Shown: in pieces, positions 1-64,000 of the stretch
How the letters are laid out: each line of letters begins with the position of its first letter
How positions within the stretch are numbered: the first letter of the stretch is position 1
DNA from: a virus
Taxonomy: Duplodnaviria; Caudoviricetes
Length of the DNA stretch: 64,000 bases
Virus record (IMG/VR): IMGVR_UViG_3300037851_000141
Coordinates: 256,001-320,000 of that record
Direction: 5' to 3' (one strand)
Program-made: the position numbers and the translations under genes
Notes under the pieces: generated by a model
Databases searched by the model: none
What the model saw: only the letters and a program-made list of their open reading frames with translations
What the model was told of the DNA's origin: nothing

Positions 1-1
1 C

Positions 2-1294
2 TCCAATCGGATTATACCCACCGCAACCGTCAGCATAAATGGTTCCGTATCCACACGATGCTTCAGTTTTGTTCATGGTCGAAAGCATCATAGCTCCCAA
101 ACCATTACTAAACATCATAATATTGACCATGCGAAGACGGGCTTGAATATTCTCGTCAGCAACTTTATTCCACGATGGTTTATTAGGAATCGCATCATGG
201 AAAGCTTTAGTCATCGGATCATGGTCAATCGGAATCAAATACTCATGACAACCAAGATTCTGATGAAGTTTCTTGGCATCATTTACACTTCCTACACTAC
301 TATAACGACTTGGCATCATAATACAATGTACATTATCTCCACCAAAAGCGAGTTTAGCGAGAGTGGCAACAAGCGCACTATCAATGCCACCACTACTACC
401 AATTACTACCGACTTGAATCCACTCTTAGTGATATAATCCTTCATACCAAGCAGAATCATTTTTAGAGTTTCTGATACAATACCAGGATAGGTTTCAGCT
501 TTACAGTGGTAATACTTATTTTCTAGAACAAGATGATACGAAGCTTGGTAATGTTTATCATTTATATCATCTGGATTTTCTACGAAAAGTCTAGTCCCTC
601 GCTCGCCATATTCTGCTTGACTATGCCCGTCAAATACAAGTTCATCATTACCACCAATCTGATTGACATAAAATATATTTACTCCATAATTACTCGCGGC
701 CCGCCGAATCAACTCCCGACGATTATTAGGCTTCATTTTAACATATGGCGAACTGTTAAGACTAAACACATTTTGTACGCCAGCATCGGCCAAATCCTTA
801 ATGGGGTTATCTTTATACAGGTTCGATGTCCAAAGATCCTCACACACAATCAACCCACAATTCTCACCATTGATCTTAAACACACACGACTCTTTACCCG
901 ACTCAAAATACCGTTGCTCCCAAAATACGTCATACTCTGGAAGAAGCCGCTTTTGATATGTAGTAATAATCCGACCATTCTTGACAACAGCAGCCATATT
1001 CCTAAAAGGCTTCCCATGACCACTGTAATTATTATCAACATATCCAACAATGACATTAAGGTTCTGATAATGGCTCGCATACTTGACAATCATATGGAGA
1101 TAATCAAGATTCCGATCAACAAATCCATGAGTGTAAATCAGGTCTTGAATCAGATAACCTGGAATACACAACTCTGGAAATATAACAACATCAGCTTCGT
1201 GTTGAGCAGCATAATCAATTCCATCGGTAATCTTCTTGAAATTACCAGTGAAATCGTTAGGTGTAGTGTTGATTTGTCCGATGACGACTTTCAT
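2..1294 (-). CDS. nadE: Glutamine-dependent NAD+ synthetase (CN-hydrolase + synthetase domains), truncated by the window edge
   Basis: Absent from the ORF track (no stop in window). Manual translation from ATG 1294: MKVVIGQINTTPNDF...VIFPELCIPGY...YQKRLLPEYDVFWEQRYF...GLIVCEDLW (nitrilase E-K-C triad), then VVIGSSGGIDSALVA...NIQARLRM...NKTE...GYGTIYADGCGGYNPIG. Confidence 0.93.
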   Translation of the reverse strand, partial: MKVVIGQINTTPNDFTGNFKKITDGIDYAAQHEADVVIFPELCIPGYLIQDLIYTHGFVDRNLDYLHMIVKYASHYQNLNVIVGYVDNNYSGHGKPFRNMAAVVKNGRIITTYQKRLLPEYDVFWEQRYFESGKESCVFKINGENCGLIVCEDLWTSNLYKDNPIKDLADAGVQNVFSLNSSPYVKMKPNNRRELIRRAASNYGVNIFYVNQIGGNDELVFDGHSQAEYGERGTRLFVENPDDINDKHYQASYHLVLENKYYHCKAETYPGIVSETLKMILLGMKDYITKSGFKSVVIGSSGGIDSALVATLAKLAFGGDNVHCIMMPSRYSSVGSVNDAKKLHQNLGCHEYLIPIDHDPMTKAFHDAIPNKPSWNKVADENIQARLRMVNIMMFSNGLGAMMLSTMNKTEASCGYGTIYADGCGGYNPIG

Positions 1295-1297
1295 GGG

Positions 1298-1696
1298 TTA
1301 TACCTTTACTTCAATCCAGGGTGTGTGAACCAATATTTGCCCGTCTTCCTTCTTTGTTGTTCTCGCTATGACTTTACACTTGAAACCAAATTTACGTAGT
1401 TTCTTACAAAGTGGTTCAAGTTTCTTGGCTGCCTTTTTGTATTCATATAATTCTTTTTCCGGTGATAATTCAATTGGGTCATGATTTGGATTCTCGCACC
1501 AAGGTCGATAATTATAAGATCCAAAAGAACTCTTCCAATAGATATCAAGTTCAACACTATCATGCTGAAACTGATCATCCGAAAATTTATTAAGAATGAT
1601 TTGTAATGCGGTTCCAAGTTCAGTATCAGTAATTTTATCAATGTACTCATCTGACCATACTTTAGTTAGATTCTTTATGATTTTGGCAATGTTCAT
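1298..1696 (-). CDS. Hypothetical protein between pncB and nadE
   Basis: 132-aa ORF overlapping the pncB stop and ending 3 nt before the nadE start. Confidence 0.7.
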   Translation of the reverse strand: MNIAKIIKNLTKVWSDEYIDKITDTELGTALQIILNKFSDDQFQHDSVELDIYWKSSFGSYNYRPWCENPNHDPIELSPEKELYEYKKAAKKLEPLCKKLRKFGFKCKVIARTTKKEDGQILVHTPWIEVKV

Positions 1697-2877
1697 AGCT
1701 GTTCTCCAAAGTGAATGTGTTTCATAATCTTAACCATAGTTTCATCACCAATGGCTTTAGTTGGCGTATCCGATAGCTTGACGACAGGAATACCATTAAC
1801 ATCCCGCAACTTGATAACCATATTCAACGGCTTGCTCTTTTCATTTACATTACTCTCTTTATTGAAATTTGATGTGAAAAAAGTACCAATTCCAAACGAA
1901 CATCCAATTTTACCACGGCAATATTCATTTATTTTTACCGCTTTTTCAACATCTAATCCATCACTGAAAATAATAGTCTTCAACTGCGGTTCAATCCGAA
2001 GACTCTTATAGTGAGCAATAATCTTATCAGTGAAAACAAAAGGATCACCCGAATCATGGCGAACCGAATCCCACAGTTTAGCCTTATCAAGCGTGAAATC
2101 TTTGAGGAACGAATCTATACCATAAGTATCCGGCAGCATCGTTCCCAAAGCACCTTGATAGACCTTAGCCCAATTTTCCATCAGATACTTATTAGGACGA
2201 TTCATGCTCTCCAATGCCGCAGTAGCTTGGATTAACTCATGGGCCAGAGTACCAATCGCCCTAACTCCATATTTCATAGCCAGATATACATTACTGGTTC
2301 CTACAAATTCGGCATATCGCTTCATTTCATGTACAACAATATCTTGAGTATCAAAGTTTCTACGACGACGAGTACCAAAATCAGCATATTTACAGCCACC
2401 ATATGCCAACTTCCTAGCATTATCCCTAGCTAAACCAATCTGATCATTCATATTCCAATCAGTATCAATCATCTTGAAATATACTTCCGAAATAATAGCC
2501 ATCAAAGGCACTTCCCATAGAATTGTATCTCGCCATTTACCAGCAATAGTCAGTTGAAGTTGGTCGTCATCATCCAACCAAACATGAACTTGCTTAGGAT
2601 TAAACCTAAATGCCGCTAAATACTGCCTAAACGTGACAGGAAGGAACGGTATAGTATTCTTGATAAAGTCATATTCGGTATCTTGAAGCCTCAGATTCTC
2701 CATCAAGTTAATCTGACGCTCAATCTCATCCCTAGCCTCTTTTGTAAACTTCATACTCTTATTGCGATTATTGAAACTATAAGTAACATTAGTTTCGGGA
2801 TACAGCGAGAGAACAAACCACATCATCGTGAATTTGTATAAGTCATTGTCCAGCAAGCTCGTAATGACCTGTTCCAT
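1693..2877 (-). CDS. pncB: Nicotinate phosphoribosyltransferase
   Basis: SLLDNDLYKFTM, DFGTRRR, GTLAHE, PDTYG, VRHDSGDP, IIFSDGLD, FGIGT, VKLSDTPTKAIGD. Confidence 0.95.
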   Translation of the reverse strand: MEQVITSLLDNDLYKFTMMWFVLSLYPETNVTYSFNNRNKSMKFTKEARDEIERQINLMENLRLQDTEYDFIKNTIPFLPVTFRQYLAAFRFNPKQVHVWLDDDDQLQLTIAGKWRDTILWEVPLMAIISEVYFKMIDTDWNMNDQIGLARDNARKLAYGGCKYADFGTRRRRNFDTQDIVVHEMKRYAEFVGTSNVYLAMKYGVRAIGTLAHELIQATAALESMNRPNKYLMENWAKVYQGALGTMLPDTYGIDSFLKDFTLDKAKLWDSVRHDSGDPFVFTDKIIAHYKSLRIEPQLKTIIFSDGLDVEKAVKINEYCRGKIGCSFGIGTFFTSNFNKESNVNEKSKPLNMVIKLRDVNGIPVVKLSDTPTKAIGDETMVKIMKHIHFGEQL

Positions 2878-2912
2878 GGCGCACCACCTTTCTTACGACG
2901 ATATTATAATAA

Positions 2913-3467
2913 CTAAATGGCAAGTGTCAAGGTCGGCTTTACAACAGCATGCGGATCAATCGAAGGCACCCAGCGCAAATCACCAGTCTTTTTAAGCAAC
3001 TGTTCGCAACTAAGATCATTATTCTGGAATTGGCTGGCTGGCGTCTCGTCAACCTTTACCAGATGATAGCCAAGATCCGCCACAGCCTTTTGCGCAAGTT
3101 CTAAAGTGATAGCACCATGAGTAAAGGTATATCCGAGCTTCCAGGCATCTTCATTAGACGTATAAGCCACTTCAACACAGGGTCGGAACAGACGATTCAT
3201 AACACCAGCACGACTTGACCATGGACCGCGAAGAAGCTTAGTCGTTCCATCAACAAGAGTTATCTCAAATTCCCGACCACCAAACCCTTCACCCGGTTGA
3301 TTATAATAGAAGAAGTGACAGAATCCATCAAGTTCAGCAAAATAACGGCCAGAATTCTCCTGATAACGTAAAGCCTTATAGTTAGGTTCCTTATCAACTA
3401 AAATAAGAAGATCAGGCTCATTCATAAAGCCGTGATTCCAGTCGATCTTTGCCTTGAGGATGTTCAT
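2913..3467 (-). CDS. Conserved-looking phage hypothetical protein
   Basis: ORF with its own promoter (about 3496-3522) and AAGGA RBS before MNILKAK; start moved from 3497 to 3467. Confidence 0.7.
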   Translation of the reverse strand: MNILKAKIDWNHGFMNEPDLLILVDKEPNYKALRYQENSGRYFAELDGFCHFFYYNQPGEGFGGREFEITLVDGTTKLLRGPWSSRAGVMNRLFRPCVEVAYTSNEDAWKLGYTFTHGAITLELAQKAVADLGYHLVKVDETPASQFQNNDLSCEQLLKKTGDLRWVPSIDPHAVVKPTLTLAI

Positions 3468-3570
3468 GATAGGTTCCTTCCTTGTTGGTTCACACATTCT
3501 ACCGAGATTTTACCAATGTCAACAACTATTTTTCGTTTGACTTGGGCTTGACATTAGATAAGATGGTGGG

Positions 3571-3855
3571 ATGAATAAAGTCAAAGAAGTATCCGATTTA
3601 TATGGTGTTGTATTTAAGCAGTATTTCTGGACCAATGCTGATGAAGAGAATGAAGCGTTTAGTTATGTTGAAGAATACGTAGAAAGACCAGTTGAAACTC
3701 TTATATATCATTCAGATAGCCCAAACCACGATGCTGTATTTTATGTAATCTCAAATATAATTGAAACTGTTATAGGTAATCCAATTTTCTCAGATAGATA
3801 TAAACACACATATAAAACCAATAAACAACATATCCTAAAGGTCTTACATGATTGA
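3571..3855 (+). CDS. C-terminal-tag family member 1
   Basis: Ends KTNKQHILKVLHD. Confidence 0.75.
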   Translation: MNKVKEVSDLYGVVFKQYFWTNADEENEAFSYVEEYVERPVETLIYHSDSPNHDAVFYVISNIIETVIGNPIFSDRYKHTYKTNKQHILKVLHD

Positions 3856-4510
3856 ATTACATCAAGATTTATTAGAAGAACAAGATAAACCTACATATTA
3901 TCTCGATAAAAAATTAATAAGCGGCCAAACCTATATACAAGATAATGAGAATACTTGTGGATTTTTAGCAATTATTAACGCATTATCATATTTTAATAAA
4001 CCTATTCCCAATATTAAAAAACTAAGAAAATTAGCTAAAAAATATCAATTACAATATGGTTCATCGCCACAGGATATACAAACATTATCACATGAGTTAG
4101 GCATTCATTTATCAAAAATTAAACCCGACAAGAATCAAATAATTAATGCCGTAAATAAAGAATTTCCAGTTTTAATTAGTATGAGATTTAGCTTGAATGC
4201 TCCGCATATTCCAGAACCAAAATATGATACAAAAATAATCAATTTCAATGTAGGCATTAATAACATTATTTCGTTTTTATCTTCAGAACAAAATGAAAAA
4301 TTAAAAGAAAACTGTATTGGCGAATTCCACACAACCTTAATAATCGAATATGATAAAAATATTGATAAATTTTTATGTCTAAATATGTTTCATAATTGTT
4401 GGATGAATTATAATGAGTTTATATTTGATGTTGGACCAAATGGTGAAAAATGGGACACAACGTTTATATGTACAACAACTCCAATAAAAATAACCGGATT
4501 TCCATTATGA
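3848..4510 (+). CDS. Putative C39-like (papain-fold) cysteine peptidase
   Basis: YIQDNENTCGFLAIINALSYF (Q-x5-C-G) and EFHTTLIIEYD (catalytic His strand). Confidence 0.65.
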   Translation: MIELHQDLLEEQDKPTYYLDKKLISGQTYIQDNENTCGFLAIINALSYFNKPIPNIKKLRKLAKKYQLQYGSSPQDIQTLSHELGIHLSKIKPDKNQIINAVNKEFPVLISMRFSLNAPHIPEPKYDTKIINFNVGINNIISFLSSEQNEKLKENCIGEFHTTLIIEYDKNIDKFLCLNMFHNCWMNYNEFIFDVGPNGEKWDTTFICTTTPIKITGFPL

Positions 4511-4755
4511 TTAAAGGATTTGTACCTCGTTATCCATATAAGTGTAATAGGAAGGATGATATTTTTCCTATTATTGACGTTGAACGTGTATTTGGAATGA
4601 TCTTAAAATTTCCAAAATTTAAGAACCCATTATTACATTATCATAGATTTCCAGCATTATATGGGTGCGGATTATTATCATTAGTATGTCAAAAAATAAT
4701 GGAATCTCAAAATACGGTAAATAAGAAACATATTCTAAAGGTGCTACATGATTGA
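4507..4755 (+). CDS. C-terminal-tag family member 2
   Basis: Ends TVNKKHILKVLHD; ATG overlaps the upstream TGA. Confidence 0.75.
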   Translation: MIKGFVPRYPYKCNRKDDIFPIIDVERVFGMILKFPKFKNPLLHYHRFPALYGCGLLSLVCQKIMESQNTVNKKHILKVLHD

Positions 4756-5008
4756 CGGAATCGACGGCCTAAATCATTACCAGAGACTCACTTATAATAA
4801 CACTTTACGTCAATTATGTAATCCTTTAGATGCTATAGGTGGGATAATAGGTTCACCACATGTTTTTATGATGAGTTCAAAAATTATGTATAAATTGTGG
4901 CCAACACTTTTTGTTTATGGAGTATTCGGAACAATATATGTAAACTTGGAAAAATCTCAAAATAAGGTAAATAAGAAACATATTCTAAAGGTATTGAAAA
5001 ATGATTGA
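4748..5008 (+). CDS. C-terminal-tag family member 3
   Basis: Ends KVNKKHILKVLKND. Confidence 0.75.
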   Translation: MIDGIDGLNHYQRLTYNNTLRQLCNPLDAIGGIIGSPHVFMMSSKIMYKLWPTLFVYGVFGTIYVNLEKSQNKVNKKHILKVLKND

Positions 5009-5246
5009 CGGCGTTAGATTTCGTGATCGGACATGGGTTGTTGATGATAGGTTTATTACTCTTCGTGAAGTTGATAATGTAATTGGATGGGTATGTCTGC
5101 CTCCAAAATTTAAGAACCCGCGATTTAACTTTTTCACATTCCCTCTTTTATATGGATACGGAATAACAGCAACGATATATAGCAAAATAATGGGATCTCA
5201 AAATAAGGTAAATAAGAAACATATTCTTGAGGTACTACATGATTAA
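5001..5246 (+). CDS. C-terminal-tag family member 4
   Basis: Ends KVNKKHILEVLHD. Confidence 0.75.
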   Translation: MIDGVRFRDRTWVVDDRFITLREVDNVIGWVCLPPKFKNPRFNFFTFPLLYGYGITATIYSKIMGSQNKVNKKHILEVLHD

Positions 5247-5481
5247 TCAGGCTCGGGAACTTGCGTTGCTTTCATTTGATTCTAAATGTCTTTGTTTATG
5301 TCGTGATTTAGAGCAAGTTAGAAGAATTGTTGGTTTTGTTTCTCCTTATTCAACGGCTATTGTATTTCGGATATTCCCACACTTAAGAGGATTTGGAATA
5401 GTGTTCGAAATATATAAAGTTCTTGAAAAACAACAAAATAAGGTAAATAAGAAATCCGTCCTTGACTCTCTAAAAAACTAA
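5239..5481 (+). CDS. C-terminal-tag family member 5
   Basis: Ends KVNKKSVLDSLKN. Confidence 0.75.
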   Translation: MINQARELALLSFDSKCLCLCRDLEQVRRIVGFVSPYSTAIVFRIFPHLRGFGIVFEIYKVLEKQQNKVNKKSVLDSLKN

Positions 5482-5511
5482 GGTAAAATATCCGTACATA
5501 AAGGAATTCCC

Positions 5512-5979
5512 ATGAAACCATTCAAGACTATCTTATTATCAAAAGAAGATTATAACGATACATTATCACAGAGTATTTACACCTCATATAATCTTATTGG
5601 TGTGATGCTTGAAGAAGATAAAGTCCAAATTGTAAAGAATCGTTTAGGCGAATCCGCAGTTGTTACTTTAGACAGATGGTATGAACTTGTAAAAAATGGC
5701 ACAAAAGAATGGAATCTGCTTCAAAAGGGCATTAAACTTCCAGATGCCGAAGCAATGCTTATTTTCAAGAAAGGTGGTAATGCTGTTATTGTAGCTAATC
5801 AACATGAAAACCCAAACTCAAGCGATCCAACTTTATCAATATTATGCCAAGAGTGCGACTTGTGCCATTGCGAGTGTCATTCTTTATATATTGATCCTTC
5901 TCATGGTGAATATTCTGGATCAACTCTCTGTTTTACTTGCTTAAAAAATATAATAACGTTACATAAGGAAAATGTATGA
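5512..5979 (+). CDS. Hypothetical protein with C-terminal Cys motifs; paralogue of 6231..6626
   Basis: Shares PFKT.LL...LIG...EE.KVQIVK.R...VTLD.WY..VK and CxxC...CxxC with 6231..6626. Confidence 0.7.
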   Translation: MKPFKTILLSKEDYNDTLSQSIYTSYNLIGVMLEEDKVQIVKNRLGESAVVTLDRWYELVKNGTKEWNLLQKGIKLPDAEAMLIFKKGGNAVIVANQHENPNSSDPTLSILCQECDLCHCECHSLYIDPSHGEYSGSTLCFTCLKNIITLHKENV

Positions 5980-6230
5980 CAATAGAAGTAATCATCATTT
6001 CATCTATCATTATTCTTGCGGCTCTTATATACATTATCAACATGGTACTATATAAGAATCTTTACTATAAATTCTTAGAAACCCACGGTAATGATGCTTG
6101 GTTTGATTCAGAACAACGTAAAAAGATGAACGGCTTTCTTGGTGCTATTCGTTATATATTAGGTAAAAAGAAATAAATATTGACTCTCTCATAAGCTAAA
6201 ATAGAATATCAGCCCATAAAGGACGCCATC

Positions 6231-6626
6231 ATGTCACCATTCAAAACCTTGTTGCTACCAAAAGACTTTGACTTGAAAACTTTAAGGTTTGACCAAAGTA
6301 TAAAGTCTCATCTTATTGGTTTGCTATGTGAAGAAAATAAAGTCCAAATTGTAAAATCTCGTTATAGCAATGCTTACCCATTGGTTACTTTAGATGAATG
6401 GTATAATATTGTAAAAACTGAAACAACATATTGGAATAATGCCCAAAAACGAGAAGATAAAAATATTCAACCAACGTTAACAATACGCGAAGGTCTTATT
6501 TGTGATAATTGTAAAAAACAGTGTAATAATCCTTGTATTGAATTGACTAATAATGACGGTGAAAAAACTACCCACTGTCTCGACTGCTTAACAAATATTC
6601 TCCATGTCTTTAAGAACTACAAATGA
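6231..6626 (+). CDS. Hypothetical protein with C-terminal Zn finger; paralogue of 5512..5979
   Basis: Same motifs; CDNC...CLDC; own promoter near 6180. Confidence 0.7.
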   Translation: MSPFKTLLLPKDFDLKTLRFDQSIKSHLIGLLCEENKVQIVKSRYSNAYPLVTLDEWYNIVKTETTYWNNAQKREDKNIQPTLTIREGLICDNCKKQCNNPCIELTNNDGEKTTHCLDCLTNILHVFKNYK

Positions 6627-7141
6627 CCCAAAAGACCACAACCCATATCCATTGTGATGTTTGTGAGAAAGAAATTGACAATTCACTAATGTTTGTTTCT
6701 GTTCCATTTAAGTATTATTTGGATCAAGTTGCGGCAATCAATATACAAGTCTCTGTTGATATTTTCGGACATAAAGGACATATCTGCGAATCGTGCTTCA
6801 AAGAAATTATGAGAAGGTATCTTAATGAGCCTTGACGATCTGTTTGAAACTAAAAATACAGATAATGTCGATATCGTAAGCATCAAAACTGAATATTATA
6901 AACGTGGTAAAAGATTCTACGCTTCTAAAGTCATAACCCCAATTAGTTCACTATCTAAAGGCCGAACATTAACTGACGAAGTGTCTGATTGTGGTCCTGA
7001 AGTAATTGACCAAATAACCAATCTATACGAAGTTCCAGACGGTTATTATCAAGTTGTACTCAGTAATGTGTCAAAAGATTATGAAACTGGTTATATTGAT
7101 GATTATGACTTTACCCTAATTCCATACCAAAAGGAAATAAA

Positions 7142-7762
7142 ATGAAGCTCGACTTATCTAAACTAACTGAAGAAGATATCATTAAACTGTACGACCTATC
7201 ACGACATTTCAATGGGCCAATTTATGAAGATGCTGATCCTTGGGGTGGTTCGTGTAAATTCGATGAAGAAAAAATAATGAACTTTGTAAGAAATTCCCGT
7301 ATATTAGCTAAACATATTGAGAAACTTGTTGATAAAATTGAAAAACGAGTTGTACGTAAAGATATTATAACCGCGCAGGAAGCAAGAGAATATGGTGAAA
7401 AGAATATTGAAATTGAAATAAAATCTAATGAACTTCCTGAACAAGTTATAAAAACACTAATGAAAAGAATACAAAAGGTTATCTCATCCAAACCTCCTGA
7501 CGGTGACCAATATATATTTACGGAAGGTATTGATGATTATGGCAATGAAGTCAGAGGAATCTCGAATTATTTGTCTAAACCAGTAATAGAACAGATTATT
7601 ACTTACTTTACTGATCTTGGATATAATGTTAAACCAGCAAGAGAACATTTTCAGGATTCATTGAAAAATATATATCGCATAGATTGGATTGAACAAGATA
7701 AACCTCAATTACCCCCACCAGTTTATCAAAGAGAAGACGCACAACCAAAGGAAATAAAATAA
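7142..7762 (+). CDS. Hypothetical protein
   Basis: 206-aa ORF with AAGGA RBS in a translationally coupled run. Confidence 0.7.
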   Translation: MKLDLSKLTEEDIIKLYDLSRHFNGPIYEDADPWGGSCKFDEEKIMNFVRNSRILAKHIEKLVDKIEKRVVRKDIITAQEAREYGEKNIEIEIKSNELPEQVIKTLMKRIQKVISSKPPDGDQYIFTEGIDDYGNEVRGISNYLSKPVIEQIITYFTDLGYNVKPAREHFQDSLKNIYRIDWIEQDKPQLPPPVYQREDAQPKEIK

Positions 7763-8327
7763 CATGCCACACTACAATCTAATAATCACATACGACAAAT
7801 CCGAAGAAAATACATACAAATCAACAATTGTCGAACCAGAATTCAGTTACAATACCACCACCAGTTTACTCAAAGACGAAATTGAACTGGTTGATAAATT
7901 GGCAGATATGGTTAGAGGTAGATGTAGATCACTCCAACGAGTATGCCCAACTTGCGGAAAAACTAAAGATGATCCGGCAGCAGCATATTGTTCAAATGGG
8001 TTCCACCTTGACGAAATGAAATATTTGTTTGGTAGGAGATATACTAAAAATGAATTATAACCCTTACAGCAGATCATCAATAGATTTAGAGAATGTCAAG
8101 ATTTTCTGCCATCATGTACTAAACTACTTTATTTGTTATTTTATTATCAAATTTTGGCCAATTGATACTGTCGCGCCTATACATACATTTGCTGATGCTG
8201 CTTGGGCTTTACTTCAGATATTGATGCTTGGTAGTTGTTTTATCTTTTATTGGGTGCTGATTTTTAGAATATTTTTTGCTAAAACGCCAACTGAAGATCG
8301 TTTCGTCCCTACTCTGTAAAATTGTTC

Positions 8328-8354
8328 TTGACTTCCTATATATCAGGCTATAAT
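8328..8354 (+). promoter_or_regulatory. TTGACT-N15-TATAAT promoter
   Basis: TTGACTTCCTATATATCAGGCTATAAT; near-identical to the copies at 8670 and 9010. Confidence 0.8.
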
Positions 8355-8669
8355 GCGACCATAAGGAAATAAAATGACAAATAAGAAACAGAACCGCATC
8401 GCTGTGTTGAAGTTTACTGATTATATCGATTATACAATTCCAGATGAACATATCTCAAAATCTCTAAAAGCAGTAAACCGTCATAATCTTGGTGTTGATA
8501 GTCCAAATATTGTTGATGCTACAGGTAATCTTGTTGAAAATCCAAAAATTAAGAACCACCCAAAGCGTAAGTTCAATCTAAACGCCCATTACACGCTACG
8601 TCGTTCTTGTCAACATAAAGTTAAAGTCACACTATACAATGATGGCGACCATGATATTGAAATTTGTTC

Positions 8670-8696
8670 TTGACTTCCAAAATATCAGGCTATAAT
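8670..8696 (+). promoter_or_regulatory. TTGACT-N15-TATAAT promoter
   Basis: TTGACTTCCAAAATATCAGGCTATAAT; its TGA is the stop of ORF 8374..8673. Confidence 0.8.
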
Positions 8697-9009
8697 GCGA
8701 CTCGTCAAACAAAAGGCATAAACAACCCACAAAGGAGATAAACGTGTCTGAAGAATCTTATTTCATGCTATGGGCCGATGAAGATGGTGGTCACTGTGAA
8801 AAACTCACCAGAGAACAAGTACAAAAACGAATTCAAGAAATGGCCGAAGGCGGTGGCGACAGGTCATGTATCAACGCAGTACCAAAGAATTCCGACATGA
8901 ATTATTGGGGCGAATCAGTAGTCATTATCAAGGGATCAGTCGTTGTGCCACAGAAGAAAGAAGTCGTCGTTAAGTACGAAATCGAATAACAGTTGACTCT
9001 ATAAAAAGC

Positions 9010-9036
9010 TTGACTTCCAAAATATCAGGCTATAAT
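9010..9036 (+). promoter_or_regulatory. TTGACT-N15-TATAAT promoter
   Basis: Identical to the 8670 copy, with a shared downstream leader CTCGTCAAACAAA(A)GGCATA. Confidence 0.8.
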
Positions 9037-9082
9037 GCGCTCGTCAAACAAAGGCATACAACCCTCAACAAAGGAGAAACCC

Positions 9083-9388
9083 ATGCCTGCCGAAACCATG
9101 ATCAAGATGTTCGTTCGTAACCGCCGTGGTCGTCCTTGCGGAATCCTGCTTGGAACCAAGGTCAAGGGTCGAGTACAGATTGGCTACTCTCTCTGTAATA
9201 TGACTCTGGATAAGTGGAACCCCGTTCTTGGACAATCCATTGCTGAAGCTCGTATCGGCAAGGTGAACAAGAAGAATCTCCCGCACTCCGTAGCTAAGGT
9301 GTGGAGCCACTTTGAGGATCGCTGCGCTCGCTACTTCAAGGTAGGTAAGAAGACTGCCAAGAAGCGCGCCGCAAAAATTTCTGCTTGA
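9083..9388 (+). CDS. Basic phage hypothetical protein
   Basis: AAGGAG RBS before MPAETMIK; G/C-ending codons. Confidence 0.7.
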   Translation: MPAETMIKMFVRNRRGRPCGILLGTKVKGRVQIGYSLCNMTLDKWNPVLGQSIAEARIGKVNKKNLPHSVAKVWSHFEDRCARYFKVGKKTAKKRAAKISA

Positions 9389-9412
9389 CTTTGAGTAGAA
9401 AAGATATAAAAT
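9385..9412 (+). promoter_or_regulatory. Promoter of the ncRNA-tRNA(Leu)-tRNA(Ile2) transcript
   Basis: TTGACT-N16-TAAAAT. Confidence 0.65.
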
Positions 9413-9444
9413 ATAGGTGTTGAACAAGTATATATCTGTGGTAA

Positions 9445-9544
9445 GTCTCGCTCAATAGAGAGTCGGCCAATGTGAATAGATTCCGCGTTGAAGTAACATT
9501 GGCGTCCTTCGAAGGGGATACGCGGAACTCTTATTGGGTGAGAC
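9445..9544 (+). ncRNA. Unassigned structured RNA (closing stem plus two interleaved 8-bp helices)
   Basis: GTCTCGCTCAATA/TATTGGGTGAGAC with G-U pairs; GCCAATGT(9466)/ACATTGGC(9496); TTCCGCGT(9481)/ACGCGGAA(9520); small hairpin 9505-9518. Confidence 0.6.
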
Positions 9545-9550
9545 AGACAT

Positions 9551-9634
9551 GCCCGAATGGTGGAATTGGTAGACGCGAGGGACTCAAAATCCCTTGGCCG
9601 CAAGGTCGTGTGGGTTCGAGTCCCACTTCGGGTA
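9551..9634 (+). tRNA. tRNA-Leu(CAA), long variable arm, CCA not encoded
   Basis: GCCCGAA/TTCGGGT acceptor; GGGA-CTCAAAA-TCCC anticodon arm; GGTTCGAGTCC T arm. Confidence 0.93.
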
Positions 9635-9638
9635 CTAT

Positions 9639-9715
9639 GGGCCATTAGCTCAATTGGTTAGAGCATCCGACTCATAATCGGCAGGTTCTAGGTTCAAGTC
9701 CTAGATGGCCCACCA
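9639..9715 (+). tRNA. tRNA-Ile2 (CAU, lysidine type)
   Basis: GGGCCAT/ATGGCCC-A-CCA; CCGA-CTCATAA-TCGG arm as in ileX-type tRNAs; adjacent to tilS. Confidence 0.9.
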
Positions 9716-9717
9716 AT

Positions 9718-9752
9718 AAAAATCCTCAATCTTAACTGGTTGGGGATTTTTT
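9718..9752 (+). terminator. Intrinsic terminator after the tRNAs
   Basis: AAAAATCCTCAA...TTGGGGATTTTTT. Confidence 0.75.
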
Positions 9753-9803
9753 ATTTGACAAACCTCTTAAACACTATATACTCTGCCCAAGAAAGGCGCT
9801 TAT

Positions 9804-10415
9804 ATGATCCGGTTTCTTGGCAAGTTACCTCAAGGGAAGATTTATATTGCGTTATCTGGTGGTGCTGATTCAATGGCAGTATTATCATTTCTAAACAACG
9901 GTAATCGTCAAATTGAGTGTCTTTATTTCAATCATGATACTAAACACGGTCAAGATGCCGAATATTTTGTAAAAGGTTATTGTTCAACTCATAATATTGG
10001 TTTACATATTGGTCAGATTACTAAAGATAAAGAAAAAGGTCAGAGTGAGGAAGAGTATTGGCGTTTTCAGAGGTATGATTTCTTTTCTAAGTTTACTGAT
10101 GCTCCTATTGTTATGGCTCATCATTTGAACGACTGTGTTGAGACTTGGATTTTCACGGCATTACATGGTTCACCGCAATTGATTCCTTATATGAACGGCA
10201 ATGTTATTCGGCCATTCTTAATTACGCCAAAGAGTGAATTTTTACGTTGGAATGAACGGCATAATGTTCCATTTATTCAAGACGATAGTAATTTTGATAA
10301 TGTACATATGAGAAATTATATTCGTAACGTGTTGGTGCCAAATAGTTTACATGTTAATCCTGGTCTTGAAACTGTGATTAAGAAAAAGCTATTGTCTCAA
10401 GCCGTTTCTTCTTGA
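9804..10415 (+). CDS. tilS: tRNA(Ile)-lysidine synthetase (catalytic domain only)
   Basis: ALSGGADS PP-loop, HHLNDCVET, IRPFL, DDSNFD...RNYIRNVLVP. Confidence 0.92.
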   Translation: MIRFLGKLPQGKIYIALSGGADSMAVLSFLNNGNRQIECLYFNHDTKHGQDAEYFVKGYCSTHNIGLHIGQITKDKEKGQSEEEYWRFQRYDFFSKFTDAPIVMAHHLNDCVETWIFTALHGSPQLIPYMNGNVIRPFLITPKSEFLRWNERHNVPFIQDDSNFDNVHMRNYIRNVLVPNSLHVNPGLETVIKKKLLSQAVSS

Positions 10416-11233
10416 CTCTTCCCAAAATCTCAATAAAATAAAGCCTCGAAGGAATAAACCATGTCAACCCTAAATATAACTGAGTCTGGATATTATTTTT
10501 GTCTATTTCATGGTCCAAAAATGATTAAATCAATAGCTAATGGTAATTGTTATTGGGAAATTAAATACATTGAAGTTGTGGAGACTGAAAAAATCATTGG
10601 TTCACGTAAATTGAAATCTGGTATTTGGGTAAGTTCGTTTGGATCTGTAAATTGGATGAGATATGAAGCATGTTCTATTATAAGAGTCCAAAAAGTTGAT
10701 TTCCCACCACTTCCAAAGGAATGAACTATGTACGGGTTATTTATTAGTTATTCAGACACCGCACCATATTCATCTGATGACATTCTCGCAACGTTCAATA
10801 GCGAATCTGATGCTGAATTTGTTGTCGAATTACTAAACAACAAATACAAGCAGGAATTCTCAGACAATAGTAAAAGATTTTCATATGAAGAGATTCCATT
10901 TTTTGATGTAGATGAGGAACAAATTGAAAAATTTTGCGATAAGATTATAGATGACCTTAAAAAAAGGAAAAGGTAACTTATGTATTGCCCAAATTGCGGA
11001 CACTCAGTAGAACCAATGACTGGCGGCTGGGGTGATTTTTGTAATCATTGTGGTTGGCGTGGTAGTGAAGCATCAAGATCCCCACGAAGAGACACCAGAA
11101 ATGATCCAAGTCCAGTAAAACCAACAAGTAAGCAATCAAATTATTCTGATGAAGATGATTATTCTGAGCATTGGTAAAAATACTATTGACATCCCAAATA
11201 AACTTGCTAAAATCATCATAAAGGAACCAACAA

Positions 11234-11401
11234 ATGGCCAATCCAGAAATGGACAATTACTGTCATATACCATTAACAGATCAGCAAATAGATAAGTTGA
11301 TTACTGATCTTAAGCGTCAATATGGACCAGATGAATCGTTACCTATAGGTGAGATTGAGGCATTCCTAAAAAATAAATATTGCGGTAAACAAACTAAGTA
11401 A
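11234..11401 (+). CDS. Small hypothetical protein sharing an N-terminal motif with 11410..11805
   Basis: Manual translation MANPEMDNYCHIPLTDQQIDKLITDLKRQYG... Confidence 0.6.
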   Translation: MANPEMDNYCHIPLTDQQIDKLITDLKRQYGPDESLPIGEIEAFLKNKYCGKQTK

Positions 11402-11409
11402 AAAATCAA

Positions 11410-11805
11410 ATGACCGATTCATCCAACAATATACCATTAACGCAGCAGCAGATAGACGACTTAATAGTTGATCTTAAGCGTCGTTATGGTATACAAGATG
11501 ATAAACCAACAAACATATATCGTTATGGTGATCGTTGGTATACTCAATCACCAGAACAAACTATGGCAGAACTAATACAGATGGTTGAAGATAATCAGAT
11601 AAGCAAAGTAAATGCCAGGAAACATCTGAAAAGTTTAATTGACCAAACGTATGTCATATCTGATGCTGATGTAGCCAAGATGGACATCCATAGTATTACG
11701 TTTAAGTTTTACGAGTTTCCAAAGGGGTTTAAGTTCTCCGATCCACCATTTAAGTTTGTTGACAGCAATACTATTATCTATACCATACCAGAGGAACTAA
11801 AATGA
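11410..11805 (+). CDS. Hypothetical protein
   Basis: IPLTQQQIDDLIVDLKRRYG motif shared with the upstream ORF. Confidence 0.65.
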   Translation: MTDSSNNIPLTQQQIDDLIVDLKRRYGIQDDKPTNIYRYGDRWYTQSPEQTMAELIQMVEDNQISKVNARKHLKSLIDQTYVISDADVAKMDIHSITFKFYEFPKGFKFSDPPFKFVDSNTIIYTIPEELK

Positions 11806-12179
11806 ATAACGAAGAAATATTTGAGCGATTAAACTCCAAGATGAATATTATTATTGTTATCTTATTGTTCATATGTTTAATCATAACAAATAAATATAAC
11901 GAACTTGAAATTTCCAAGAAATTAGATAAAATCATACAACATCAAGAAAAGAAAGTTGAAAAATGAAAAGAGCAAAGAAAGATTATCTAAAATCATTCAA
12001 GGTTAGCGGATTTAAGTGGGATATTGATCCAGTTTCATTATATAAATCCTGCGAAGATGAAACTGGCAATATTGAAATATCTAAAAAAGACTTAAAAAAG
12101 ATATTTGATGTTGCTATATTACGAGATTGTATTTCCAAAAGAATCATTGAAGACCTTAAACGTCAGATAGGCTATTGAT

Positions 12180-12776
12180 ATGAAATTCAAGTTTTTTGCT
12201 ATTGACCAACCACTGTATGATGCTTGGCGAAAATATTTAGGAGATTTAGATTTCATTTCAGTTCATTACGAGAATATATTTAATCAACAGACGGATTGTG
12301 TAGTTTCGCCGGCCAACAGTTTTGGATATATGGATGGTGGAATAGACGCATTATATACAAGATATTTTGGTCCTAAACTCCAGCAAAGACTTCAGCAAAC
12401 AATACAATGTAGTTTTCGTGGTGAATTATTAGTTGGTCAATCGATACTTTTAGAAACTGGCCACGAAAAAATACCTTACATGATATCGTCACCAACAATG
12501 AGATTACCAACTAAATTGCCAAAAAATACTGAAAATCCTTATTTGGCTATGCGAGCAACATTAATAAAATTGCTACAGAATCCAGATAAAAATATATCAA
12601 CGGTTAGTATTCCTGGTTTTGGTACTGGTGTCGGTGGTGTTGACCCTGTATTATGCGCTGCCCAGGTTCGTAGAGCAATTGATGATATATGGTTAGATAA
12701 GTTTACGTTTCCTACGAATTTTAATGATGCTGTATTACCATTTACGAATAGAATACCGGGAGATTATAATGACTGA
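12180..12776 (+). CDS. Macrodomain (Appr-1-p processing / ADP-ribose hydrolase family)
   Basis: VVSPANSFGYMDGGIDAL, SSPTM, IPGFGTGVGG. Confidence 0.9.
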   Translation: MKFKFFAIDQPLYDAWRKYLGDLDFISVHYENIFNQQTDCVVSPANSFGYMDGGIDALYTRYFGPKLQQRLQQTIQCSFRGELLVGQSILLETGHEKIPYMISSPTMRLPTKLPKNTENPYLAMRATLIKLLQNPDKNISTVSIPGFGTGVGGVDPVLCAAQVRRAIDDIWLDKFTFPTNFNDAVLPFTNRIPGDYND

Positions 12777-13901
12777 ATATACATCATCCCCCACAGATTT
12801 AACAGTTCAAAGCACCAAACAGGTTATTATTGAGGATTATTACGGGATGTCAAATTTTCCCATTAAAGCGACGTTTGATTTTTCTCAAGTACCAAATGAA
12901 TTACACGAAGCATTTTTGAACAGAATCTTAAACGAACATAAGGATAGGACAGCACCAATAGTATCAAATCCTGGACTATTAGGAAGAATATTTGGAAGGA
13001 AGAAATCATGAGTACCTTTATTTTTGTCATTGCTTATTTCGCAGCCATAATGTCATCTCTTTTACTTATTCTTAGGATTTTAGGATTTTTGACATATAGT
13101 AAACGTGATAGGTTGTTAGATCAGATAAAAGGTATAAGATCAACATTCCCGGTATTTTGGCCGTTTGTAATATCTTTTGTTGCTTGGACTTACATCATTA
13201 TCAGATCTTATTGATTGGAGGATAACATGAAACAAATATCAGACAAACTTTACGAACAATTAGTTGATTTGTTATACAGTTTAGAGGGATGTAAAAATCG
13301 TCGTGACTTAGATTGTATTGAAGAAGCTTCGGCATATCAATATCAACAGTCTGAGTATCCCCTTTGTTTTGGTTGTAAATGTCGTTTAATGCGAGAAGAA
13401 TTACAGTTATTGAAATAAATCATATGAAAACTCGCAAGCATCATAATAATAAAGGTTTACAGCAGATTAAAACCGGAAGTGTTAAAAGAGAAATAATAAG
13501 AATTGCTAAAAAATATAAAATCCCTTATGGTCGTAGAAAAAAGTAGTTGATTGTTGTCAAACCCCGAGTATAATCATTGCCTAAGAAATAAAGGAGTAAG
13601 TTATGTTGTCGGTTAAGAATATAAAGTATGCTGACTTTTTCTTTATAGTTTGTATTTGGATTAATATAGGTGTTATGTGTTATTTAGCTTTCACAAATAC
13701 TATTAAACATAATCAAAAGAATACAAAAGAAATCAAGCCTGACCTTATAGGTAAAGAGATAACAGTTTGCGGGAAACGGGGTGTTATAACAAGTACTATG
13801 GACGATGAGGTACGCATATTTTTCATAGATACAGAAACTAAAGTATGGTTGCCATTAAAAGTATGTAAATTCCAAGATAACCAAGTAGAAAAGGATACCA
13901 A

Positions 13902-14354
13902 ATGAACATCGAAGAAATCATCCACCAAATGTATAAAGATCACAATGAATTGATGTCTTTGGCTAAAGCTGAATTTGAGCCATTACGTAAATTTATAAAC
14001 ACTACCAAAATAACATCAGTTCGTGGTAAAGGATTGTTTGGATTTATATTCCAAGAGAAAAAAGTTGAAACAGTACCATTACAAATAGAATATTCATATC
14101 AGTTAGGTCAAGAAGATTCTTTTGTTAAAGTGCGAGTCATTATTCGAGAATCATCGGTTTGTATGTACGAGAATTGTGTCAGATTTGAGGTTTTTACTTT
14201 GAAAGATTTTACATACAACGAAAAGAACCTGAAAATGTTTGTAGAAAATATACTTAGGTTAGTTAACGAGCGAGAACTAACTGAATATGGTAAAGCTATT
14301 TTTGATAGTGCTAAATCACAACTTAAAGAAATTCCAAGAGAGGTTGAGTCGTGA
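13902..14354 (+). CDS. Hypothetical protein
   Basis: 150-aa ORF in a coupled run. Confidence 0.65.
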   Translation: MNIEEIIHQMYKDHNELMSLAKAEFEPLRKFINTTKITSVRGKGLFGFIFQEKKVETVPLQIEYSYQLGQEDSFVKVRVIIRESSVCMYENCVRFEVFTLKDFTYNEKNLKMFVENILRLVNERELTEYGKAIFDSAKSQLKEIPREVES

Positions 14355-15616
14355 TTGAAACTATGTCATATTGGAATATTATGAAACGTGGCAACTTCCG
14401 ATTCTATTGGTTTCCTGGTGTGATTCCTGGCATCTATCGGGATTATTATGACGGTTGGATGTTGGCGATTAACTTTGGAATATTTAGTTTAGAATGGACC
14501 GGAGCATGAAACTATCTCTTTATGACAGATTCTTAAAGTTATTTGGAGTAAACATTACCTATGAGTGGTGTGTTGTCGGTTGCCTAATTGGTCGTCATAG
14601 TTGGGATTACCGTTTAGAAAAATGCCGGAATGGAACTCCTGTTATTTCTGGTGGATTTCTAAACGTTATAAAAGTCCAAACAGAAGAACATGCTAAAGAG
14701 ATTTATGACGAGTTTACTGAAAAGGCTGAAAAATATAACAAAGAACAAGGATATGCGCCATGAAAAATAAACAATCGCGCCTTGTTGGAAGTATTCTCTG
14801 GTCAGAAGCAAGACCGTTTTTCTATGGCATTTATACTGGAATTACGATTGACGGAGAAAAATGTAAAATTGATTATGATTATAAGGTAAAAGCGTATACT
14901 AAATCTGGTCAAATTGGTACTGATAAGATATTATGTTGGCATTTCCGAGTTAAACATTTTGAAGCCATGTATAACGAACTTGATTTACCTTCATAACAAA
15001 TAAAAAGGAAACAAAATGAGCCAAGACCTCCAAAAATTAGCCACAATCTCCTATGTCACCGACTGCGATACCGAATTATATGTTTGTGGTGAGATGACAG
15101 GTGGATTTGATGAAGAAGAACTTAAAAAATATTTAGAACGATACGAGAAGACAGGATTAGAAGATATACTATTACAACTATCCTTTATGACTCATCACGC
15201 AATAATGGCTTGGCGAAAAATACAAGACGATAAAAATATAGGAGCAACGTGTGAACAACCAACGAATTGAACTTATCATAGCCAAACTTCAACTCATGCT
15301 GACTAAACAGAATTCAACATGGGCAGATTACGATTATATTATCCAACTACTACATCAAGACCACCGAGAAACCAGCAAGGATAAGATAATTGAAAATAAT
15401 AAGTTAATTTCTGATGGACATTATACAGATTTTTGTTATCCTAAATGCGGAAGCTACATGTTTGGTTCATCATTAACTAAAGATGGTTGGATACGTCATT
15501 GTCATGGAAACGAAAAATGGAAATGTGATTACTCTGCTCCCGAATACGAAGACCACAAACACTTTAAGAAATTTGTAAAAAAAACGAAGAATTTATTGCT
15601 GATGAAATGGTGAGCG

Positions 15617-15898
15617 ATGAGAATAATCAACAGCCGTAATCTTCCACTTAACTTCGGTAAACATCGGGACTTATCTCTAAAACAAATAGCAGATAGGTTT
15701 CCAGGATATTTCTGTTGGCTAAAACGAGATAAAGTTATTAAAATGCGAACCAAAAAAGATCAAAATTGGTTCAATCAAAGGGCAAATACCTTAAATAAAC
15801 GGACCACACTTATTAGAACAATCTTGTATGATGCTCAAGATGATTCAATAGCAGATTATTTACAAGAAACCGCCTACAACGAACATTGGGGATATTAA
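15617..15898 (+). CDS. Small protein with an FGKH...PxY..WL motif (exonuclease X C-terminal / DUF3820-like)
   Basis: LNFGKHRDLSLKQIADRFPGYFCWL. Confidence 0.55.
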   Translation: MRIINSRNLPLNFGKHRDLSLKQIADRFPGYFCWLKRDKVIKMRTKKDQNWFNQRANTLNKRTTLIRTILYDAQDDSIADYLQETAYNEHWGY

Positions 15899-15899
15899 G

Positions 15900-16448
15900 A
15901 TGAGATTTATATACGCCCAAAATCCACTTAATACCGAAATCTATCTTGACGAAACAGATATCAAAATCGCTCGACTAAAGATAGAAATAGCCGACTTGGA
16001 AGATTCTATTTTCTCAGCACAATTTCATCTTGATCAACCACAATTCCGCGATCAAGAAAAAGCAAACTGGCATATAACACAACCAAAGTTATATACCGAA
16101 GAACGAGAAAAAATGTTAGATGATAGGACTAAAGAACACCTAAAATCTCTCATTGAACCTCATGTTGGTGATTGTATTTGTTTACCGTGTACCTGCGAAA
16201 AATGTTATATATCAGATATGCTTGACATTGACGAACTTGGATTCAAATCAAAAGGGTTTAACAAGCATATAGGTTATCTTATTCATCGAACCTTCCAAAA
16301 TGCAGCTACTTGTTCTGAGGCAATTGAATACTTAAGTAAAAATCCTCCAAATGAAAACTGGAGCAAAAACTATCATGACAATTATCAAAAAGCACTTGAC
16401 TATCTCAAAGAACATGATAAACTGTTAAGCATATGTAAAGGGGCCTAA
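15900..16448 (+). CDS. Hypothetical protein with a Cys cluster
   Basis: CICLPCTCEKC. Confidence 0.65.
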   Translation: MRFIYAQNPLNTEIYLDETDIKIARLKIEIADLEDSIFSAQFHLDQPQFRDQEKANWHITQPKLYTEEREKMLDDRTKEHLKSLIEPHVGDCICLPCTCEKCYISDMLDIDELGFKSKGFNKHIGYLIHRTFQNAATCSEAIEYLSKNPPNENWSKNYHDNYQKALDYLKEHDKLLSICKGA

Positions 16449-16449
16449 C

Positions 16450-17061
16450 ATGAGCGACCTGGATTTAACTTGCGATGTTAGTAAATCTTCGTTTGGTACA
16501 ACTAATTTTATAAAATATGAGATTAGAACCAATTTTCATGATGCGTTCCCTGCGATTATAATTACATATAGGTCAAACCGCGATGATGCCGCTATTCCTG
16601 AACTTGATTTATCATTTAGTAGTGGTGGAATTGAAACTCCTGAAAACTTATATCAATGGTCTGAATTCACTCAACAAATGTCTGATGCTTGGTCACTCGC
16701 AACTAAAATAATAGAACACCATAAAATAAATACAAAACCATATATTGAACCAGAAGAAAAATTAGACCCAGCTATAAAAAAACTCCCGCTGAAATACAAG
16801 AAAAAGTTTAGTTTATCATATGACCATCAAGCGCGAACATTAGATCCAGTTAATGGGTATATTCGGAAAACTGGCTGGACTATTGTTGGTAAAATTCATG
16901 AAGATTACTACGAATGGATAAATGACTTTGAAGCATTCCACCCAAAATATGGAAGAGTAAAAGGAAACTTCGAATCATTAGTAGAAGCATCATCGAAGAA
17001 AGCATATGATCGGTTTGTCAAAGACCATCCATTTCACGAATGGGACTACTACGATATATGA
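16450..17061 (+). CDS. Hypothetical protein
   Basis: 203-aa ORF in operon context. Confidence 0.65.
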   Translation: MSDLDLTCDVSKSSFGTTNFIKYEIRTNFHDAFPAIIITYRSNRDDAAIPELDLSFSSGGIETPENLYQWSEFTQQMSDAWSLATKIIEHHKINTKPYIEPEEKLDPAIKKLPLKYKKKFSLSYDHQARTLDPVNGYIRKTGWTIVGKIHEDYYEWINDFEAFHPKYGRVKGNFESLVEASSKKAYDRFVKDHPFHEWDYYDI

Positions 17062-17411
17062 AACATCAAAAAACTCCAAATGATACCAAGTTTCTAAAAG
17101 ATTTTGATTCTTGGATTAAAAAGAAGATGCGTAGAAACATTGATCCATATAATCTTGCTCTGGATGCCGTTTCTTGGGCTAAAAATTATCTCAATGCTGG
17201 TACGTGGATTAATGTAAAAGATGATTTGCCTAAAGTTGGAACCTGTGATGGAATATACGATCACGTTCCAGTATTTGCCTATAACGGCTCAAAAGTCATA
17301 CCTTGTTATTTTACTATTTACGACGAAGGTATTATGTTTATGACCGATGAAGGACTTAGAATAACGAACGTCACTCACTGGATGGCTGCCCCTAACTCAC
17401 CAAAGGAATAA
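17040..17411 (+). CDS. DUF551-like phage protein
   Basis: WINVKDDLP ... VTHWMAAP. Confidence 0.75.
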   Translation: MGLLRYMKHQKTPNDTKFLKDFDSWIKKKMRRNIDPYNLALDAVSWAKNYLNAGTWINVKDDLPKVGTCDGIYDHVPVFAYNGSKVIPCYFTIYDEGIMFMTDEGLRITNVTHWMAAPNSPKE

Positions 17412-17412
17412 C

Positions 17413-18093
17413 ATGAAAAAACTTAATGAAGACTGGTTTGACAATACAATGAAAGATTCTATATCACAACTATCAAAAGATGTAAAAGCAAATCTTAGTA
17501 GTCTGAAAATCTTAGAATACTACCCATACGGACCAAAAAAGACATATGCCTCTTGGTTACGTTGCTCTGAAGATTTGAGTCAAGAATATATTGTACATGA
17601 CCGATATTCTAAGATGACAGAAATGGAATTGGTTGTTGATATAATGTCTGAAGTGTCCAAAGCAATGTACTATACTATCATTGACAGACCTGGATTCAGT
17701 AAATACCAGACTATTCAAGCGTTTGGTATGAGTCAGATATTTAGTCGTGGAATAATTGATTGGAATAAAGAAATAACAAAAGGAAAAACTGAAGCCGAAA
17801 TAATTGCTTTGGAAACGAAACATGAGAAACTGTTGCGCCGAGTTCATAGTGATTATAATGAAATACAATTTAAGCGATCATTAAAGCATTATCCAGTAAA
17901 TGAAAGAAAAGCGTTAATTGAAGAACATGAGAAGGAAGAACAAAAACATAAGGAAGCCAATCGAAAAAAGTATGGGATATATGAAGTTAAAGTCCTACCT
18001 CTTATGGGTGAAACTGGTAAGCCACTCTATACGAAACAACAACTCGCGGCCATAAATTTCATCGTAGGCATGTCTTTTGAGAATATGTGCTGA
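17413..18093 (+). CDS. Hypothetical protein
   Basis: 226-aa ORF in operon context. Confidence 0.65.
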   Translation: MKKLNEDWFDNTMKDSISQLSKDVKANLSSLKILEYYPYGPKKTYASWLRCSEDLSQEYIVHDRYSKMTEMELVVDIMSEVSKAMYYTIIDRPGFSKYQTIQAFGMSQIFSRGIIDWNKEITKGKTEAEIIALETKHEKLLRRVHSDYNEIQFKRSLKHYPVNERKALIEEHEKEEQKHKEANRKKYGIYEVKVLPLMGETGKPLYTKQQLAAINFIVGMSFENMC

Positions 18094-18577
18094 TATGGAC
18101 CGAGATGACCCCGAATTAGTTAAGTATGCCGTAAACTATGTGACCTCCCACTGTACTTGCGAAATTGAAGTCGGTATGGGATCACTCTGTCCATTTTGCC
18201 GCTCACAAATAAAATCAAGAGAACCCGAAGTTGAACCACCTAAAAGTAAATCAGTTCCAGCTATCCAGAATATAGAAATAGTAGAAGAAGTTATAAGCCT
18301 TGTCAATGAAGTTAAATCAGGGCAAGATGTTATTTGCTTGAATTGCCACAAAGATTCATTTAAGTTCCGAACAGGTAAATATGGTGATTTTGTATATTGT
18401 CCAACCTGTAAATGTACTATGTCAGGATCATCTGCTTTGAGAAAACTAAAAAATGATCTTTTCGGTACAACCCAACCATCAAGAATAAACTATGGTTGCG
18501 ATACTGGTGGATTCCTTACTCCAGATTTAGATGATGCTGACCCGACAGATTCTCACCATTTGATGTATGGCTCTTAA
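18077..18577 (+). CDS. Zinc-ribbon protein
   Basis: CTC...CPFC and CLNC...GKYGDFVYCPTC (topoisomerase C4-like). Confidence 0.6.
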   Translation: MRICADMDRDDPELVKYAVNYVTSHCTCEIEVGMGSLCPFCRSQIKSREPEVEPPKSKSVPAIQNIEIVEEVISLVNEVKSGQDVICLNCHKDSFKFRTGKYGDFVYCPTCKCTMSGSSALRKLKNDLFGTTQPSRINYGCDTGGFLTPDLDDADPTDSHHLMYGS

Positions 18578-18851
18578 GAAAGGAATAACATGTTTCACGA
18601 AGATTATGTAAAGAACGTTAAACATATTCTTGAACTCATGAATAAATACGAACCTTATCCAAATGACAAATCTAAAATCTTATCTCAAATAAATAGACTC
18701 GTACAAACTGAAATCCATAAAGTCCATGATGAAATAGAATCCGCTATAAAGGAATTGGAAGGCTAAACATGATTAACCTTCGCTATCTCATCAAACGCAC
18801 AAAATCAATAGAAAAAATAGCACTATATCCAGGTAGAAAAAATAGAAAAGA

Positions 18852-19505
18852 TTATAATCCAGGAGCCGCGTCTGATTTACGGTCATCATAAGGCATAGTG
18901 TAATCTGGACGACTCATTCTATCTCTTTGACCGTCTTCATCATCAGAATCATTCCAACCATTTTCATACGCCCAAGCAAGTATCGGTTCTTTTGGTTTAG
19001 GCCAAGTTTCGCTTGTTCTACGTCTTCCATCAATATAAGCTTTTATTAGTTTATATAATAGAGAATCTTCTGGTATTTTCTTTTCGAAGAAATCTCCAAG
19101 TTGATTATCAGATGGACGGAATTGTTTAGCTTGTGCGTAGAATTTCTTTTCGGTTTCAGATCCAGCACCTAATTGTGGAAGGTTGAGTGCTTCTGTCATG
19201 GCTGCTATTTCTTCTGGAGTTACATCAATCTTTTCATATGAGGCGTCAGGTAAGTTTTCGACCTTACCAAAATCATTAAGGGATTGAATGTATCCTTTAT
19301 CATACGCCATACGTTCTTTTTCATTAGCAGGAGGCATATAGTTTGGATAATCCTGTTGACCCTTTTCTTCCCAATTAGTTTTTGCTGTTGGTTGAATCTG
19401 TTTACGGTGTCTGACTGCTGCTCTTGTTAATCTTCCTTCGCCCATTATAGATTCGTTTAGTTGTTGCCAAGTCTTTTTTAGGTCTTTATATAGTTTGTCG
19501 TCCAT
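18852..19505 (-). CDS. Late-promoter protein, candidate internal virion protein
   Basis: TATAAATA at 19526-19533, AAAGGA RBS, N-terminus MDDKLYKDLKKTWQQLNE; start moved from 19526 to 19505. Confidence 0.65.
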   Translation of the reverse strand: MDDKLYKDLKKTWQQLNESIMGEGRLTRAAVRHRKQIQPTAKTNWEEKGQQDYPNYMPPANEKERMAYDKGYIQSLNDFGKVENLPDASYEKIDVTPEEIAAMTEALNLPQLGAGSETEKKFYAQAKQFRPSDNQLGDFFEKKIPEDSLLYKLIKAYIDGRRRTSETWPKPKEPILAWAYENGWNDSDDEDGQRDRMSRPDYTMPYDDRKSDAAPGL

Positions 19506-19525
19506 TTGAGTTATTCCTTTAGACA

Positions 19526-19533
19526 TATTTATA
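19526..19533 (-). promoter_or_regulatory. T4-type late promoter TATAAATA
   Basis: Exact octamer upstream of 18852..19505. Confidence 0.6.
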
Positions 19534-19545
19534 TGATTTTTGTTC

Positions 19546-19573
19546 TTGACTCTACATAAATAGCTGATAGAAT
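19546..19573 (+). promoter_or_regulatory. Promoter of the interrupted tRNA
   Basis: TTGACT-N16-TAGAAT, 20 nt upstream of the tRNA. Confidence 0.75.
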
Positions 19574-19592
19574 ATGCGCGTTGAAAAGATAT

Positions 19593-19713
19593 ACCCGTGT
19601 AGCTCAGATGGCAGAGCGAGAGCCTTCTGCGGAGATTATAGGAATATATTGGGTTCGAATCCCAATCTCTGCTCCAAAGCTCTAGGTCGGAGGTTCAAGT
19701 CCTCTCACGGGCG
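19593..19713 (+). tRNA. Interrupted tRNA, most simply Arg(UCU) (alternative register Trp(CCA)), with a 48-nt insert in the anticodon loop
   Basis: ACCCGTG/CACGGGC acceptor, GCTC/GAGC D stem, AGAGC/GCTCT anticodon stem, GGAGG-TTCAAGT-CCTCT T arm. Deleting 19629-19676 gives the loop CT-TCT-AA. Confidence 0.85.
19629..19676 (+). ncRNA. tRNA-Gly-like minihelix nested in the anticodon loop
   Basis: GCGGAGA / T-TATA-GGAA-TATA / TTGGG-TTCGAAT-CCCAA / TCTCTGC-T-CCA. Confidence 0.8.
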
Positions 19714-19719
19714 CTAACA

Positions 19720-19756
19720 AATAAACCCATCAGCATAACAACTGGTGGGTTTATTT
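19720..19756 (+). terminator. Intrinsic terminator after the interrupted tRNA
   Basis: AATAAACCCATCAG...CTGGTGGGTTTATTT. Confidence 0.75.
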
Positions 19757-19769
19757 GTTATCAGAAACA

Positions 19770-19777
19770 TATAAATA
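19770..19777 (+). promoter_or_regulatory. T4-type late promoter TATAAATA
   Basis: Exact octamer 5 nt before ATG 19783. Confidence 0.6.
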
Positions 19778-19782
19778 TCCAT

Positions 19783-20736
19783 ATGCCACAAGATGATAAA
19801 GTTTATAATCAATTAAAAGAAACCTGGAAGAACATTATTCAAGAAATGTTTATCCACGGTGATCCAAATAATAAGAATGTTATAGCGTTTAGAGATAGTA
19901 TTTGGTTATTAGCGAATGATATTCCGGCATCACTTGCCAATGAGATATATAAAAAAGTAGGAATTGATATCAAGTATAATGAAGATGCTGATTTTTTGGA
20001 TTTAGCGAATGAAATAATGAATGAAAAGCCGGATGTACTTACAGGGTCTATTAATGATAAAACCTTATTAGTTTATAGTTCAGGATCGTTTACATTAGAT
20101 CCGAAGTCATCTATTCTTATCAAAAAAGTTGTACAGCATCTCAAACTCAAAAAAGTTGATTATCAGGAAATGGAAGATCAATTTACAGTTCCCAAGAAGA
20201 AAATAACTGGTCAAGTTCCAGACATAGCATATCATGGAACGTCTCTCAATTATCTCGATAGCATTTTGAGACACGGATTAGAACCAAGAGGAAGTCAAAG
20301 CAATTACGAACAACAAGGCATTTACCACGATGATAAGATATTTTTCTCAACTAGATTTGGAGAAGCAAGTCATCACGCAGATCATACAGCAGCATTGAAA
20401 CAATCTAAACCTGTTGTTATTGAGTTTAGAATTCCAGATAAAAATCTTATAACTCCAGATTATGACATTGATATCCAAAGTGGTGAAACGTTGTGGTCAG
20501 ATACAAGAGATAGCAAATCGAAACTTACCAATCCAAAGAGTCAAAGCGCAAGTCAAGAGTTTGGAATATACGGTTATCAAGGAAAAATAATACCCCAACA
20601 TTTTAGATATTTTTACATAAACTTAAGTGGGGATGAATATTCAACGCTTAAAAGCTATAAGAGATTTACATACAAACAATTACAAAAAATTATTAACAGA
20701 TATGGTGACTTAGAATCTTATTTGGATTATTATTGA
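19783..20736 (+). CDS. ADP-ribosyltransferase-like protein with a candidate capsid-targeting N-terminus
   Basis: AYHGTSLNYLDSILRHGLEP, IFFSTRFGEASHHA, VVIEFRIP; N-terminus DDKVYNQLKETWKNIIQE. Confidence 0.6.
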   Translation: MPQDDKVYNQLKETWKNIIQEMFIHGDPNNKNVIAFRDSIWLLANDIPASLANEIYKKVGIDIKYNEDADFLDLANEIMNEKPDVLTGSINDKTLLVYSSGSFTLDPKSSILIKKVVQHLKLKKVDYQEMEDQFTVPKKKITGQVPDIAYHGTSLNYLDSILRHGLEPRGSQSNYEQQGIYHDDKIFFSTRFGEASHHADHTAALKQSKPVVIEFRIPDKNLITPDYDIDIQSGETLWSDTRDSKSKLTNPKSQSASQEFGIYGYQGKIIPQHFRYFYINLSGDEYSTLKSYKRFTYKQLQKIINRYGDLESYLDYY

Positions 20737-20797
20737 TACTTTAGTTGTTGATTTTAGATTCTGCTTGACTTTTATTTTTTGACTGTATAATGTGGTC

Positions 20798-21763
20798 ATG
20801 AACTTAGAGAATATCGGCTTTTACACTTTATCTGATGACCGGGCTAAGAACTCGTCAGATAAGACTCCATTACATCGGTGTGAACTACTGTTAACTAAAC
20901 GTTGTAATTTTAGATGTCCTTATTGTCGTGGAACTGGCCCTAAGCAAGAGGCATCATTAGAAGAAGCCCAAATGGTTGTTTCTGAGTGGGCTAAACATGG
21001 ATTGAAGAATGTTAGGTTTTCTGGTGGTGAACCTACAGTTTGGCCGCATTTGGTAGAATTGATTAAGCATACCAAGTCATTAGGTGTTGAGCGCATTGCT
21101 ATTTCTTCAAACGGTAGTGCGAGTAAGGAATTATATAAAGAGTTATGTGATTCTGGAGTAAACGATTTTTCTATTTCATTGGATGCTTGTTGTTCCTCTA
21201 CTGGTGATACTATGTCTGGTGTAAAAGGTGCTTGGAATACTGTTGTCGAGAATATTAAGTATCTTTCGACCTTGACATATGTTACAGTAGGTGTCGTTCT
21301 AACTAATAATAACATTGAAGAATTGGGTAAAATCATTGAATTTGCTCATAAACTTGGTGTTGCTGATATTAGAATCATTTCAGCGGCTCAAGTCTCAAAT
21401 GATATAATTCTGAATGTTGATGTGTCTGATGATGTAAAAATGAAGCATCCTATCTTAATGTATCGTTTGAAGAACTTATCTGTTGGAAGAAATGTTCGTG
21501 GATTAAAAGAAACTGACACCCACAAATGTCCTTTGGTATTAGACGATATGGCTGTTATGGATGGAAAACATTATCCTTGTATCATCTATATGCGTGAAGG
21601 TGGAGCCGCTATCGGTGAAGTTGGACCTAATATGCGTCAAGAGCGTTTAGATTGGTTCAATAAGACTGATACTCATAAAAATAAAATATGTAAAAATAAC
21701 TGTTTGGATGTTTGTCAAGATTTCAATAACAAGTGGGAAGAGTTTCGGAAAAATCCTGCTTGA
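20798..21763 (+). CDS. Radical SAM protein, substrate unknown
   Basis: CNFRCPYC (CxxxCxxC), FSGGEP, SSNG, ISLD; C-terminal Cys cluster. Confidence 0.9.
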   Translation: MNLENIGFYTLSDDRAKNSSDKTPLHRCELLLTKRCNFRCPYCRGTGPKQEASLEEAQMVVSEWAKHGLKNVRFSGGEPTVWPHLVELIKHTKSLGVERIAISSNGSASKELYKELCDSGVNDFSISLDACCSSTGDTMSGVKGAWNTVVENIKYLSTLTYVTVGVVLTNNNIEELGKIIEFAHKLGVADIRIISAAQVSNDIILNVDVSDDVKMKHPILMYRLKNLSVGRNVRGLKETDTHKCPLVLDDMAVMDGKHYPCIIYMREGGAAIGEVGPNMRQERLDWFNKTDTHKNKICKNNCLDVCQDFNNKWEEFRKNPA

Positions 21764-21787
21764 CATTCAGAAAATAGTCGGTAGAAT
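21760..21787 (+). promoter_or_regulatory. Promoter of the coiled-coil gene plus downstream RNA
   Basis: TTGACA-N16-TAGAAT; its TGA is the radical SAM stop. Confidence 0.75.
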
Positions 21788-21817
21788 AAACGCGCACAAA
21801 TAACAAAGGAATCAACC

Positions 21818-22294
21818 ATGGCTCGCATCACTCTCCGTAAGGCTCTCAATAAAAAGAACAAACTCATTGGTCGTATCAAGGAGTTGGAAACCCATATTGC
21901 TCGTAATTTCAACAAATCTATCCAATATGTTGATGGTCAGGCTCTTTCTTGCCGTCAAATGGATATAACCAAAGAATATAAGGAACTATTTGACACCAAG
22001 AATAAGCTGGTTCTTCTCAAGTCGGCGCTGGCTAAAGCTAATGTCGGTATCTATGAAAAGATTTATCGCATTGCCGAGTTAAAGGCTGATATTACTTGGT
22101 TGCGTGGACTGAACACAAATGCCGGTAAATCTGTAAACGAGTATGGTGACAAGACTTACATCACCGAAAGTACTCCATTCAAATCTGCTGAAGAAGTAAT
22201 GGCGATGATCAAATATGACGAAGGGTTGATTGAAACCTTCCAAGAGCAGATTGACGAATTCAACGGTGTGACTTTTATTGAACTTGATGACTGA
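21818..22294 (+). CDS. Coiled-coil protein resembling the DIP1984/DUF6847 family
   Basis: ITLRKALNKKNKL...LKSALAKANV...QEQIDEFNGVTFIEL matches the pattern as I recall it; not verified by HMM. Confidence 0.55.
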   Translation: MARITLRKALNKKNKLIGRIKELETHIARNFNKSIQYVDGQALSCRQMDITKEYKELFDTKNKLVLLKSALAKANVGIYEKIYRIAELKADITWLRGLNTNAGKSVNEYGDKTYITESTPFKSAEEVMAMIKYDEGLIETFQEQIDEFNGVTFIELDD

Positions 22295-22314
22295 TTTTTG
22301 ATTTTGGCAACTAT

Positions 22315-22546
22315 ATATCCGCCCAACTCTTTAGATTGTTAAATATCTAAGGAACAAAACTATAAGCCCCAAAAAGGCATATAGCGCATCTTTCCTTCGG
22401 GGAAGATTAACATACCTGGAACCGATAGTGGTAGAGCCTTGAGCTATTCTTGACTCTTACATTATCCGAACTCTTTAATCCGAAATCAAGCTTCCAGGCT
22501 CTTTTCGTTCCTTTATATTTAACGGTTTGATGGGTTGGGCGGATAT
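22315..22546 (+). ncRNA. Unassigned 232-nt multibranched RNA
   Basis: ATATCCGCCCAAC/GTTGGGCGGATAT, GTTAAATAT/ATATTTAAC, AAGGAAC/GTTCCTT, CCTGGAA/TTCCAGG, C(UUCG)G hairpin; G-U pairs favour the + strand. Confidence 0.75.
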
Positions 22547-22548
22547 TT

Positions 22549-23607
22549 TTATTCTATCTCTCCACCACCTAAACAAACATCATTAGCCAAGTCATAGAAT
22601 ACCGCATGTTGACCTGGAGCCGCAACTACAGGATCATCAGTTAAGACTTTTACAACAGAATCAGATTTGTATAACTTAGCCTTTGTACAGGTTCCACGAT
22701 AACGAACTTGACAAACGACTTCCATACCATCATAAAAAGGTCCAGGGAACAATTCATTTTTGATAGTAAAGTCATTAGTTGAAATCTTCTCAATAGTATC
22801 AACATATATTACATTATTATTGACATCTACCTTATCAACAAAGAGTGGAATTGGAGTACCGTGTAAGCCGATTCCTTTTCTTTGGCCTTTAGTCTTTCCC
22901 CAAACGCCATTATGTTGCCCAATTACCATATTCTTATATACAATAGGTCCACGCTTTTTCTGTAATCCACCAAAGTCAAATAGGAACTCACTAATATTGC
23001 CACCAGGGACCATACACAGATCGGTAGAGTCGGGTTTAGCGGCAACATGAATCCCGATCTTATTAGCAATCTCCCTAATCTCCATTTTAGTAGAGAATCC
23101 ACCTAAAGGGAAATGAATCTGTGGAATTATATCTTTAGGAATCCGATAGAGGAAGTAAGACTGGTCCTTTTTCAGATCCTTGGCCCTAGTGATAAAGAAC
23201 TGATCATCTATCTCTTTCGTATTAGCATAATGTCCGGTTGCTAAATGAACAGACCTATCACCATTTACAGCTTGGTAGAGGCTATTGATTTTAGTTGTGG
23301 CATTACAGAGGATACAAGGTGATGGAGTTAAGCCATTCTCGTAATCCTTTACCATTGGCTTTACAGTATGGTCCATAAAGGTCTGTTGAGCATCTATGAC
23401 CTTAAATTGGATACCTAAGTCATTGGCAATCTTTGAAGCATCTTGAGTAGCTTTAGCATTACAACAGGATGCCGAATTGATATTTTGATTACAACGCCAA
23501 AGGACAAGATTTACTCCAATGACGTTATATCCATTACTCTTTAGTAGGTGAGCAGATACAGCAGAGTCAACGCCACCAGACAGACCAACAGCCACAGTAA
23601 TAGGCAT
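22549..23607 (-). CDS. mnmA: tRNA 2-thiouridylase
   Basis: GLSGGVDSAV, ATGHYA, KDQSYFL, KPDSTDLC, QVRYR, APGQHAVFY. Confidence 0.95.
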   Translation of the reverse strand: MPITVAVGLSGGVDSAVSAHLLKSNGYNVIGVNLVLWRCNQNINSASCCNAKATQDASKIANDLGIQFKVIDAQQTFMDHTVKPMVKDYENGLTPSPCILCNATTKINSLYQAVNGDRSVHLATGHYANTKEIDDQFFITRAKDLKKDQSYFLYRIPKDIIPQIHFPLGGFSTKMEIREIANKIGIHVAAKPDSTDLCMVPGGNISEFLFDFGGLQKKRGPIVYKNMVIGQHNGVWGKTKGQRKGIGLHGTPIPLFVDKVDVNNNVIYVDTIEKISTNDFTIKNELFPGPFYDGMEVVCQVRYRGTCTKAKLYKSDSVVKVLTDDPVVAAPGQHAVFYDLANDVCLGGGEIE

Positions 23608-23670
23608 GGTTATTCCTTATGGCGGGATTATAACATCAGCCAAAGGGAAGTCAAGAGTAAAGCAGAATGG

Positions 23671-24099
23671 TCAAATTAAGTCAAACTTGCCAATAGATAA
23701 AGTAAATTGGACATCATACATATCATTACCCAAAGGTTTGACTATTACATCGTTTACTATTATCTCTTCATTCTTTACTGGAAATTGGTGAACAGCATCT
23801 TCAAACTGTTCTGGCGTGTTTAGTAGACCAGCATCACCAGTAAACCACTCTTTTACAAACTGTTCTGGCGAGGTTGTATAATACTCATCTATCATTTTAG
23901 GTGGAATGTATAGTTGACCCCTAAAAGTCATAGAACCGGAAATAAAAGTATCCTCTCTTGTTTCACCGGGTTCTTCCTTTAGTCGGCCATTAATCCACTT
24001 TACTTTTCTTATATCTTTACTAAACCGTTGATCAGCAGCATTACTCATATCAAGGTTTTCGAAAATCATCTTTATCTTGTCTTTTAGTGATTTACTCAT
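23671..24099 (-). CDS. Late-promoter hypothetical protein, candidate internal virion protein
   Basis: TATAAATA at 24123-24130; N-terminus MSKSLKDKIKMIFE. Confidence 0.6.
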   Translation of the reverse strand: MSKSLKDKIKMIFENLDMSNAADQRFSKDIRKVKWINGRLKEEPGETREDTFISGSMTFRGQLYIPPKMIDEYYTTSPEQFVKEWFTGDAGLLNTPEQFEDAVHQFPVKNEEIIVNDVIVKPLGNDMYDVQFTLSIGKFDLI

Positions 24100-24122
24100 G
24101 GCTTTATTCCACCCTTTACTCT

Positions 24123-24130
24123 TATTTATA
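24123..24130 (-). promoter_or_regulatory. T4-type late promoter TATAAATA
   Basis: Exact octamer 23 nt upstream of ATG 24099. Confidence 0.6.
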
Positions 24131-24759
24131 TTTGTTTGCGATGAAAAATTGAAAAAATGGGGATACAGAGCGTTCTAACACACATACAACGATTAAGATT
24201 CTTTTTTGAAATCGCCTGCCTCATATAGTGCCTTTTCAAGCTGATCTATATCGTCTAGCTTCCAGTAATGTTGAGCCTTCTTCAGAGCCGACTTTAGTTT
24301 GTCTATTTCAGCCTGTTGATCACGTAGAACCGGAAACAATTGTAATCTTACTTCTTGGGCGGCTCTATTGGCACGTTCATTAGCTCTTTCGACAGCAAGT
24401 CGTAATTCGTTTAGTTGTTCATCAATCATAGTAATCCTGCCTCTTCCGCTGCATTGAGGGCATCACAAATAAACCTCTGCTTTTCTGATGACGTACAAGC
24501 ACAAAGCCATTGATCGGGACGAGGTTCACCATTGAAATCACCACAGGTTTTGGAATCAACAATTGGATAGATAGCGTCAACTTTAGGGCATTCACTATTA
24601 CCGCCATTAAAGATATCGAATATCCAATCCGAATATTCTTTAGTAACAATTCCACACCACATGTTAAATCGTTGAGCCATTCCACCATCCTATTGAACAA
24701 GTGATGCAGCAGAGCCACAATAACCCTGCTGCACCCTTGTTTTGTCTTTATTACTTGAC

Positions 24760-25167
24760 TCAGGCTTGAGCAGCAGCAGGCGCAGAGTCAGTGGTAGCAG
24801 TAGCCTCAGTGTTCTTGGCTGGACGACCGCGCTTCTTCTTTTCTCCCTGGACCTTTACGATACCAGTACGAGGCTTAGGAGCGCGAACACCAGGGATCAG
24901 AGCAACATCATAACGAACACCATCAATCTCAGCGTATGGGAATTGGCCGGATGGGTGGGTTAGCTTGATCTTACTATCCTTGGCGAATGAGCTATTACCA
25001 GCATCGACAACCGTAAACATATGATCTACGGGGGTGTCTCCGATCTTAGTAATATTCTCAGCCTCACCATAATGACGAGCCGGGAAGACGGTCAGACGAG
25101 CAGTTTCCTGTCCATCCTTCGTTCCGACAAGGTGATAGGGCTTAGACATGATACGGACAGCAGGCAT
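24760..25167 (-). CDS. Hypothetical protein with an AT-hook-like tail
   Basis: KKKRGRPAK; AAGGAG RBS before MPAVRIM. Confidence 0.65.
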   Translation of the reverse strand: MPAVRIMSKPYHLVGTKDGQETARLTVFPARHYGEAENITKIGDTPVDHMFTVVDAGNSSFAKDSKIKLTHPSGQFPYAEIDGVRYDVALIPGVRAPKPRTGIVKVQGEKKKRGRPAKNTEATATTDSAPAAAQA

Positions 25168-26316
25168 GGGTTCTCCTTTATGAGTAAGTAGCCTGTTTGT
25201 GAGCGAGTAGTTTACCGAAATAATTCCTAAAGTCAAGAGTTATTTTTAGGCCAGTCAGACATAAGAGAATTTGTTGAAGTTCCTTTTGAGAACATATTAT
25301 CGTTGGTTCGTAGCACAGCACCATCTTCAGTAAAATATTCAATATGGTGTGGCTTTATAATATCAACAGCAATCGTTAAAATCTTTACTTTATTAGTAAT
25401 TTGGTCATTCCACTTAGTAAGAGTTCCAATTGTTTCCTCAACATGTTTCATTTCACTTAATATTTCGTTATGGACATCTTTTTTATGTTGTTTAATAACT
25501 TGAGTGAGATTTTCTATAGCTTCCATAATCTGTTTTTGTTGATTTTCAATATTTTGGAGTCGTTCATTGAAATCATTATCATCAAGTCCGGTTGTCATTT
25601 GGTTATTCCTTATTGGATTTGTGTAGTGCGACCATCAATAAGATATCACTCTGTCCAATATTGTTTTGTCATGTTTATTTCTCAGGATTGATATCAGAAA
25701 TTTGTGCTTGGTGGATGTCAATATCAAACTCTGGATGTCTTGGCCGAATAAAGTTGACAACACACTTAAGGATAGTAAACAGTTTAGAAATGTTGAAATC
25801 TCTCTTTACATTATGTTCTTGAGAGAGTCTAACCAGATGAGCCATTCGTTCCATATCTTTGACGAGCATATTCATATTGTCGGTTAGAATATTATTTTGA
25901 GTCTCTACCTTTTGAAGCCTACGATCCATTTCATCTTGGGTATACATGGGAGACTCCTTACTGCTGTTGTGCCTGGATTATACCTTGAGATTTCCAGTTG
26001 TCAAGCAGAGATTTAGCCTCTTTGTAAGTGATGTATTTGCCAGTATATGGAAGGAGTCGAGGGTTTATATGGCAACCACGAATACGATCAGCCTGCTTTA
26101 ATGAACCCCAACCAGATAGTTTAGACCAGAATTTGGGTTCCTGATCATCACTAAGGCGAGTTTCAAGTTGGCTAAATACGACATATACAGCCGGCTTATG
26201 CGACATGGTATAATCCTTAATTTGATGCCGCTATTATAATCGGGTTTTTAGGAAGTCAAGAAAAATAATAATCCCCCACCAGTTGACCGATGAGGGATTA
26301 TCTTCTATTATCTTAA

Positions 26317-27303
26317 TCAGGCTTTAGGAAGGAATCGACCAAACTTATCTCTCTTTGGTGGATTCTTATTAGAGGTCTTACCAATGAATCGACCAAACTT
26401 ATCCCGACTTGGAAGATCAGGCATTGATGGAACAAGCGGAATCTTATTTTCGTCATCCTCAATATACTGTTCAACCAAGTCATCCTCATCATATTCTTCA
26501 TCTGAATCATCTTCAACATGATCAAGATAGTCATCCTCTTTACTAACCTTAACAAGAGGCTCAGAAATCAGTTTAGCAGTAGTAGGATCTTCAGAATTGA
26601 TTGCTAATACCTCAAACTGGCAGCAGCGAAGTTTAGCATTGTTGTAATCGGTAGGAATAGCAACAACATCCTTGGGGTTAATCTTGACATTGAGCAGAAT
26701 ACGAGAGAAATTCTTAGCGTATTCAAACCCAGCAGCATGTAGACCACTGGAACAGGTATTGTTAGGATTACTATCACAATTTTCCCGTGGCATGCTGACG
26801 ATACAACCAACATTATTAACCATTTGACCAGTACGAGCATCAACCAAATCTCCATTTTCATTGCGTTGTACTGCACGATACGCAACAAAGCAACCATCAT
26901 CAGTAATAGGAAGGTTGTTTTTCTCCAAGAATGCGTAAAGATCAGTTTGGGTACGAGGATCGGGGTTAGCCTTACAGTTATTCCAGAACAAAATTAGCGA
27001 CTTGGCTTGTGGGAGAAAACCAGTTTCAGCAAAATCAAACAAACGAGAGCCAAGACAAGCCGGCAACTTATCTGATCCAACAAACACTTCGCCATTATCA
27101 GAAATGTTGAACAGATTAGAAACGTGCTTGCGAATATTCATAAGAGGATCAATAATAGACAAGAAAGTATCGGGATTTGACTCATCTTGTTTAATCAATT
27201 CAACCGCCTTTTCATAAGCAGGAGTGCCAGATAGAACCGTGCGAGGATTCTTACCTGGAAACAAGAGAGTAAGAGAGGTAGCGGACTTGATGAAAGGGAC
27301 CAT
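26317..27303 (-). CDS. rIIB: rIIB-like protein
   Basis: LYAFLEKNNLPITDDGCFVAYRAV, CSSGLH, VKINPKDVVAIPTDYN..KLRCCQFEV; acidic tail. Confidence 0.85.
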   Translation of the reverse strand: MVPFIKSATSLTLLFPGKNPRTVLSGTPAYEKAVELIKQDESNPDTFLSIIDPLMNIRKHVSNLFNISDNGEVFVGSDKLPACLGSRLFDFAETGFLPQAKSLILFWNNCKANPDPRTQTDLYAFLEKNNLPITDDGCFVAYRAVQRNENGDLVDARTGQMVNNVGCIVSMPRENCDSNPNNTCSSGLHAAGFEYAKNFSRILLNVKINPKDVVAIPTDYNNAKLRCCQFEVLAINSEDPTTAKLISEPLVKVSKEDDYLDHVEDDSDEEYDEDDLVEQYIEDDENKIPLVPSMPDLPSRDKFGRFIGKTSNKNPPKRDKFGRFLPKA

Positions 27304-27571
27304 GGGATTATTCCTTTTGTTTAGGCTATAAGTATAACGTGGGTTTAGAGGAAGTCAACCAAAAGTTAATTCGGCTTTCGTATGATGTCCAATTTCAACC
27401 CATTCGCAGACGACAACTCGACTTAGATAGACAATAATAGGCTTTTGACAAAATTTACATAGCATCTTATAACTACCACCACCATAGGATTCAGCATTCC
27501 AGGTAGCAACTTCAGCAAAGCAGTCTTTTTTACCGCAATGAGGGCAGCAGGATTTAGGTTTGCTCATAGTT

Positions 27572-28579
27572 TCAGAAGTTCTTATCTAGGATGTTTACGA
27601 AGTTCTTGCGAATAAGAGTTTGTGCTTGTTCTCCGATTCGACTCTTAATGGCTTTTTGTTCATCCTTTTCAAGAGTCTCAAAGCCGGGATTCTCTTTGAG
27701 GAAGTCTTTATGAGCATCCTGCATGAGTCCACCAAGCAACTTACCGAAATCCTTACCAGTAATATCACCAATTTTACTGATGACATTCTTGAGACGATTT
27801 TCGGTAATGAATTGTGAGAATGAATCAAGGAGAGCAATAGCACCTTCAGACAACTTAAGTTCCTCTTTAGGTGGCCGAGGATGCTTACTCTCTTTACTCT
27901 TTTCACTCCACTTATCATTCTTATTCTTGAGGATAACACGACTGCCACAACCAAAGAAAAGAGGCTTGACGGGACGAAGTACAACACCCTCGCAGATATT
28001 TGGAGAGATTGGAGGTAAACCCAATTGCTCTGGAACCTTAGAATCGAACTCATTGGGGTACTTCATGGCGTCTTCAAATGAGCCACAGAATAAGGTCTTA
28101 GCATGAAGGAATCCGAATTGAGCGTACAACTTCTCAACAGTCAAGGCATCTAACCATTGACCATCAGCAACGATATCAAATCCATAGAAATAGTTATTTG
28201 GTCCATAGAATACACCCTTTTGTACTTTGGTTACTCCAGGGACTTTAGCGACATTAGGATGATCGTAGGAACCACCGCAAATCTCACCGTAAAGAGTCAT
28301 TTCCTGGCAACCAAGATGCTTATAAAGTGATTCAATCTTATCTTTATGTGATTCAGCAACACGATTTAGACCATTGAAATTCTCGCCAGGAGCTAAGAAA
28401 CAACTCCGCTTTCCAAGAATGATTTGACCATCTGGAAGCCGTTTGATTTGAGCCGAACTGCCATGTACTTTTTCCCCAACAACCCACTGTCCAGCAGAAA
28501 AGCCTAATTGGACAATCTTGTTAATGGTTTCGGTACGGTAAGCGTTTTCAATGTCAGGGAATGAGACGAAGGTAGGCAT
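27572..28579 (-). CDS. RNA ligase, Rnl2 family
   Basis: VGEKVHG (motif I), LYGEICG, FYGFDI, EGVVLRP, ILKNKN; C-terminal helical domain. Confidence 0.9.
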   Translation of the reverse strand: MPTFVSFPDIENAYRTETINKIVQLGFSAGQWVVGEKVHGSSAQIKRLPDGQIILGKRSCFLAPGENFNGLNRVAESHKDKIESLYKHLGCQEMTLYGEICGGSYDHPNVAKVPGVTKVQKGVFYGPNNYFYGFDIVADGQWLDALTVEKLYAQFGFLHAKTLFCGSFEDAMKYPNEFDSKVPEQLGLPPISPNICEGVVLRPVKPLFFGCGSRVILKNKNDKWSEKSKESKHPRPPKEELKLSEGAIALLDSFSQFITENRLKNVISKIGDITGKDFGKLLGGLMQDAHKDFLKENPGFETLEKDEQKAIKSRIGEQAQTLIRKNFVNILDKNF

Positions 28580-28928
28580 AGTTGTTTCCTTTATTGTTCG
28601 CCAGCAATTATATCGTCAAAAATCCAAAGTCAAGATGTTTTTGGTTTCCGCAGTTTCTCAAGTTCAATTATTCTCTTTTCAGCATCTTTGACGGCATTTT
28701 CAATTATATATTTTTGATGTTTAATTTTTTGCTCAATAAGATCGTCAGGCAAATAATCAACCTTTTCATATTTTATTGAATAAGTTTCGGCAGAATTGAC
28801 CCAAGCGAACTGCCAACATTCTTCCACGATATAATTTCGCATTTCATAATCTTCACGGAAATCTGGCAATTCAAGATATTCTGGTTCACTTGGTCCAGCA
28901 GAAACGATAACCCAAACTTTGTACCAAG

Positions 28929-29438
28929 TCATTTTTTTCCTTTGTATATCTTCCAGCAAGTAGCCATATCTTTACGCATCTTACAATCAGTTATCAGACC
29001 AAAACTAAGATGCTTATTGCAGCGAGTCTTATACAAGTTATTTACATCTTTACTTTGAAGACCTTGACAAGTATGTTGATATGGACAATGTAATTCTTCA
29101 ATTGGAGCCGGGGTTTTGCCTTCGCGCCATTCTTTGTAATCGGCACCAAACCTGGAGAAATGTAGAGTTTGTCCTTCTTTAGTGGTTACATCTTTAGCAG
29201 AAATACAGTATCCAGCAGCAGTTTCATATACACGTTCAACACCTTTACGAACTTTACGATTCTTGAATTTCTTAAAGGTCCGCTTAAACTCTACTTTACC
29301 AGTTCCATTACAATTCGTACAGACAACAGCAGCACCACTTCTTTCAGCCATACCAACATAAAGTCCAGTTCCGTCGCAAGAATCACAAGCAACTTCTCCA
29401 GTTAGGGTATAGGTGGTTTCGGTTTCGGTGAGGTTCAT
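28929..29438 (-). CDS. Protein with DnaJ-type CxxCxGxG zinc motifs
   Basis: CDSCDGTG and CTNCNGTG. Confidence 0.7.
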   Translation of the reverse strand: MNLTETETTYTLTGEVACDSCDGTGLYVGMAERSGAAVVCTNCNGTGKVEFKRTFKKFKNRKVRKGVERVYETAAGYCISAKDVTTKEGQTLHFSRFGADYKEWREGKTPAPIEELHCPYQHTCQGLQSKDVNNLYKTRCNKHLSFGLITDCKMRKDMATCWKIYKGKK

Positions 29439-29484
29439 TTGTTTCCTTTATTCTGGTGAGAGTTTATCAACGGTTATTATAAAG

Positions 29485-29925
29485 TCAAGCACAAACTGTA
29501 TGACAAGAGATGTCGCAACTAACAAACTCGTCAAAATAACCAAGCCAATTAGGGTAAAATCTATTGGGCAAACCACTTATAAAAGAACGATCACCTTTAT
29601 CTGTGTGGTCTATAATCTTTTTTAATCTGTTTGCGTTATCTTCTGAATCAAATATTGCGACAAATTGAACACAGCCTAATTCACGACCAAAGGTAGAACC
29701 AGTATTATAGGTGACTGAAACAAGGTAAACATTATCGCCAACTTTAGGAACGAAATCGACTTGGATATGTTCTCTATAAGAAAATAGACTTTCATCCGAT
29801 AATTTGATACCATTGACTCTTATTTCGTGTACCAAATCCGAGTGGCTACTATATATGTTATTAGGATTATCCGGTTCGCCACCAGTTGAAGTTTTGTTAT
29901 AGTCAATCCAAAGATAGTTTTCCAT
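29485..29925 (-). CDS. Hypothetical protein
   Basis: 146-aa ORF directly downstream of rIIA. Confidence 0.65.
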   Translation of the reverse strand: MENYLWIDYNKTSTGGEPDNPNNIYSSHSDLVHEIRVNGIKLSDESLFSYREHIQVDFVPKVGDNVYLVSVTYNTGSTFGRELGCVQFVAIFDSEDNANRLKKIIDHTDKGDRSFISGLPNRFYPNWLGYFDEFVSCDISCHTVCA

Positions 29926-29928
29926 GGT

Positions 29929-32085
29929 TTACATCCTGTTAATATAGTTTATGATATGGTTATTATGTTGAGTCTGTTTATCTGATGGGTAAGTAAAGTA
30001 ATCCATATCAGCCTCAAAAATAAAATGATACCTGGATTTCGCACTACTCCAAAGTTTATTAATAGTTTGGAGTTTCTGACTTACACAATTAGCTGGGGGT
30101 TGAATCTTATCTTTAGTGATTAGAGCCGCGATCCTATAGAATTCGTTATAATCAATATGCTTGACATTCGTATTATCACGTAAATCAAGAAGTTCCATAA
30201 GCTTATACATATCGGTATTTTGGTCAATCTTATCTTTACAGTCTTTCCTTGACCAGATATTGTTGCGGAATTCGATTACTGCGGTTTTCCAAGCAATCTG
30301 TTCACTCTTATTTACAAAGTCAGAATCTTCATAGTCAATCTTATACAACTTATCTACTTCTACAGAGAGCCGGTCGATAAAAGCGTCAAGTTTCTCAAAT
30401 GACTTGACTTTATTGAGAAAGCTGGTTGGAACACCGATAAACTTAGGCGTCTTGAATGATGGATTTTGTGATTGAACATGTTTGACCATGTTATATATAT
30501 TTGCCATTTGCTGATCAGAGATATTACGAGCATTCTTTCGGAGCATTTCAACAATTACAACATCTTCTTTATTGAATGTTGAGAAGTCAAAGTTTCCACC
30601 AAGCCAATAGATTCGCATGAATTCATAACCATCGACTTTAGCTTGACGTTCGTATTCTCTCTTTACTTTAGGAACATCAAGTTTACAAAGATCCACAGCA
30701 TCCAAGACAGGCAGCATATCAATTACAGGAGAGTTACATTTTTTCTCAGCGAGTTCCTTAAGTGTATATGACAGGACTTGGATTGAATCAAGGTGCGGAT
30801 TTTGTTGGAGCAGATAGTCAACTTTTCTCTTAGGAATGGAATCGCCGTCAGAGCAATAAGCCAACAACGTCTTTTCATGAACATGTATATCACCGGATCG
30901 CTTATACTTAGAACTATTATATTTAGGATAAACCCGAATAAAATCACCATAATTTGTGTTAATCTCTCGACCATTTACTTGATATGCGGTATTGGTATTT
31001 TTATCAGTCCACACAACATGAGATATAACTTTAGCAAACTCAGTCAGATTACAGACTTTTCGCCAGTGAACATTTGCCTTCCACAGAGATTCACATTCAG
31101 CTACTACATCTGATACGTCCTTTTTTACAATATCACAAATCTCAAACAGCCTATCAAGTATGGCTTTTTGAGTCTTTTCATCATATTGGAGATTTTCACG
31201 ACTAAGAGCAACTGACAACTCACCAATGCCAAACTCCATAATGATATTAGCAGCAAACATATTACGAAGATTGGCTGGGAAGTTATTTAGCGAGTTGAGA
31301 TTCACAATATAAGGAATCTGACCAACAAGAGCCACAACCTTATTTTGGTCATATATTACTGACTTCTTGAGGATTTGCCAATTAGTTCCCTCAAAGATAA
31401 CATCATTTGTGGCATAGTCGATTGCGGAATTCTTGAGGTCAGGTCGAACATTCCAATATTGAGAGACTTCCACAGTATATTGATTGAAGTAATGGATATC
31501 TTCAATTTTAACAGGAACCGTGATAGTTGTGCCAGTTGATTCATTAGCTTCGCAAACCCTACGAGAACCATCAAACTCCATCAACTTATTACGACGATCT
31601 TCACCAATAATAGCAATATAGGTACGTTCAACAATCTCATTACCTTCTTGAGCCTTGGTAATGATGGTAAATGAATCAGTATATGCCCAGGGACTCTTGC
31701 TACCAATTCCAAATCCGCCAATCAGTTGCGAACCATCATCCGTGGCATGTTGACCTACTCCACGCTTAGTTGAAACTCCAAACTGAATAAAAACTTCCTT
31801 CATACGAGTAGGACTAATACCTGGACCATAATCCGTGACAGACCAATTAAGATTGAAGCGAGTAGGAATATTTACAACGATTGGCGTATTCTCTTTGCCA
31901 ACTTCTTTATGAGCATCCTTGGCATTGGACATCAACTCTTGAACCAGTACACGCTTAGGATTGCTATAAACGCTCTTACGCAGATATTCAAGAATGAGTC
32001 GAGGATCACCAATAGTAAACTCGGATTCGGTAAACTGTCCAGATGATTCGAGAACTACACCGTTGGAGTCGAGGCGCATGATCAA
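29929..32085 (-). CDS. rIIA: rIIA-like protein (GHKL/HSP90-like ATPase N-terminus)
   Basis: ELMSNAKDAH, DYGPGIS, STK, GGFGIGSKSPWAYTDSFTI, LSVALSRENL. Confidence 0.88.
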   Translation of the reverse strand: MIMRLDSNGVVLESSGQFTESEFTIGDPRLILEYLRKSVYSNPKRVLVQELMSNAKDAHKEVGKENTPIVVNIPTRFNLNWSVTDYGPGISPTRMKEVFIQFGVSTKRGVGQHATDDGSQLIGGFGIGSKSPWAYTDSFTIITKAQEGNEIVERTYIAIIGEDRRNKLMEFDGSRRVCEANESTGTTITVPVKIEDIHYFNQYTVEVSQYWNVRPDLKNSAIDYATNDVIFEGTNWQILKKSVIYDQNKVVALVGQIPYIVNLNSLNNFPANLRNMFAANIIMEFGIGELSVALSRENLQYDEKTQKAILDRLFEICDIVKKDVSDVVAECESLWKANVHWRKVCNLTEFAKVISHVVWTDKNTNTAYQVNGREINTNYGDFIRVYPKYNSSKYKRSGDIHVHEKTLLAYCSDGDSIPKRKVDYLLQQNPHLDSIQVLSYTLKELAEKKCNSPVIDMLPVLDAVDLCKLDVPKVKREYERQAKVDGYEFMRIYWLGGNFDFSTFNKEDVVIVEMLRKNARNISDQQMANIYNMVKHVQSQNPSFKTPKFIGVPTSFLNKVKSFEKLDAFIDRLSVEVDKLYKIDYEDSDFVNKSEQIAWKTAVIEFRNNIWSRKDCKDKIDQNTDMYKLMELLDLRDNTNVKHIDYNEFYRIAALITKDKIQPPANCVSQKLQTINKLWSSAKSRYHFIFEADMDYFTYPSDKQTQHNNHIINYINRM

Positions 32086-32116
32086 AGCCTTTCGTTTGGT
32101 TGATGCGCTGATTATA

Positions 32117-32752
32117 TCAAACCAATGAGAGAGTCAAGCCTTTTTTAGAAAAACTGGAGATAATGTGGTCATAATAATACGATTTAGACTTATCTTTAGT
32201 ATTTAGCCAATCTTGCGTCATTTCAACAAACCAAGTTGGAATATGTTTAACATTATATTGTAATAGAGTTCTAATAACCTTTTCCAAATCGTACCAAGAA
32301 CTTCCGATTTCACCTTCCATTCCGTGACGTATTCCAGTAAGAACCAAATCTCTAATATTCTTTTGTTGGAATAGTATTTTAGCTTTATTAGGTTTCTTTA
32401 CAATAAATAAAACCAAAGCATTCACTACTGCGTCAAAATCATTAGTTATAAACTCAGATGATTTAGAAAATGATTTGAATTGGTTGTAAACGGATTGATA
32501 GTACTCGGTTTCATGATCAAGGTATTCTTTTTCCCGAGTATATTCTTTTTCATACCGTTCTAACCCTTTTTTAACATTTTCACCATTTAAGATGGGAGCA
32601 GTCAAACGTCTATATTTTTCCGATAACTTAAAACTTTGATATACTGTATCATGTTCCATTTTTTGGACTTTAATGTGGTCAACTTTATCAGTATATTCAT
32701 ATATTTGTCTACTTGATGGAGGAAGCATACTCATAAAAGCAAAATTCATCAT
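32117..32752 (-). CDS. Hypothetical protein
   Basis: 211-aa ORF with own promoter and GGAG RBS. Confidence 0.65.
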   Translation of the reverse strand: MMNFAFMSMLPPSSRQIYEYTDKVDHIKVQKMEHDTVYQSFKLSEKYRRLTAPILNGENVKKGLERYEKEYTREKEYLDHETEYYQSVYNQFKSFSKSSEFITNDFDAVVNALVLFIVKKPNKAKILFQQKNIRDLVLTGIRHGMEGEIGSSWYDLEKVIRTLLQYNVKHIPTWFVEMTQDWLNTKDKSKSYYYDHIISSFSKKGLTLSLV

Positions 32753-35700
32753 GATTATCTCCTTGATTGGTTCAGTATATCAACAAAATTAGGAAGTCAA
32801 CCGAAAAATCCAACGACACCATATAATCTCATAGAAATTTTATTTGGATTATTCTGGTCCGTATAAATACTTTCTGGAATGTTTGAAGCATGAATCGATG
32901 GCTTAAATTCTAAAGAATCAATAGAGTTGTTTATGAAATTTGCCAAGTTTTTTGGTGCGTCTTTGAGTGTCCAGTTATCAGATTCCGGTAAATCAATAAA
33001 AATAGTCAAACAAGGTGAATCCATATAATTGCCTGGAGATTTGGTCAACTCCATTACAGGCGATAAACATTTCAATCTTTTTATTTTTCTAACAACAACA
33101 GTTTTGATAAATTCTCCAATATCATGAGAATATTCGTCTTCTATAATATCGGGAGGAAGATTATGATATACGGTGAATTTCATGTCGGTATTCTATCAAC
33201 AAAATTAGGAAGTCAAGCACTAAAAAGGGGGTTCGTCGCCCCAAAACGTTTCTACTGGTTTCGGATTAACTGGAATAAGATTTTTACCAACTATCTTACC
33301 AGTTTCATCAAATAAGTTCATAGTTTCATTATAATCGCCAGTATATTCAACATCACCAAAATATGTTGCTGAATGAGTTTGCTTTGTTGCGTAAACATAT
33401 ATTTCGTTCTTTTCTTTATCCCGCTTTATAGTATATTCACCGTTTATCACCCAACCGTCACAATCATACGTTGGTTCTACTAATATTTGTGCTTTATTAT
33501 TATGTCCCCAAACTTCTACTAACATAATGTGACTCCAGGTAAGTCTTTTATTTCTTCCAGATTTACAAACACAACGTTAGCCATAGTGGATATAAAAGTT
33601 TTCATACTTATATCAGCACAGTTAGCGGAAATCTTCAACTGTTCATTTTCTTTTATTCCAAGATCATTGCGTAATTGTCTAATCTTGGTTACAAATTGTT
33701 GACAATAATTCATTTTTTCAATAGAGTTCATCAATCAATCCTTTTTACTTTGCCATCGGGTTTAGATTGATATACTTTTTGAGCCTGTACCATTACAACT
33801 GGACTATCGATATCAAGTTCCATAATACCAACAAGATTATTCCAAGCCTCATCAAATCTGTCTGGATAATCTTTCTTCCAATGCTTCATCCTGGTTACTA
33901 ATTCTTTGATTGTAGCGAGTCGAGTTGTACTATGATTGATAACATCGTTTGCTTGCTTGAGAACATCAGAGATTTTTACTTCTGCGTAGACTGGCATTGG
34001 TTATTCCCTCACTTAATACTTTTATCATAGGCTTTTTGTAGTTTATTCCAATCACGACTTGTTTTAGAACCATTTACAAATTCCCGAATACTAAATTGTT
34101 CATTCTTAAAGTCAACCATAATCAATTCTCCATCTTCCTCAACTAAACATTCAACGAAATCATACTTGGATAGAAAATTCAGTATATTCTTTTCCAAGGT
34201 GGTTTTAGGTTTTGATTTAAGAGATAACTTGAATAGAGATTTCATTTGTTATTCCTTATAATAGAAGACTTTAGACTTATCATTATATTCAAGACCTTAT
34301 AACCATAATCCTTAATAGATAATGAGTCAGCTAATTCTAATAGGCCGTCACGATGTTCTTCATTATGTTCAAGAGTACAACAGTAAATAGAATGATTCAG
34401 CTTACAACTAAATTCTCCACCTTTAATACCATAGGATACTGAGCGCATAAGAGTATGAACGATTTTGGTGAACAGGTCTTTTGTTTCTTCAGTGATCATT
34501 TCTTATTCCTTTTTGGTTTTAGATTCATCCGTTTAAGTATGGCATTTGTTGTATAATTCCAAACATGTTTATCTGCTGTTGGGCAGACTGACTAGTTGCC
34601 AGAAATGGCTAGTAACATTTTCACATGAGGCGCAATAAAACACCGTTGCTTCGTCATATCTTTCTCGTGTTAAATGACCACAATTCTTGCATGCCAGTTT
34701 GTAACGCTGCCCAACAAGGGCATGCACCGGAGAGCCGGGGCAGTGGTTTTCGCATTGTATCATCAAACCATGTTCTTTATATTCAAGCAAACGAATACGA
34801 CGACTACCACACATAGGACCGGGTTTGAATGGATTCTTAGTCATGACTTATTTTCTGCTTTACGCCAATCAATCCCATGTTTTTCAAGAACTGACATAAA
34901 GTATTTGTTGGACTTAAGTACAGATTCTATCTTTTCTTGTTGTCTGTTTATAATTTCTTGAAGATCATGCCGTTCTGCTAGTTTTTCTATTTTACTGTTG
35001 ACTAATTCTTGAACAGCATCATTAGTCAAAGCGCATTCTATTTGAGTGCATATTCTTTTTGCCATTGAATGTATATGCTTTTTTGGTTCAATCGCTGCTT
35101 CTGGATGAAAACGAAATGTTTGTTTGATTCCACCAACAACAGCAGGCATCAGCTTTTTGTACGTAGTGTCGAGCATGCTACTTCCTTTGGGTTGATGCGC
35201 GTATTATATACAGGAGTTTAGGAAGTCAAGTCTTTTTCTTAGATTGACGGGGCTTATAAAATTGGTTATTATAGAATTGCGTATATCCTATCGTTTTATG
35301 CCGACTACCAAGAGGACACGCTAAATCTTTAGAACGATGTACACCTTTACGTTTTCCACAATTCGCGCATTTTCGATCCAGAAACATATTAGGATCTTCG
35401 GTATTGATGTTTTCTGATGTGGGGTCTTGTTCGTCTTTCGGTGTAACCCAATTGTTTTTATTTTTAATAGCGGCAGTAAACAGTTTAACTGCGTTTTTAA
35501 GTTCTTCTTTAGTTACTTCGTGAACTGTCCATTGCCAACCGTTATTTGATACTTTTATAGTAACCGTTTCTCCATTTTTAGTTGGTTCAATTGTTATGTT
35601 CTTAAAGTGTGCCATTATATTTCCTTTCAGAGTACGCCAGCCCGCTTAAGTACCTCTTGTCGTGAAACTATCCTACCATAAATATTTGCTTCGTCAACTA

Positions 35701-36014
35701 ACATTTCAAACTCTTCTTCGTTCATCCAGTTACGCATAATCATCGGCAAATATTCTTCAAGGCACTTATGTTCAATCTCAGTCAAAGGTCGAGTTGATTC
35801 TTCAATAGGTTCAAGTACAGACGCGGATTTCATTCCTATAGATACATACTTAGAAACCCTGTACTTTATAACATCAACTTCATCAACAATAAAACCAGAC
35901 TGAATACCAGACCAATGATAAAAAGGACGCTCAACTATGGTTCCAATAGCCTTCAGAGTCATAGTGATCCCCTTTTCTCTGGCACCATTATATCAACCAA
36001 ATTATGAAGTCAAG

Positions 36015-36296
36015 TTATTCTTGTAAACTCTTTAATACAGACGGTTTATTTACTGATCGTCTTACTAATATCCAAGATCCGTAATTATTTACTTTAACTG
36101 TATTTCGAGATATCAATTCTTTTATATTGTTTATTGCCGTTAAATGTAAATAATGTAATGTATGCGGTGGTGACGGTTTTAGAAAACTGCGGGAGTCAAT
36201 AAACATATCTTCAGTCACTAAATTTACAAATAATCCTAAGTTATATCTGATGTTTCTATACGTCGTACCCCGTAACTGATTTATAGCAGATAACAT
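36015..36296 (-). CDS. C-terminal-tag family member 6
   Basis: Ends SVNKPSVLKSLQE. Confidence 0.75.
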   Translation of the reverse strand: MLSAINQLRGTTYRNIRYNLGLFVNLVTEDMFIDSRSFLKPSPPHTLHYLHLTAINNIKELISRNTVKVNNYGSWILVRRSVNKPSVLKSLQE

Positions 36297-36508
36297 TATT
36301 TCAATCCTTTTAGCACAGCTTGTTTATTTACATTTTCTATTTTCCAACAAGGACCATTATTGCGGAATAAACCATTAAATGCTCTAATAACTGGAAAACC
36401 ATCATTACCAACCAATGATAAAAAATCAATAATCGGTGAATAAACATATTGAAAATCATGAACCTTAAAATATAATTCCGTTTTTTCATAAAAGTGCTTA
36501 AAACTCAT
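36296..36508 (-). CDS. C-terminal-tag family member 7
   Basis: Ends NVNKQAVLKGLK. Confidence 0.75.
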   Translation of the reverse strand: MSFKHFYEKTELYFKVHDFQYVYSPIIDFLSLVGNDGFPVIRAFNGLFRNNGPCWKIENVNKQAVLKGLK

Positions 36509-36779
36509 TTGATGTTCCTGACAACGAGTTTAATACAGATTTCTTATTTACTAATTGAAATTTGTTAGTTTTATGAAATATTTGTGGTGGTCGTAGTAAA
36601 TTAAATAAAACCTCGTAAACCCGATATAATACTAAAATATGTCCCCTATAAGAATCATTCAACCCAAAACTAACTCTCTCAATACGAATATCACAAAAAA
36701 CACGTAAATCCTGAAAAACTTTAGGAGGTATGTTAATATTTTCAACCACCAATCTTTTAGACTGCTTAATAATTATCAT
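36498..36779 (-). CDS. C-terminal-tag family member 8
   Basis: Ends LVNKKSVLNSLSGTSNEF. Confidence 0.75.
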   Translation of the reverse strand: MIIIKQSKRLVVENINIPPKVFQDLRVFCDIRIERVSFGLNDSYRGHILVLYRVYEVLFNLLRPPQIFHKTNKFQLVNKKSVLNSLSGTSNEF

Positions 36780-37056
36780 CTTGTAATCCTTTTAATACCG
36801 CAACTTTGTTTACTTTACTAATATCTACGCAAATAGATAATTTGGTCAACCTTTCATCTTCAAGAGACATCATTATATTATTTTTTAGTCGAAATATTTC
36901 ATTAATCTCTATATATGGTTCAGTCATATAAGAAAAGAAATAATACATTTTTAGACTTGTATTCGTAGCAGTTAACTTATATAAATCTAATACAGAAAGA
37001 TAATGTAGTCCGATTTGAGCTAACTGATGTTGTGCTTGTTTTGTAAATTTAAGCAT
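36766..37056 (-). CDS. C-terminal-tag family member 9
   Basis: Ends KVNKVAVLKGLQDDNY. Confidence 0.75.
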   Translation of the reverse strand: MLKFTKQAQHQLAQIGLHYLSVLDLYKLTATNTSLKMYYFFSYMTEPYIEINEIFRLKNNIMMSLEDERLTKLSICVDISKVNKVAVLKGLQDDNY

Positions 37057-37321
37057 TCAAAGACCTTATTTTGAGTTCTTTATTCAATTTATCAAGATGA
37101 TCAGCAATTGTTATATAAGCAGTTCCAAGTTCTCTTATATCAACATCAGTCGCATATCCACCATCCAGGTAAACCATATGTTGATTATCCTTTGATGCTG
37201 GAAGATAATCATTAGATAGTCGAAGTTTAGCACCTATAAGATATAATGCTTCATCAATATTCATAGTTTATCCCTTTACATCATCATAATCGAAAAATAC
37301 CTAAAGTCAACTAAATTCTGC

Positions 37322-37386
37322 TAAAGTGCCTTATTTGACCTCTTATAGCCAGTTTAGAGAGTTAAAGTGCCTTATATGACCTCTTA
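37322..37386. repeat. 24-bp direct repeat, two copies (possible operator)
   Basis: TAAAGTGCCTTAT(T/A)TGACCTCTTA at 37322 and 37363, just upstream of a TTGAAT-N15-TATACT promoter. Confidence 0.8.
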
Positions 37387-37531
37387 GGAAAACTCTTGAA
37401 TTCCATTTTATCACTGTATACTGTAGCGCATGAAATGGAGATGATAAGTTTGATTCGGGTACCAGAGTCAATAAGATCATCACCATACAACGAACAACAG
37501 GCAAACCTACACTCCAAGAAAGGAGAACAAT

Positions 37532-38107
37532 ATGCCTATCTCATCCGTCCTAACCGCCGAACCCGTTGATGTCCTAAAGACTAAACGCAATCTCAATTCT
37601 CTTGAAGTTGAAATTCTTGGAAACCTCTACCTTGGTAATCCACAAAAGCCAAAGAATCGTGAAGGTGATGTTATTGTTGATGGTATGTGTGGCGAATATA
37701 AAAAGGTAGGATTGAATGGTCGAACTCTTGATACCAGCAATACCATCAATCAAGTTCGAGCAATTAAATGTAATTTCTTGGTCATATACAGCACATATCA
37801 TTGGTCATGGTTTGTTGTACCGGCTCACGTAGTTGTTCAGTTGGTAAAGGGTAAGCGCCGAGGTCAACATACCGAAATCCCTTATGAGTGTGCTACTCTT
37901 AGTCTGAAAGACGTTATAGATACGGAAGGTGTTATTGAAGTTGACAATACCGATGCTGAAACCAAACTTCTTCCGGCAGTCCGAGCGGCTATCATCAGTA
38001 GTTCAGTGAAATCAAATAAGAAGTATATCGATTGCATGGAATTTCTATCAAAGAAAATCCAGTCTCTTAAAGAAGACTATGAGTTTATTATAGATAGTAT
38101 TTTGTGA
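37532..38107 (+). CDS. Possible PD-(D/E)xK nuclease (restriction-endonuclease-like)
   Basis: GDVIVDGMCGEYKKV; directly upstream of a DNA methyltransferase. Confidence 0.4.
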   Translation: MPISSVLTAEPVDVLKTKRNLNSLEVEILGNLYLGNPQKPKNREGDVIVDGMCGEYKKVGLNGRTLDTSNTINQVRAIKCNFLVIYSTYHWSWFVVPAHVVVQLVKGKRRGQHTEIPYECATLSLKDVIDTEGVIEVDNTDAETKLLPAVRAAIISSSVKSNKKYIDCMEFLSKKIQSLKEDYEFIIDSIL

Positions 38108-38158
38108 TGGCTTTCTGAAAATACTTTGATATAATATACATATAGATTAGGAGTTTAT

Positions 38159-39295
38159 ATGTATAAAGAAAATATCAAATCAGTAGATAGAAAAAGGAAA
38201 CATGGGGAGGTTTTAACCCCATGTTTCCTCGTTAATGAAATGTTAGATAAAATACCAGAATCAGTTTGGAAAAACCCTAAACTAAAATGGATTGATAATA
38301 GTTGTGGAACAGGAAATTTTCTCATAGAAATAAAAAATCGTTTACTAAAATACCATGCCGAACAACATATATTACAAAACATGATTTATGGTGTTGATAT
38401 TCAAGAAGATAATATAAAAGAGACGAAGCAAAAACTTGGTGATACTAATAACATTGTTTGTTTCAATAGTCTTACATTTGATTATTGGAATAACATGAAA
38501 TTTGATGTTATCGTTGGAAATCCACCATATAACAATGATAAGGGAGATAAAAAAGGAAATACTTGTAATCCACTCTGGAATCTTTTTGTTGAACATGCCA
38601 TAACCAAACTATTAAATGATAACGGTCTTTTGTTGTTTGTTCATCCTCCACTTTGGCGTAAACCCGAACATAAGTTGTGGAAGCTAATGAAAAAATATCA
38701 ACTTCATTTTCTAAAAATTTATAGCACAGAAGAATCATCTAAAATGTTTAATTGTTCAACAAAAGTAGATTATTATCTTTTACAGAAAAAAGACGCTTAT
38801 AAAGACACTATCATTATTGACGAAAAAGGAATTAAATCTAAAATAACTGTACACGATAAACCATTTATACCAAATTTCTATATTGAAGAAGTGTATAATG
38901 TTTTCTCAGGTAAAACTGATGTTATATACGATTGTTCTTATCATCATTATACACAGCAACATGTAAAATCTGAAAAAAATGAAGAATATAATCTACCGTG
39001 TATATATCTTGTAAACAAAAAGGGAATAAAATACTATTACTCAAATAAAAATATAGGACATTTCGGAATCCATAAAGTAATAATACCTATGGGAAGTTAC
39101 ATACCTATTTTAGATGAAACTGGTCAATACGGAATGTGCGAGGTTGCCTTTGCTATTCCTATAAAAGATAAAGAATATGGTGAAAGTCTTATGAAATTCC
39201 TAACATCTGATAATTTTAGAAGAATATTATCTGCCTGTAAATGGAAAACGGTTCAATTAGATTATCGTCTGTTTAAATACTTAAATATACCTTAA
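38159..39295 (+). CDS. N6-adenine DNA methyltransferase (Eco57I/TaqI-like gamma class)
   Basis: GEVLTP, DNSCGTGNFL (motif I), DVIVGNPPY (motif IV). Confidence 0.92.
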   Translation: MYKENIKSVDRKRKHGEVLTPCFLVNEMLDKIPESVWKNPKLKWIDNSCGTGNFLIEIKNRLLKYHAEQHILQNMIYGVDIQEDNIKETKQKLGDTNNIVCFNSLTFDYWNNMKFDVIVGNPPYNNDKGDKKGNTCNPLWNLFVEHAITKLLNDNGLLLFVHPPLWRKPEHKLWKLMKKYQLHFLKIYSTEESSKMFNCSTKVDYYLLQKKDAYKDTIIIDEKGIKSKITVHDKPFIPNFYIEEVYNVFSGKTDVIYDCSYHHYTQQHVKSEKNEEYNLPCIYLVNKKGIKYYYSNKNIGHFGIHKVIIPMGSYIPILDETGQYGMCEVAFAIPIKDKEYGESLMKFLTSDNFRRILSACKWKTVQLDYRLFKYLNIP

Positions 39296-39354
39296 ATATT
39301 TTCTTGACTTCAAACCAATATTCTTTACAATGCTTCCATCTATAGGAGCAATAT

Positions 39355-39759
39355 ATGACTGATCTTCTACCTTGCCCTTTCTGTGGGTCTAAACGTGTTG
39401 AAGTCTTTTACGATTATGTTGAAAATAATGAAATAGGTTGTTTTAATAATAACTGCGAATCTGCTTATGTACTTTGCCGAGAATGTGAGGCTAAAGGGCC
39501 ATTAATCAAAATGTCTAATTCAAACCCACTACATAAACTAAGAATAATTGAAGCGTGGAATAACCGAAATAAACCTAAACCCAAATCCGAACCTGTATTA
39601 GATAAAAATGGTAAAATAGAAAACTTTATCATGTCATCCGGTGGCAAACCCTTCCGTTGCTCTTGTGGTTGTAATGTCTTCCATAAACCAGATAATAAAA
39701 ACTTAACCTTATATGAATGTAATTCCTGCCATACTGAATATATAGGCGAACCAGAATGA
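39355..39759 (+). CDS. Lar-like (restriction alleviation) zinc-binding protein with an extra zinc ribbon
   Basis: LLPCPFCG...VLCRECEA...AWNNR; CSCG...CNSC. Confidence 0.6.
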   Translation: MTDLLPCPFCGSKRVEVFYDYVENNEIGCFNNNCESAYVLCRECEAKGPLIKMSNSNPLHKLRIIEAWNNRNKPKPKSEPVLDKNGKIENFIMSSGGKPFRCSCGCNVFHKPDNKNLTLYECNSCHTEYIGEPE

Positions 39760-39984
39760 ATCCAAATATAATCCTACTAAATATCTCTGACGTTGATAAA
39801 CCTAAAGATGGCGTATTCATGATACACATTGATCATTGGTGGATTGTAAAAGATAATCAAATCATGTTATATAGAGACTACGCACCACAATGTAATACTA
39901 ATAAAGAAATCGCAACCAAAATTCGTGATAAGATATATCCAGATTGCGAAGTACGACAATTACCTGTTATCTACTTGGAATACC

Positions 39985-40230
39985 GTGATTAACAAAAAAT
40001 TCTCAGATGAAATCATTAACGTAAAACGCCGTATTGTTAATAAAATGACTGTAGATGTACTTCAATGCGTCAGTACTAATGTAGCTCTATCAACCAGAAT
40101 ACATCATGTAAAAGCAACTGTTAAGGATTCATTTGGTTTTTACGATTTTTATGGAATTCGTACACCAGTGTATGATTACAAAAAAATCTCTAAAGTTAAT
40201 AAACAATCTGTACTAAAGAGTCTAAAATGA
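39985..40230 (+). CDS. C-terminal-tag family member 10
   Basis: Ends KVNKQSVLKSLK; GTG start overlapping the upstream gene end is assumed. Confidence 0.7.
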   Translation: MINKKFSDEIINVKRRIVNKMTVDVLQCVSTNVALSTRIHHVKATVKDSFGFYDFYGIRTPVYDYKKISKVNKQSVLKSLK

Positions 40231-40490
40231 TCAACTCTATATTCTCTGACGACATTGTTCATATATCAAATCAAGCAAGAGAAAATGTCCTAAGTAAAAT
40301 GAAGTTGGATGTATTTCATTATTTCAGTACTGACTTGTCTCTAATGACCAAAATCAATTTTATCAAATATACTATATCGGATTATTTGGGATTTTATGAG
40401 TTTTATACCGGAAGAATAAATGATGATATTTACAACAAATTCTCCAAAATAGATAAACAATCGGTACTAAAGAGCCTAAAACATGAATAG
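40227..40490 (+). CDS. C-terminal-tag family member 11
   Basis: Ends KIDKQSVLKSLKHE. Confidence 0.75.
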   Translation: MINSIFSDDIVHISNQARENVLSKMKLDVFHYFSTDLSLMTKINFIKYTISDYLGFYEFYTGRINDDIYNKFSKIDKQSVLKSLKHE

Positions 40491-40680
40491 CTTAAAAGAA
40501 AATGTTTCAAAATCTGTCAGTGAATCGATTAGTGACTCTGTTAGAAACCACGTTTGGTCCTATATTTATTTTCCCGTTAGGTATTCTGTCATAATCCGAA
40601 TTTCGTACGGTATTGATGATTATGTTGAATTACAATATTCTAAAGTAAATAAAGCCTCTGTTCTAAAGAGCCTTAAATGA
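40483..40680 (+). CDS. C-terminal-tag family member 12 (SVxx periodic N-terminus)
   Basis: Ends KVNKASVLKSLK. Confidence 0.75.
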   Translation: MNSLKENVSKSVSESISDSVRNHVWSYIYFPVRYSVIIRISYGIDDYVELQYSKVNKASVLKSLK

Positions 40681-40892
40681 AATTGAAATCCTTGAAAGAT
40701 CCATTAAAGAACTCTGTTAAGCACTCTATTGAGAAATCTGTTAGCCACTATGTTAGGTCTACTATTTGGACCGTTATTTATTTCTCTGTTATGTATTCTG
40801 GTATAGATCATGCTTGGCTATTTGTTTGTAACTCTGTTAAATCTCAAAAACATAAAGTAAACAAATCCTCTGTTCTAAAGAGCCTTAAATGA
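40677..40892 (+). CDS. C-terminal-tag family member 13 (SVxx periodic)
   Basis: Ends KVNKSSVLKSLK. Confidence 0.75.
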   Translation: MKLKSLKDPLKNSVKHSIEKSVSHYVRSTIWTVIYFSVMYSGIDHAWLFVCNSVKSQKHKVNKSSVLKSLK

Positions 40893-41149
40893 GATCCAAA
40901 ACCTATCATTGGCCGTCCAGAAGAAGACATTGGCGCATCATACACATATATAAACCTCTAAAATCAAAAGCATTCCATATAATCAAAAATAAAATTTGGG
41001 TTTACGGCCCCTATACCCAAGCTAAACATAATATCAAACCAAAGGTAGAATCACACCTTATACGTATGAACAGAACAATCAGAACATGTATATATCAATT
41101 CCGAAAACAAGTTAATAAATCGATAGTTCTAAAAGGTCTACAAGAATGA
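40889..41149 (+). CDS. C-terminal-tag family member 14
   Basis: Ends QVNKSIVLKGLQE. Confidence 0.75.
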   Translation: MRSKTYHWPSRRRHWRIIHIYKPLKSKAFHIIKNKIWVYGPYTQAKHNIKPKVESHLIRMNRTIRTCIYQFRKQVNKSIVLKGLQE

Positions 41150-41349
41150 AGTTAAAAATAAGAGAACACGTAAAAGAAAAAATCAGCACCATAACTGACT
41201 TGTATATCGATAACTCTCTACGCTATGTTGTGGTTGATAATGTCTGCTCTAATATATATTTTTATTGGGATAATTATGGGTTCTTACTTAAATATATTAA
41301 TATGACATCCATAAATAAATCAGCAGTTCTAAAAGGTCTACAAGAATGA
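41146..41349 (+). CDS. C-terminal-tag family member 15
   Basis: Ends SINKSAVLKGLQE. Confidence 0.75.
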   Translation: MKLKIREHVKEKISTITDLYIDNSLRYVVVDNVCSNIYFYWDNYGFLLKYINMTSINKSAVLKGLQE

Positions 41350-41591
41350 ATATAATGCCAACACACCTTTTAGATGATTTTGTTGATGTTGATATTAGAT
41401 TTATCATATTTACAGAGATATATACTAAAGTCAGAAATAATATAACTCATAGGATAAAATCAAGAATCGATGGTGAAATGTATACAATCACAGTATTCAT
41501 ACAAACTGAAACTGTTGAAGCATTATCAGGAAGACTTCATCACAACCTCAAACTAAACAAATCTTCCATTTTAGCGAGTTTACAAAAATGA
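41346..41591 (+). CDS. C-terminal-tag family member 16
   Basis: Ends KLNKSSILASLQK. Confidence 0.75.
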   Translation: MNIMPTHLLDDFVDVDIRFIIFTEIYTKVRNNITHRIKSRIDGEMYTITVFIQTETVEALSGRLHHNLKLNKSSILASLQK

Positions 41592-41866
41592 ACTTTGATC
41601 TTAAAATAGACCGTAAAATCATTTTCTTCGGTATAAAACATAAACTTAATCCTCTTGAAACTTACTATAGAACTTTATTTGATACTAAAATACAAGATAA
41701 CTACCAAGACATCGCAATAGATATAATAAACAACTTGACTGAAGAAATCCAAATCCAAACCACCAGACGTAGATTCATGTCTCACGGATTTATCCAAGAG
41801 TGTTGCCAAGAAAACCAAAATAAAGTCAATAAACAATCTGTACTAAGAAGCCTAAAACATGAATAA
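41588..41866 (+). CDS. C-terminal-tag family member 17
   Basis: Ends KVNKQSVLRSLKHE. Confidence 0.75.
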   Translation: MNFDLKIDRKIIFFGIKHKLNPLETYYRTLFDTKIQDNYQDIAIDIINNLTEEIQIQTTRRRFMSHGFIQECCQENQNKVNKQSVLRSLKHE

Positions 41867-42074
41867 CCTAAAATCAAATACGGCAAAATCTGTTAGTGAA
41901 AACGTTAGAAAATCTATTAGTGACTCAATTTATGACAATGTTAAAAAATTTATCTATATTCCAGTATATTACTCTACGCCATTCACTATATTTTACCATA
42001 ATAAAAAATCTATTAATTACAATATAAACAAACTCAATAAATCATCTGTCTTAAGAAGCCTTCAATCCATTTAA
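41859..42074 (+). CDS. C-terminal-tag family member 18 (SVxx periodic)
   Basis: Ends KLNKSSVLRSLQSI. Confidence 0.75.
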   Translation: MNNLKSNTAKSVSENVRKSISDSIYDNVKKFIYIPVYYSTPFTIFYHNKKSINYNINKLNKSSVLRSLQSI

Positions 42075-42329
42075 TACATCTGCCGTTACTTTATCACGTA
42101 TCTTATAAAATTCTAAATAAAGATTCATAGAATAGTTCATCTCAAATCTTATTGCTTCTCTTAACATAAACTCTTTCTTATCAATTACCTTAAAATAATA
42201 ATCATTTACTTCTTTACAAATACATTTTCTTACATTATCCTTAACCTTATTTCTTACAATCATAGCAACATCACTATGATTGAACCCCTGTATAATATCC
42301 TCAGCAGACCAACGATCAACTAAAGGCAT
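42051..42329 (-). CDS. C-terminal-tag family member 19 (degenerate tag)
   Basis: Ends KVTADVLNGLKAS. Confidence 0.55.
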   Translation of the reverse strand: MPLVDRWSAEDIIQGFNHSDVAMIVRNKVKDNVRKCICKEVNDYYFKVIDKKEFMLREAIRFEMNYSMNLYLEFYKIRDKVTADVLNGLKAS

Positions 42330-42406
42330 ACTCCAGTCCTTATCCTCTTATTTTACCATCTTCCCTAAAATGTCAAGAAAAATCCACTTGCTATCAACTA
42401 ATCACT

Positions 42407-42703
42407 TTGTATAATAACAGCCTAAAGGATTTTATTATGGAACACGAAAATAAAAAAGAAAAGATAGTATTTTATCCGCGTGATATCGGTATGTGGCGTA
42501 GACGTTTTACTTTCACAGCAGATCATAATACTAAAAAAGAATTCAATAGTAAAACAGAATTCCTTGATTTCTTAAAAGAGAATGGAGTTCGATTAGACGA
42601 TCCAAAATTCCCGCTTCAATTTAAGAAGACTGATAATCCAAAATATGGTTCTGTAGAGGCTATAATACAATCGACAACTATCGGCTGGATTAAAAAATAT
42701 TAA
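42407..42703 (+). CDS. Hypothetical protein
   Basis: 98-aa ORF with own promoter; likely start at MEHENKK after an AAAGGA RBS. Confidence 0.6.
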   Translation: MYNNSLKDFIMEHENKKEKIVFYPRDIGMWRRRFTFTADHNTKKEFNSKTEFLDFLKENGVRLDDPKFPLQFKKTDNPKYGSVEAIIQSTTIGWIKKY

Positions 42704-42933
42704 TACATTACAATGAAAATTCAACTCCAGTTCACACAATGGATAAACACAAGACCACAATTCTTACCATTCATCATCCATAAAACAAATAAAATAAACC
42801 AAAAATCATGCGCCAAAGTAATACTATCAGTTTCTTATCCTAGTCAACGTCTTAATGAATCAATTAAATCAGCTTTCTCACAGCAATAACAAAATATCAC
42901 AATTCTATCAACACAAAAACTATACTTGATATA

Positions 42934-43167
42934 CTAAAAACCCCTTAAACCACTTAATACAGCTTCTTTATTAACATTCCTATAGCCATTCTTAAATGCT
43001 TCAGGTAATATAAAATAAATAGAATGTAAATATGTATTCCTTCCGTTCCGTCTTATATAACTTTCAACACCCTTCCAAACACATAACTCAACTGAATTGG
43101 CAATATCATTATCAACAATAGTCTTAGACCCGAAATATAACAATATCTTTAGAATCAAATATATCAT
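42934..43167 (-). CDS. C-terminal-tag family member 20
   Basis: Ends NVNKEAVLSGLRGF. Confidence 0.7.
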   Translation of the reverse strand: MIYLILKILLYFGSKTIVDNDIANSVELCVWKGVESYIRRNGRNTYLHSIYFILPEAFKNGYRNVNKEAVLSGLRGF

Positions 43168-43170
43168 TAT

Positions 43171-43362
43171 TCATCCTCTTAATCCCCTTAATACCGCATC
43201 CTTGTTCACTTCCTTAATCTTATTCGGACCTTCTAATATATAACTCATAATAGGATCACGATATGCCTTTAGACACATATCTACATCAACAATATCTAAA
43301 AAAGAATCATATACCCTAATACACATATCCTTAAAATATAACCTCTTACTCATAATCACCAT
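43171..43362 (-). CDS. C-terminal-tag family member 21
   Basis: Ends EVNKDAVLRGLRG. Confidence 0.7.
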   Translation of the reverse strand: MVIMSKRLYFKDMCIRVYDSFLDIVDVDMCLKAYRDPIMSYILEGPNKIKEVNKDAVLRGLRG

Positions 43363-43488
43363 CTTATCATCTACTTCATTTATGTCAAGATCCTTTATCC
43401 ACTTAAAAACTTCATCCTACACCGTTTACCTTATATTTTCTGAATGGCTTATACTACTTACCCTAAATACCTTAAATAAAAATATCCA

Positions 43489-43603
43489 CTTGAAACTACT
43501 TGAAACTAATCAAAACCTCGTCAAAAATAAAAAAACCTACTTGAAACTAATCAAAAATAAATCTCTTATATTAAAACTAATCAAAACCTCGTCAAAAATA
43601 AAA
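43489..43603. repeat. A/C-rich direct repeats left of the skew switch
   Basis: AAACTAATCAAAACCTCGTCAAAAATAAAA at 43503 and 43574; CTTGAAACTA three times (43489, 43499, 43540). Confidence 0.8.
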
Positions 43604-43649
43604 ACCTATATAAAAAATAGGGTGTATCTTAGTCGCAGTTCGAACACAC

Positions 43650-43738
43650 GGCCGGAATTTTCATTTTCCCCAGGAATTTAACCAAGTCAAGCAATTTTTA
43701 CAATTTTGGCCCGGTTTTTTAGTTTTCCCAGGAATTTA
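43650..43738. repeat. 31-bp imperfect direct repeat at the skew switch
   Basis: GGCCGGAATTTTCATTTTCCCCAGGAATTTA (43650) and GGCCCGGTTTTTTAGTTTTCCCAGGAATTTA (43708). Confidence 0.8.
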
Positions 43739-43839
43739 GTTATTTTTTATTCAATTGCTCAAAAAATAATCAAAAAAGAAAATATTTGACTTTTTTAAGA
43801 AGGATTTATAATGAGGATAGAGAAAAGAGAGTAGATAAG

Positions 43840-44025
43840 ATGATTAAGGAAATGAATAACCTTAAGATCAAAGCTAGCGTTTATATTAGTGTCTTGAATA
43901 GTGTTGGATATAGTGTCAGGAATAGTGTTGGATATAGTGTCAGGAATAGTGTTGGATATAGTGTCAGGAATAAACAGTATAAAGTTAACAAGGGTGCTGT
44001 ATTGAGGGGGTTGAGGGATGAGTGA
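43840..44025 (+). CDS. C-terminal-tag family member 22, with a tandem repeat
   Basis: (SVRNSVGY)-type repeats; ends KVNKGAVLRGLRDE. Confidence 0.7.
   Translation: MIKEMNNLKIKASVYISVLNSVGYSVRNSVGYSVRNSVGYSVRNKQYKVNKGAVLRGLRDE
43897..43968 (+). repeat. 24-bp tandem repeat, three copies
   Basis: AATAGTGTTGGATATAGTGTCAGG, exact x3, in frame. Confidence 0.95.
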
Positions 44026-44269
44026 ATATGTTTATTGGTCTAATTTGATGAATGCCTGGAACGATGTTAAGAAATTTATTAGGGAATCTGTTAAGAAATC
44101 TGTTATATACTCTGTTAAGAAATCTATTGATGTATATATTATGGAAGCTGTTGATGTGAAGGTTTGTTGGCCTGTTGATGGATCTGAAATTAAAGTTATT
44201 AGGGAATCTATTAAGGAGAGATATAAGGAAGTTAACAAAAAGAGTGTAATAGCGAGTTTAAGAGATTGA
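44018..44269 (+). CDS. C-terminal-tag family member 23 (SVxx periodic)
   Basis: Ends EVNKKSVIASLRD. Confidence 0.72.
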   Translation: MSEYVYWSNLMNAWNDVKKFIRESVKKSVIYSVKKSIDVYIMEAVDVKVCWPVDGSEIKVIRESIKERYKEVNKKSVIASLRD

Positions 44270-44340
44270 GTTGTTTGTAGGGTAATTGGGTTAAAAAATT
44301 GAGTATAAAAAATTAGCGAGTTGGATTAGCGAGTTGTGTT

Positions 44341-44646
44341 TTATGATTTTAGTGAGTTTAGGATAGATTTATGATTTAAGTATTTAAGGTTATAGGATTG
44401 ATGTAGGGAGGTTTGTGTATTAGATATATAGGTTGATTGGATTAAAGATTCGCCGTCAGTATCATATATCAAAAACTCTAATTTTACATAATAGTTGTTT
44501 TTAGTATTTAGGTGTTTAAAAGATTCGTAAGATATGAGGGTAAAGCCTATTTGATTGAAGAAATCTACAAGAGTTATTTCTGGTGGTTTATACATGGTTG
44601 ATTTAAGGTTATTTGGGTATATGAATAGAGGATTTGGTTTATTCAT
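44341..44646 (-). CDS. C-terminal-tag family member 24
   Basis: Ends YLNHKSILNSLKS. Confidence 0.65.
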   Translation of the reverse strand: MNKPNPLFIYPNNLKSTMYKPPEITLVDFFNQIGFTLISYESFKHLNTKNNYYVKLEFLIYDTDGESLIQSTYISNTQTSLHQSYNLKYLNHKSILNSLKS

Positions 44647-44871
44647 AGTAGTTATAGTTTTTTATATTGGTAGGGGGTTTGTGGGGAAAAGTATTTGACA
44701 TTTAGATTTTTTATATAGTTGAGGGTGGATTTGTGGTCTATTATGAAAAGGGTGGGAGTCAATTGAAAAGATTTAGATTCCTTATTACCTACTATGAAAA
44801 GGGTTGTTGTCAAGGGGTAAAATCTTTAGAATGTGAGGGTTTAATATTAGGATAATGATTTGGTATAGGTT

Positions 44872-45108
44872 TTATGGAATATTTGTTGTAGTTGAAGAAA
44901 AAGAGGATAGGATGGATTGTTTATTTATTTTGATTAATTTTTTGTATGCGATATTTTGGATTATATTAAATAGAGTTGTATTATGATCGTCGGCAAGGGT
45001 GGCGTTTGAGAATAGGAATAAATTAAAATGTGGTATTTGGTTTATGAGGTTGAAGTAATTTTTTCTTAAGTTGTATCCTAATAATGGGTTATGATGGAAG
45101 TTATTCAT
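44872..45108 (-). CDS. C-terminal-tag family member 25
   Basis: Ends KINKQSILSSFSSTTTNIP. Confidence 0.65.
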   Translation of the reverse strand: MNNFHHNPLLGYNLRKNYFNLINQIPHFNLFLFSNATLADDHNTTLFNIIQNIAYKKLIKINKQSILSSFSSTTTNIP

Positions 45109-45314
45109 TTGAGACTCTTTAGGACAGATTGTTTATTTAGTTTATAGAAGCATGGGTATTGATTAAGGTGGTCAAAATTATCAATAACGGCAACAATAGC
45201 AAACCAAATGAAGTTTATACATGGTGCTGCTGATCTATCAATACGTTGAATAGCACCAGATTTTTCAGCAGAGTACCTAACAGAACCCTTAATATTTGTT
45301 TTTAAGTTATTCAT
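45105..45314 (-). CDS. C-terminal-tag family member 26
   Basis: Ends KLNKQSVLKSLK. Confidence 0.72.
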   Translation of the reverse strand: MNNLKTNIKGSVRYSAEKSGAIQRIDRSAAPCINFIWFAIVAVIDNFDHLNQYPCFYKLNKQSVLKSLK

Positions 45315-45659
45315 AGGAAGAAGTTATCATTATCATTTGCTTGGTCTGGAGCATCGTCAATGTTATAGTTATTTCCTTCTTCTGTATTTGATGGACCTAT
45401 TTGAGTGACGTTGAAACCTTGGTCTTTGAGCCAATTAGTGAAATTAGTTGGATCTACGTGACCAGTTGAATCTGTATTTAGTTCTAAGTCTTTTTGTTTT
45501 AGGGATTTAGGTACGAGTGATTCATTAATAGAACCATCGTCATTGAAGGGGTTGACCCAGGTTTCGTTATTCATGGTGTCTATTGTACCTTATATTTTGG
45601 GGGAGTCAAGAGACAAAATGTGATATAGGATAGGGTGAAAGGTAGGGGTTTAGGGTATT

Positions 45660-45947
45660 TTAGTGGACAGATTGTGATATTTGTAAGCTTTTTAGTACAG
45701 CTTGTTTATTTATTTTATGTTGTTTAATATTTTCCATAAAAGGTGATATAAAGAATAATTTGGATTCTAAACATAGTGTATCTAACTTATGAGAAAGGTT
45801 ATACTCTACAAACAAATATAAACTATCTAATAATTCATATCGTTCTAATCTAATGTAAGTATTTGGAATATTGAAACAATTTAAGATTCTATATTGAAAG
45901 GACTTATAGATTTGTTTTGGTATATACAATCTAATCCTTCCAGTCAA
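45660..45947 (-). CDS. C-terminal-tag family member 27
   Basis: Ends KINKQAVLKSLQISQSVH. Confidence 0.72.
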   Translation of the reverse strand: MTGRIRLYIPKQIYKSFQYRILNCFNIPNTYIRLERYELLDSLYLFVEYNLSHKLDTLCLESKLFFISPFMENIKQHKINKQAVLKSLQISQSVH

Positions 45948-47142
45948 ATTTTTGGTAGTTTAGACAGATCCACTTATTGAAACGTTCGGGATCATTGTTC
46001 TTTAGGATATCGTCTTTATATTGGAAGAAGTAAGACCAGAAGATTTTGGGTGCATGCTTTTGAACAGCCATAGCATAATCTTTTTGAGTTGAAGGCTGAA
46101 GTTCCCGTAGAGTTGCTTCCGCTTGTTGAGATTGAGTTAGAAGATTAGCGACTTTGGTTTCGAGAGATTTAGCGAATTCCTTCATAGTGTCAACGAGAAC
46201 AGGAAAGATATCATCAAGAGTATGGTTGAAGAAAGAATCAATAACAACATTACGAGTATGCTTGATATCACCCCCACCTACTGAATGGAGAGATACATAG
46301 CGGTTTGATTTGATTTTCGCAATTGGCTTATTACCTTGATAGACAACAAACCCTTCAGAGTATTCAACACCATCTTGCTCAATGGCTTCAATACCTTTAG
46401 TGTTAACCCAATAGCGAAGATCATCAAGAGTGATAATATCCAGTTCATAAAGCATCTTCTTCCAAGGTAGACGAAGATTAGATGCTCCATTTGAAAGAAG
46501 ATTAATTACTATATCATCAAGAGGATCAACATAAGTCCCGTATTCATTATGCCTTACAGCGAGAAGCACCACTTGATTTTGAGGATACTTGGTGACAATA
46601 CGGTTTTCATTACAAGCAAGTTCAAAGATATAGGTATAGTTAGTATCCAGAAAATTAGCGAGTTGAGTGTTTGAGAGTCCAATAGTCTTGAAGAATAACT
46701 CAGAGAATGAAAACTTATAATCCCCGACATTACCAGTAGGGATTGAACCAAGAGTAGAAGCTTGCCAGTTGTTGGTGATAGGATTATGATAAAGGATAAT
46801 ACAAGACCCATCAACCTTTTCATAAATAGCGAGTTGATTTTTGATAAGATTGAAATCAGCTTCATTGAATATAGGACAGAACCCCTCATGCTGATTAAAG
46901 AACTTATTGAAAGGACGAGCAACATATTTCCAACCAGATTGAGACTGATAGAGAATAGCTCCCCGACATTCAGCAGTCAAGGGTCGAACGAATTTAGCCT
47001 GTAGTTGATCATACTTGAATTGATATAACCCATTGTGAGTATTGACATTTACGCCGAATTCAGTAATAAACTTTTCCTTTATCTCATCCAGAGTAAAGGC
47101 TGAGTTGAAATACTTGTTGAGATATTCTTGAAGTTGAGACAT
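45931..47142 (-). CDS. RNA ligase, T4 Rnl1-like
   Basis: ECRGAIL, ARPFNKFFN, YEKVDGS (motif I), YIFEL, EGFVV, KIKS..Y. Confidence 0.88.
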   Translation of the reverse strand: MSQLQEYLNKYFNSAFTLDEIKEKFITEFGVNVNTHNGLYQFKYDQLQAKFVRPLTAECRGAILYQSQSGWKYVARPFNKFFNQHEGFCPIFNEADFNLIKNQLAIYEKVDGSCIILYHNPITNNWQASTLGSIPTGNVGDYKFSFSELFFKTIGLSNTQLANFLDTNYTYIFELACNENRIVTKYPQNQVVLLAVRHNEYGTYVDPLDDIVINLLSNGASNLRLPWKKMLYELDIITLDDLRYWVNTKGIEAIEQDGVEYSEGFVVYQGNKPIAKIKSNRYVSLHSVGGGDIKHTRNVVIDSFFNHTLDDIFPVLVDTMKEFAKSLETKVANLLTQSQQAEATLRELQPSTQKDYAMAVQKHAPKIFWSYFFQYKDDILKNNDPERFNKWICLNYQKFDWKD

Positions 47143-47189
47143 GTGTTATTCCTCTTATCTTGCGTATTATAGCGAGTTAAAAAAGGAAG

Positions 47190-47465
47190 TCAATGAACAA
47201 TATAACCCTTGTTTGTGACCGGATATATATCTTCCAGGTATCTATGATTAGCCTGGAGTTGTATTCTTTCTTTTTCAATTTCAGCGACCTTACTATCAGC
47301 CTCAATCAAGAGACAGGTTCCGAGAGAGATACGGATGTTATTTCTTGAACCTTGCCATCGGGAGCGTCGAGTTGCTGTAAGTCTGCCAGCGTTCCAATAA
47401 TAACTATATCCTACTTAGGCACAGTTATTAGGATTATAGGTACGGTGAATGAGTCTGGCAGCCAT
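47190..47465 (-). pseudogene. 91-codon ORF broken by one in-frame TAA
   Basis: MAARLIHRTYNPNNCA*VGYSYYWNAGRL...KGYIVH; TAA at 47415-47417; RBS upstream. Confidence 0.55.
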
Positions 47466-47794
47466 GATTAATCCCTTTCAACAATCTTATAGCGAGTTTC
47501 ATCCGTGAAGTCATTTTCAGCCATGAGTTGTTTGATAGTCTTGAATTCAATAGCACCAGAGAGAACATAATTTAGGGAACCGTAGTATTGTCCACCTATT
47601 TTAGCATCAGCATAACAGGTTCCATTCTTTTCAGTCACTAACGTATATCCCCTAATTCTCTTATTCTTATTCCTACGACGGACGATATAGGTAGTCATAT
47701 TGATTCTCCTTGGTTGATTATATAGCGAGTTAGAAAAGGTCAAGTGAGATATCGGATTAAGAATACCTCACTTGACCGATGAACATTAGCGAGT

Positions 47795-48547
47795 TTAGAA
47801 GAGTCGAGTCTTGCTATTGCGCTTCTTTAACCAAGGCGAACCATGAAACACCAGACCGATTCGACGTATGTTAGGATTGGCGGCTGGGGCATCAGTTTCA
47901 ACAGCAGACGAGTAGCGGGAATTAGCGAGTTTGGTTTGATCCACAAAGATACGAGCATGCCGGTCAACACGCCGATCAATCAAATGGTCCTGCTTTCCAC
48001 CATAAGAGAAGACATAGGTAAAGTTAGCAGGAATCAGACCCATAGCCTTCGCATTTTTCATCAGAGAAACTTGCTTGGTATAGGCATAAAACTTAACATG
48101 AGGGAGACGCAGCATAATATCACGCCACATCATAAAGTAATCCATGTTATAGAAGTCACCGGAAGTATGACAACGAATGACTTTACAATTTCTCTTTGCC
48201 AACACTTCCTTAACCAGAGCATCAGAGAAACCAGTAGGATCGTCCATCACCCATTGCAGATTCTTATTGTGTCGAGTCATGGCCGAGTTGAAGTTATATC
48301 CACCCTGGCAAGCAAAGCAGAATTGGACACACTTACCAGCTTGCGGACAGGTTTGAACATCACGCACAATACCATTCTCAACATAAGCACCCTTGAACCC
48401 AGGAAGATCAAAATTGTAATAGCCAGACTTTTTCATCTTGCTATTTTGCGTCAGGATTTCCTTTGGACGCATCATAACAATTTCCTTATACTTGCTCAAA
48501 GGAACACCCTTCGGAGTAGTAAAAGGCTTAAGAGGGGTCGGGGTCAT
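47795..48547 (-). CDS. Gp88-like phage protein (Cys cluster)
   Basis: NSKMKK...FDLP...TCPQAGKCVQFCFACQG, IRCHTSGDFY, FYAYTK. Confidence 0.75.
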   Translation of the reverse strand: MTPTPLKPFTTPKGVPLSKYKEIVMMRPKEILTQNSKMKKSGYYNFDLPGFKGAYVENGIVRDVQTCPQAGKCVQFCFACQGGYNFNSAMTRHNKNLQWVMDDPTGFSDALVKEVLAKRNCKVIRCHTSGDFYNMDYFMMWRDIMLRLPHVKFYAYTKQVSLMKNAKAMGLIPANFTYVFSYGGKQDHLIDRRVDRHARIFVDQTKLANSRYSSAVETDAPAANPNIRRIGLVFHGSPWLKKRNSKTRLF

Positions 48548-48730
48548 GGCTGGTTGTCTCCCTTGTGCGGTTGATTATATAGGGGAATTGGAAGTGTCAA
48601 CAGGGCAGATAAAGAGTAAAATAATAACCCTTATAACTATGTAAGTATAATCTAATAACCTTTTCGCTTGATTGGCACAGTTTTCATGTTAGCTAAAGAT
48701 AATGATCGCTAACTTGATATAATAGTTGAC

Positions 48731-49012
48731 ATGATCAAATTTCATAGTAAGTGCGAAGGCAATCGATGCTACTTCTGCGGAATTAGTAAAGATAGAAATG
48801 TAAAAGGTAAGGGAAGAAGCCTAGTGGAATTTCATCATATTATCGAAAAGAATATGGGTGGTGGAAATGAAGACTCCAACCTTGTTCCTGTTTGTTCTAA
48901 TTGCCATTCCCTAATCCATGAAGGGCATATTAGAATAGATAAATGGTACTTTTCTACTAAAGGCTGGGTCTTACATTATTGGCAAGATGAAAAGGAATAT
49001 TGGGGTTCTTAA
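48731..49012 (+). CDS. HNH endonuclease
   Basis: CYFCG...EFHHII...NLVPVCSNCHSLIH. Confidence 0.85.
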   Translation: MIKFHSKCEGNRCYFCGISKDRNVKGKGRSLVEFHHIIEKNMGGGNEDSNLVPVCSNCHSLIHEGHIRIDKWYFSTKGWVLHYWQDEKEYWGS

Positions 49013-50064
49013 GTCAATTCCCAAAAACCAGAGAGAATAGTATTTTTATCTACCTGACCACTATTCAAGAAGAAGTCCAAAGTTTGTTGAATTTGCTGAT
49101 TGACTTCATAATTCCAATCAATGTTCTTAAAGAAGACTTGGGATTTAAGATCACCACTCACCCAAGTAATCATATTGGCATCAGGGTCAGCACAGTAGTT
49201 AAATGGCACCCTAATCTTTTGGCCATCAACAACTAAAGAAACCCCCGACATCACCATTGTATAAGTTTGGACGTTCATATCAATGTCCGAAAAGGATACA
49301 ATGGGTTGCTCTCTTACCGTGCTTCTTTCCAGTTTCCGACATCATCTTGAGCATCTTATAAGCCCAGGAATACCTAACATAATCTGATTTGATCTTGGGT
49401 TTGAGGGCATCAATAACACGTTGAATAGGAATTGCCATCAACTTATCACCATACTTATCTTCCTCAATACAAGTGTCACCATCAGAGGCGAAAATGAAAG
49501 CGGGTGTACAGTTAGAAACATCAAAACTCAAACAACCCCCACAAAGATCCAGCCGGGCCATTTCTTGAAACCAAAAAGAGTCAGTCTTACCTTTTTCAGT
49601 AAAACCTTTTTGGCTTGTAATCTGACCAATATGTAGCCGAATCTCATAGCCCATGATTGAGTCTCCTTGTGTGTTTGATTATAAGGCTTGTTTTAGAGTG
49701 TCAAGCCTCAGTCGGTTCCTCGTCATTGGCTTCCCTAAACGCTTCCTCAACCTGTCTCTCCAACGTATCAACATAGTCAAAGAAGGTATCAGACTGGAAA
49801 GGATAGGTAAACGTCTCACTAAACTCCGCATCCGAACCCTCAACAATAGAACCAATAGAAAAACCATTGTCATCAAACTCAATCCAAGCTCCACATTCAG
49901 TTTCACCATAAATCATCTGACCCATTTCCTTACGAGCATCACAATCAAAAGCATCAAGAAACTCAGTCTCGCTGCTAATCATGCGGTTGTCAAAGTAGTT
50001 GAGGTCACGAAGCATGGTTGTTGCTCCTTTTGTTTGGGTTGATTATATAGTCTGTTTTATAAAG

Positions 50065-50454
50065 TCAAGCCGCAGTACAAACCCAGGCATTATCCTTCAA
50101 CTCATAAACACCAGCATCCTTCACATCCTCTAATGCCTCTGTCCGCTTCCAAAGAGCATTAAACTCATTACCAGATACAGGAAAATGCGTAAACCTCTTG
50201 CTCAATAACCGAATAGCAGCAAGAGAACTTAATGCCGCAACTATACACCGAACATTACCACCATTCCACTTCCAAAATAACAAACCTTCATCATTCAACT
50301 TCACTTCTTTAGTAGTTTCAACAACAGGACTCTCATTAACTAACTTGAGATAGTCTGGATGAGATTCGACCCAAGCAGGCTTTCGACCTCTAGTACCAGT
50401 GACATAAGTATTGCCATCACTGTTGGTTATGACGATGCCTTTGGGAAGTGACAT
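50065..50454 (-). CDS. Protein with one H-NS-like DNA-binding motif
   Basis: TYVTGTRGRKPAWV; start moved to MSLPKG after promoter and RBS. Confidence 0.6.
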   Translation of the reverse strand: MSLPKGIVITNSDGNTYVTGTRGRKPAWVESHPDYLKLVNESPVVETTKEVKLNDEGLLFWKWNGGNVRCIVAALSSLAAIRLLSKRFTHFPVSGNEFNALWKRTEALEDVKDAGVYELKDNAWVCTAA

Positions 50455-50884
50455 GGTTGTTTCCTTATGCGTTGGATTATATGAGAGATTGGAGAGAGTC
50501 AACCTTTTCTTCCCCAACCTGCTAAACAACCAATAAGCGCACCCCAAGCAAAATAAGGAAAAATATAACTTCCAAATCCAAATATAAGTTTCCAATACCA
50601 AGGCAACTCCATAAAGATTCCACTCATGACAGGGAACGTAGATGGAGAAAATGTCAAAATACCAATAAAGATTCCAGTAGCAATAAACAAATATAATCCA
50701 AGTTTATCCAAATACGCAGATACATAAGCAAATGAAAAGTGAAGCAGTACAAAGACCGCCCACATTGGAAGCATGTTTAATGGGTACATGATCTTATTAT
50801 ATCTTCAGATTCAAGATGTCAATAGGTTGTTTTTAGGTTGACTTCATCTTATTTCATGTTAGATAGAAAATATGAGAGTAAAAA

Positions 50885-50917
50885 ATAAGCCTAACCCCTT
50901 TTGAGAGTTAGGCTTAT
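50885..50917. terminator. Bidirectional-looking terminator hairpin
   Basis: ATAAGCCTAACCCCTTTTGAGAGTTAGGCTTAT; near-identical to the 58118 hairpin. Confidence 0.7.
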
Positions 50918-50969
50918 AACAACTTAGAAGCGGCGGATGAGTGAGGTTGCTTCCAGAGTTGTTCCAAGG

Positions 50970-51530
50970 TTAGACATCAACTGTAGAATCTTCGCACAGA
51001 CCGATGATTTCCTCGTCTTCGTCCACTAATTCATGGTCTTGATTCATAGCCTGGAGCGGAACGTAATCAATCTGGAACCCAAGGATATGTTGGCATCGAT
51101 TATGGAGGAAGGGACGAAGTTCATGCTTATTGGCCAGAGTGAGGATATTAGTTCCTACTTGAATGGCCCTTCGCTCTATCTCCTTAATCAGATTGGAGTT
51201 ATACGATGCCCAATCAGCCGACACATCCCAGGTCTTCATACACGGCGGGAAGTCGATAGCGAAGGCCAGAGCCAACTTCTTGAGTTCTCCTGCCGGATTG
51301 ACACTCAGAGCAATCTTATCCCAGGTCGCCGGATGATTGGGATTGTAATGCTTCTTGCTGGACGAATTCTGAAGTTCCTGAGCAATCTGACAAACGTTAG
51401 GATAAATCGCCTTCATCCTATCCATTGCTCCTGTATTTTGGATTTCCCTTTGGGTCTTGGGGATGCTGACAACCGGGGTTTCCTCAATGGGAGTTTCGGT
51501 TGTCTGGGTTTCGTTTGCCAGATTGCTCAT
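50970..51530 (-). CDS. Hypothetical protein
   Basis: 186-aa ORF with GGAG RBS; G/C-rich codons. Confidence 0.7.
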   Translation of the reverse strand: MSNLANETQTTETPIEETPVVSIPKTQREIQNTGAMDRMKAIYPNVCQIAQELQNSSSKKHYNPNHPATWDKIALSVNPAGELKKLALAFAIDFPPCMKTWDVSADWASYNSNLIKEIERRAIQVGTNILTLANKHELRPFLHNRCQHILGFQIDYVPLQAMNQDHELVDEDEEIIGLCEDSTVDV

Positions 51531-51885
51531 GGTTGGTCACTCCTGATCTTCACGGTCGATTTGCGAACGGCCACCCTTGCGCTTCTTTGCTTCATCAGAC
51601 CGGCGCTTGGCCTCGCAGACAAGATGGTTCTCATAGCCCTTCTTGCCGTTGCGCTTGCTGTCCTCATGGAATTCCTCAAAGGTCTTCCACTTGGGGGAGT
51701 AGTCGGGATTGCGCTTCTTCATCTTCGCAATCATCTTCTGGAACCGGAGCCGCTTCCGCTTCATCGTGGCATCAGTCTTGCCAGCGTTTTCTTTGCGGGG
51801 TGCAGCTTCCTGACGACGCTTGCCCATGGTATTTTCTCCTATGGGGTTTGTTGTTGGCGTTGATTGTATGGCTTACTCGGAAGAG

Positions 51886-52479
51886 TCAAGCCTTCTTCTT
51901 GGTCGGGGTCTTGCGGGTCTTGGCGGGAGCCTCTTCGGCAGGCTTGGTACCAGTAGCCTTCCAAGCCCAATCCACTGACACCTTCTCGCGGGTGACGGGA
52001 TCGGTGATGGTTCCCTTGTACTCATGTTTGGGGATGAACCGGCCACCTTGTTCAACCAGAGTCATAGCAACCGACTTGCGGACTCGGACATGCGAACCAT
52101 CGGCCTTGGCCACGCAAACCAGCTTGTCAGACGAGTAGCCGATATGCGACTGGCGATGCTCGGGCTTGACTTGCCGAACCTTGGACACAACGACCTCATC
52201 GGAAGTCGGATCCTGGTTGAAGCTAAAGGTGCCGGTGGTCTGGTTGATGACCGCACCCTGCTTCTCAAGGGCCAGCGCATGCCAGACATCCCGAATCTTG
52301 TTGTCGGGTTGCTTCGGCGCAGCCTTGGGGGTTTCGGGAGCAGGGGAATTAGCCTTCTCGGCCTTGGCCCGCTTGGTAGCCTCGACTGCCGCAATATTGG
52401 CAGCCTTCCGTTCCGCCTTCTCAGCGTCACGACGAGCCTTGTTCTCGGCCCGCTTGTTGGTGTTGGTGTTCTCGGTCAT
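51886..52479 (-). CDS. Lys/Ala/Pro-rich (histone-H1-like tails) hypothetical protein
   Basis: KAERKAA..., PETPKAAPK, APAKTRKTPTKKKA; GGAGG RBS. Confidence 0.65.
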   Translation of the reverse strand: MTENTNTNKRAENKARRDAEKAERKAANIAAVEATKRAKAEKANSPAPETPKAAPKQPDNKIRDVWHALALEKQGAVINQTTGTFSFNQDPTSDEVVVSKVRQVKPEHRQSHIGYSSDKLVCVAKADGSHVRVRKSVAMTLVEQGGRFIPKHEYKGTITDPVTREKVSVDWAWKATGTKPAEEAPAKTRKTPTKKKA

Positions 52480-53294
52480 ACCCATCCTCCTTTTGGATTC
52501 ATGTGGGTGTTGGTTAGGTGGTTGATTATACAGGGCTTTTTTCTTTGTCAAGCCCTATTATCAGCGAGGAAGTCAAAGATAGCCTGAATGTCATCACAGA
52601 TAAGTTCCGAAATATCCCAAGTCATCTCACACAGGAATGGTTCAGGTGTGATGTTCAGAATCTTATTATCAGTTTCAGGCTTGTCAAGATTCAACATCGT
52701 GAACTCAGCTTCAGTGATGTTGGCTCGGTCAACCATGGTCAAGGTGTGATGTCGTAGCATGGTGGAAGATTATATCGGCGGTTCTTATAAGTCCAGCGTT
52801 TTTATTTTCCCGATATAGTTCAATTCCGTAATCACCTAAATACTTTTTTATATAATCTTCAATTAGGTCATCATGTTTAGTGAGTAGGAGCGTAAGTAAA
52901 GTATGTTCATCCATGGTTTTATTCTACTATGAAAAAGGGTGAAAGCAAGGACAAAATGAAACCGCCTATCCTTTTTGGGGACAGGCGGTTTAGTTTAGAT
53001 TCTGGTGGGCTTTTTATTTGGAGTGTCACAGGGTTCAGAGACGGAGGGTTTAGGAAGGATAGCCTTGGCCCGAACCGTAAGCCAACCGATTTCGATACTC
53101 ATTTTAGTGAGGTCAAAAATAGTTGGAGCCTTTTCTTCTTTACGAGCCAGTTCTTTTAGTTCTCGACCAAATTCAGTTGCCTTATCCTGATCGTCAAACC
53201 TAAAGACTTCCATTTTATTTGGATTAGTCTTTATGAAACTGAGTAAGGTTCCAGTAGGGCGGGGCATGGTGGGTTCCTTATGCCTTGGATTATA

Positions 53295-53831
53295 TCAGCC
53301 CTGGGTGGAAGTCAACACGGAGTTTTTCTTTGCCTCAATCTCTCGGAGCCGTTCAATGCACCGATAAGTAGTATCCTCACTCATCCGCCGTTCCATGAGA
53401 GTCTCAACAGCCGCCTTCTTCCGCATCAGATCAGCATGACGATGGCTAACCTGGGAAGCCGAACACTCACCATCGCAAGTCAGATTCTCGGGTGAAAGAC
53501 CAGCATAGATATCGTTCAGAATATGAATCTCATGCTGGTACTGCTGAATCCACCAATCATTAGGCATAGCGTTTGGATCACCCATGCCAGTTGGAACCTT
53601 ACGAAGATTAGGCTTTTCATCCACGATATTCCAATCAGAGTCGATATACTTACCATCAGCAGTCCGCATGAGAGAAGGCGGAACGTTCCACATAGTACCG
53701 ACAGGACGAGAATTACGCGCCTCATCTTGACGGACTTTTGCCATAACTCGGTTGACCTTGAGGATTGTGCCTTGGGTTTGAGCGCCATTCTCGGTTCCGA
53801 AGATGACCTTGGTTCCTGGGGTGAGTCGCAT
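53295..53831 (-). CDS. Two-domain phage hypothetical protein
   Basis: SH3-like N-terminus and LSPENLTCDGE motif. Confidence 0.7.
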   Translation of the reverse strand: MRLTPGTKVIFGTENGAQTQGTILKVNRVMAKVRQDEARNSRPVGTMWNVPPSLMRTADGKYIDSDWNIVDEKPNLRKVPTGMGDPNAMPNDWWIQQYQHEIHILNDIYAGLSPENLTCDGECSASQVSHRHADLMRKKAAVETLMERRMSEDTTYRCIERLREIEAKKNSVLTSTQG

Positions 53832-54604
53832 GATTGGCTCCTTGTTGGGTTGGATTATACGAGGTTTTTTGGAGTGTCAACAGGCAAGATACACAGATCA
53901 GATCCAAACAATCTCATAGCATCTTCTTTATGTATTCTATTCAACTTTGTAGCACAGTAAATACAATAATACTTTTGAGTACTTTGATTATATGCTACTG
54001 CTTTACCTTTACATTCAGTCCGATTACATTCACCATTGAGTTCGCCTTTTGTGTTGCTCATGTTCTTATTATATCCTTTATTTGAGAGTGTCAAGTGCGG
54101 CAATTAGGACACTTATAGTTTTTAATATATTCCTTGATATCAATCAGAAACTTTTTCAACCAGATTCTAAACCCCAAGAAATAGAAATACACGTAAGCAT
54201 TTATCCCGTAGCTGAAAAACAAGATTATAAACAACCAGGGATGCGTATAAGAACAGTAGAGAATTGATAGGGTGAAAAAGCATAAGGTTAGTCCCTTCTT
54301 GTTCAGTACCCGATACCACACCGTCATCCAGCTTAAGAACCAGACGACACAGAGGTTCAGATAGGGGTTTAACATGGCTTGATTGTATCTTGGGATTAGG
54401 TGATGTCAACCCCAATCAGCCTTATCATATTGCGGAAGCCCCATAACAACAGCACGGGCAGCATCAAAAGAAACATTTTCAGGACGAAGACGCATCCGAT
54501 CAAGCAGAATCTTGTTTCGAATGCTGATAAGAGTTTCGTTGCTCACGATGAAGGCTGACATGTTTGGCTCCTTATGCTGGGATTATATGAGGAGTTTTAG
54601 ACTG

Positions 54605-55099
54605 TCAATGTAAAGATTCTTGAAAGGCTGCCAGATCACCAGTAGGTATTTCTCGCCACTTCCGATTAGTAAGATTCTTGAAATACCACTTATTATCGAT
54701 AAAGCAGTAAGCCCAGTCTTGCTCAAGCGGAAACATTTTAGACACAACTGGCTTATTATCCTCACGATTATCACCACGATCCCGAATATAAGCAACTACA
54801 GTATTCCGATCAGGGGTATCAAACGTGTGCTTTTCAACCGGAACAGTAATCCACCGCCCCTTATTAGTTTCCACATTGAACACATGCTTTTCTTGACGAG
54901 GATTCTTTGGAGGCCGAACATTCTTTTTGAGACTTGAGATTGCCCCAAGATTGACCAGCATCTTAACTTTGGCAAGAGTCTTATAATGGTCCCGAAGAAT
55001 CTTACCATTATGCGAAATATAACCATCCCAATGAGCGTAGATATAATGGAAGAGTCCGGTATTGGGATCCTGATAGCCGATGTTGGAACGGGTGGACAT
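54605..55099 (-). CDS. Conserved phage hypothetical protein
   Basis: MSTRSNIG...YAHWDGY..HNG.IL..HY. Confidence 0.75.
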   Translation of the reverse strand: MSTRSNIGYQDPNTGLFHYIYAHWDGYISHNGKILRDHYKTLAKVKMLVNLGAISSLKKNVRPPKNPRQEKHVFNVETNKGRWITVPVEKHTFDTPDRNTVVAYIRDRGDNREDNKPVVSKMFPLEQDWAYCFIDNKWYFKNLTNRKWREIPTGDLAAFQESLH

Positions 55100-55584
55100 G
55101 ATTGGCTCCTTATGCCTGGGATTATATTGGTGATTTCAGACTGTCAACTGGCAAAATCTTCCGGCTTTACGATGTCAAAAATCAATTCACCATCAGACCA
55201 ATCCCAATTGATAGAATGACAAAGAATAAAAGGCTTGCTGAAATCAGTCTTCTTATTAATTCTCTGGAAATCCTCATCAACCCGATCCAGTTCCTCTTTT
55301 ATCTCACTAACATTATGAATAGTTCCAAACTGATCTACATATTCGGTATCATTGATTTGCTCAAGATGAAAACGAGTCTTGAGTAGCACATTACGAAGTT
55401 CAGTAGGATTGCGGATTAGGTTCTTCATGCGCCCGATTATATGAGGCTTTTTAGACTGTCAACCACCTATATTTTTCTTGCTTCTCTCTCATTTCATAGT
55501 AGGTAAACTTGTGATATATAGAAAGAAATGAAACAGTTTAGCTATTCTTATTTTGATTTGTTTATGGAATTATGATAAAAACAA

Positions 55585-55616
55585 ATAACCCTCACCAAAC
55601 TAATGATGAGGGTTAT
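55585..55616. terminator. Terminator hairpin
   Basis: ATAACCCTCA...TGAGGGTTAT. Confidence 0.65.
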
Positions 55617-55877
55617 AGGGATTAGGGATTTGATTTAGACTGGTTTCTTATCAACCCAAAGGACTTTCCAGCAGTTATTACCGGCCTTCTTTACATTGAG
55701 TTGGTGACAGAACCCTTTATCCATGAGGTCTTTACGCCAGGACTTAAGGGTTTTCCAATCATAGAAGGTGTATTCAGTTTTAGTGATTTTCATACCATCT
55801 TTAGTGAAGGTATCAATCACTTCTGCTTCCCACTTCGGATTTTCAGAGTTATCGATTGAGGTCATGTTGTATTCCTT

Positions 55878-56318
55878 TTATTGGATTTGAATGGTATGAA
55901 TCATGGAGTCTGCGAGTTGGAATTTATGTTCAGATTGGAGTTGAGCAAAGAGAATGGGTCGCATACTAAACACCCGTTCTCTGGCTTTTTCAATAGTGGA
56001 GAACACAGCAGGAACTAGATCCATAACGATATAGACAGTAGTAAGTTGAGATTCAGCCTTTTTAAGTTGAGGATTTCGGAGTTCACAAAAATCATTCCAA
56101 CTACGTATTGCCCAATCAGTATCATGACAGGTGTATGCGGAAGCTAAACATTTTGGGCAATGTACATAAAAACCATTTTCTATGATTATTTCAGGATCAG
56201 GGTGGCCGCAGTTATAGCAGGGACGAGCATCCATGTTGTTTCCTTTACGCCAGTGATTATACAAGAGAATGGAATTAGTCAAGAAAGATTCGTTCCATCC
56301 TCTTATTTTGGGCATCAA
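55878..56318 (-). CDS. Lar-like zinc-binding protein
   Basis: PCYNCG...VHCPKC...AIRSWN; true start probably MDARPC. Confidence 0.55.
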   Translation of the reverse strand: MMPKIRGWNESFLTNSILLYNHWRKGNNMDARPCYNCGHPDPEIIIENGFYVHCPKCLASAYTCHDTDWAIRSWNDFCELRNPQLKKAESQLTTVYIVMDLVPAVFSTIEKARERVFSMRPILFAQLQSEHKFQLADSMIHTIQIQ

Positions 56319-56727
56319 TCACATGCTCTGGAACCCGACGATCAATTGCCCTTTGACTATTGTACATTTTCGCAACACTATCTGAACAAGAAACCGACAC
56401 AACCCGAACCTCATAACCATATTGCTTCGCCAGATTGATATAGAAACTGGCTTCCTTATGGGTCGTATTAGTGTTGTCCACGATGATAGCAGGTTGTCTT
56501 TGCTTCATCAGATCAGTCACCCAATCCTGATTCCACCTGTGAGCCTCACCCAAACGCTTCTGGTCAAACTCATACTTCTCACCACCACTATTGATATACC
56601 AAAAATTGTCAGTCGAACAAATCTGACAGTTGGTTTTCAAGACAGTTTCATAATGAGTCTTGAGTGCTTCGGCAACGAAACTCTTGCCAGACGCCGAAGA
56701 ACCCTGCATGAGTACGAGAACCTTCAT
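56275..56727 (-). CDS. Polynucleotide-kinase-like P-loop protein (Pnk kinase domain / AAA_33)
   Basis: MQGSSASGKS, ICSTDNF, IIVDNTN, RRVPEHVI. Confidence 0.85.
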   Translation of the reverse strand: MKVLVLMQGSSASGKSFVAEALKTHYETVLKTNCQICSTDNFWYINSGGEKYEFDQKRLGEAHRWNQDWVTDLMKQRQPAIIVDNTNTTHKEASFYINLAKQYGYEVRVVSVSCSDSVAKMYNSQRAIDRRVPEHVIDAQNKRMERIFLD

Positions 56728-57083
56728 ATTTGTTTCCTTATGAGTTGGATTATATGGTCTGGTTTTAGAAAGTCAAATGAAAGGAATCGGATTATCTTGG
56801 ACTACAGCAGACACCTTAAGGAGAGTCTTGATCGCACCCTCATTACGCAGATCAGTCATTCCATGTTGATCGGCACGCTTGGCATATTCAACTAATCCCT
56901 TGAGCAGAACCCGAACCATAGAGGCTTGAAGGGTACGATGCTCATTTAACAAAGCAACAGCAAGCCCTTCAACAACTTCCTTTTCAGAACCCATGACATT
57001 GACCATTCTTGAGAATTGTTCAATCAGATTGCGAACTTCCTCAGTAATGTCAGGATTCATGTTCGTCTCCTTGTTGGGTCTGA

Positions 57084-58007
57084 TTATAGGCCGCGATTGA
57101 AGATGTCAACAAAGGTCTTCACCGAATCCGCCCAATTGTTAGACTCTCCCGTATAATCAGTCCGTCCATGACACTTGCGGAAAAGAACTGGCAAATGAGA
57201 CTCGGCACCAACTTGAACGTAAAGACTGTCAGTATGAAGAGTTATCTCACCACAGACAGCATCACCAGCAGGATTAGAACGAACATCATACTTGTCATCA
57301 TCCAACTTCATCATCTTACGAGCAAACAACTTAAGGAATGTCTTTGCCTTGATATGTAGTTCCTTCTTGGCAAAATAATCTGGAGCCTTTTCCTTATATA
57401 CCTTAATCGCTTCATCCACCCTGGTAGCATAAAGAGTCAGGGTATTAGCATCAATGTCAAGTTCACCATTCTCACTAACTATAACATCATCAGCAGTAGC
57501 AGGCACATCCTTGAAAGTATAGGTCCGACCATCCTCTGTGACTGCCGCCCTAACAGTAGTAGGTTCATCAGTCTTGACAGGTTCAGTCTTTCCACTCTTA
57601 TATTTGATATACTCGGGATGCTCAACTACCCAAGCAGGAGGCCGCCCCCGATTACCAAGAGTATAAGTAGCGCCCTCGGGACCAGTAAGAACAACTGGCT
57701 TGGATTCAACTACTGGAGTCGGTTCATTTTTAGCGACGTTAGTATCAGCAACTTCAGTAGACTTGGTAGAAACATAGTCAGGATGCGAAAGAACCCACTC
57801 AGGAACTCGCCCACGTTGACCAATCACATAGAGACGGTCATTAGCCTTATCGACAATGACCTTTGAATCAGGATACTCAGACTTGGCAACTAATACCCTA
57901 TACTTGAGTGATGATTCAACCCAGGCTGGAACCCGCCCACGTTGACCAGTTGTATAGGTTGCGCCATCTGGACCCTTGATTACGACACCGGCTGGAATGG
58001 TAGACAT
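57084..58007 (-). CDS. Protein with three tandem H-NS-like DNA-binding motifs plus a C-terminal domain
   Basis: YTTGQRGRVPAWV, YVIGQRGRVPEWV, YTLGNRGRPPAWV. Confidence 0.65.
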   Translation of the reverse strand: MSTIPAGVVIKGPDGATYTTGQRGRVPAWVESSLKYRVLVAKSEYPDSKVIVDKANDRLYVIGQRGRVPEWVLSHPDYVSTKSTEVADTNVAKNEPTPVVESKPVVLTGPEGATYTLGNRGRPPAWVVEHPEYIKYKSGKTEPVKTDEPTTVRAAVTEDGRTYTFKDVPATADDVIVSENGELDIDANTLTLYATRVDEAIKVYKEKAPDYFAKKELHIKAKTFLKLFARKMMKLDDDKYDVRSNPAGDAVCGEITLHTDSLYVQVGAESHLPVLFRKCHGRTDYTGESNNWADSVKTFVDIFNRGL

Positions 58008-58117
58008 GATTGGACTCCTTTGTATGGCCGGATTATATGATCTGATTTAGAGAGTCAAGCACCCATTTTCCTTTTGACTTACAGTTATTTCATAGTATAG
58101 GCGAACAAGATATAAAA

Positions 58118-58150
58118 ATAAACCTAACCCCTTTTGAGGATTAGGTTTAT
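58118..58150. terminator. Terminator closing the 58.1-58.8 kb RNA locus
   Basis: ATAAACCTAACCCCTTTTGAGGATTAGGTTTAT. Confidence 0.7.
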
Positions 58151-58159
58151 GACAGACTT

Positions 58160-58290
58160 GGAAGCAGAGGATCAGGCGAATAGTACTACCAGACACGCCT
58201 GCCGCTCGTTGCGTTGCATATAACGGGGGTTTTATTCTCAAGGAAGTTTCTTCAACATGAGAATGGTAGTTTCGTTTTTATCATGCTTCC
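58160..58290 (-). ncRNA. Structured RNA motif, copy B
   Basis: GGAAGCA/TGCTTCC closing stem, ATTCTCA/TGAGAAT, CAGGCG/CGCCTG, ACTACC/GGTAGT cross-pairing. Confidence 0.7.
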
Positions 58291-58303
58291 AAGTTGTCAA
58301 TGA

Positions 58304-58486
58304 TGGTGGCCCTTGTAGGATTTGAACCTACTGCCAAGATGAATGTAGGAAGCCACTCCTTGTTTCATTCCTGGCGTCTACCTGACTTCCGCAATGGCTT
58401 TTTATCAATAGGAACTTAGTCTTGTTCCGGTTATGCGGTACTGCGGGCCATATATAGAGTTATCAAAAAACTTCAGGTAGTGGGCC
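58304..58486 (-). ncRNA. tRNA-like element with a CCA end and oversized arms
   Basis: GTAGG-TTCAAAT-CCTAC T arm followed by AAGGGCC-A-CCA; 5' GGCCC; CTACCTGA/TCAGGTAG and GCCAGGAATGAA/TTCATCTTGGC arms. Confidence 0.6.
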
Positions 58487-58674
58487 GAGGTTTTGTCTAT
58501 ACCCCGGTTTCTCCTGCCAGAGCGGACAATTTGTGAAAAGATGGAGGCAGCCACCTTTTCTTTTGTCGTCCCTATAATGCCCACTGTTCCTTATCAAAAA
58601 ACCAGAGAAGGTTCCCCTGATTTTTTATACAACTGATGGGTATCTAATCCACCAGTTGTAAAAGAAAGGACTAG

Positions 58675-58791
58675 GGAAGCAGAGGATCAGGCGAACAGTA
58701 CTACCAGACACGCCTGCCGCGAACTTTGCTTTGTATTCTCAAGGAAGTTTCTTCAACATGAGAATGGTAGTTTCGTTGTTATCTTGCTTCC
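58675..58791 (-). ncRNA. Structured RNA motif, copy A
   Basis: Same helices as copy B; starts just downstream of the promoter at 58806-58833. Confidence 0.7.
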
Positions 58792-58805
58792 TTTCGTCCT
58801 GCTGT

Positions 58806-58833
58806 ATCTTACTGGTCTTTTTTAGTTTGTCAA
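58806..58833 (-). promoter_or_regulatory. Promoter of the RNA locus
   Basis: TTGACA-N16-TAAGAT. Confidence 0.6.
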
Positions 58834-59043
58834 GAGCCGTTTCAATCGTAGTCAAGCCGCTTCTTTTTTCTACGATCCTTCCGCCGCAAGTCCTTTTTAG
58901 TAGGCTTCTTAGGAACAGAATAGCCAGGACCAGACTGCCGCTTTTGCTCAATCTCACGCTCGCGGCTGATCTTGCGGATGTCTCGGGCAATATCCTTCAT
59001 TTTGTTTCCTTATGCTTTGGATTATATGTCTATTTTCACAGAG

Positions 59044-59448
59044 TCAAACGATTTTAGCCCAGCCCGCTTCCGTAGTAAAATAAAACTTGATACATCCAAA
59101 CTTCTTCATCAACTCATAACAACGATTACAAGGCTTGGACAACTTAATTTCACCCTGCCTATTCAACCGTATATTGATTATCTCCCAACTCTTACGAAAA
59201 TCAATAATACCTTTCAACTTGGTCAAAGCCCTAAATTCAGCATGACGAGTGGAAGGCAACGCAGTATCACGCTTACAACGATAACCAAAATAACTCGGAG
59301 GCTCACCAAAATCATTCATAGCATACCCAATAATACTATCATCCTGAACAATAAAAGCCCAATGAAGAAACGACCCAAACGTGGTAGGATGCTTCGGCAA
59401 AGTCCTATGAGCCGTTTCCAAAGCCGAATCCAAAAGTGCTTTCTTCAT
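59044..59448 (-). CDS. Zn-dependent deaminase-fold protein
   Basis: HAE ... SKPCNRC (HxE / PCxxC). Confidence 0.8.
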   Translation of the reverse strand: MKKALLDSALETAHRTLPKHPTTFGSFLHWAFIVQDDSIIGYAMNDFGEPPSYFGYRCKRDTALPSTRHAEFRALTKLKGIIDFRKSWEIINIRLNRQGEIKLSKPCNRCYELMKKFGCIKFYFTTEAGWAKIV

Positions 59449-59462
59449 GGCTCACATTATAC

Positions 59463-60005
59463 CTACTTTTCCAGCGTGTCAACTTCCTTTTTCTCAATAG
59501 CTTTCTCTAACCTGTCAAGTTTCTCAAGAATAGAGTCTGTCCGTTCATTCATCTTCTTAATCGGATGCTCATACAACTTAATGTCAGGAGTCTTATTTAC
59601 AAGTTCAACCTTCCTAACCGCAGACATATTAAAACCCCTATATGTTGCCTTTGGACGAGTAGTAATCTTAACAACAGTCTTCTCCCTATCCACTAAAGCA
59701 TCAGTTCCAGTTAAAGTAGTCATATCATTATTGGAATCTACATAATAAACTGCTCCACTCTCATGCTGCTCAATCGGCACGTAAATAACCTTATAGTTCT
59801 CCTGTATAGCATCATATTCGGCTGACAGATTCCCACAATGATTCATAGGAACAATAAACATCAAAGCACCTACAATAGCCAGACCTAAAAAGATTAACAC
59901 AGATTTGGGAGAATCAAATGTTATCAGATTAACAATAAAACCAATACCAAATAAGAAAATAAATACTCCACCCAAAACAAAACTGATAATAGCAAGCAGT
60001 TCCAT
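59463..60005 (-). CDS. Membrane protein (two N-terminal hydrophobic helices)
   Basis: Two hydrophobic stretches in the first 55 aa. Confidence 0.65.
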   Translation of the reverse strand: MELLAIISFVLGGVFIFLFGIGFIVNLITFDSPKSVLIFLGLAIVGALMFIVPMNHCGNLSAEYDAIQENYKVIYVPIEQHESGAVYYVDSNNDMTTLTGTDALVDREKTVVKITTRPKATYRGFNMSAVRKVELVNKTPDIKLYEHPIKKMNERTDSILEKLDRLEKAIEKKEVDTLEK

Positions 60006-60511
60006 GATTGTACCCCTCCTTGTGGGTTGATGCGCTGATTATACTACCTATTGGAACAGAGTCAAACTATTTTTTCTAGCGTCTTCCCGTTCACAATTCA
60101 TGTTCTTACTGTATATTGGCAACTTGGAAATTGAACTTACTCCATCAATACACTCACAATCATAGTACTTTTTTCCAATCTTCAAGAATACATGATTAGG
60201 CAAATCCTCATACTTCTTAAACATAGTATTATCTAAATCAATACAATCAATAATAGACTTCAACTTTTTCTGAACCAATAAAGCCCATTCCTCACAATAT
60301 CCACAATTTATATCCCATTCAAAATAAGGTAAAGAACGACCATCATCAAACTTAACTGTCGATAATATCTCTTTCGTAGCCTCAACCATAGCACCACGAA
60401 TGATGTCCTGCTTATTCATAAAAAAGAGTATATCATTGAAAATCGGATGTCAATAGGGGGTTTTCACTTGCTTCTAAATGGGTTCATGGTAAGTAATAAA
60501 ATGATAAAAAC

Positions 60512-60546
60512 AAAAAGAGGCTAGGCTTTTACACCTAACCTCTTTT
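60512..60546 (-). terminator. Terminator after tRNA-Lys
   Basis: AAAAGAGG..TAGG...CCTAACCTCTTTT. Confidence 0.7.
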
Positions 60547-60549
60547 ATT

Positions 60550-60852
60550 TGGTGGGACGAGTGGGGTACGATCCCACGACCTAATGCTTCTTACAGACAC
60601 CATCTTTCGATGAGCATTTCTGCTGTCTGCTTGGACTTTCTCTTAATCTTCGGCATTATCCGGTCAGATCCTCCGTGTAAAGTCTCTACACTTGCCCGAT
60701 AGATATTTTACTATCTATCTGCTAGCTCGGGATTGCCATCAGCATTATCTGTTAAGGTTTCCCCGAATTAGCGGAGTTTTCAATTAGGATTTCTCCTAAA
60801 GGTTCCAATTTAGTTCAAAAGGCATTTGCTCTACCTACTGAGCTATCGTCCC
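60550..60852 (-). tRNA. tRNA-Lys(UUU) interrupted by a group I intron after position 36
   Basis: GGGACGA/TCGTCCC-A-CCA; AATGC/GCATT stem; exon join gives CT-TTT-AA; atypical T loop ATCGTAC. Confidence 0.88.
60590..60816 (-). mobile_element. Group I self-splicing intron (tRNA-type, IC3-like), 227 nt, no ORF
   Basis: P1 UUUU|GA...UUGGAA; core CTAATTCGGGGAAACC, GGCAATCCCGAGC, GTGTAGAGACT, AAGAGAAAGTCCA; terminal G. Confidence 0.88.
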
Positions 60853-61638
60853 ACGCTATAAAGTTGTCAATCGTCTTCGTCCTTAGTATTTTATATCATT
60901 TCCAACCGAAGTCAAGCATCTTTTTTCTATCAGTCTCTCAACTTAACTTCATTATACTGGCAATAAACATCAGCACCACCACCGAGAGAAGGAATATGAA
61001 CAAGGCAACCATCATCGTGAATAGAAACAACTGTACCATCAGCAGCAATACGACCCCAATCAGGATCATCGGCATTGACATGAACCTTAGCCCCGATTGG
61101 AATGTAGATCATGTTCTTTCCTTATGCGTCGAATTATATTGCTTGGTTCAGTTAGTCAAGAATCAGTTTTTAACAATATCAACATCCCACTCACAGGCAT
61201 ACTCTTGTTCAGTTTCCTCATCAACAATTCGATCAACACCGACACCATTAGCATGAGCATCCAAAATATTTTTCTTAACATCTTTCATATTGGCAAAAGT
61301 CTCAAAATCAGCATTATCAAAATATACAGTGATAGGCATGGGTTGTCTCCTTATGCGTTGGATTATATGGTCAATGAGAGGAAGTCAAGCATCAACAATA
61401 TCAACATCAACGATTTCAGTGTCGATAACCTTAGCCTCATCACAAGTAAAAGTATAATCCATTTCATTTACAGCATCATGAGGATCAACGTCATCAGCAA
61501 CTTCAAGAATTAGCTGAACCTGAATCTCGACCTTGACCTTGCGTGACATGGGTTTCTCCTTGTTGGGCTTGATTATATGTCCGGTTTAAAGAAGTCAACC
61601 CACTTGACAGTCAGACTAATCCTCGTATAATCCAACCT

Positions 61639-61980
61639 ATGAAAGCCAAAGACATACAGATTACCATCATTACTGCCGGAACGGTTCTTGTCTTCGGCCT
61701 TGGTCTTTTCTCTACTGGTATCTACTACTCCAAAAAGGCTAAAGTTTGGGAAGATAAGTATAATAAATCCAATACTGAACTTGAGGCACTACGTAAAGCA
61801 ACTGAAGAAAGACATTTACGATTCCAAGCAGCTAAATGCCATCAAGAATCAATTGACCTATTAATAAAGTCAAGAGATAATTGGAAAAATCTCTATCTCC
61901 AAGAACAAAAGAAATATAACGATCTGGTAAAAACTAAAGGAAAGAGTAATGTGAAAAACCCCAATACTCTTTCTCGATAA
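61639..61980 (+). CDS. Membrane-anchored coiled-coil protein (i-spanin-like architecture)
   Basis: N-terminal transmembrane segment followed by a coiled coil; own promoter at 61604-61631. Confidence 0.4.
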   Translation: MKAKDIQITIITAGTVLVFGLGLFSTGIYYSKKAKVWEDKYNKSNTELEALRKATEERHLRFQAAKCHQESIDLLIKSRDNWKNLYLQEQKKYNDLVKTKGKSNVKNPNTLSR

Positions 61981-62697
61981 GAGTATTTTTTCTTGACATC
62001 CAACTGTTTCATAGTAGACAATCAACCATAAAAAGACACACCATCTTGTTAGGACGGTGTATCTACCCAGCGCAATCCCTTATCTGTCTTCATCAGTATT
62101 TCTTCCAACATTACAGGATTCTTCTTATCAGCATTTACCCATTTCCGTACATTACCTAAATCAATCTTGAGAAACCAAAACTTACCAAACTTATCTTGCC
62201 TCATTGAAAGAGAAGGTAAGTCTTGTAGTTCAAAGGGTTTATACTCAAGATTAAAGCAGATGTCATTAGTATTCATATCCGAACCTTCTTGGTTGAAACA
62301 ACTTGAACGATAGGACCACGCTCGAAAGTGATACCGGAAGTCTGTTGAACAAACTTCTCATATATCAACTTATCAGCATGGTTCTTATTGCGAGCCTGGA
62401 CATGAACGCATCCAATCTCGGCAACGCATGACTTGAAGGTAGGCATGGTTTAGTACCCCATAATTTCATTGATAATGGTGATCCAGTTTTTAGCAACATT
62501 TTCAGATTCAATATAAACATCTACACTATTTTCATTACCAAAATCAAAATGAACAAACCACGATTGATTACCAGAAACATAATTAAAGTCTGCCTTAACA
62601 AAGAGGACTTTATCCAGATTAATGACATGATCCTTAATCTTGACACGGTACATGGTTGTCTCCTTATGCTTCGGATTATATCAACAAAAACAGGAAG

Positions 62698-63648
62698 TCA
62701 ATCTTGAATATATGTCTCTATGTCTTCTGGCGTATTTCTACCATGCTTTTGACACCAACTATAAATTGTATCAAATTGTGATTGTGTTATCTTATTAGGC
62801 AACATAAAATCATGCGGAAGACATTTTCTAATTTCAGCAAACCCTCTAGGATCTTCACGATCACGAACCTTAACCCAAGTCTTCTCTATCTCCCCTTCAC
62901 TAAATCCAAGACTATCAGCTAAATCAATATGCTCCATGAATCCACAACTATAGAAATCACCATCTGGAGAAATCCATCCATTCAAACCATTTAAGTCTTT
63001 ATCAATTGAAGGCTTACCAGTTGCTTTACTAATAACTGAATCAAGGGTTTTAATAGGATTTTCAATTAAAGAATTAGCTAAATTAGAACTTATACCCGCA
63101 GCGAGCATAGTATCTTTAATCCGCCTTTGCACCATGGCAGTATCTAACTTTTGTTTGGCATATTCAACTTGTTCAGGAAACCATTCAGCATACATTTCAT
63201 TCGTAAATCCATCCTTAAATCCATATTTGTTTCTTCCTGTGCAACTTGAATAACTTTGTAGCAGTGAACAAGGAACTGGAATCAAACCATAAATCGAAGG
63301 AATGTTTTCAATTACACCATTCCTCATTTCTTCAAGCGCCAACATCTTTTCTTCCCGAACTTTTAATGCCTTTTCCCTCTTCTCAATCTGTTGATCCATA
63401 GAAAGCAAAGGAATACCACAACATTCAGTAGCATTATCATCCTCAATAACCATTTCATTAATTCCAACCAACTTCTTCTTACCCAAAATGATATCCATAA
63501 TCAAATCCATCTTAAACATTGGAAAACCAGACTTCAGAATATGGATAGCCTTTGTCATTTCACCTTCAACCCACACTTGCCGAACAATATCAGTGAGATA
63601 ATCGCCATGAATAGAAAACGTCAGAGGGCGCATCTTTGTAGTAGCCAT
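62698..63648 (-). CDS. Phage hypothetical protein
   Basis: 316-aa ORF with GWISPDGDFYSCGFMEH motif, own promoter and RBS. Confidence 0.7.
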   Translation of the reverse strand: MATTKMRPLTFSIHGDYLTDIVRQVWVEGEMTKAIHILKSGFPMFKMDLIMDIILGKKKLVGINEMVIEDDNATECCGIPLLSMDQQIEKREKALKVREEKMLALEEMRNGVIENIPSIYGLIPVPCSLLQSYSSCTGRNKYGFKDGFTNEMYAEWFPEQVEYAKQKLDTAMVQRRIKDTMLAAGISSNLANSLIENPIKTLDSVISKATGKPSIDKDLNGLNGWISPDGDFYSCGFMEHIDLADSLGFSEGEIEKTWVKVRDREDPRGFAEIRKCLPHDFMLPNKITQSQFDTIYSWCQKHGRNTPEDIETYIQD

Positions 63649-64000
63649 GATTGACCCCTTTGTTGAATCTGATTATATCAACAAAAAACGGAAGTCAAGT
63701 ATGCCCTACAGGATGAACACCATTGTCTAAAACCTCAAAATTAAGGTCATACTTCGCAGGCATTTCATCCCAACTCTTTAACCCAACTTCCTCATAACTC
63801 AATAAATGAAACTGACTTAACATCAAACTAATAACATCCTCAACTCCATAATCATTCTTCCTGGGAGTCAATAACATATCCCGCTTCCAAGAAATATGAT
63901 GAGTAAAAAATAACTGCTCAAAAAATGATTCCTTATCCCGAACAATAGCAAAACGATCCCAAGCCAACTTAACCCAATGAAGAATGTCACGGGGCTGAAT

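Follow-up and report, generated by a model that had tools for sequence, protein, structure and literature searches.

On the minus strand of an uncultured 332-kb freshwater jumbo phage, a canonical T arm runs into an encoded CCA end, and a long hairpin takes the position of the anticodon arm. The locus raises the questions of which RNA carries this end, where that RNA begins and what it could do for the phage. The source genome was a 331,849-bp IMG/VR phage record (35% GC; 22 tRNAs called by ARAGORN at default settings), and the window, that is, the whole 64,000-nt stretch analyzed, covered its bases 256001-320000. The original prediction described a 183-nt cloverleaf from 58486 to 58304 with a giant D arm. 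Inspection of the minus strand located the T arm GUAGG-UUCAAAU-CCUAC at 58331-58315 as expected, followed by AA, GGGCC (58312-58308), A (58307) and CCA (58306-58304), with the end at 58304. The strict T-arm motif occurred 27 times in the genome compared with about 1.5 times in shuffles, which argued that it was not due to chance; 18 of the 27 copies were in called tRNAs, and the copy of the tRNA-like RNA was among the nine outside. The 28 nt from 58331 to 58304 were identical to the 3' end of a genuine, ordinary tRNA(CAU) in another phage, and this was the sole match of the 28-mer in IMG/VR. The anticodon position was also as described, a bulged arm without a 7-nt loop, which folding showed to be a 43-nt bulged hairpin.

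Relatives and transcription unit of the locus

In blastn and megablast searches, the region had no match among 50,697 phage records, and scans of IMG/VR with the downstream 307-aa protein, the upstream 180-aa protein and the terminase gave no relatives. A 21-mer of the repeat module had no match in IMG/VR, and pattern scans of JGI metagenomes with a 27-mer and a 22-mer found nothing. A collinear groundwater metagenome contig (L008) was retrieved via the neighbouring 307-aa protein, and L019 (JGI), L020 (Logan) and the more divergent L021 were found via a 52-aa basic ORF. L020 was identical to L019 over the tRNA-like RNA, and the orthologue set consisted of our RNA, L008:1602-1747, L019:3365-3510 and L021:3233-3371, which came from separate metagenomes. 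The gene order was the same in all four lineages: basic ORF, TAAGAT promoter, structured RNA and terminator. The very basic (K/R-rich) 52-aa ORF at window 58842-59000 (-) was located directly upstream of the promoter of the RNA in 4/4 lineages, with 49 of 52 residues identical in L008 and 87% identity in L019. It belonged to no Pfam or PHROG family, and its product is a candidate RNA-binding partner.

The minus strand in the neighbourhood of the tRNA-like RNA carried a series of small genes that all had individual sigma-70-like promoters. The unit of the tRNA-like RNA contained the following features.

58806..58833, minus strand: sigma-70-type promoter, TTGACA-16-TAAGAT (sequence motif)
58663..58804, minus strand: repeat module A (insertion relative to L008)
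58596..58660, minus strand: two 5' hairpins, the second terminator-like with A-tract/U-tract (folding)
58475..58591, minus strand: conserved, structured 5' leader domain of about 115 nt (covariation, four orthologues)
58450..58474, minus strand: U-rich linker from the leader to the tRNA-like RNA (contains both indels relative to L008; length varies among the orthologues)
58304..58449, minus strand: tRNA-like RNA, 146 nt (four orthologues, covariation, z -4.36)
58151..58303, minus strand: repeat module B, directly after the CCA (absent from L008 and L019, present in L021)
58118..58150, minus strand: intrinsic terminator of the unit, 14 pairs (terminator scan)

The 28 nt of the promoter showed no difference in L008, L019 and L021 retained the TAAGAT -10 element together with a TTGAC -35 element, and a terminator was found 3' of the tRNA-like RNA in 4/4 orthologues. 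The 711-nt interval from promoter to terminator had a folding z of -6.96. In the two 5' hairpins, 8/8 stem substitutions relative to L008 left a standard pair. The terminator-like hairpin in 58596-58660 was not called by the consensus terminator scan. It was located at window 58596-58625 (-), at L008:1426-1455, at about 3196-3228 in L019 and at about 3053-3090 in L021, in 4/4 lineages between the promoter and the conserved RNA block, with its pairing kept and its sequence altered, and it suggests attenuation or regulated read-through. A terminator-like hairpin after the promoter complicates the transcription of the block, which counts against the explanation preferred below. A 267-nt contig (X4) of 3x depth jumped from 58452 to 58787; it would fit a 146-nt form right behind the promoter and was not counted as evidence.

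The alignment of our sequence with L008 covered 6,580 positions, 8.2% of which differed. The 295-nt block 58599-58304 contained 2 substitutions compared with 20 in the median 295-nt window and was the most conserved block of the 6.6 kb alignment; windows with at most 2 substitutions made up 0.13% of the sliding windows, and all of them were at the locus of the tRNA-like RNA. The substitutions of the transcript that fell in predicted stems retained a standard pair in 9/9 cases. The RNA was single-copy in the genome, with 167.7 bits for its own model and 17.6 bits for the next match. A 59-codon GTG ORF at 58584..58405, which had been noted as a caveat, does exist. It was rejected as a gene, with its frame in L008 shifted by a -1 indel at 58470 and a +2 indel at 58457, and no gene was called across the region in L008, L019, L020 or L021. 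Because of the conserved block, the pair-keeping substitutions, the frameshifted ORF and the lack of a called gene, the element was considered neither a decayed tRNA nor a coding gene.

The placement of the RNA between two RNA copies was true of this genome, but both copies were missing from L008. These copies, the repeat modules A and B, were structured, 95-98% identical to each other and without an Rfam match. In the comparison of our sequence with L008, one insertion joint fell exactly at the CCA end, and the 5' site in L019 and L021 was occupied by a different module with similar ends. Since the copies are insertions absent from a close relative, their tie to the tRNA-like RNA is incidental, and the sequence comparison indicates that they are cassettes that come and go and not part of the tRNA-like gene. 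In their behaviour, the modules resemble cassettes aimed at both ends of this gene.

Start and fold of the tRNA-like RNA

The 3' GGGCC had two possible partners, the GGCCC strands at 58486 and 58449. GGCCC occurred in the genome at 0.13 per kb per strand, and because it is this rare, two copies within 183 nt are unlikely by chance (P ~3e-4). The isolated 183-nt stretch 58486-58304 did fold into the originally described cloverleaf (-59.2 kcal/mol, z -4.17, with 0/200 dinucleotide shuffles as stable), but this was not the conserved form, in which the inner GGCCC was the kept acceptor strand. In any leader-bearing precursor, the pair probability was 0.87-0.98 for the inner strand and 0.002 for the outer strand, since the outer GCCCAC paired with an upstream GUGGGC. 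The outer strand was preferred only when the RNA began exactly at 58486. The outer acceptor and the 8-bp stem together were intact at 13/13 pairs in our sequence and the near-identical L008, at 10/13 in L019 and at 6/13 in L021, which had no outer GGCCC. The inner acceptor and the three-pair D-like hairpin were intact at 8/8 pairs in all four orthologues with two double compensatory changes; the acceptor read GACCC/GGGUC in L019 (double compensatory) and GGCCC/GGGCC in L021. The divergent orthologues settle the choice of the acceptor partner in favor of the inner GGCCC, and the 5' boundary at 58486 with its giant D arm had to be given up, the outer pairing being broken in L019 and L021. With the inner GGCCC (58449-58445) as the conserved acceptor strand, the RNA has a length of 146 nt. 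The annotation is corrected to 146 nt rather than 183 nt, behind a second, previously undescribed conserved RNA domain.

That the mature RNA, or an alternative state of it, takes the shape of the 183-nt giant-armed cloverleaf seems quite unlikely. In this form, the linker CUACCUGA would pair with UCAGGUAG, either as the base of the 100-nt arm or as a precursor pseudoknot that masks the D-like loop. The isolated 183-mer adopted the fold with a probability of ~1.0, the two GGCCC copies within 183 nt were improbable by chance as given above, and the duplex of the linker and the D-like segment reached -12.8 kcal/mol in our sequence, which 5% of the shuffled linkers equalled, and -22.6 kcal/mol in L021, which 0/500 shuffles equalled. 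The same duplex, however, reached only -6.9 in L019, where 67% of the shuffles did as well, and of the 13 pairs of the 183-nt form, 3 were broken in L019 and 7 in L021, where the outer GGCCC itself was missing. The outer strand also hardly paired with the 3' end once the leader was attached (probability 0.002), and no promoter able to place a 5' end at 58486 was found. The 8-bp stem may still be an alternative or pseudoknotted state, which the duplex energies supported in our sequence and L021 but not in L019.

The 146-nt RNA was composed of the following parts.

58445..58449, minus strand: acceptor 5' strand, the inner GGCCC (pairs with 58312-58308, 5/5 in four orthologues)
58437..58443, minus strand: junction heptamer CAGUACC (invariant, four orthologues)
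58389..58438, minus strand: arm 1', about 50 nt, variable in sequence with a conserved 5-bp base (alignment)
58376..58386, minus strand: D-like mini-hairpin GUC-AGGUA-GAC with an invariant AGGU loop (3/3 paired in four orthologues)
58333..58375, minus strand: arm 2 at the anticodon position, 43-nt bulged hairpin without a 7-nt anticodon loop (folding)
58315..58331, minus strand: T arm with G53-C61 and the loop UUCAAAU (loop invariant; two stem pairs covary)
58304..58314, minus strand: AA, acceptor 3' strand GGGCC, A73 and CCA (sequence)

The consensus of the 146-nt core from the four orthologues had 27 pairs in six helices. Among its cells, 95.2% were paired compared with 85.6% in shuffles and 32-49% in slid controls. 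Pairs altered on both sides numbered 8, compared with 3.8 +/- 1.3 in shuffles (1/500) and 1-2 in slid controls, in a test that drew on only three independent lineages and on a structure taken from the same alignment. Compensatory changes occurred in five helices. The acceptor strand changed from G-C to A-U in L019, the base of arm 1' was CCGCA/UGCGG in our RNA, CCUCA/UGAGG in L019 and CCAAC/GUUGG in L021, and the D-like hairpin was GGC-AGGUU-GCC in L021 (U-A to G-C). In arm 2, the base GCCA...UGGC was conserved, and the interior was replaced in L019 and L021 with a long hairpin retained. The original claim of a genuine non-decoding tRNA mimic, as opposed to a decayed tRNA or a translated gene, was borne out by this conservation and covariation among the orthologues.

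The heptamer CAGUACC, the AGGU loop, the base of arm 2, the T loop, the AA and A73 were invariant, and arms 1' and 2 kept their positions and rough lengths with their sequences replaced. The invariant parts and the replaced arm sequences together indicate that selection preserves the top half of a tRNA and the junction, not the decoding body. The GG of the D-like loop may dock on the T loop, as G18/G19 do. The acceptor consisted of 5 Watson-Crick pairs and two mismatched layers (G.A and C.A; U-A in L021), followed by A73. The encoded CCA was not universal: our RNA, L008 and L021 had CCA, and L019 and L020 had CUA.

The leader in front of the linker was itself a conserved domain. Compared with L008, it contained 1 substitution (G.U to G-C), and 9/23 of its consensus pairs were altered on both sides among the four orthologues. 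Its closing helix included the outer GGCCC(AC) at 58486-58479 and covaried, with GUGGGC/GCCCAC in our sequence, AAGUGG/CCACUU in L019 and GGCAG/CUGCC in L021. The leader by itself folded no better than shuffles (z -0.81) and had no Rfam match. Within it, CGACAAAG and CCAAAUCG were invariant.

The heptamer TTGATAA was found three times near the RNA, at 58597, 58466 and 58408, as had been pointed out. Its genome rate of 0.37 per kb per strand gave about 0.11 expected copies against the 3 observed in a post hoc test. As a functional motif it was rejected, the linker copy being gone in L019 and L021 and the copies having no consistent structural context.

Comparison with tRNAs, tmRNA, Y RNAs and T4 rnaC

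The RNA had the canonical T arm of a tRNA (5 bp, G53-C61, UUCRANY loop), and in place of a 7-nt anticodon loop it had a bulged hairpin with a tetraloop. Detection by standard programs did not succeed: neither ARAGORN nor Rfam called the tRNA-like RNA, the latter neither at its gathering thresholds nor at E <= 10, and no tRNA call was made on it by RF00005. A hidden canonical tRNA was rejected after 1,749 single-deletion variants had been run through ARAGORN at relaxed settings, which gave only a poor Ser(tga) with mismatches. A tRNA ancestry of the 5' part was likewise rejected, as its 13/17 match to the 5' end of tRNA(CAU) was equalled by 805/2000 shuffles. To judge from the sequence, only the 3' module is demonstrably tRNA-like.

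The RNA had originally been considered no obvious tmRNA for want of G3-U70, and this was confirmed, since C3-G70 was found in 4/4 orthologues and ARAGORN at default settings and the Rfam tmRNA models found nothing. ARAGORN at an 80% threshold called a permuted tmRNA with the tag GPQYRITGTRLSSY ending in UGA-UAA; this candidate was rejected, its frame being shifted in L008. The YrlA model (RF02553) had no match over 57000-60000 at E <= 10 and matched genome 180460-180587 instead.

A functionless remnant of a tRNA gene or a recombination scar, for example the 3' half of a tRNA(CAU) or an attP-type fragment, would account for the 28-nt 3' end that is identical to a real phage tRNA(CAU), for the missing anticodon and for the failure of any single internal deletion to restore a canonical tRNA. 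Such a relic is hardly likely at all, as the RNA belongs to the most conserved block of the locus, has compensatory changes in five helices and retains a dedicated promoter and terminator in four lineages. The phage is without a tyrosine integrase, and a 25-mer of the 3' end was found in 0/185,579 species genomes, which argues against an attP core derived from a host tRNA. A Y RNA partner of the phage Ro60, or a tmRNA-like or otherwise aminoacylated RNA, is very unlikely. The phage does encode a TROVE/Ro60 protein, bacterial Y RNAs do carry tRNA-like domains (PMC7824862), and a permuted tmRNA was called at the 80% threshold, but the YrlA model picked another locus, the free ends of the RNA are at the acceptor and not at a Ro-binding stem, and the tmRNA reading is opposed by the missing G3-U70, the negative default detectors and the frame shift of the tag in L008.

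Partial likenesses to known systems were nevertheless found. Like the YrlA Y RNAs (RF02553, bound by Ro60/Rsr), the tRNA-like RNA is a tRNA-mimicking non-coding RNA in a genome with RNA-repair genes; YrlA has a capped acceptor and a Ro-binding stem made from its RNA ends, whereas here the ends form the acceptor with ACCA. It shared the acceptor and T arm, the reduced D region and the big non-tRNA body with the tRNA-like domain of tmRNA, but it had no G3-U70, resume codon, conserved tag frame or pseudoknot series. A tRNA-like module on a longer non-coding transcript is also known from mascRNA/MALAT1 and the tRNA-like RNAs of the gammaherpesvirus MHV68, which are cleaved by RNase P, receive CCA and are not aminoacylated (PMC8457004, PMC4337559). 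The mascRNA and MHV68 RNAs are eukaryotic, compact cloverleaves that have no homology to the tRNA-like RNA.

The closest likeness in architecture was found in rnaC of phage T4 ("species 1" RNA, 139 nt, annotated in AF158101 at 70908-71046), the function of which is still not known (PMC3014915, PMC9697503). This RNA had a z of -4.57 with 11 pairs covarying among four T-even phages, and it was found in 748 phage records, with no annotated feature under it in most of the listed matches. It had no Rfam family, its best match being tRNA-Sec at 17.5 bits. Both are phage-encoded, non-decoding RNAs with a tRNA frame, and the order of the helices was equal in the two consensus folds: the acceptor helix is interrupted, the D position holds a long arm, and an extended hairpin without an anticodon loop stands at the anticodon position, followed by 1 nt and then by a canonical T arm leading into the acceptor 3' strand. 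However, T4 rnaC is in a tRNA cluster, is cut from a tRNA precursor and has no encoded CCA, whereas the tRNA-like RNA lies about 115 kb away from the main tRNA cluster and has a promoter and a terminator of its own, an encoded CCA in 3/4 lineages, an extra D-like GG hairpin and a preceding conserved leader. The covariance model of rnaC (R1) had no match to the tRNA-like RNA in the window, and the model of the tRNA-like RNA (R2) found nothing in T4 and only itself in its own genome. Because the models failed in both directions, the tRNA-like RNA is a new variant and not a member of the rnaC family; judged by the predicted folds, it matches rnaC in architecture without family membership. T4 RNA C has been without a known function for about fifty years, and the RNA described here provides an independent example with no sequence similarity.

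Possible roles and the RNA-repair equipment of the phage

The conserved, covarying structure without an anticodon is probably the product of a single-copy conserved gene for a 146-nt non-decoding mimic of the top half of tRNA, which would be matured by RNase P and CCA addition and might, more speculatively, act as a decoy. The RNA would present an acceptor helix of 5 bp together with A73, a canonical T arm, and a D-like hairpin with an invariant GG that could build the elbow of a tRNA, and because two long variable helices replace the D and anticodon body, it could not read a codon. It would be transcribed from its own sigma-70-type promoter, behind the structured leader, to the intrinsic terminator. 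Host RNase P would most likely cut between 58450 and 58449 and free the leader; this site has U at position -1, and RCCA forms the 3' end. The 3' end would then be trimmed and repaired or kept as CCA by a CCA-adding enzyme, a protein of which family is encoded by the phage at genome 192.7 kb. The product would be a stable RNA that shows the acceptor, T arm and elbow of a tRNA outside translation, and it may occupy or divert a protein that recognizes this half of tRNA within a tRNA-centered conflict, for which the gene content of the phage clearly equips it. Phage tRNAs are known counter-measures to tRNA-cleaving defences (PMC10264068, PMC11464382, PMC11555353).

A role as a substrate of RNase P and CCA addition fits the conserved acceptor, A73, T loop and D-like GG loop and the CCA-adding enzyme of the phage, as far as sequence evidence goes. 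The compensatory changes mark the acceptor, A73, the T loop, the GG-bearing D-like loop and the junction heptamer as kept parts next to two long arms that vary, which suggests that the conserved activity is recognition of the tRNA top half; the RNA also gives concrete constructs for RNase P, CCA-adding and pull-down work. Against this explanation, the acceptor helix has just 5 bp, below which come two non-Watson-Crick layers, L019 and L020 have CUA instead of CCA, and nothing singles out one protein target. Since the leader is equally conserved, the tRNA-like part may merely serve the leader.

The main rival of the decoy explanation, possible though unlikely, follows from the last point: the leader, with the preceding module, would be the product, and the tRNA-like domain would be a processing handle that recruits RNase P for an exact 3' end of the leader, as mascRNA does for MALAT1. 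The released tRNA-like RNA would then be a by-product. Processing of the long RNA was also the first of the roles originally put forward. The leader and the tRNA-like part are equally conserved (1 substitution each relative to L008), the leader covaries itself at 9/23 pairs, and about 25 nt separate the end of its closing helix from the acceptor; yet a minimal acceptor/T-arm helix would suffice for such a handle, while two arms, CAGUACC and the D-like GG hairpin are conserved, and the leader alone, with its z of -0.81, does not rise above shuffles. A rather doubtful extension joins the two domains into a two-part RNA device, in which the linker would pair with the D-like GG loop, and the cut by RNase P would both free the leader and unmask the elbow. 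The mimic would then serve as a decoy or adaptor, and a tRNA-end-targeting defence nuclease, a nucleotidyltransferase or the CCA-adding enzyme could be, with the same reserve, examples of its targets. If this were true, phages would have evolved tRNA-framed counter-defence RNAs of the T4 RNA C type on more than one occasion, and such RNAs would form a widespread class.

The phage also encodes Rnl1-like and Rnl2-like ligases, and a PNK-like kinase is located 1.6 kb downstream of the tRNA-like RNA. A TROVE/Ro60 gene was found at genome 189007-190695 (+), and a YrlA-like Y RNA candidate (RF02553, 47.6 bits with a cut-off of 69, E 7e-8) was found at genome 180460-180587 (+), in the tRNA cluster and 8.5 kb from the Ro60 gene. 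Together with the CCA-adding enzyme gene that follows, these have the appearance of a complete Ro60-Y RNA module carried by a jumbo phage. A tRNA-Lys(UUU) with a group I intron (RF00028, 49.1 bits with a cut-off of 50, E 1.7e-11) was found at window 60550-60852 (-), 2 kb upstream of the tRNA-like RNA and near the PNK-like kinase and the Rnl1-like ligase. Three tRNAs carried 45-48-nt inserts in the anticodon loop, at window 19593-19714 (+) and at genome 183007-183123 and 197790-197908, and scored 48.8-59.3 bits with Rfam. Their inserts shared UAUAGGAA, followed by a second, T-arm-like hairpin, and in the Trp tRNA gene, removal of the insert left an intact CUCCAAA loop. These inserts may represent small tRNA introns of a new kind or, alternatively, a mobile minihelix. 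A fourth tRNA-like gene at genome 198848-198953 had a different insert of 35 nt.

Follow-up and report, generated by a model that had tools for sequence, protein, structure and literature searches.

Phage group I introns known until 2014 all lay in protein-coding genes, despite the many tRNA genes that phages carry (Hausner et al. 2014, PMC3984707), and introns in phage tRNAs were later termed unreported (Devoto et al. 2019, PMC6784885); our literature search found no paper on group I introns in phage tRNA genes. The locus described here, a phage tRNA-Lys(UUU) gene with a 227-nt insert in its anticodon loop, raises the question of what such an insert is, whether a tRNA could be recovered from the interrupted gene, and whether the interruption is of any use to the phage. 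The gene belongs to IMG/VR record IMGVR_UViG_3300037851_000141 (331,849 bp, rated 92% complete), which also contains a T4 gp23-type capsid gene (325 bits); the host genome is that of a T4-like jumbo phage from freshwater. Unless another molecule is named, positions refer to the window, that is, the whole 64,000-nucleotide stretch that was analyzed (256,001 to 320,000 of the record), and all features of the gene and of its intron lie on the minus strand.

The interrupted tRNA-Lys(UUU) gene and its setting

The gene occupies 60852..60550 and is split between U36 and A37 by the 227-nt intron (60816..60590). When introns are allowed, ARAGORN calls exactly this interval (tRNA-Lys c[316550,316852] (ttt) i(37,227), corresponding to window 60550-60852 on the minus strand), and the gene is missed both by ARAGORN in its default mode and by the Rfam tRNA model. 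The complete gene (60550..60852) would give a 303-nt precursor with an encoded CCA. Its 5' exon (60817..60852) comprises tRNA nucleotides 1-36 and ends in C32 U33 U34 U35 U36, and its 3' exon (60550..60589) comprises nucleotides 37-76, running from A37 A38 through the anticodon-stem strand GCAUU, the T arm and the acceptor strand to A73 and the CCA. All four stems are perfectly Watson-Crick paired (acceptor GGGACGA/UCGUCCC, D GCUC/GAGC, anticodon AAUGC/GCAUU, and T GUGGG/CCCAC), such that the spliced product is predicted to be a cloverleaf with anticodon UUU, the anticodon loop CUUUUAA, and discriminator A73. The intron itself (60590..60816) starts with GAACUAAAUUGGAAC and finishes with GUCUGUAAG, with its terminal G at 60590, and holds no ORF in its 227 nt.

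The Rfam group I model (RF00028, Intron_gpI) matches 60610-60828 over its whole length, with E-values of 1.7e-11 (local search) and 2.3e-12 (whole genome) and a score of 49.1 bits, which is 0.9 bit below the gathering cut-off of 50 and falls inside the range of 47.8-63 bits obtained for related phage introns. Furthermore, the predicted fold of the precursor beats all 100 shuffled sequences (z = -5.0). In agreement with the helices and the covariation described below, these data confirm that the insert is an intact group I intron in tRNA-Lys(UUU); the initial annotation had proposed a group I intron free of ORFs and with an intact core after position 36, and the ARAGORN call, the RF00028 match, and our check of the helices all bear this out.

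ARAGORN finds 26 tRNA genes in the phage, among which the split gene is the only tRNA-Lys, standing alone at 316.5 kb of the record, far from the tRNA clusters at 175-200 kb. The codon that it would read, AAA, is used 53 times per 1000 codons in the long ORFs and makes up 70% of their lysine codons. Upstream, about 35 nt from tRNA nucleotide 1, a consensus scan returns a predicted sigma-70-like promoter at 60888..60915 on the minus strand (TTGACT, a 16-nt spacer, and TAAAAT; 10/12 matches), a type of match that is no commoner in this sequence than in shuffled sequence. Downstream, a predicted hairpin resembling an intrinsic terminator, with 14 pairs and a T run, begins 4 nt past the CCA (60513..60546, minus strand). 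The gene thus has the appearance of an independent unit, in which a promoter, the 303-nt precursor, and a terminator follow one another.

A homing endonuclease was found neither within the intron, as had been claimed from the sequence at the outset, nor free-standing beside it, Pfam and PHROGs searches of the flanking ORFs scanned (55.9-63.6 kb) having returned no such enzyme. The neighboring 123-aa ORF (60048-60419) has no relatives in IMG/VR. Elsewhere in the window, all on the minus strand, lie genes for a T4 Rnl1-type RNA ligase (46327-46971), an Rnl2-type RNA ligase (27926-28489), and a 150-aa P-loop kinase (56275-56727; AAA_33, PHROG 'polynucleotide kinase'), the three of which make up a predicted T4-like tRNA-repair toolkit.

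We note that the anticodon loop is interrupted in four more tRNA genes of the phage, by inserts of 35-48 nt (window 19593-19714, and C1:183007-183123, 197790-197908, and 198848-198953). The insert of the first of these, a tRNA-Arg(UCU) gene, follows UCU at 36/37, takes the shape of an acceptor-plus-T-arm minihelix, and ends in UCCA; the earlier statement that the tRNA-Lys intron occupies the same 36/37 site as this minihelix is correct. The accompanying suggestion that interruption goes together with A-rich codons (AAA, AGA) is weak, as five tRNAs of this phage are interrupted.

The body of the tRNA has peculiarities of its own. Its T loop, AUCGUAC (60566-60572), has A54, as first pointed out in the initial annotation, and U58, and is the sole such loop among the 26 tRNAs of the phage; within the T arm (60561-60577; GUCGUGGG-AUCGUAC-CCCAC), the near-universal U54-A58 pair is thereby swapped to A54/U58. 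In addition, the tRNA has G39, and its D loop has A17. Exact copies of the 20-nt T arm were found in 14 IMG/VR loci (L180-L193), with anticodons UUU, GCC, CAU, and CUA, and four intron-less phage tRNA-Lys(UUU) genes among them (L184, L187, L189, and L191) match both the tRNA body and the T arm. Since this arm recurs in intron-less phage tRNAs, and since a relative interrupted at the same site (L294, see below) has a normal T loop, the A54/U58 arm is not tied to the intron, and on comparison of these sequences looks like a circulating phage-specific tRNA variant.

Intron architecture and splice sites

The helices P1-P9b and the cloverleaf stems were checked by script, with the exception of P7, the pairing of which around the bulged A was traced manually. 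P1 (60803..60820) is formed by exon nucleotides U33-U36 and intron nucleotides G1 A2 with the guide sequence UUGGAA, which puts a wobble pair, U36.G, at the 5' splice site; the UU of the same guide can in addition pair with A37 A38 in the 3' exon as P10, in agreement with the P1/P10 pairing originally put forward. P1 is weak, with 6 bp that include 3 G.U pairs, two of them adjacent U.G pairs, and the choice of splice site would thus depend on P10 and the terminal G. P2 is a 6-bp hairpin with a GAAA tetraloop (60784..60799), and P3 (60772-60776 with 60671-60675, CUCCG/CGGAG) encloses P4 to P6b and the 5' strand of P7 (60671..60776 in all). Within this domain lie P4, P5, and P5a (60727-60766), where P4 has the sequence UCGGGG/UCCCGA between an AAA and a CAA junction, then P6, P6a, and P6b (60690-60726), and the 5' strand of P7 with its bulged A (60681-60686). 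P8 and P8a (60646-60669) are followed by J8/7 and by the 3' strand of P7, AGUCC (60633-60637), which closes the guanosine-binding helix, the whole of this segment spanning 60633..60669; in P7, the pair G169-C219 adjoins the bulged A168. The 3' end is a three-way element (60590..60629) of P9, P9a, and P9b, with GAAA loops in P9a and P9b, followed by UAAG, the last nucleotide of which is the terminal G at 60590, directly before A37 A38.

Only one splice register agrees with all of these features, as at 36/37 alone is the 5' site preceded by U while the intron ends in G and the loop, CUUUUAA, has 7 nt. A shift by -1 would give the anticodon UUG and was ruled out because the intron would then end in A, and in none of the alternative registers do all three features (the U, the final G, and the 7-nt loop) occur together. 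Thus, when we asked whether the splice sites could yield a different anticodon, which the initial annotation had named as grounds for rejecting its proposal, the only fitting register was found to give UUU.

The intron lacks P2.1, P5abc, and P7.1/7.2, which is the layout of compact bacterial tRNA introns (IC3-like) and not of IA2. It is compact, with a P2, a simple P5, and GAAA loops in L2 and L9, features of IC3 that we aligned by eye with the published seeds of Williams (2020); the P5 motif CCUUAAC..GAUGG and a similar P8 motif are common to this intron and its relatives. We therefore call it IC3-like, a label that rests on the architecture and on likeness to published seeds, with tertiary contacts that are predicted. 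Assignment to the phage IA2 type (Twort/K-like) was rejected, as BLAST aligns Staphylococcus phage introns with only about 70 nt of the core, at 79% identity, and P7.1/7.2 are missing. A second idea that we discarded concerns the AUAAUG hairpin loops of P5a and P8a, two loops that could pair with GCAUUA of the exon and in principle hold the 3' exon: introns whose exons are different, among them the intron of a polymerase gene, have the very same P5 copy, and similar P8 motifs occur in relatives. It is more likely that both loops are tetraloop receptors.

Among the closest known counterparts is the intron of the Azoarcus sp. BH72 pre-tRNA-Ile(CAU) (IC3; 'Ile2.5Ug'), which likewise follows nucleotide 36, is compact and ORF-less, forms P1 from anticodon-loop nucleotides with a U.G wobble, has a GAAA loop in P2 and another in P9, ends in a G, and lacks P2.1, P5abc, and P7.1/7.2; the sequences of J3/4-P4, P7, and J8/7 are very similar in the two. 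The host genes differ, a bacterial tRNA-Ile as opposed to a phage tRNA-Lys(UUU), as does P9, which is here a three-way element with two GAAA loops. Moreover, self-splicing has been shown for the Azoarcus intron and is predicted for the present one.

To examine whether the proposed helices are maintained by evolution, we used an alignment of the tRNA-Lys precursor with a further 23 phage tRNAs from IMG/VR that are split by introns (24 in total), which was left unfitted and onto which the helices were projected. Standard pairs occupy 80.6% of the pair cells, in comparison to 36-49% when the partners are slid by 1-3 columns, and none of 500 shuffles reached any of five covariation measures. P3 shows two-sided changes at all five of its pairs with 90% of cells paired, P2 shows them at all six of its pairs with 76% of cells paired in this unfitted alignment, and in P7 the paired cells amount to 100%, two of its pairs showing compensatory changes; P4 and P5 are 98% and 100% paired, respectively, and the exon stems 98-99%. 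In P6b, P8a, and P9, the members differ from one another and are too poorly aligned for covariation to be read. The tRNA-Lys intron preserves each of the 29 columns without variation in the 24-member alignment, and no sign of decay was seen in its core helices or at these columns.

Relatives of the intron in phages and bacteria

A scan of IMG/VR with the P4-P5 core gave 61 matches in 59 loci, 33 of which (counted as matches) lie inside split tRNAs called by ARAGORN; these tRNAs represent ten kinds, with Leu(UAA) and Arg(UCU) accounting for most. The best match to the tRNA-Lys intron, however, is found outside tRNA genes, in phage G003 (locus L006; 89% identity over 111 nt), where it interrupts the gene of a family A DNA polymerase and is preceded by a LAGLIDADG ORF of 275 aa. 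In a tree of the core (141 columns), this intron and the tRNA-Lys intron are sisters with 97/89 support and 81% identity, and their P3 helices are one compensatory pair apart. As the closest core lies in a polymerase gene, the family is present in both protein and tRNA genes. Of the introns that we compared, that of L006 has the nearest catalytic core; it differs in having a protein-coding host gene, in the endonuclease ORF ahead of its P2, and in its P8 and P9. The polymerase gene of this 210-kb phage (L006:6377-9806, minus strand) in fact has two interruptions, both of which consist of a group I core accompanied by a LAGLIDADG ORF, the two cores scoring 58.7 and 25.7 bits with Rfam.

With respect to tRNA-Lys as host, Williams (2020; bioRxiv 10.1101/2020.01.27.920355) catalogued 21 tRNA-and-site classes in bacteria, and the accessible part of that source includes Lys.2Ug, Lys.3Ug, and Lys.4Ug in its seed alignment. 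These bacterial introns have the same group I architecture and the same location in the tRNA-Lys anticodon loop, which they split after 33, 34, and 35, respectively, in contrast to the intron studied here, which follows 36 ('Lys.5Ug'). Lys.5Ug is not among the 22 tRNA site classes that we counted in the seed alignment, so far as it was accessible. In scanning for more cases, we considered tRNA-Lys genes whose U36 does not stand before A. This yielded Lys.3Ug introns in a large phage (L305 and L308, phage G004), Lys.4Ug introns in large phages (L300, 56.5 bits with Rfam, and L307), and, in phage G002 (L294/L301), an ORF-less intron of 537 nt that shares both the 36/37 site and the guide sequence. 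A Lys.3Ug intron is also present in a Rhizobiales MAG (L239). The initial annotation had described a lysine host as atypical, which is too broad in view of Lys.2Ug, Lys.3Ug, and Lys.4Ug in the accessible part of Williams (2020) and of Lys.3Ug, Lys.4Ug, and Lys.5Ug in large phages; what stands is that the 36/37 site in tRNA-Lys appears, on the same part of that source, to be uncatalogued, and this appears to be the sole new aspect of the host.

The G002 intron resembles ours in its junctions (CUUUU|GAA..AAUUGGAAC ... GUAAG|AA), the GAAA loop of P2, J2/3 (UUGAAAA), and the absence of an ORF, and its host genome (240 kb) likewise has a gp23-type capsid gene; it is unlike ours in its length of 537 nt, with large peripheral expansions, and in the body of the tRNA. 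In the core tree, moreover, the L294 Lys.5Ug intron groups with the L305 Lys.3Ug intron (100/99) and not with the tRNA-Lys intron described here, such that the Lys 36/37 site would have been taken by two different core lineages; given few columns and many open forks in the tree, this is suggestive only. The guide UUGGAA common to L294 and the tRNA-Lys intron may simply be dictated by the exon letters that they share. We also observed that L294 (537 nt) and L305/L308 (about 480 nt), all ORF-less, have near-identical cores in tRNA-Lys(UUU) genes split after U36 and U34, respectively, which may reflect sliding of an intron within CUUUU.

Loose patterns (CTTTT..AAWTCRGGGRAA and CTTTTGAA..AATTGRAAC) searched in viral and metagenome contigs gave chance matches and no further Lys introns among the matches listed, such that absence here is weak evidence. 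We also encountered phage tRNA genes (L291, L302, L303, L309, and L315; L296, L304, and L314) in which the 5' half resembles that of tRNA-Lys (CUUUU) and the anticodon loop contains an insert of 470-590 nt, and the two inserts scanned, those of L303 and L296, had no Rfam group I match at E 0.001. A 355-kb contig (G001, with ends L567/L569) starts and stops inside the intron of a tRNA-Lys-like gene, and joining these ends through a 99-nt terminal repeat completes an intron (L311); we rejected it as a clean Lys.5Ug case because the 3' exon does not fit the 5' exon, the contig ends representing either an assembly chimera of two similar introns or a decayed gene. In the same 355-kb phage, a GOLLD-like RNA match lies beside a tRNA cluster (L311:11285-11692, plus strand; 86 bits against a cut-off of 150, E 7e-21).

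Splicing, use to the phage, and alternative readings

Taking these data into account, we put the probability at roughly three in four that the insert is an intact, ORF-less, IC3-like group I intron that splices itself and is carried as a selfish or neutral passenger, drawn from a pool circulating among large phages. That it splices is inferred from its sequence, and the course of the reaction would be the following. The guide UUGGAA would pair with U33-U36 to form P1 with its U36.G wobble, and a free guanosine bound in P7 would attack after U36; the terminal G (60590) would then occupy the guanosine site of P7 while the UU of the guide holds A37 A38 in P10, and joining of the exons would create the loop CUUUUAA. 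A homing endonuclease gene would either have been lost by this intron or never have been part of it. The phage would tolerate the intron because splicing restores the tRNA that reads its commonest lysine codon. That the intron is neutral for the phage is our assumption, and it may have a regulatory effect on tRNA supply; most likely, nevertheless, it is an ordinary selfish, phenotypically neutral intron.

A score just below the Rfam cut-off, a weak P1, the isolation of the gene from the tRNA clusters at 175-200 kb, and the possible same-site relative L311, in which the exons do not match, could all be taken to mean that the ribozyme is inactive and the gene a tRNA pseudogene. We consider this very unlikely, as no core helix is broken and all family-invariant positions are kept, the exon stems are perfectly Watson-Crick paired with an intact CCA, and the gene is the only tRNA-Lys of the phage and serves its commonest lysine codon. 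The weak P1, together with a minimal periphery, would also be expected of a true ribozyme that requires a phage or host factor, in which case the supply of tRNA-Lys could be tied to the stage of infection, and the predicted promoter of the gene would be in line with this. Many group I introns do need helpers in vivo. However, no protein is needed for self-splicing of those compact tRNA introns of bacteria in which it has been tested (Azoarcus, Anabaena), three GAAA tetraloops and the receptor-like P5 and P8 motifs common to relatives suggest a self-sufficient fold, and no candidate helper gene adjoins the tRNA-Lys gene, such that protein-dependent or timed splicing is in our view unlikely.

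An adaptive role was raised in the initial annotation, which proposed that keeping the anticodon split could delay attack by anticodon nucleases. In such a scenario, the split loop would be buried in P1, allowing the precursor pool to escape PrrC-like or PARIS AriB-like nucleases until later splicing frees fresh tRNA. The two RNA ligases (Rnl1-type and Rnl2-type) and the polynucleotide-kinase-like P-loop kinase fit a conflict over tRNA-Lys, and the tRNA itself has G39 instead of the U39 of the cleaved UAAU motif, as well as A17 in the D loop and the odd T loop; according to published work, tRNA-Lys(UUU) variants of phage T5 neutralise AriB, with position 39 being decisive. Nonetheless, the proposed delay is unsupported because the tRNA, once spliced, is as exposed as any other, and the gain would be at most kinetic. 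Furthermore, the same tRNA body and T arm occur without an intron in other phages, and the intron family, besides a polymerase gene, occupies tRNAs of at least 10 other kinds with no preference for Lys, which fits mobility better than a Lys-specific function. We thus regard a shielding role as highly unlikely, and the least likely of the readings weighed here.

A broader scenario, which we consider unlikely but less so than the three alternatives above, would have the IC3-like family moving freely among large phages, between protein genes and tRNA anticodon loops, and reaching the Lys 36/37 site at least twice independently; in this phage, it would ride on a horizontally acquired tRNA-Lys cassette (with its own promoter and terminator, A54/U58, and G39) that serves, with Rnl1, Rnl2, and the kinase, as a counter-defence against tRNA-Lys nucleases. 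Were such free movement among genes true, it would overturn the textbook view that phage group I introns reside only in protein genes. The selfish, self-splicing passenger that we favor is as a single instance ordinary biology, namely a ribozyme of known type for which the host gene and the site are new, and one of a large and barely described family of phage tRNA introns. With a core near-identical to that of a DNA polymerase intron, it offers a concrete case in which to study the movement of introns between protein and tRNA genes.

Together with dozens of relatives, this locus suggests that self-splicing introns are common in the tRNA genes of large phages. Standard annotation misses split tRNAs, and thus phage tRNA repertoires are under-counted; in the present phage, the only tRNA-Lys is invisible to default tools. 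A cultured jumbo phage provides a related example: in Klebsiella phage Muenster (MT708547.1, ~302.83-303.19 kb; L574 ~614-975), a tRNA that is absent from the deposited annotation is interrupted by an intron from the same group I family. This tRNA lies inside a tRNA cluster, between tRNA-Ser and tRNA-Asn genes that are annotated, and just downstream is an HNH gene. As in our case, the intron follows nucleotide 36 in the genome of a jumbo phage; unlike our case, the tRNA has the anticodon CAU.
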